From: Octopus sinensis
Taxonomy: Eukaryota
Reading direction: 5' to 3'
Length of the DNA: 26,772 nt
NCBI RefSeq assembly: GCF_006345805.1
Contig: NW_021834118.1
Span: 1-26,772 of the forward strand
The position numbers and the translations under genes were made by a program. This document shows, one piece after another, positions 1 through 26,772 of this stretch. Under the pieces are notes generated by a model. The model was not told the DNA's origin. It did not search any database and saw only the letters and a list, made by a program, of their open reading frames with translations. Each line of letters begins with the position of its first letter. The first letter of the stretch is position 1.

Positions 1-141
1 CTGCGGGGAGTTTCTATGGTTAAGAAGAAACCATTGTGTTGTTAGAGATAGATGAGCATTACCACACTTTTGAAGTCCATTCTCGTGTAGTTGGAACATT
101 TCAAAAACAAACCAGACTTACAAGCATACAGATATTCTTCT

Positions 142-350
142 TTCAAATTTTGGGGGCAGGCCAACAACTTTGAGTAGCGTGTAAGTAAATCGAATTGACC
201 CCAGTACCTCACCTGGCACTTATATTATCTACCCCGAAAGCATGAAAGAGGAAGTGAACCTCCGCAGAATTAGAGCTCAGAGCATGAGGACGGACAAAAT
301 GCCGCTGAGCATTTTGTGTTGCGTGCTGACGCATCTGCGTGCTCGCTTCC
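142..350 (-). mobile_element. Decayed tRNA-derived SINE, family B (old copy)
   Basis: Colinear with the copies at 3436, 14002 and 26333 (gaccccagtac...gcacttatatt atctaccccgaaagcatgaaag...gaacctccgcagaattagagctcaga...gcattttg...gcgtgctgac) but with many substitutions and a different 3' tail (ttcaaattttggggg). Confidence 0.75.
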
Positions 351-406
351 TAAAGCCTCTAGAAATATTGTGATGATGATGCGGTAAAAGCATAACAACA
401 AATAGC

Positions 407-559
407 TTGGGTGTGTGGTAACAAACTTGCTTCCCAACCACATGGTTCCGGGTTCAGTCCCACTGAGTGGGACCTTGCGCAAGTATTTTCCACTATAGTC
501 CCAGCTCAACCAAAGCCTTGTGAGTGGATGCGGTACACAAAAACTGAAAGAAGCGTGTC

Positions 560-600
<41 letters not shown>

Positions 601-846
601 TCTCTCAAAGAGAGATTTACAGTAACAGTTCTTTCAAGTAAAGAGTTTTTGCCAACATAATGTGGCTGTCCCGAAGGGACGAGTGTTACTGTGGTTTAGG
701 TCCATATATATATTTCGTGTGGAGTGTACTGTGATGTCTCCCACCACCATCGCCTCACAACTGATTTTCGTGTTATACAACCACGTAACTTAGTTGTTCG
801 GCAAAAGAAACCGACAAAATAAGTATTAGGCTTACAAAGAATAATA
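407..846 (+). mobile_element. tRNA-derived SINE, family A, 3'-truncated, with a nested ~105-bp insertion (598-703) in its internal (TA)n tract
   Basis: Head with B-box-like ggttccgggttcagtcccact, followed by accttgcgcaagt...ccaaagccttgtgagtggat...ctgaaagaagc, (TA)n, then cgtaacttagttgttcggcaaaagaaaccgac...ggcttacaaagaataa. Colinear with the copy at 7592-8010. Confidence 0.85.
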
Positions 847-849
847 TAC

Positions 850-885
<36 letters not shown>

Positions 886-1330
886 ATGTAAGTATATATA
901 GGTAATATAATTTTATCGACTTACTCTATATGAAGTTGATGTTTTGTCCCACTAAGGACCGGAATACATTATCGACCATGAAATGTGGCGCAAACAGATC
1001 TGGCTACACCGCGTGGTGAGTTTGACTAGAAGATAATGAAGATGATCAGGAGGTGGAGGAGGTGGAGGAGGGGAGGACGGGGATGCTAACTATCAAGGTG
1101 ATGATGATGATGATAAAATATATTTTGTGGTTTTCTATAACTGAGCTACGCTGCAAAATATTATATCAATTTATATTGCTCAATAGGATGCTGGAAACTT
1201 TTGGTATACCCTGTATAGAAATGCAACCCTTTTGTATTTGCGAACACGTATATACACACACACACATACGCTCGCGCACTCCCATTCACTCACATACAGG
1301 CATGCATACATAAATACTTATATTCACACA

Positions 1331-1860
1331 CACACACACATATATATATATATGCATACATGCATATAAGCATATATATACCTATATATATGTATATATA
1401 TGTATGTATGTATATTTATATATATGTATATATATTTATATATATGTATGTATATATATTTATATATATGTATATCTATTTATATATATACATATATATT
1501 ATATATATATGCATACATGCATATAAGCATATATATACCTATATATATGTATATATATGTATGTATATTTATATATATGTATATATATTTATATATATGT
1601 ACGTATGTATATTTATATATATGTATATATATTTATATATATACATATATGTATATGTATACTTATCTAGCTATGTATATGTATATATATATACCTCTGT
1701 ATATATATGTATCCATATATTTCATCTCAGATTTATTGTGTCTACATGCTTATTCATCTACAGAATAATCTAGGTATGAATCTAAATCTAAATCTATTAA
1801 TATATATATGCATGTGCCTGAGTCACAACTGCATATACACCCACAAATACACTGACTTTA

Positions 1861-1896
<36 letters not shown>

Positions 1897-1990
1897 AATC
1901 TCTTTCTCTATCTCTCTCTCTATATATATATATATACATATATATATATACATATATATATGTATGTGTGTGCATGTATGTATGAATGTA
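1331..1990. repeat. Compound (TA)/(TATG) microsatellite with a ~157-bp internal tandem duplication
   Basis: gcatacatgcatataagcatatatatacctatatatatg occurs at ~1354 and ~1511, each followed by the same pattern of interruptions. Confidence 0.85.
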
Positions 1991-2454
1991 TGTATATGTC
2001 TACATTTACCAATGTACACAGATGTTCACATATGAATACGTAATACAATATTCGATTTACAATAAGTAGCGAATGAAATTTTTAAATATACTATTTAATA
2101 TTCCAATCATAATTCTTCATTTTAACTGTATCTAACAGACCTACTCTATTAAGAAAAAAAATGACTTTACTTTTGTTGTTTGCCACCCTTAACTCTTTGT
2201 GTTTTCTGATATTTCTATGAATCTTTTTACTCTTTTACTCCACGAGGCTCTGTTGGTCATTTGAAAAACTATTAACCTTTGCTTCTAAGCATGAATGCAT
2301 ATATATTCGCATGCATTGATTGCATGTGGTGTGTAGATGCAGGGACAGGTATGGGTGTGTGAATCATTTATATAACACGACTGAGAGATTTACTTATAGT
2401 TTCGTGCTTTTATGATACTTTAAATAGTCTTACTTATAAAACTGTAAAATACGC

Positions 2455-2714
2455 CATGTATCTGCAGGCACTCTTTCAGCGACGACTTCATCTCAATCGA
2501 AGGAGAGGGGCTTTCTCCGTCCGGGTTGCGGATCCGTGGAATAAGCTGCCGGACGAGATAGTGAAGATACCGACGACCGCTGAGTTCAAAGTCTCTCTTG
2601 ACCATAAATGGCCTGAACTCTTTGCATGAACACCCTCCCTGTACATAACTCCATGTCCCCCTACATGGCCTTGCTTTTTGCTTTTTGAGCCAAAAAATTA
2701 ACTTAATTTAACTT
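2455..2714 (+). mobile_element. CR1-type LINE 3' fragment (RT C-terminus, 3' UTR and short-repeat tail)
   Basis: Frame 2459-2629 reads YLQALFQRRLHLNRRRGAFSVRVADPWNKLPDEIVKIPTTAEFKVSLDHKWPELFA*, matching the CR1-group C-terminal pattern RR..FS.RV...WN.LP..V......FK..LD..W. The tail is aattaacttaatttaactta. Confidence 0.8.
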
Positions 2715-2959
2715 ATATATTTTGAACAATACATTTTTTTTAAAAGAGAAAACAGTGACGCTGGACATTGAGTAAGAATAGCCAGAAGAAGATTGACACA
2801 AAAAATTGAACGAGAATAAAGAAAGGAAAGCAAGAAGACCATGAATCCCATCCTTCCTCATTACAGAAACCCCAACTAATGTAAGAAAAGATAATGGGAA
2901 ATATGTCAATGTTTGCGAGACGTCAACCCAGTCCGGTACGAGTGTTGTCCTCCAGTTCG

Positions 2960-3372
2960 ACAAAAGATACCTGTTCAGTTGTCCGCACCTGCTAAAACCT
3001 TAGCAGTGTGTTGGAGTTCTTCCTCCTACGCATAAGTTGCATTTCTTTAATACGTTAAGATCTGGCGATTTCCCATTTGATTATATACGGTCTAGAGTTG
3101 GTCTTCAAACTCCACACGTGGCCAGACAAATCACTTGTATTACATTTCTGGATGTAGCGGAATTAAGAGAATTGGTTTGCATTACGTCCTTTGAAATTGT
3201 TCTCACATAAGTCGACGTAAATCTTCTTTTCAACTAAGTTACACTCAAGTGTTGCTGGTAGTTCTGCCTCATACATGAATGAGTATATCATACACATCTG
3301 ATCAAGTGGGCAACCCTCAGTGTCTCGACAGCTACAATGCTGATTTTTACAAGTTACATTGTTCGTCATATT
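2960..3372 (-). mobile_element. Penelope-like retroelement GIY-YIG endonuclease remnant (Cys-rich linker, Naiad-like)
   Basis: Minus frame: HCSCRDTEGCPLDQMCMIYSFMYEAEL...KKIYVDLCENNFKGRNANQFS*FRYIQKCNTSDLSGHVWSLKTNSRPYIIKWEI, then KCNLC after a frameshift. It shows the CxC-x5-C-x5-C linker, a degenerate GIY-YIG (Y..A...YVDL..FK.R) and S.LS.H.W.LK...IKW.I. Contains stops and frameshifts. Confidence 0.8.
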
Positions 3373-3399
3373 AGGGTATTTTTTCTATACACACACACA

Positions 3400-3435
<36 letters not shown>

Positions 3436-3440
<5 letters not shown>

Positions 3441-3645
3441 CTTTACTACCCAAAATGGGCTAAACACAGAGGGGACAAACAAGGACAAACAAAGGGATTA
3501 AGACGGTTACATCGCCCGCAGTGCATAAATGGTACTTAATTTATCGACCCCGAAAGGATGAAAGGCAAAGTCGATCACGCCGGAATTTGAACTCGGAACG
3601 TAACAACAGACGAAATAAGGCTATGCATATCGGCCGGCGTGCTAA
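3436..3645 (-). mobile_element. SINE family B, lacking the 5' head
   Basis: On the minus strand: ttagcacgccggccg...gttccgagttcaaattccgg (B-box-like), ctttgcctttcatcctttcggggtcgataaattaagtacca, and the tail gtccttgtttgtcccctctgtgtttagccc...gtagtaaagaaata. Confidence 0.9.
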
Positions 3646-3658
3646 TATATATATACAT

Positions 3659-4241
3659 ATATATAACAATTTAGGAATGGCCTTAACAGGCCATTCGTCC
3701 ACTAGACAGAGCAGCCATAACTCCAACCGCCAAGTAATGTAATTCGGAAATAGGTGAAAAATTTAAAACGTTTACCCTAATTCATCTTTTAGACGATGCA
3801 TCGTTTATGCGTTTTTAATGATAGACCAGCTTAATTAAATTAAATTAAGCTAATCTACCATAGGTCACGCTTCGTCAGTAAAGAAACCTTTGGTAGAGGC
3901 AAATATACAGGAGGCTACTGCATCGAAGCCTCTGGAATATCTGTCTTAAAATTTTCGAAGACCAGCGCAATCGCGCCAACCTTATCAGCAGCAAATATAA
4001 ACTGCCGATTCAATCTCAGAATTAGTCAGAAAATAATCAATTAATCAATTTAGGGTAGTAAAAAATTCGATAGAAATTTATCACTACCAGCAGAAACGAT
4101 GCATCGTCTAAAAGATGAATTAGGGTAAACGTTTTTAATTTTTCACCTATTTCCGAATTACATTACTTGGCGGTTGGAGTTATGGCTGCTCTGTCTAGTG
4201 GACGAATGACCTGTTAAGGCCATTCCTAAATTGTTATATAT
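3659..4241. mobile_element. Inverted-repeat element: ~148-bp arms (3659-3806 / 4094-4241, 2 mismatches) around a 287-bp spacer; probably a Penelope-like terminus with an inverted partial copy, or a MITE
   Basis: atataacaatttaggaatggccttaacagg...gatgcatcgttt is repeated as its reverse complement. The left end abuts a short (TA)n run. The left arm plus spacer contains a hammerhead core on the minus strand. Confidence 0.85.
3786..3885 (-). ncRNA. Type I hammerhead-ribozyme-like motif (core G mutated in this copy)
   Basis: CUUUA (3883-3879), CUGACGA (3878-3872), A, stem II GCGU/ACGC with a 19-bp distal helix, A, UAAA (GAAA in the inverted copy at 4093-4096), palindromic stem III CGAUGCAUCG, GUC triplet (3794-3792), then UAAAAG pairing back to CUUUA. 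Confidence 0.6.
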
Positions 4242-4283
4242 TTACATTTTAGTCTCATGACTATTTTTCTTTTTCACTGGGCC

Positions 4284-4333
4284 GCTGGTAGTGATAAATT
4301 TCTATCGAATTTTTTACTACCCTAAATTGATTA
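4284..4333. repeat. Perfect 50-bp inverted copy of 4042-4091
   Basis: gctggtagtgataaatttctatcgaattttttactaccctaaattgatta is the exact reverse complement of 4042-4091. Confidence 0.9.
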
Positions 4334-4340
4334 TATATAC

Positions 4341-4371
<31 letters not shown>

Positions 4372-4377
4372 ATATAA

Positions 4378-4730
4378 GCATAGTGCCAAGGACTCCAAAT
4401 TTTCCATCAATATGTACGGCAAGATACTGTGATAGCCTGGGCTTCAGAGGTCCACAGCTCTTCAATATCCTCCCGAAAGACCTGAGAGACCTGCATGGGA
4501 TGGATGCAGATGTCTTTAAAATAAAACTGGATCTCTTCCTGTCAGGTGTCCCAGATGAACCAACTTCACGGCAGGAGGTGCAGATGAGGGTAGCTGCATC
4601 GAACACTCTCATGCAACAAATGGCAATTGCTAAAAAGCATTCGTGAAGTCAAATCATGTAGCAACACCGAATGTGGTGCCCCAGCATGGCCATAGCTCGT
4701 GAGCTGAAACTAGATAAGATAAAATAAAAT
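4378..4730 (+). mobile_element. 5'-truncated LINE 3' end (CR1/L2-group-like RT C-terminus, 3' UTR, A-rich tail)
   Basis: ORF 4383-4646 ...CDSLGFRGPQLFNILPKDLRDLHGMDADVFKIKLDLFLSGVPDEPT...AASNTLMQQM fits the SF..RGP.LFN.LP..LR.....FK..LD.FL..VPDEP C-terminus. It ends in gataagataaaataaaat. Confidence 0.85.
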
Positions 4731-4774
4731 TATATATATATATATCTATATATATTATATAATATATATATATA

Positions 4775-4816
<42 letters not shown>

Positions 4817-5367
4817 GATATATATATATATATATAACCCAAAAATATGCAACAAGAATGGATCGGTAGTTTAGTACAATTGTTTCATACTATAACAATT
4901 TATTAAAGCTGCAAATATTACAGCAAATATAATGTTAAGTAATCTTCAGCTAAATTTCATATAGGTTTTCCAAACATCTTAGAGAGTGTAAATATGCTTA
5001 TAAAGTTATAGATGTGAGCTCCAGGAACTTGAAGCAAGATTCCAAGCAGACCATATATGCTTTCCAACAATACAAAGTTCTTAAATTAATTAGTGACATC
5101 CCAGAGAAGGTAAATATACTCATAAAGATGTGGATATAAATTTCAGGAAACATGAAAAAAGATGCCAATCAGAACACGATATATATATATAATATATATT
5201 ATATATATATATAGTCAGTTGATATGCGTTCTGTTAAGAACGTATAAGAGTACAAATAGAGCTCGTTCACTTTTAGAATTATCAAATAGCCGGTAATATT
5301 CTTATGTTGTGCTACCAATTCTAGTCTTAGGTAATCCTCGTGTGTGAAAATAAAAATTTTAAGTGGA

Positions 5368-5726
5368 AAGTATAAGATTCGAAAGGAAATGTATGTACGG
5401 TTATTCACCTTTTTTAATCGCTAGAAATATTTCGATACATACAGATCCTCCTATGTACAGGATTTAAAGTTACGTTTAAATTAAATTATTTAACGATTTA
5501 CCTGTATAAGAAGATGAAACTGTGTTTCAAAGAAGCCATGCAGACAGCAACTGAGTATCACCTGACGAGATACATATAGATTTTCTTATACAGGTAAGTC
5601 GTTACATAATTGAATTAAACTTAACTTGAAGTCCTATATATACGAGGATTTGTATGTATGGAAACATTTGTAGCGATTAAAAAGCTCCCTAACCGTCCAT
5701 ACTCTTCCTTTTGACTATTTTACTTC
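5368..5726. repeat. Old foldback: ~145-bp imperfect inverted arms (5368-5512 / 5582-5726) around a ~70-bp spacer
   Basis: tttttaatcgctagaaatatttcgatacatacagatcctc...atttacctgtataagaa pairs with ttcttatacaggtaagtc...gaggatttgtatgtatggaaacatttgtagcgattaaaaa. Identity is roughly three quarters by eye. Confidence 0.85.
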
Positions 5727-5782
<56 letters not shown>

Positions 5783-5799
5783 GTGTGTGTGTGTATGTG

Positions 5800-5844
<45 letters not shown>

Positions 5845-5960
5845 GTGTGTGTGTGTATGCATGTATGTGTATGTGTGTGTTAATGTGGGGGATGGGGGCG
5901 TGTCTGTATAGGCTTGTTGATACAAAAAGGTAAAAGGTATCACAAAGTTGGGTAAATATT

Positions 5961-6331
5961 CATTTTTATTTTTTACTTGTGTCATTCATCTGAATACGAC
6001 AATGCTGGAGCACACCCTTAAAGTGCTTTTTAGTCCAAGAAATGGACGCCAGAACCTATTCTTTATAAGCCTACTGCCCCATTTCTTTTGCCGAACCGCT
6101 AAAAAACACACCAACATCGGTTGTCAAGCGATGTTGGGGACAAACACCGACACACAACCATACCCCGCACCATATACATATATACGACGAGCTTCTTTCA
6201 GTTTCTTTCTGCCAAATCCACTCACAAGGCTTTGGTCAGCCCGAAGCTATAGTAGAAGACACTTGCCCAAGGTGCTACGCAGTGGGACTGAACCCGGAAC
6301 CATGTGGTTGGTAAGCAAGCTACTTACCACA
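5961..6331 (-). mobile_element. SINE family A
   Basis: Reverse complement of the family-A consensus (cacttgcccaaggtgctacgcagtgggactgaacccggaaccatgtggttggtaagcaagctacttaccac), with the 3' part gctggagcacacc...ttttacttgt. Confidence 0.9.
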
Positions 6332-6334
6332 TGC

Positions 6335-6546
6335 ATGTATGTATTATGTATGCACGCATGTGTGCCTGCATGTATGTATGTATGTATGTATATATGTACG
6401 TATGCATGAATGCATGTGTGTATGTATATATGTAAGTATATATGTATGTATGAATGCATGTATGTATGTCTGTATATATGTATGTATGAATGCATGTATG
6501 TATGTATATACGTATGTATGTATGTATGAATGCATGTATGTATGTA

Positions 6547-6583
<37 letters not shown>

Positions 6584-6590
6584 GTAAGAA
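6335..6590. repeat. (ATGT)n/(TATG)n tetranucleotide microsatellite
   Basis: Direct inspection. Confidence 0.95.
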
Positions 6591-7591
6591 AGTATGTAGG
6601 TATGAAAAGGTATACTGAATGTGATCCTATGAAAATTTTCAAAGGAGTTTCAATCTAACCTTATGTAAGAACGTACAGAAAAATATATGTAATGTTTGGT
6701 GTGGTGGGGGATTAAATTGATGTCGAAATGGGAGGAGTGAAAATGCAATAGAAATTAATAAAAAAAAGCTGAAAAAATATGAAGCCGGGGAAAAAGCTTT
6801 GTAGATGTTGATGGGATATAGATAAGAACCATATTAATATTGTGAATTCAGGAGAAAAAGTAAAGTATCAGAAGTTATGAAATATATACGCGTAGTATGA
6901 ACGCGAAGATTTAAAAAGTAAAATAAATGCATAAGAAATTGCTTTAAAAAATATGCATTAAAATCATACGCGTTTGCAAGACAACTTAAAAAACCAGCAT
7001 TACATGACCAGGGGGCAGACGTAGTAATGGAATATGCGCTGTTTTTAATGTAACTGTACGTTTTAAAGTCACAGTGGTTGTAAGTTACAAGGAAGGCAAC
7101 GATAATGGAGATAATAAGAAAAGATGGTAGCGAGGTTTTTCGGTTCGGGGAAATAATAAATAGTCAATAAATAGTCAATACTTGGTCAATAAATAAAGCG
7201 GTTAAGATCGTATATTTCAATGTGTCAGTTCAATACACTTAAGACATTAGGCAGCAAAAAAAAATTGCACAATAAATACTTCGAAGTGTGCTTGCAAGAA
7301 TTCAATAATTCGATATTTTTTTCTCAAAATTGCCTTCCGTTGAATAAACTAGAAAGTGAGAAGCTTTCGCTCATACATATGTTACACTGCACGGTTGATC
7401 AAAGAATATTCTAAGATTGGCCAACGAATTTGATATGATATGGCTGGATAGGATACATTGATACATTTAAACGCGAATTGGAAACATGTGCACTAAATAT
7501 TTTTTTCTCGATATTGAAAGGAAATGATCTTGTTGGTAATAACGCGTCTTGAAACTACTGGTCGTTTAGCCAATGTGTCTTCGAAACATAT

Positions 7592-8010
7592 GGCGCAAGA
7601 GTGGCTGTGTAGGAAGTAGCTTGCTTACCAACTACAAGGTTCCGGGTTCAGTCCCACTGCGTGGCACCTTGTGCAAGTATCTTCTAGTATAGCCTCGGGC
7701 CGACCAAAGACATGTGAGTGTATTTGGTAGACGGAAACTGAAAGAAGCCCGTCGCATATATATATATATATGTGTGTGTATGTATGTATGTGTATATATT
7801 TGTGTGTCTGTATTTGCCCCCCCCCCAACAACACTTGACCACCGATGTTGGTGTGTTTACGTCTCCGTAACTTGGCGGTTCGGCAAAAGAAACCGATAGA
7901 ATAAGTAGTAGGCTTCCACAGAATAAGTCCTGGGGTCGATTTGCTCAACTAAAGGCGGTGCTCCAGCATTGCCACAGTCAAATGACTGAAACAAGTAAAA
8001 GAGTAAAAGA
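7592..8010 (+). mobile_element. Full-length SINE family A (tRNA-like head, central domain, internal TA/TG microsatellite, LINE-like 3' tail)
   Basis: ggcgcaagagtggctgtgtagg (A-box-like), ggttccgggttcagtccc (B-box-like), caccttgtgcaagtatcttc, an internal (TA)(TG) tract, ggcggtgctccagcattgccacagtcaaatgactgaaacaag and the tail (taaaagag)n. Confidence 0.92.
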
Positions 8011-8304
8011 ATGTAAAGAGAGTAAATATGTATGTGTGCATATATATTATAGATAGGCACATATATATTAACTCTTTATGTGTATGTGTTTGTGAGAGTA
8101 TGTGTATTTGTGTATTGCATTTGTGTTATACTTCTATACAAATCCATTACACTTATTCGCTCAGCTGTGACTAACAGTCAATTAAAAGATTAAGCGCTTA
8201 AAATTTAAGATTTAAAGCCAGTTTATGTAAACCAGCCTCATGGGTTATATCTTCATGAGTTTATCAAAACACATTAATCCGATTTCAAAACAACAACAAA
8301 AAAC

Positions 8305-8735
8305 CTGTTTAGGGCAACTGATCGCTGCCGTTATTTTTACTTTTGCGTGGTTTTTGCTATTTACGTTATTCTCATCACCACAGGGTGTCTCACTTGTGAT
8401 CAGCCCATCCGTTCTCAATCTCAGCGTACCTAGAATTACACGCTCTAAAATTTCTATTGAACATATTTTTGGTTTTTGAATTAAATCAGTAAGGCATACA
8501 TCGAGGGAAAGATTCGCTGCCATTTCTTGCTATGAGAGAGGTCACGGAAGGCCTTCCATTTTCTTCTGTCGCAGTTGACATTGTTTTTGGCGCCGTTGTA
8601 TAAAAGGGCGCTGACTCCCAACGGCCGAACCTATAATTAAAATCTTTAGATCTCTTAAACCTCCCTGTCCTTTTCCCAAACGCATCGCAACACCATTCAA
8701 TTTTGTACTCTCCAAACGCAATACTCAAAACACTA
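8305..8735 (-). pseudogene. Decayed Tc1/mariner-like transposase, C-terminal half
   Basis: Across frameshifts on the minus strand: EWCCDAFGKRTG (cf. VW..IS..G), ALLYNGAKNN (cf. FQQDGAPAH), QRIFPSMY then TDLIQKPKICSI (cf. PDLNPIENIWSI, same length), AEIENGWA (cf. AI.EEW) and the terminal SKNNGSDQLP* (cf. I.NNGGH..*). Motif order and spacing fit, but the alignment is by eye only. Confidence 0.55.
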
Positions 8736-8960
8736 AAATTAAATTAGAATGTTATTTCAAATAACTTAAATGCTATATATATGTATATACATAATCAAAA
8801 TAAGCAACAAGGATATCAATAGAATATCCATGTTGTTATTTTGATTTTAATCACCATACTTTAAAATTGTATAGATAATACCGTAGTAAATTCAGTTGCC
8901 TCAACTTAAGTACCATATTTATCTGAATCTAAATTTTTGAGGAACTCATCTAAAATACCC

Positions 8961-9251
8961 AACACACACACACACACATATATATAGACATATATATATA
9001 TATGTATATATACATATATGTGTGTATATATGTATATATGTATATATATATATACATAAATATATATGTGTATATATATATACATATATATATATATCCA
9101 TAGATAGATATAGACAGATAGATGAGAGAGAGAAAGAAAGAAAGAAGCACACTGACAGGTTCCAATATATATATATATATATATACATATATATATAATA
9201 TATATATATATGTACGCGTGTATGTGTGTGTATACATATACACATACATGT

Positions 9252-9337
<86 letters not shown>
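8961..9337. repeat. (CA)n/(TA)n compound microsatellite
   Basis: Direct inspection; includes a ~70-bp pure TA run at ~9265-9333. Confidence 0.95.
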
Positions 9338-9341
<4 letters not shown>

Positions 9342-10300
9342 CCTTATTTTGCTTTTCGTGTTTTGTAAAACAAGCTGACGACCATACTTCTGTTATTTGA
9401 TAGAGATACGAACATTCTAGAATTTCTAATTTCATATAAAATAATCAAGAAACTTGAATGTTTATAATGAAATCCTTATTAAATTATTCGAAGAATTACA
9501 TTAAAAGATCACTGTAGTTTGTATTATAGAAATATTCATTGCGCTGTTGTACATATACGATGACAACCCTTTCAAATACATTGGAAATTATTATGATAAA
9601 GCTTAAAGAAATATATTTCAGAAATAAATTAAATAGCCTCAATAAACATATAATTAGAAAATTCAAGTTTCTGTGGAATAATCCCCTTTTATTTCGATTG
9701 TAAGTACTTGTTGAGCAAATACATTTTAAAATTAAATGGAATTATTTGCCTCAAAGAATTGCATTTAAGAAAACCATGAAACCTTGAACGATCGTTAATT
9801 GCATTAATATTAACCATTTCAATATTAAGAATTTCGCTACCTCTTCAGTTATCATTAACAATGGAAAATTAACATCTAAACAACTGCCAAAACGCTACAA
9901 AATTTAATTGCTTTGTAAGAACAACTTGTCATTTAGATGGAATTTGCTTAGCTATTCCCAGCAGAAAATATGCAACGGTTATTATTCCATCGATAAATAT
10001 AATGCACGTTTAACGATGGATACTTGAATACCATATGTAATCAACGTAAATATACATTTCATATTCGAGTCAGAAACTTGGATACATTCTTGTCGAAAAA
10101 TATATGGAACCTAAAGCACACGAATTGAATTTTAATACCCAACGAAAATAAAAAAAGTTGCTAAAGGCTTACAGAGAAACAACTACATTTGTCAGATTTG
10201 CTTTATAAGCTGTAAAGTAATTCGGTTGCCTAATGAAGATATCCCGGTCTTAATTTAAACCTTGCTTTGTCATGCTCCCAGAGTTAAATTCGAAAGATTA

Positions 10301-10706
10301 CTTACTTACTTGTACTTGTGGCGACATTCACCCTGGGCGGGTTGAGTCGGCTTCTTCCACCACCCTCGAGACATCGCAAACTATGGCAGTGGAAGAAGTT
10401 TCGTGGGAATATGAATTTCACAAGCGGTCCCCAACAATCCCGCTTGTAGAGACATCCTGTTTGCTGCAGATTGTCCGCAGACGCAGGGAAAGAACGACCG
10501 AGGAGCCGTCGGTTGCCGAAGCAGACACTCTGAGGATTTTCACCAGAGTCTCGTCTGCCAGGGGTGTGGCCCTAATACCACTCGGTGTCAGACCAATTCG
10601 CCTTGGGTGGCCCTACCAGGAACCGAAGTTCTCGACGGCATAGCTCTGACACTACCCGTTGCAAGCGTCCCCACCACGGTGAGGAGGTGATGGATTTGGG
10701 GACGCA
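10301..10706 (-). mobile_element. Complete 406-bp non-autonomous RTE-derived retroelement with a 15-bp TSD
   Basis: Perfect direct repeat aaattcgaaagatta at 10286-10300 and 10707-10721. The minus-strand 3' end is (AAGT)n, preceded by an RTE-like terminal peptide (AMSRGWWKK, cf. A.DR..WR). The 5' ~120 nt resemble the structured RTE 5' leader (cacc...cgtggtgg...gagctatg...cctggtaggg...cccaaggc). GC content is far above the flanks. Confidence 0.85.
10585..10705 (-). ncRNA. Putative HDV-like ribozyme fold at the element's 5' end
   Basis: P1 GUCCCCA (10703-10697) / UGGGGAC (10673-10667); P3 UCA/UGG around loop CCUCCUCACCG; P4 base CUUG/CAAG; J4/2 GGCGAAU with the candidate catalytic C at 10600; weak P2 CCA/UGG. 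Confidence 0.5.
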
Positions 10707-11715
10707 AAATTCGAAAGATTAAAAGTCAAGTAAGTAAAAGAACATGAAAATACAAGCCTATTGTATGTTGCTTGCAGAATTATGATATAATAAAACAATA
10801 AAATAGTAATTGCAAAGAAATTCATATAAAGCGAAAAGAGAATTACTAATGATTTTATTTCTTACATTTTTTCGGGGGAATCACCGAGATAGGTGGATGA
10901 TTCTAGCTATTTCGATAAACATTATATTTCAAGAGAAATAAATACAAGATAAACATATTCTTTCTTGGCTTTGCACTTAGCTCTCGGGCATTATTTAAAA
11001 TATACTGGAAAGCATTTTGAAAAACTGATGTAGGGTCTACGTGTAAGTCGTGTTTAAATATGCAAACTTGTAATACGCTTATGATAAAGAGCTTGTATCT
11101 TCTTTCAACTCCTTCTGCTTTCAGCTAGAATATGAAGCCATGTTGGATCACCGCATTTAGTGCAATTTGGATTGTTTCCAGTATTATATAATCTCTGTGT
11201 GAAAAGTCTGGCTGCATACACGTTAGCATATGTCCCGTGCATACAACTGACAACGCAGTTATATTTTATTCAGTGAGTTTTATTCAACCCATGTTTACAC
11301 GTGGAATTAGCAGAATCATTATTAACTTACGATGGATCGCAGGCGAGGTGAACAAATTAGTGAGAGAGATAGACTGGCAATACTTGCAGTCTTGGGAAGA
11401 GCTATCTGAGCGGAAAATTCGGTGATGTATTCAACATCAAACTCACGTTCGGCGTCAAATAGTTGACTGACGTGGTGGTAACAGATTCGTGTAATAAATT
11501 TTGTGTTTATTTTTGTCTCATAATATATATTTTTTCGGATGCAACCATGAAGTAGCAAGTTGGACAGTACTGATCTTTTTTACCTCCTGCTACGATGTGT
11601 GTTCTTTTGGTATCTGAAAAAAGAAAAAAAAAAACATCTCCAAGCGTTCATTGAAATCCTCAGCATCTACAACTCGCGAATCTCCTGGGTTTTTCGTTCG
11701 AATGTTGAACAGTTG

Positions 11716-11796
11716 TGAACTCAGCATGTAAAAAAAAAAACCACAGGAATTGCTGCGAAGCATTTTGTTTGACATGCTTACAATTCTGCCACCTTC
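11716..11796 (-). mobile_element. SINE family B head fragment, within a segment flanked by 19-bp direct repeats
   Basis: Minus strand gaaggtggcagaattgtaagcatgtcaaacaaaatgcttcgcagcaattcc...ctgagttca resembles the head of the 26333-26565 copy. cgaatgttgaacagttgtg occurs at 11699-11717 and 11856-11874. Confidence 0.65.
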
Positions 11797-11974
11797 AATA
11801 ATAGTAATATTAATAATCCTGTTTTATTATAGTCACATCTCCTAGGTTGTTGGTACGAATGTTGAACAGTTGTGGCATCTTTTCGGTTTGAATGGTAGGT
11901 TTTCTAGCGGTGTCATATGAAATTTTCACCCATAACTATGACCCTAGTATCGATCTATTGCATTTCAATCTATT

Positions 11975-12017
11975 TTAGGGTTATGGTAGTTAGGGTTTTT
12001 TAGGGTTAGGGTTGGGG
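11975..12017 (+). repeat. Short degenerate interstitial (TTAGGG)n tract
   Basis: ttaggg ttatgg tag ttaggg tttt ttaggg ttaggg ttgggg. Confidence 0.7.
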
Positions 12018-12451
12018 GAAGGGTATCTTTTTTCATTACGGTCACACACTTTCTGTTATGTCGTCCGCCGTTTGATATTGTCAAATACCTTGGCAAGACG
12101 AGATGCATAAATAGACATTTACAGATTTCGGTCTTTGAGCTAATGTCCAATTACATAGTCAAAATGATTATAAGCTCCATGAGGCATCGAGTATAAGCTC
12201 GTTCTTGCATCGTGGTAACCCACCTAATGTATATTCATATGTATATATATATATATATTTATGGGGGGTGTTCGCGATGCTGGACTACTAAAATCTACAA
12301 GTATTTTTCATCCTCTGTTTATTTTCATTGAGCGTAGGCTCAAAACGTAAAGGACTTTTCTCATTTTCCCAAGCGTCAAATTAATACACTTACTGTCTTT
12401 GTCATTTGGTTTTCTATGAATTTGAGTTATATATATATAATATATATCTAT

Positions 12452-12484
<33 letters not shown>

Positions 12485-12672
12485 GTATATGTGTGTGTTG
12501 TGTGTGTGTGTGTGGTGTGTGTATGTGTGTGTGTGAGTATACACATAAATTCTGTGTATGTGTATATATTTTTCGTATATAAGGTGCATTTATTTTCCAC
12601 AGGTATTCAGAAAAAGCGCATACATACATACACAAAGAAGTACATGAACACACAAGTACATGCAATCACACC

Positions 12673-12739
<67 letters not shown>

Positions 12740-12833
12740 TGTGTCAAGATTGAAAGAAAATTCACACGCCCTACAAATAAAAAGAAATAAGAATTCGATA
12801 TTGTTGTAGCTTAAAAATACATTACATGTATAT

Positions 12834-12864
<31 letters not shown>

Positions 12865-13276
12865 GTAGGAGAGAATGAGAGAAAGAGAAAAAGAGGGAAG
12901 AGAATGCTAAGTAGACAGATGGATATGTTCAGAGTTAAAAGCAACTATAAAAAAGATATGCAATTATCTTCGTCAGATAATTGGTTTGAGAATGGAAGAT
13001 AGGCGTCTTCACACTCTTACCATCTCATTCAGACGCAAATACATATGGTATTTTACATATGTTATATTAAAAAAAAAATTTGACTTGATGTTCTCTGTAC
13101 ATTCTAGTGTATGAGTGAAAGAAACATACGTCATGATTCTGAGTGATATATTGGTCATACGTTCACAAATCCTTGTCGCAAAATGACTATGCATTTAGGT
13201 ATAATAAGCAATTGCAACGGGCATCACAAAAGATTATATATATATATAATCACTCAGCTGGCAAAAATGAGTAACG

Positions 13277-13375
13277 TTGCGGTGGACTGGGGTCCCGTCC
13301 AGCTGGGGAACACATACACCATGGAAACCGGGAAACCGGGCCCATTGAGCCTGATAGGCTTTAAAAGGGCGCATT
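13277..13375 (+). mobile_element. Probable SINE 3' fragment of a third family
   Basis: gcggtggactggggtcccgtccagctgggg resembles the gcgatggactggc.tcccgtccagggg block I recall from several animal SINEs. There is no second copy in the window. Confidence 0.35.
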
Positions 13376-13615
13376 TATTATGCATTTATATATATTAATA
13401 TATATTAATATGTTGTAGAAGCAACACAGAGACCCAAGGACTAAGTGTTTCGAGCGTTGGCACCCACACACAAATATCTCAGACCTTGAGTTCTAAATTT
13501 CCAGTTTTCACCAATGTAGGATCAGTCAATACATCTGGAAGATTACAAAATTATTATTCATTAACAAGAATACCGTTGGCAGTGACCTCGAAAATTTGAT
13601 CAACTAAACCATCAT

Positions 13616-13653
<38 letters not shown>

Positions 13654-13695
13654 ATGCTAGATTTCTTATGTGAAGTCGTGTGTTGAAACAGATAC

Positions 13696-14000
13696 TGTTA
13701 TATTTCGTAATGATCATTTTGCCAGTTTGGCCAATAAATAGACGCACATAGAGATATAAGCATGCGCAAATGAAGACATGCAATAGAAATACAAAATGGC
13801 TGACGGTTAGTAAGGAGAGACACAATTAAGAAAGAAGAAAAGAAAGGACCACTGATGCGGTCACAGGAGTGTGACGAAAGAACTCTGGCCGAAATAAGAT
13901 TAAGATTAATGTAAAAACACTGAAGCAAAATAATACCAAATATATAGTTCGTGTGTTTTTATTAGCTAAACTGGCAAAATGACCATTCCGAAATATAACA
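13696..14000. mobile_element. MITE, 305 bp, with ~44-bp TIRs and TGT...ACA termini
   Basis: tgttatatttcgtaatgatcattttgccagtttggccaataaa (from 13696) pairs with tttattagctaaactggcaaaatgaccattccgaaatataaca (to 14000), 4 mismatches. Flanks are atac / atat, a possible 4-bp TSD with one change. Confidence 0.85.
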
Positions 14001-14001
14001 A

Positions 14002-14207
14002 TATTTACTACCCACAAGGGGCTAAACACAGAGGGGACAAACAAGGACAGACAAAGGGATTAAGTCGATTACATCGACCCCAGTGGGTAACTGGTACTTA
14101 ATTTATCGACCCCGAAAGGATGAAAGGCAAAGTCGACCTCGGCGGGATTTGAACTCGGAACGTAACGACAGACGAAATACGGCTACGCAGGTCGCCCGAC
14201 GTACTAA
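14002..14207 (-). mobile_element. SINE family B, lacking the 5' head
   Basis: Near-identical to 3436-3645 (gggctaaacacagaggggacaaacaaggacagacaaagggattaag...cgaccccgaaaggatgaaaggcaaagtcgacctcggcggg). Confidence 0.92.
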
Positions 14208-14282
14208 TATGTGAATGAATGTTCGCATGTGTATGAGTATTGTGTGCAGGTATACAATGAAACGAATATTCGAGTTCATGAA

Positions 14283-14545
14283 ATGCCATCCTTCGATTAT
14301 TCTCATAAAAATGTTCCGTTCTGATATTCTTTTCGGTCATGCTCAGGATATACAATATTTTGCAAAGTTGACAGCTATGGGTTTCTCTTTCGGAAGATGC
14401 TTGGATGGTACTTTCAAGAACGTTCAAACGACGTGCGCGTCCTTGTTCTGTTGCACCGTTTTTCTCCATTCTTTGTAGATAGACATGCCGTATTATACAT
14501 GGATAACAACTTCACTTTTTCTGTAGCGTCTCTGACGATATCAAA
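14283..14545 (+). pseudogene. Possible piggyBac-like transposase remnant
   Basis: Stop-free frame 14325-14570: ...IFCKVDSYGFLFRKMLGWY...DRHAVLYMDNNFTFSV. It resembles the piggyBac DS.GY motif and H.LYMDN.F/YTS around the second catalytic Asp. Confidence 0.45.
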
Positions 14546-15121
14546 TATATATTATTTACTTAAACCATAGGCGCACATACACACACACACACACACACGC
14601 ACAAATATACACACACCGATGGAGTTAGGACTATAGCGATTTTATCTACTAATATATATGCGTGTGTGTGTTTGATACGTATTTATACATTTATGCAATA
14701 TGGATGTATATATATATATTTTTTTCATATATATATGTATATGTATATACATATATATACACGTAGACACACACACACACACATACAAAGATATATTTTT
14801 ATATATGCATATATACATATTTCTTGCAGTGGCGGGTATATAATAACCAATCGAAAAGCTCATATACTCATACACACCAATATATATCTATATATATATA
14901 TATATATATAAAAATATACATAATATAATATAGTATAGTATGTACATATGTATGTATATATGAACGAATGTATGTACGCATGATTGTATGTATGTGTAGA
15001 CATGTATGTACGCATGTAGATGGTTTTCGGGGAAAAAAAGTGTTTAAGAGAGAGAACTTAAAGAACAGCAAATGTCATTGTACTATTATGCTCCGTACAG
15101 AAAAATGCATTTTAGCTGCTT

Positions 15122-15123
15122 CT

Positions 15124-15183
<60 letters not shown>

Positions 15184-15286
15184 AATGGAAAATTACAAGA
15201 AGAAAGAAAAGAAGACAGAAAAGAAAGAAAAAGAGGGTAAAGAAAACAGGAAAATTAACTTAAGTAAAATAAAAGCGACATAAAAC

Positions 15287-15349
<63 letters not shown>

Positions 15350-15445
15350 GAGAAGAAGAAGAAGAAGAAGTGGAAGAAGAAGAAGAAGAAGAAGGACAAG
15401 AAGAAAAAGAAGAAGTAGAAGGAAAAGAAGAAGAAGAGGACGACG
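15122..15445. repeat. (GAAA)n, (AAT)n and (GAA)n microsatellites
   Basis: Direct inspection. Confidence 0.95.
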
Positions 15446-15654
15446 AAGTGGAAGAACAGCAACAAAAACTAATACAAGAAAGTATTAAATAAATGCACAA
15501 AAAATAAGCAACTATTAAGAATTTCGAAGGAAACACGTGATCTATTGTCGATGAATGCAATTTTATATCGCATGTTCAAAAGATAAGAAGATAGGAGACG
15601 TAATAGAGCAAATATGAAATATTATGCGTGCGTCTATGTACATACACACAACCT

Positions 15655-15690
15655 ATATACGTACGTGTATATATATATATATCTAATATA

Positions 15691-15728
<38 letters not shown>

Positions 15729-16150
15729 CATACATATATATATATTATATATATTTATATATATATTAATATATATATATATATATATATATACTATATA
15801 TATAATGCACGAACATATAGGTGATAGATAATATAAAGATAATAATTAGATATATATACATATATATATATGTATATATATATCGGTGTGTGTGACATAT
15901 ATAAGTAAGTATAAGACATATATGTTATATAATATATAATATATATAATATATATAATATATATACATATATATGTGTGTGTGTGCCATATATACATACA
16001 AGTTATATACTCGGTGGCTATATATATATATATATATATGCTATATATAATATGCATATGTATATGTATATGTCATATGTTATATATATATATATATATA
16101 ATATCATATATATATATATATATAATATTATATATATATATATATATATA
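15655..16150. repeat. Long interrupted (TA)n array
   Basis: Direct inspection. Confidence 0.95.
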
Positions 16151-16214
16151 TGTAGGTCCCGGTTGATTCGGTTAACCACAGTAAATAGGTACTCAATACA
16201 AGCAGAGTAAAATT

Positions 16215-16342
16215 ATTTATTATATAGAAGGAGCTTCTACAGGACTAGAACATTTCATTCAAGATAAATCTTCAGAAGCTTCCTGAAGATTTCTCTTGAT
16301 GAAATTATTCTATCCTGTAGAAGCTCCTTCTATATAATAAAT
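16215..16342. repeat. 128-bp near-perfect palindrome; each arm carries a hammerhead-like core
   Basis: tttattatatagaaggagcttctacagga...aaatcttcag aagcttc ctgaagattt...tcctgtagaagctccttctatataataaa. Each strand reads CTGAAGA-short stem-GAAA-N8/9-TC-CTGTAG. Confidence 0.85.
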
Positions 16343-17382
16343 TTATATATATATATATATATATGTATAGCCACCTATGTATATAACTTTACATGCAGTA
16401 TGACTGTTGCATATTACACAAACGAAAGCTCTTGACTTCAGCATCGTACTATATACACATAATGTGCACATATGCGTCCGTGATTGTGTGAATGGTTGAA
16501 ATACTGTGAATGCGTTGTTCTTCCTTGTGTAACTTCTTGAGACCGTGCGTCTGTATTTCTCTGTGTGGCTCAGAATTCAGTTTCTCTTTGTATACGTGGA
16601 TATGTATATATGTCTAGTAAGATTGGTAGATACATACGTACATAGATTGCTCGATAGTACAGGTATGTACATACATATACACATTTATACATGTACACTT
16701 ATATATATATATATATGCATACATATATGGATACATATATATATATATATATAATAAATTTATATGGATATATAAACATATATATACGTTACATATATAA
16801 TATATTTACATAATATATGAATATATATATATATAGGTATATATATATATATACATATATACATGTATATATATGTGTTTTAGATCTCAAGAAGATATCA
16901 TACATATATATATATATGCATATATATATATATATATTTTTATGTATACATATATATGTACACTACAATATATATATATTTACATATATATATATACATT
17001 TATATACCTGTATATTATATGTTTGTATATGCCTTTATATGTGTATTTTTCTACATTTATAAATTTATATGCATATTTATATACGTGCGATGTGTATATA
17101 TGCGTGTCCGCACACGAACGTGAATATATATGTGTAAATGCACTTGTGCGAAGGTGTGTATATGTGTGAGAGACCGTGTGTGGTTTGAGTGTGTGTGAGA
17201 TTGTGTAGGGTGAGTGTGTGTGTGTGTGTAAGTGCCACCTGCACCGATGTGTTAATGACTATTGATTGGTTAATATATTTCACCATAGGAAGATAACATA
17301 CAGAGAAATGGTGGCGACGGGGGTGAGGAGTGGAAGGCGAGGCTGCGGCGACGATAGTCAGGGTGATTGACTTGACAGCCGA

Positions 17383-17426
17383 TTGATGTTGGTGATGATG
17401 ATGATGATGATGAGGTTGATGAAAAC

Positions 17427-17466
<40 letters not shown>

Positions 17467-18695
17467 GCGATGAAGACGATGATGACGATGATGATGACGA
17501 CGATGATGATGATGACGATGACGATGATGATGATGATGATGATGTTGATGATGATGATGATGATGAGATGATGATGATGATGATGATGATATGATGATGT
17601 TGATGATGATGATGATGTTGAAGATTACGGCGATGATTGTGATCGCGTTGATGGCGAAAATGATGATTATATTTATTTCACGCTCGTTTCGATGATAATG
17701 ATTGTGATGACAACGACGACGACGATGATGATGACTAAGATGATGCTTACGTTTATTTCATGCTCGTTACGATGATTTCAATGGCGACGAGAATGAGGAG
17801 AGCAAAGAAGTTTTGAAATGAGAATCGTTGGCGATGGCGTCGCCGATTGCGACCATCACTACCGACGCAATGGTGATGGCCATAGCAATAAGGAACATAA
17901 AGAATATGTTGTTTCTTGTTATTGACGACGATGTCGTTGATGATGATGATGATGATGATAATGATGATGGTGATGATAATGATGATGATGATAATGAAGT
18001 TGATGATGATGATGGTGATGATGATAATGAAGATGATGATGATAATGATGAAGGAGATGATGATCATGCTGGTGACAGTGGTGATGGTCATGGTGATGTT
18101 GATGATGATGATGACTAGGACGATGATGATGATGACGATGTTGATGATGGTGGTGGTGGTGGGTGCGGTGTTGTTGTTGGTGGTGGTGCGGATGATGATG
18201 GTAATGATGAAGATGATGATGGTGGTGGTGTGTGTGTGGTGATGGTGATGATCGTAATGATGATGGTGATGACTACGACGATGTTGATGATGATGATGAT
18301 GATGCTGACGATGATGATGATTATGATGTTGTTGGCGAAGGCGACGAGGAGAAGGAGAAAGACAAGGAAGAGATGTAAACGTTGCGTAAGTATTGGGTAT
18401 ATCACACTTCATGGCTTCGGAGAGCGGAATGGTGCTAATGATAAAGACGATCACGGTGTTAATGATGCTGATGGTAAGGGTGATGAGAATTAGTAGTAGT
18501 AGTAGTAGTTGCAGTAGTATAGTAGTAGTAGTGGTGGTGGTGGTGTTGGTGTTGTGGTTGTTGTTCTTGTTGGTAGTAGTAGTAGTAGTAGTAGTACTTG
18601 CGGTAGGAATAGCAGCGATAATGATATTGATGCCGATGCTGATGCTGATAAGGATGATGATGATGATGATGATGAAGATGATGATGATGATGATA

Positions 18696-18729
<34 letters not shown>

Positions 18730-18812
18730 CGGTGATGATGGTGATGATGATGACAGTGATGATGATGATGATGGTGGCGGTGGTGGTGGTGATGATGATG
18801 ATGAGGATGATA

Positions 18813-18859
<47 letters not shown>

Positions 18860-18920
18860 GATAAGCATGAGGTGACAGATTAGGAATAGGAGGAGGAGAA
18901 CTATGATGATGATGATGATG
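17383..18920. repeat. ~1.5-kb compound trinucleotide array dominated by (GAT)n, with GGT, GTT, TAG and GAC blocks
   Basis: Direct inspection. Register shifts break every long reading frame. Confidence 0.95.
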
Positions 18921-19244
18921 ACGGTGATGGAGATTGCGAATTTTAAAGTTCCTGGTCATGGCGAAGATCAAGTCATACGAATTCGATGACGATGGCAAAA
19001 ATCGCTGACGCTGACGCTGACGTTGACGCTGACGCTGACGAAGTCGAAAACGAAAAAAAAAAAAAAAAAAAGGAAAACGAAGACAACGACGAAGCTTAAC
19101 ATAAGTACAATGGCGAAGATCGTAGGACAGAAGAAATGAGCGGGAACAGGGAGAGGAACAGGAGAACAAGGGGAGGAGGAGCTATTGTAAGAGGAAGAGC
19201 AAGATTCTGCTGAAGAGAGGGCTGATGACAATGATGACGATGAT

Positions 19245-19248
19245 GACG

Positions 19249-19305
<57 letters not shown>

Positions 19306-19355
19306 GTCATTATTAATATATTATTATATTATTATTATTATTATCATTGTTATTA

Positions 19356-19392
<37 letters not shown>

Positions 19393-19514
19393 CATTATTA
19401 TTATTATTATTACCATTATTATTATTATTATCATTATTATATTTATTATCTTATTATTATTATTATTATATTATTAGTATATTAATTATTATTATCAGGT
19501 TATATCATTATATT

Positions 19515-19565
<51 letters not shown>
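19245..19565. repeat. (ATT)n microsatellite
   Basis: Direct inspection. Confidence 0.95.
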
Positions 19566-19822
19566 GTACTTTAAAGATTCTGATGGTGAGGATGCTTGCT
19601 ATAGCTATTATCTTTGATGTACTCTCTTCTCAATTGGTTGATAATTTTCTTAGCAGAATCATGTCTAGAATTGCGCTCCATTTCAGAAGGAACCAAATTG
19701 GAACTGACACTCTGACGTCACTCTTAATTATGAAGATTGTCTGGAAATGGAGGGACTCTTAAGTTAAATATCCTCACCTTATGTGTTTACGCGTGTGTAT
19801 TATATCTGTGTATATATATATG

Positions 19823-19877
<55 letters not shown>

Positions 19878-19904
19878 TATATATATATGTATATATATTA
19901 TATG

Positions 19905-19938
<34 letters not shown>

Positions 19939-19944
19939 TATACA

Positions 19945-20170
19945 TATATATCCATATATGTATGTGTATATATATATACACACACACACATATATTATAT
20001 ATACATTTATTACATCTTCTTCTGTCTCTGTGTGTGTCTTTATATTCTTATTTATTATACAGTATTCTTTGTATGTGCGTGGGTGCTTCGATCTTTGTAT
20101 GTACATATATGTATTTGTATGTATAATGTGTATGGGGATATATATATGTAGATGTGTGTATAAATAAATA
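19945..20170 (+). repeat. Microsatellite-rich repeat; inverted partner at 23095-23325
   Basis: The core 20019-20170 (cttctgtctctgtgtgtgtctttatattctta...gtgcgtgggtgcttcgatctttgtatgtac...gtagatgtgtgtataaataaata) has only a few differences from the reverse complement of 23095-23245. Confidence 0.85.
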
Positions 20171-20612
20171 AAATATAATTATATATTATATATATATATT
20201 ATATATAAGTATGTATAGATACATATATATAAACACGACGTATATGTATATATTTATATATGTGGCACGTGTGTGTGCCTATAGTCACGTACTAATGCAT
20301 CGATCTTTATATGCATACAACTTTGACCAACAGAGGAATCGTGATATATGCACCAGCATATTCATACACTAGCACGTACCGCTATAATGTATACATAATG
20401 TATATATCTATATGTATATATATGCATATATATGTGTGTGGTATGTTCGTGTGCGTTCACGTGTATATGTATGTCTGTATATACATATGTGTATATGCAT
20501 GTATATATGTATATATATATATATATTATATAATATATATGTATATGTATACTATATTTGTTCCACGTCCTCGCGCTGTTATGTTTTTTGTGCTTTCTTG
20601 TTTGGATTAACT

Positions 20613-20646
<34 letters not shown>

Positions 20647-20771
20647 GATATATATATATATAGATATATATTGTATATTTACCTTATTCATACATACATA
20701 GAATCATTTCTTTAATTTCCCGAAAGCAATTGTCCCTTATTTCCTGGAACCATTCTCCACTTTTCTCATAG

Positions 20772-21110
20772 GCTATGGTCCTGATAATATGCTCAAACAA
20801 GCGTATGACTTCCGGTCTTACATCCCTACTCAGATCCCTACATCCCTACACAAATTCAACAGTTATCGCTTCATTTTTAGCGCCCACATATACAACCGGC
20901 GCTGAGTTTCTCCCATCTCTCTTGACAAACTTTCTACGTTTGTCAATATATATGCTGTACGTTGCATGAAATGTTAACACGGTACGGATATAATGTGCTG
21001 AATATACGGATTAGCCCAGAAGACGAGTATTTGAAAAATTGGACGACGAAAGAACTGACACATTATAAGCCAAATGTGAATTTTGAAAATACCTGTTCGT
21101 GGTATTCTGA
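20772..21110 (+). pseudogene. Decayed coding sequence, probably an IS630/Tc1-like DDE transposase C-terminus
   Basis: YGPDNMLKQAYDFRSYIPTQIPTSLHKFNSYRFIFSAHIYNRR* then, after a frameshift, LHEMLTRYGYNVLNIRISPEDEYLKNW. This resembles DEM....F..W...QL.PNL...SVIVMDNA.YH followed by DEM...GH.VLRLPPYHPELNPIE..W. Confidence 0.4.
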
Positions 21111-21119
21111 TTTTCAATT

Positions 21120-21372
21120 ATTATTGTTGTTGTTGTTGTTGTTGTTCTTCTTCTTCTTCTTCTTCCTTCTTCTTCTTCTTCTTCTTCTTCTTCTTCTTCT
21201 TCTACTACTACTACTTCTTCTGCTACCACTACTACTACTCTAATTCTTCTTTTTCTTCTACTACCTCTTCTTCTTCTTCTTCTTTTTCTTATTCTTCTTC
21301 TTCTTCTTCTTCTTATTATTATTATTATTATTATTATTAGTAGTAGTAGTAGTAGTAGCAGTAGTAGTAGTA
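21120..21372. repeat. Compound trinucleotide microsatellite (TTG, TTC, CTA, TTA, TAG)
   Basis: Direct inspection. Confidence 0.95.
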
Positions 21373-21374
21373 TA

Positions 21375-22250
21375 AGGGGTATCCCTTTCAAAGTGGAAAC
21401 GGTCACCACCATCCTGAAGGAATTTGAGTCGGTTGCAGGGACTAACCATCAACACCGACAAATCGATGTGTATGCAGTTGGACCGGCAGACCAGTTAAAC
21501 TGCTCGGTGTGTGGTTTAGTCCCAAACTCCAGGCTGATAAGAACTGGGACGAGGTTGCCAACAGTTTGGCAAGTTTTACCCAGAAATGGTCTGAGAGGAA
21601 GCTGTCCCTGAAAGGTCAGGCAAGGATGGCGAATGCTTATGTGGCCTCCGCTATCATTTATCGCCTGAATGTCGTGCTTTGTCCCAGTTATTGCTGGGCC
21701 CTTTTCGAGATTCTGTTATTTAAATTATTGTGGAAGGGAGGCGTTCCAATGGCCAGGCGGTCCCTCGGTTACCAACATCCTCTAAGTGGTGGGTTATGTA
21801 TCCAGTGACTCCTAACGTGCCAACACGCTCTTACGTTACGTCACATGCAACGATTACTGACCGGTGAGCGTGTGTGAGCTTCGGTTGTGGGTCTCGTCTT
21901 TCCGCAGCTCGTCTCCTCGACGGAGCTGCAGTCCTGGTTGAAGTAAAGACGTGACTGGGAGCCTGACACTTAGAATGTCATCAGGCCCACCCAGACCTCT
22001 ACCAGTCGGTGAATGGTGGATGATCTGCTTTAGAAATTTATTGAGGATTAGTGACAGCGAAGAGATACAATGTTCTTGAGTAGAATCCGGGCGCCGACAA
22101 GAACGAATCGGCTAGTCTGTTCCTGAGGACTTTCCGGTCGGGAACTATCATGGAGAACTTCCAAATGCCCTTGGCCTGGCAGCGTTGCCAGGATGTGGTG
22201 CTACGTGTTCAAGATAAACCCTACAGGCACGAATGTGCTGTCAGACGGAA
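21375..22250 (+). mobile_element. L1/Tx1-like LINE ORF2 internal fragment (late RT to zinc-binding region), decayed
   Basis: Across frameshifts: LKEFESVAG / TINTDKSMCMQL; VWFSPKLQADKNWDEV...WSERKLSLKGQARMANAYVASAIIYRL...LFKLLWKGG...GGL; ENFQMPLAW...LRVQDKPYRH. These match L1-clade features INxxKS, W..R.LSL.G...Y.L and F.W.G...GGL. Confidence 0.85.
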
Positions 22251-22334
22251 AAAAATCGAAAAGTCGCTACATACATATATACGTCAATGCGCGTATGCAT
22301 TTAACTATGTTTTGAAATGTTTATGCATACGCCA

Positions 22335-22720
22335 CTACAATCTGTTTGATAATACTGTTCTCATTTATGAATAATATTTGTAGCAAATTTAGAAGCTATC
22401 AATTGTTATAAAGGATCAAGGTATTTCTTTGAACATTTGCAGACATAGAAGTTTTAATTACTCTTTGAAAATTGTTTATATTCTTCATTCCACTCGACAA
22501 GAACTTTGCTACTTACCAATAATCTTATATAAAATCTGAAAGCCAAATCTTTACAATTGCGGATATTCAACCCATCAATGCTTCGGAGTAACGCAGGAGA
22601 GTCAACGACCATCCATTATAGTGAAGGGTAGATAGAGTCAAGGGTGAAAACAATCTCTCTAGGAGAAAGGAAAACCGTTCATTGAGGGCCTTCAAACAAT
22701 TGCTAATATTTTATACGCTA
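22335..22720 (-). pseudogene. Decayed coding segment, copy 1 (tentatively a hAT transposase C-terminal region)
   Basis: ALNERF at ~22672-22690 and LNIRNCKDLAFRFYIRLLVSSKVLVEWNEEYKQFSKSN*. Homologous to 24470-25040 with synonymous-biased differences. Confidence 0.45.
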
Positions 22721-22899
22721 GAAAATATGACGTGAAGATATAGTTTCGTCTACGGACATCTGATAATAAAAAAAATATATGCATATATCAAGTCATCCCA
22801 TAAGTTCAGTCCGAATTTTGAATAAAGAAAACAAGTGATCAAATGTTATATTTAACTGAAATTTAATCATTAATGTACTTTCCCTGATTATCTATGACT

Positions 22900-23085
22900 T
22901 CCTTCCATGTATATACAAGCTTTTGGTTTCAAAGCGAAGAACAGTTTCGACCTCCCCTCTGCAAGCTTAACATAAAATAGCTGTGTAGGTGGGCGTTCAT
23001 CCTCCATCGAACAATATGGCCACATCATCTCATTTGACTTTTCAGAATCATTGAATTAATTGAAGTGATGCCTGCAGATGCCAAG
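22900..23085 (-). mobile_element. RTE-clade LINE RT C-terminal fragment
   Basis: [23 protein letters not shown] then MEDERPPTQLFYVKLAEGR, matching the RTE motif QLRW.GHV.RM.D.R.PKQL.YGEL..G.R. Confidence 0.8.
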
Positions 23086-23094
23086 AAATTTGTG

Positions 23095-23325
23095 TATTTA
23101 TTTATACACACATCTACATATATATATCCACATACACATATACATACAAATACATATATGTACATACAAAGATCGAAGCACCCACGCACATACAAAGAAT
23201 ACTGTATAATACATAAGAATATAAAGACACACACAGAGACAGAAGCATGTATATAAATGTATATATATAGATATGTGGTGTGTGTTGTATATAATATATA
23301 CACATACATATATGGATATATATGT
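23095..23325 (-). repeat. Inverted copy of 19945-20170
   Basis: See the partner entry at 19945-20170. Confidence 0.85.
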
Positions 23326-23377
23326 ATATATATATTATACAATATATATATACATAATATATATACATATATAATAT

Positions 23378-23428
<51 letters not shown>

Positions 23429-23433
23429 GTATA

Positions 23434-23481
<48 letters not shown>

Positions 23482-23599
23482 ATACATACATATATATATA
23501 TAAAAAAGGCCCATTTAATGTTTAAGACCATTTTGGTGGAATCGTTCTAACACAGTTAGAAATGTCTTTCATAACATGTCCACATACACACACACAGAC

Positions 23600-23666
<67 letters not shown>

Positions 23667-23883
23667 CTTATTGATTTTTTTAAAAGCTAGAACGTTCTTG
23701 GTTGTGACTTCGAAGATTCGGCCATTTAATCCCATTGTCTTACGATTGACCTCTCAAATTTATGGGAAGTTGTTAATTTAATAAGGGAAACTAAAAACAA
23801 ACATTAATATGTGTGTGTGCGTGCGTGTGTGTGTCTGAGTGTGTATGTATATATATATACATACATACATATATATATATATA

Positions 23884-24073
23884 TTTTTTACTATTTCAGT
23901 CATTTGACTGCGGCCATGCTGGAGCACTGCCTTTAGTCGAGCAAATCGACCCCGGGACTTATTCTTTGTAAGCCAAGTACTTATTGTATCGGTCTCTTAT
24001 GCCGAACCGCTAAGTGACGGAGACATAAACACACCAGCATCGATTGTCAAGCAATGCTAGGGGGGCAAACACA

Positions 24074-24121
<48 letters not shown>

Positions 24122-24284
24122 CATATATACGACAGGCTTCTTTCAGTTCCCGGTTACCAAATTCACTCACAAGGCATTGGTCGGCCCGGGGCTATAGAAG
24201 AGGACACTTGCCCAAGATGCCACGCAGTGGGACTGAACCCAGAACCATGTGGTTGGTTAGCAAGCTAATTACCACACAGCCACT
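23884..24284 (-). mobile_element. SINE family A, near full length
   Basis: tcagtcatttgactgcggccatgctggagcactgccttt...gtgggactgaacccagaaccatgtggttgg...accacacagccact, with an internal (CA)(TA) tract. Confidence 0.92.
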
Positions 24285-24469
24285 AATATATATAATAATA
24301 TATATATATATTATATATATATAATATATACATACAACATCAACATGCGTGTACATTCATATGTAAGCATGAGTCGTCTTTGTGTCTGCCCGTAATCATT
24401 CATGCATGTTATAGCAAACGTTGCTTTAAAGAGAAACATAGTTGAGTGGAACTGATTCTGTATGTTCGC

Positions 24470-25040
24470 CATTACAATATATTTGATAATACAGTTCTTT
24501 ATTATCCATTTTATTCCCAGTAAATTTAAAAGACATCAATTGTTATAAAGGATCCAGGTATTTCTTTGAACATTAGCAGACATGGAAGATTTAATTATAC
24601 ACTGCAAATTTTTCATAGTCTTCGTTCCATTCGACAAGATGGTTGCTACTTAAGGATAATCTTATGCAATGTCTGAAGACTAAATCTTTGCAGTTGCGAA
24701 TTTTCATGTTCCTAGTACATAATGAGAGAAGTATTTGTCAAGCGAATGTCTTTACGATAATATATTCCGTGCGATGAGAAATATTTCAATCCGTTGTTTT
24801 AGAATTAGTTTAAGAACTGCGTGACGCTCTTACAATGTTAGTGAAAGCATACGGACCTGCATTGATGTATGGAAGTCTGTTTGACAAATAACATACAGGC
24901 ATCAATTAGAGATTTAGATCTAAATCTTTCATTCATTTCTAGGATGAACTCACCAATATAATCCTCGTCGGTATTGAAAACATCATTCTGCCCATCCGTC
25001 GGAAACGAAAGGGAAAAACATGGCTGATGGCAGACAACGA
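24470..25040 (-). pseudogene. Decayed coding segment, copy 2 (tentatively a hAT transposase C-terminal region)
   Basis: A ~66-codon open frame VVCHQPCFSLSFPTDGQNDVFNTDEDYIGEFILEMNERFRSKSLIDACMLF (cf. hAT-family Y.D..I.EL.ERF), then MKIRNCKDLVFRHCIRLSLSSNHLVEWNEDYEKFAVYN*. Confidence 0.45.
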
Positions 25041-25135
25041 CTAAATTAAATTATGGATGAGATTATCATGGAGGATAAGCCGTTTATGTGTTTATCTCAT
25101 ATATTATATATATATATATATATATATTATATTAT

Positions 25136-25167
<32 letters not shown>

Positions 25168-25168
25168 A

Positions 25169-25566
25169 TCTTTATATATAAAGTCAAGTTGTGTGTCTGT
25201 CTCCTACGATTTAGATTCCTAACTACTCCCACATTTTGAAATGCAGTTTAACCAAAACCGGGTATCTTATAGTCGTGATTCATATCGAACCCTTCTGGGT
25301 ATTAGCGCGCGTCTACGATGAGTCTACGATTTAATAAAAATTTACCATCATTTTTTTTCTATTTTAATGCCTTTTTTTCGATATTATATAAGGGTGGTAA
25401 CTCTCTAAAAATGTCTACGATGAGTCAACGATTTAAAAAAAATTTACCATAAGTTCTTTCCTTTCCCATTTTTAATGCATTCTTGCTATTTTTGGCTATA
25501 ACTCTCTAAAAGTGCTTATATAGTTAATTCCCTACAAACACGAGCAACGCCGGGCGATACTGCTAG
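25169..25566 (+). mobile_element. Non-autonomous Helitron (~398 bp)
   Basis: 5' a|TCtttatatataaagtcaagttgtgtgtctgtc; 3' degenerate GC hairpin (acgagcaacgccgggc) followed by CTAG|t. It sits in an AT dinucleotide with no TSD and has an internal ~100-bp tandem duplication (gtctacgatgagtc.acgattt at ~25311 and ~25414). Confidence 0.8.
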
Positions 25567-25910
25567 TATATATATATATATATAGATATATCTATAATAT
25601 ATATATATATATATATAGATGTGCACATGTAAATTTGAATGTGCATTCGTGGGTCACGCAGTGTGTCTAACTCTGGGATTTCATTGACTGATGGTCCAGT
25701 GTAATGTAGTTTGTTTGTGGACTGAGGAAGTGGGGCTTGGAATTTTGCGCCATTGAACTGCATATTATCCTCATCGAAGTATTATTGTTAAGCTGAAACT
25801 GTTACTAATGTAAAAAGAAATGGAATGGGGAAACTTTGTTTTTCGTTTTCTGAAAAAGGAACGTTTTGGACTTCCAACATATTTGCATAAAAACAACTAT
25901 AAATATATAT

Positions 25911-26319
25911 TACTCTTGTACTCTTTTACTTGTTTCAGCCATTTGACTGCGGCTAAGCAAGAGCACCGCCTTTAGCCGAACAAATCGCCCCCGAGACTTA
26001 TTATTTGTAAACCCAGTACTTATTCTATCGGTCTCTTTTGCCAAACCGCTAGTTTACGGGGACGTAAACATACCAGCATCGGTTGTCAAGCGATGTTGGG
26101 GTGACAAACACAGACACACAAGCACATACACACACATACATATATATACATATATACGACTGGGTTCTTTCAGTTTCCGTCTACCAAATGCATTCACGAG
26201 GCTTTGGTCGGCCCGAGGCTATGGCAGAAGACACTTGCCCAAGGTGCCACGCAGTGGGACTGAACCTTGAACCATGTGGTCGGTAAGCAAGCTACTTACC
26301 ACACAGCCACTCCTAAGCC
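25911..26319 (-). mobile_element. Full-length SINE family A
   Basis: From the tail tactcttgtactcttttacttgtttcag to the head cttaccacacagccactcc; colinear with 7592-8010. Confidence 0.92.
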
Positions 26320-26332
26320 TATATATATATAT

Positions 26333-26565
26333 ATTTTTTTTTTACTGCCCACAAAGGGCTAAACATAGAGGGACAACAAGGTGAGACAAACGGATTAAGT
26401 CGATTATATTGACCCGAGTGCGTAATTGGTACTTATTTAATCGACCCCGAAAGTATGAAAGGCAAAGTCAACCTCGGCGGAATTTGAATTCAGAACGTAA
26501 CGGCAGACGAAATACTGCTAAGAATTTCGCCCGGCGCACTAACGTTTCTGACAGCTCACTGCCTT
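26333..26565 (-). mobile_element. Full-length SINE family B
   Basis: Minus-strand head ggcagtgagctgtcagaaacgttagtgcgccgggcg...gttctgaattcaaattccgccgagg, central ctttcatactttcggggtcgattaaataagtacca, and tail ttagccctttgtgggcagtaaa(t)n. Confidence 0.9.
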
Positions 26566-26772
26566 CATATATATACATATATATATACATTCATATATAT
26601 ATGTATGTATGCATGTATGTATAATAGTTATGTTTATGTAATACTCATAATGCTGGAACTTTTAAACAAATAATTACTCGGCCACGTAAGTGCTTTACGA
26701 TGAGACAAATGAATGGCTGACATTTCAGCTATGTAAACATGTGTGTAGGCGTACATATTTAAACGCCAATGG

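What the first reader, a model, noticed from the sequence alone, without database searches (positions are those of the whole stretch)
10286..10721. Complete 406-bp RTE-derived mini-retroelement that starts at an HDV-like ribozyme fold
Seen in sequence: a perfect 15-bp TSD (aaattcgaaagatta), a minus-strand (AAGT)n tail and no intact ORF. The 5' end lies 2-3 nt upstream of a 7-bp helix GUCCCCA/UGGGGAC (9 bp if extended), which closes a C-rich loop bounded by UCA/UGG. Further downstream are CUUG/CAAG, a UUCG-capped hairpin (gaac-ttcg-gttc), GGCGAAU (the HDV J4/2 sequence), and an extra 8-bp helix GUGUCAGA/UCUGACAC. Established: RTE, R2 and ingi/L1Tc-clade LINEs carry HDV-like ribozymes that define their 5' ends; the L1Tc motif is CCA-CCUCAACG-UGG. 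Inference: this is a non-tRNA SINE built from an RTE 5' leader plus RTE 3' end. It would be excised from read-through transcripts by its own ribozyme and mobilised in trans. Caveats: P2 is only ~3 bp here, L3 is 3 nt longer than canonical, P1.1 could be a single pair, and an alternative pseudoknot (GGGUAGU/GCCACCC) competes.
Basis: partly seen in the sequence, partly recalled or inferred. Interest (0 to 1): 0.82.

Follow-up and report, generated by a model that had tools for sequence, protein, structure and literature searches.

The report
Deleted RTE retroelement with ribozyme-like head
This 406-bp insert is a short, protein-less copy of an RTE-type jumping gene that keeps the parent's 5' leader, which looks like a known kind of self-cutting RNA (HDV-like ribozyme). 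It is an ordinary new member of a known class, and the ribozyme fold is partly broken in this copy.

Summary
The sequence observation holds. A perfect 15-bp target-site duplication (10286-10300, 10707-10721) flanks a 406-bp minus-strand element with an (ACAAGT/AAGT)n tail and no real ORF.

It is not a one-off deletion. Colinear ~390-bp copies occur in a related genome (ENA assembly ERZ21867824). There, a ~3.35-kb APE+RT LINE (L010) carries the same 5' 325 nt and 3' 64 nt. The element is therefore a short internally deleted element (SIDE) of an RTE-like LINE.

The 5' 165 nt match a structure model built only from the relatives (143 bits). The same model finds the 5' UTR of a distant RTE (L013), starting exactly at a 7-bp P1. 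L013 folds as a clean HDV-like double pseudoknot and weakly hits Rfam RF02682.

P1, the UUCG hairpin and the 8-bp helix are real. GGCGAAU is not J4/2: it is paired inside a large, conserved P4 domain. The homologous J4/2 is GCAGA (candidate catalytic C at 10557, not 10600).

In the window copy P2 (1 of 4 pairs) and P1.1 (1 of 2 pairs) are degraded, so self-cleavage of this copy is doubtful. HDV-like ribozymes in RTE elements, and ribozyme-bearing SIDEs, are already known.

The parts
10286..10300 (.). Target-site duplication, 3'-side copy relative to the minus-strand element (AAATTCGAAAGATTA)
   Evidence: Exact 15-mer found twice; none of 100 shuffles contained it even once
10707..10721 (.). 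Target-site duplication, 5'-side copy
10301..10706 (-). Whole 406-bp non-autonomous element (SIDE of an RTE-like LINE). 10706 is one extra U at the 5' junction.
   Evidence: Colinear at 73% over nt 10-406 with L006, and with six other copies. Both ends are shared with LINE L010.
10301..10358 (-). 3' module derived from the LINE 3' end, including the tail ACAAGUACAAGUAAGUAAG (10301-10319). This is the presumed recognition and priming site for the RTE reverse transcriptase.
   Evidence: 84-87% identical to the 3' ends of L003/L004 copies and of LINE L010 (7414-7458)
10359..10539 (-). Remainder of the LINE 5' leader up to the internal deletion junction. It is non-coding in this copy.
   Evidence: Alignment to family copies and to L010 nt 166-325
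10540..10705 (-). HDV-like-ribozyme-homologous domain (full match to covariance model R1)
   Evidence: cmsearch gives 143 bits, E 4e-37, model positions 1-165. The model was built without the window.
10698..10705 (-). P1 5' strand GCGUCCCC, starting 1 nt from the duplication
   Evidence: Pairs with 10665-10672. Five of 7 P1 pairs show changes on both sides across lineages.
10665..10672 (-). P1 3' strand GGGGACGC
10673..10685 (-). P3 (UCC/GGU, two Watson-Crick pairs) enclosing the 7-nt L3 UCACCGU
   Evidence: C-G pairs kept in 7/8 rows and a standard pair in 8/8 rows. L3 is UCAACGU in most relatives, in L013 and in a compact phage HDV-like motif.
10659..10664 (-). UU (P1.1 3' nucleotides; UG in relatives) followed by J1/4 GCAA
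   Evidence: A-U pair kept and C-G pair lost in the window. The Rfam RF02682 consensus shows GGCAAC at this place.
10561..10658 (-). Enlarged P4 domain. It contains an outer stem CGGGU/ACCC(C), helix A GUGUCAGA/UCUGACAC, helix B CCGUC/GGCGA, the UUCG hairpin and a 3' side hairpin.
Evidence: Helices are 87-98% paired with compensatory changes.
10599..10618 (-). 20-nt core UGGUAGGGCCACCCAAGGCG, identical in the distant RTE LINEs L009 and L013
10554..10558 (-). Homologue of J4/2 (GCAGA; GCUAA in relatives). The candidate catalytic C is at 10557.
   Evidence: Column homology in alignments A5/A6. C is present in 9 of 11 rows.
10549..10552 (-). Columns homologous to the P2 3' strand (GAGA here, GGGG in the family, ACAC in L013). 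The partner is 10686-10689 (CACC).
   Evidence: Only 1 of 4 pairs forms in the window. All 4 pairs covary between the family and L013.
10540..10544 (-). Alternative window-specific P2 3' strand GGUGA (partner UCACC, 10686-10690)
   Evidence: 5 bp in the window only. 60% of cells are paired across relatives, no better than slid controls; duplex p about 0.1.

Best explanation
**What it is.** The insert is a short internally deleted element (SIDE-type non-autonomous retrotransposon) of an RTE-clade LINE. It keeps the parent's first ~350 nt (5' leader) and last ~58 nt, including the (ACAAGT/AAGT)n tail. It has lost the whole endonuclease-reverse transcriptase ORF.

**How it moves (inferred).** It is copied in trans by the RTE protein through target-primed reverse transcription. 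This left the 15-bp target-site duplication and one extra nucleotide at the 5' junction.

**The 5' module.** Its first 165 nt are homologous to a structured domain found at the exact 5' end of related and distant RTE elements. That domain has the layout of a large HDV-like self-cleaving ribozyme:
- P1 starts at nucleotide +1.
- P3/L3 lie directly 5' of the P1 3' strand.
- A two-pair P1.1 and a GCAA linker follow.
- A ~100-nt elaborated P4 comes next.
- It ends with G-C-N-R-A (J4/2) and a P2 pseudoknot.

**Function (inferred).** In active elements this RNA would cut itself out of read-through transcripts at +1, defining the 5' end.

**This copy.** P1, P3/L3, P4 and the J4/2 cytosine are kept. 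P2 and half of P1.1 are lost, so this copy or its lineage may cleave poorly or not at all.

**Shown versus inferred.** Shown: family membership, LINE derivation, homology of the domain, and covariation of the helices. Inferred: catalysis and trans-mobilisation.
For: **Insertion.** Duplication and tail confirmed.

**Family and LINE origin**
- Seven colinear copies occur in ERZ21867824, with their own target-site duplications. Four begin at the first P1 nucleotide (0-2 extra nt at the junction); two are 5'-truncated.
- L010 is a 3.36-kb element flanked by ACTGTGTACTT. It has APE and RT similarity, and the short element's 5' 325 nt and 3' 64 nt at its ends.
- RTE affinity rests on a single APE+RT ORF of ~1000 aa, a ~3.3-kb length, a microsatellite tail at the stop codon, and relatives named 'craniofacial development protein 2'.

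**Structure**
- Model R1, built from six ERZ copies only, finds the window at 143 bits. It finds L013 at 63 bits (E 2e-15), starting exactly at its P1.
- On the 8-row alignment, 88.4% of cells pair, against 35-46% when partners are slid. 22 pairs change on both sides, against 1-4 when slid and 6.2 +/- 2 in shuffles.
- P2 and P1.1 were not in the model, yet pair in 84% and 94% of cells.
- The L013 P2 duplex beats shuffles (p about 0.009).
- L013 159-228 aligns to Rfam RF02682 (an HDV-like ribozyme) from the same +1, at E 0.39.
- The same P3/L3/UG-GCAA core sits in a compact phage motif with a 7-bp P1 and an 8-bp P2.

**Literature**
- HDV-like ribozymes cleave at the 5' junction of RTE elements (PMC3774820).
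- SIDEs with such ribozymes are known for R2 and L1Tc/NARTc (PMC6765202, PMC4035085).
Against: - No cleavage was measured.
- No Rfam HDV-like model reaches E <= 10 on the window or on an ERZ copy. The L013 hit is far below the gathering score (17.9 against 44 bits).
- Only about three independent lineages carry the covariation, and most both-side changes come from L013 alone.
- The alignment was fitted to the nested helices by the model.
- The family P2 (CCCC/GGGG) is no better than composition predicts (p 0.5-0.66). P3 has only two Watson-Crick pairs.
- In the window, P2 pairs at 1 of 4 positions and P1.1 at 1 of 2.
- The J4/2-P2 block is the most diverged part (5 of 13 nt), whereas the P4 core, which HDV-type catalysis does not need, is invariant.
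- Three other RTE 5' UTRs that were fetched (L012, L014, L015) show no convincing copy of the domain.
- RTE clade assignment rests on architecture and source names, not on a phylogeny.
Confidence: 0.7

Rival explanations
1. The conserved 5' domain is a structured leader with another job, not a ribozyme. Candidate jobs are an internal promoter, an internal ribosome entry or translation element, or a binding site for the RTE protein. The uniform 5' ends would then come from transcription initiation at +1. The HDV-like resemblance would be partial or vestigial.
For: - The most conserved part is the 20-nt core inside P4, which HDV-type catalysis does not need.
- The window lineage keeps that core perfectly but has lost P2 and half of P1.1.
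- No Rfam HDV model passes its threshold.
- The family P2 is compositionally trivial.
- Precedents exist: L1Tc Pr77 is both promoter and ribozyme, and the R2 protein binds an extension of its ribozyme (PMC4035085, PMC6765202).
Against: - P1 begins exactly at +1 and covaries in four lineages.
- P3/L3, the UG, GCAA and GCUAA all sit where the HDV-like fold requires.
- L013 has a complete 9-bp P2.
- The two functions do not exclude each other.
Confidence: 0.2
2. One reading: J4/2 is GGCGAAU with catalytic C10600, P4 is closed by CUUG/CAAG, P3 is UCA/UGG, and P2 is a 3-bp AAU/AUU.
For: All these pairings can be drawn on the window sequence.
Against: - In relatives P3 pairs 1/3 and P4 2/4 (1/4 in L013). 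P2 pairs 0/3 in L013.
- C10600 sits in helix B (CCGUC/GGCGR), which is 90% paired with a compensatory change in L013.
- The stretch lies inside a helix-enclosed domain that is shared with L013.
Confidence: 0.03
3. It is a classical Pol III SINE with a head derived from a small RNA (tRNA, 5S or 7SL), joined to an RTE tail.
For: The size (~400 bp), the RTE-type tail and the absence of an ORF fit a SINE. Weak A/B-box-like strings can be imagined by eye.
Against: - ARAGORN finds no tRNA-like gene.
- Rfam finds no tRNA, 5S or 7SL match.
- The whole head is contiguous with the 5' end of a full-length LINE (L010).
Confidence: 0.02
4. It is a one-off internal deletion of a single LINE copy, or a chance repeat, with no family.
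For: There is no second copy in the 26.8-kb window.
Against: Colinear copies with the same junction, each with its own target-site duplication, occur in a related genome, and about 37 antisense-ORF fragments of the family are on record.
Confidence: 0.01

Closest known systems
[quoted passage not shown] 2011, as cited in PMC3774820; the mosquito drz-Agam-2 family, PMC4908430)
   Same: The ribozyme-type fold starts at the first nucleotide of the element, so cleavage would define the 5' end. It is followed closely by the APE+RT ORF in the full-length elements (L009, L013).
   Different: The peripheral domain here is a ~100-nt P4 with a sequence-invariant core. In drz-Agam-2 the large domain is in J1/2. 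There is no match to the Rfam drz-Agam or other HDV-like models at threshold. Activity is untested.
R2 SIDEs and L1Tc-derived NARTc/RIME/SIDER (short internally deleted elements that keep the parent's 5' ribozyme; PMC6765202, PMC4035085)
   Same: An internal deletion removes the ORF. The 5' ribozyme-bearing leader and the 3' end are retained, and mobilisation is in trans by the parent's protein.
   Different: The parent is an RTE-like LINE with non-specific APE insertion, a target-site duplication and a microsatellite tail. In this copy the ribozyme core is partly degraded.
Rfam RF02682 (HDV-like ribozyme of Faecalibacterium prausnitzii) and compact phage HDV-like/theta-type motifs (PMC10879173; loci L021/L024/L026)
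   Same: Same order of parts and near-identical core letters: a 7-bp P1, CC-UC(N)ACGU-GG for P3/L3, GCAA after P1, and G-C-N-A-A before P2.
   Different: Those are minimal ribozymes with a short P4. Here P4 is greatly enlarged, which is probably why the Rfam models score low.
Twister-variant ribozymes at the 5' end of Perere-3, an RTE of Schistosoma mansoni (PMC8501958)
   Same: A self-cleaving RNA at the 5' end of an RTE element next to the target-site duplication. A 'CCCAAG' string occurs in both.
   Different: It is a different ribozyme class. The twister loops and pseudoknots cannot be placed on the right strands here, and no twister model matches.

Membership tests
HDV-like self-cleaving ribozyme | A P1 helix of 6-7 bp whose first nucleotide is the cleavage site, here the element's 5' end (PMC4908430, PMC3774820) | tested here: met
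   The window has 8 bp, GCGUCCCC/GGGGACGC, starting 1 nt from the duplication. Five of 7 pairs change on both sides across lineages. Copies in relatives start at P1 +1.
HDV-like self-cleaving ribozyme | A P3 hairpin with a short L3 immediately 5' of the P1 3' strand | tested here: met
   UCC-UCACCGU-GGU. The two inner pairs are standard in 7/8 and 8/8 rows; the outer pair is mismatched except in L013 (GCC/GGC) and L011 (U-A).
HDV-like self-cleaving ribozyme | P1.1 formed by L3 and the nucleotides just after P1 | tested here: inconclusive
   CA/UG gives two pairs in most relatives and L013. The window has UU, so one pair. One-pair P1.1 occurs in known members (PMC4908430: 'one or two base-pairs').
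HDV-like self-cleaving ribozyme | A P2 pseudoknot between the strand 5' of P3 and the strand 3' of J4/2, usually 5 bp or more (PMC3774820) | tested here: not met
   Window: 1 of 4 pairs at the homologous columns. A window-only 5-bp alternative lies 10 nt further 3' and is not conserved. L013 has 9 bp with one bulge (p about 0.009). The ERZ family has 4 bp, which is compositionally trivial.
HDV-like self-cleaving ribozyme | A catalytic cytosine at the first position of J4/2 (PMC10879173) | tested here: inconclusive
   A C is present at the homologous position (10557) in the window and in 9 of 11 aligned rows. Its role is only positional inference.
HDV-like self-cleaving ribozyme | Match to a curated covariance model of the family | tested here: not met
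   No HDV-like Rfam hit on the window at E <= 10. L013 hits RF02682 at 17.9 bits, E 0.39, against a gathering score of 44.
HDV-like self-cleaving ribozyme | Mg2+-dependent self-scission that is abolished by mutating the catalytic C to U | not testable with these tools
   This needs an in-vitro transcription and cleavage assay.
SIDE (short internally deleted element) of an RTE-clade LINE | Both termini colinear with a full-length autonomous-type LINE, with the ORF deleted | tested here: met
   L010 (a related genome) carries the 5' 325 nt and 3' 64 nt around APE+RT coding remnants. The parent in the source genome itself could not be searched.
SIDE (short internally deleted element) of an RTE-clade LINE | The parent belongs to the RTE clade: a single APE+RT ORF, ~3.3 kb, a very short 3' UTR and a short-tandem-repeat tail | tested here: met
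   Architecture of L009, L010, L012 and L013. Relatives are named 'craniofacial development protein 2' by their sources. No clade phylogeny was made.
SIDE (short internally deleted element) of an RTE-clade LINE | Several copies with the same internal junction, each with its own target-site duplication | tested here: met
   Met in the related genome. Not testable in the source genome.
tRNA-derived or small-RNA-derived SINE | A head homologous to tRNA, 5S or 7SL RNA with an internal Pol III promoter | tested here: not met
   ARAGORN and Rfam find nothing. The head is the LINE leader.
Twister / T-variant ribozyme of RTE (Perere-3) | Twister loops L1, L2 and L4 and pseudoknots T1 and T2 on the proper strands | tested here: not met
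   No twister or twister-sister Rfam hit at E <= 10. Manual mapping against the table in PMC8501958 puts the GGG partner on the wrong strand.

The most novel reading that the evidence does not exclude
The enlarged P4 domain, with its 20-nt invariant core UGGUAGGGCCACCCAAGGCG next to a covarying hairpin, may be a distinct and so far undescribed functional RNA module of RTE retrotransposons. It could be the 5' binding site of the RTE protein or a translation-initiation element, grafted into an HDV-like ribozyme. It is conserved between RTE lineages whose proteins are only ~30% identical. It is kept perfectly even in a SIDE lineage (the window) that has let the catalytic P2/P1.1 decay. If so, it is this module, rather than self-cleavage, that non-autonomous copies must retain.
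Probability: 0.3. Interest if true: 0.55.

Novelty: new member of a known kind. Interest (0 to 1): 0.35.

Why it matters
- **If the fold is active,** it adds an RTE-derived SIDE family to the few non-autonomous retroelements known to carry their parent's HDV-like ribozyme. It also shows a ribozyme architecture (small J1/2, very large conserved P4) that current Rfam models miss, so such elements are probably under-annotated in invertebrate genomes.
- **Practical value.** The corrected map tells an experimenter which cytosine to mutate (10557, not 10600). It also shows that the window copy is a natural P2-defective variant.
- **The open question.** The more interesting point is why the P4 core is invariant across distant RTE lineages.
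- **Otherwise** this is an ordinary transposon insertion in a microsatellite-rich animal genome.

Tried and rejected
- **Rfam on the window.** Gathering and E <= 10 scans gave nothing relevant.
- **Pattern scans of public collections.**
  - The metagenome scan gave one useful locus (L009) and two chance bacterial hits.
  - The viral and GTDB scans for the core gave nothing.
  - Protein-guided scans with the L009 ORF gave nothing.
- **A loose HDV-like descriptor of my own.** It returned 7-58 hits per ~500 nt in every sequence, so it has no discriminating power and was dropped.
- **Thermodynamic stability.** The window z-score is -0.38, which is uninformative.
- **Twister reading of 'CCCAAG'.** Rejected.
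- **tRNA-like or primer-binding-site reading of the core.** No tRNA genes occur in any locus and no support was found, so it was dropped.
- **An alternative window P2 (UCACC/GGUGA).** It is not conserved.
- **MAFFT alignment including L013.** It misaligned the 3' part, so a model-based alignment was used instead.
- **Other RTE 5' UTRs.**
  - L012 and L014 show no clear domain.
  - L015 gives only a weak hit, E 1.1.
- **Flank check.** The empty-site flank is not repeated in the related loci.
- **Source organism.** It could not be identified. The window shares only this element with the ERZ21867824 loci.
- **Ruminski 2011 and Webb 2009.** These papers are not held in the library.
Full report
**1. 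The observation**

The 15-mer AAATTCGAAAGATTA occurs exactly twice in the window, at 10286-10300 and 10707-10721. It did not occur in any of 100 dinucleotide-preserving shuffles. Between the two copies lie 406 bp (10301-10706).

The minus strand of this insert ends in ACAAGUACAAGUAAGUAAG. It begins with one extra U followed by GCGUCCCC.

There is no sense-strand ORF. The only ORF of 90 aa or more is antisense, starts in the flank and has no Pfam match. The window holds no second copy. It looks like a microsatellite-rich animal genome of roughly 24-44% GC per kb.

Two measures give no support. The nested folding energy of the first 166 nt is no better than shuffles (z = -0.38). Rfam reports nothing relevant, even at E <= 10.

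**2. It is a family, and it derives from a LINE**

The antisense ORF was used only as a search handle. It retrieved six, and then about 37, spurious 'proteins', nearly all from ENA metagenome assemblies. All eight that were traced to DNA lie in assembly ERZ21867824. These are called with TGA read as Trp, which is a gene-calling artefact.

The DNA behind eight of them was fetched (L001-L006, L010, L011). Each holds one element that is 73-82% identical to the window element. L006 aligns in a single block over nt 10-406. The internal junction is therefore shared.

The copies have their own target-site duplications:
- L003: ATATATATACAAA
- L004: TACTTGATATCATA
- L002: TATAT(T/A)AGAAAT
- L001: TCC(T/A)CAGATT
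- L010: ACTGTGTACTT

Four of the seven short copies begin at the same nucleotide, with 0-2 extra bases (L004 only after a one-base shift of the helix register). L005 and L006 are 5'-truncated.

L010 is the key locus. It is a 3.36-kb element flanked by its duplication. It carries the first 325 nt of the short element at its 5' end and the last 64 nt at its 3' end. Between them lie endonuclease and reverse-transcriptase coding remnants, now broken by stops. L011 is a longer deletion variant.

The short elements are therefore internal-deletion derivatives, or SIDEs, of this LINE. The window shares nothing else with these loci, so it comes from a different but related genome.

**3. RTE affinity**

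Several features fit the RTE clade:
- The related intact LINE in L009 has one 1064-aa ORF with Exo_endo_phos and RVT_1 domains.
- Its microsatellite tail, (TTGA)n, begins at the stop codon.
- L012, the closest intact relative of L010 at about 40% amino-acid identity, ends in (AAAGT/AAGT)n. This resembles the window element's tail.
- Database relatives are about 1000 aa long on contigs of about 3.0-3.6 kb. Several are named 'craniofacial development protein 2' by their sources. From my own knowledge, this name is usually given to RTE/BovB-derived ORFs.

I did not build a clade phylogeny.

**4. The 5' domain**

A 21-nt pattern from the best-conserved stretch was scanned against public collections. 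It found one eukaryote-like metagenome contig, L009. Its 71%-identical relative L013 was then fetched.

Both carry, just upstream of the RTE ORF, a hairpin followed by the identical 20-mer UGGUAGGGCCACCCAAGGCG. The hairpin stem differs between lineages but still pairs: GGAGU/ACUCC in L009 and L013, against GGAAC/GUUCC in the ERZ family (AGAAC/GUUCC in the window).

L013 can be folded as a textbook HDV-like double pseudoknot:

| Part | L013 sequence |
|---|---|
| P1 | CUUGCUC / GAGCAAG |
| P2 | GACGG(U)GUGU / ACACCCGUC |
| P3 | GCC / GGC |
| L3 | UCAACGU |
| P1.1 | CA / UG |
| Linker after P1.1 | ACAA |
| P4 | long, closed by UGGAU / AUCCA |
| J4/2 | G-CUAAA |

The ERZ family has the same order of parts:

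| Part | ERZ family sequence |
|---|---|
| P1 | CUGUCC(C) / (A)GGACGG and variants |
| P3 | (U)CC / GG(C) |
| L3 | UCAACGU |
| P1.1 3' nucleotides | UG |
| Linker | GCAA |
| P4 outer stem | CGGGU / ACCCG |
| J4/2 | G-CUAAA |
| P2 | CCCC / GGGG |

**5. Tests of that fold**

I built a covariance model, R1, from the six ERZ copies alone. It contained only the nested helices. The results were:
- The window at 10540-10705 scores 143 bits (E 4e-37) over the full model.
- L013 at 159-305 scores 63 bits (E 2e-15). The match begins exactly at the proposed +1.
- L009 gives a partial match, because its 5' part is rearranged.

The model-made alignment of eight sequences was then scored:

| Measure | Observed | Partners slid 1-3 columns | Shuffles |
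|---|---|---|---|
| Cells forming standard pairs | 88.4% | 35-46% | 81.5% |
| Pairs changed on both sides | 22 | 1-4 | 6.2 +/- 2.0 |

P1 has five of seven pairs changed on both sides. P2 and P1.1 were not part of the model, yet they pair in 84% and 94% of cells. All four P2 columns covary between the family (C-G four times) and L013 (GUGU/ACAC).

Three further results bear on the fold:
- The L013 P2 duplex is better than shuffles (p about 0.009). The family's CCCC/GGGG is not (p 0.5-0.66).
- A permissive Rfam scan of L013 aligns RF02682, a bacterial HDV-like ribozyme, to 159-228 from the same +1. It matches P1, P3, L3 and the GCAA linker at E 0.39. This is far below the gathering score, plausibly because the model expects a short P4.
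- A pattern for the shared core also picked up phage loci L021, L024 and L026. There the same GCC-UCAACGU-GGC ... UG-GCAA core sits in a compact motif. That motif has a 7-bp P1 with a terminal G-U pair, an 8-bp P2 (CAACAACA/UGUUGUUG) and G-CAAA before P2. Most of the other hits to that pattern are consistent with chance.

There are caveats:
- Only about three independent lineages carry the covariation.
- L013 supplies most of the double changes.
- The alignment leans towards the nested helices because the model placed them.
- Three other RTE 5' UTRs (L012, L014, L015) show no convincing copy of the domain.

**6.

Right:
- The P1 helix at the terminus
- The UUCG-capped hairpin
- The 'extra' 8-bp helix GUGUCAGA/UCUGACAC, which covaries (C-G in relatives, U-A here)

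Wrong:
- P3 as UCA/UGG pairs in only 1 of 3 positions in relatives.
- P4 closed by CUUG/CAAG pairs in 2 of 4 (1 of 4 in L013).
- P2 as AAU/AUU pairs in 0 of 3 in L013.
- GGCGAAU is not J4/2. It forms the 3' strand of helix B (CCGUC/GGCGR), which is 90% paired with a compensatory change in L013. It lies deep inside the P4 domain.

By homology J4/2 is GCAGA (10554-10558), with the candidate catalytic C at 10557.

**7. State of the window copy**

Kept:
- P1, at 8 bp
- P3 and L3, with one L3 change (UCACCGU)
- The GCAA linker
- All P4 helices and the invariant core
- The J4/2 cytosine in a C-A-G-A context

Lost:
- One of the two P1.1 pairs (UU in place of UG)
- Three of the four P2 pairs (CACC opposite GAGA)

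A window-specific 5-bp alternative P2 (UCACC/GGUGA) lies 10 nt further 3'. It is not conserved in relatives and is only marginally better than shuffles.

The J4/2-P2 block is the most diverged part of the domain (5 of 13 nt), whereas the P4 core is unchanged. Because the duplication is perfect, the insertion is recent. These differences probably belonged to its master copy.

My estimates:

| Proposition | Probability |
|---|---|
| The L013-type domain is a true ribozyme | about 0.75 |
| The ERZ family ancestor was a true ribozyme | about 0.6-0.65 |
| The window copy itself cleaves efficiently | about 0.3 |

**8. Mechanism**

Shown:
- Insertion with a 15-bp duplication
- A tail whose UAA can pair with the TTA at the nick
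- An element built from a LINE 5' leader and a LINE 3' end

Inferred from established knowledge of non-LTR elements (PMC3774820, PMC6765202, PMC4035085, PMC4908430):
- The element is transcribed, possibly by read-through.
- The 5' domain cleaves at +1, or transcription starts there.
- The RTE protein, supplied in trans, recognises the 3' module and tail, nicks the target and primes reverse transcription.
- Second-strand synthesis adds the odd extra base at the 5' junction.

**9. Comparison with what is known, and novelty**

These precedents exist:
- HDV-like ribozymes cutting at the 5' junction of RTE elements are already reported (PMC3774820, citing Ruminski 2011).
- SIDEs that keep such ribozymes are known for R2 and for L1Tc/ingi (PMC6765202, PMC4035085).
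- Another RTE element, Perere-3, uses a twister variant instead (PMC8501958).

This finding is therefore a new member of a known kind.

The unusual feature is the architecture. J1/2 is short, and P4 is about 100 nt long with a 20-nt core that is invariant between RTE lineages whose proteins are about 30% identical. No Rfam model recognises it. That core may be a separate functional module, which is the most novel reading that the evidence leaves open.

**10. Verdict**

The RTE-derived mini-element and the ribozyme-type 5' end hold. The core assignment is wrong, and activity of this copy is doubtful.
- Interest is moderate to low.

Noticed in passing
window 10599-10618 (minus strand); L009 3376-3395 (minus strand); L013 ~245-264: The 20-nt string UGGUAGGGCCACCCAAGGCG, preceded by a covarying 5-bp hairpin, is identical in RTE LINEs whose ORFs are only ~30% identical. 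It contains a GGCC palindrome and a 'GGGCCACC' run. Rfam has no family for it.
   Followed up: partly
L021 738-763, L024 2069-2094, L026 3632-3657 (all minus strand; IMG/VR phage contigs): A compact, complete-looking HDV-like motif lies between a tRNA gene and a ROOL RNA. It has P1 GGAGUGC/GCACUCU, P3 GCC/GGC, L3 UCAACGU and P2 CAACAACA/UGUUGUUG. No Rfam ribozyme model calls it at the gathering score.
   Followed up: partly
window 10722-10740 (+ strand): Right after the duplication, the + strand reads AAAGTCAAGTAAGTAAAAG. This resembles the element's own tail but lies on the opposite strand. It may be a preferred target context or a remnant of an older tail. The other copies examined do not show it.
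   Followed up: partly
window 21509-21808 (+ strand): A 99-aa ORF (WSERKLSLKGQ...YRLNV...) looks by eye like the region downstream of the RT domain in LINEs. It has no Pfam hit and only a chance-level tblastn match to the L009 ORF.
   Followed up: no
window 17384-19565 and throughout: Very long trinucleotide arrays occur: (TGA)n of ~945 bp, (GAT)n and (ATT)n. There are also dozens of (TA)n, (TG)n and (ATGT)n tracts. The arrays produce long spurious ORFs of I, T, H and D runs.
   Followed up: no
L001-L006, L010, L011 (ENA assembly ERZ21867824): Gene calls on these eukaryote-like contigs read TGA as Trp. As a result, antisense reading frames of the retroelement are stored as 'proteins' in the public protein collection. 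This was useful as a search handle, but they are not real genes.
   Followed up: yes
L015 607-690 (+ strand): There is a weak model hit (9 bits, E 1.1) about 40 nt upstream of another RTE ORF. It has UAAAAUC...CCCUCCAAGU...UGGGCA and a short P4-like hairpin. It could be a minimal, diverged version of the same domain, or noise.
   Followed up: no
L009 3400-3520 (minus strand) compared with L013 150-200: L009 has an intact 1064-aa ORF, but its ribozyme-like domain lacks the P1 5' strand, P2 5' strand and L3, which are replaced by unrelated AT-rich sequence. It is an ORF-intact copy with a truncated or rearranged 5' head.
   Followed up: partly
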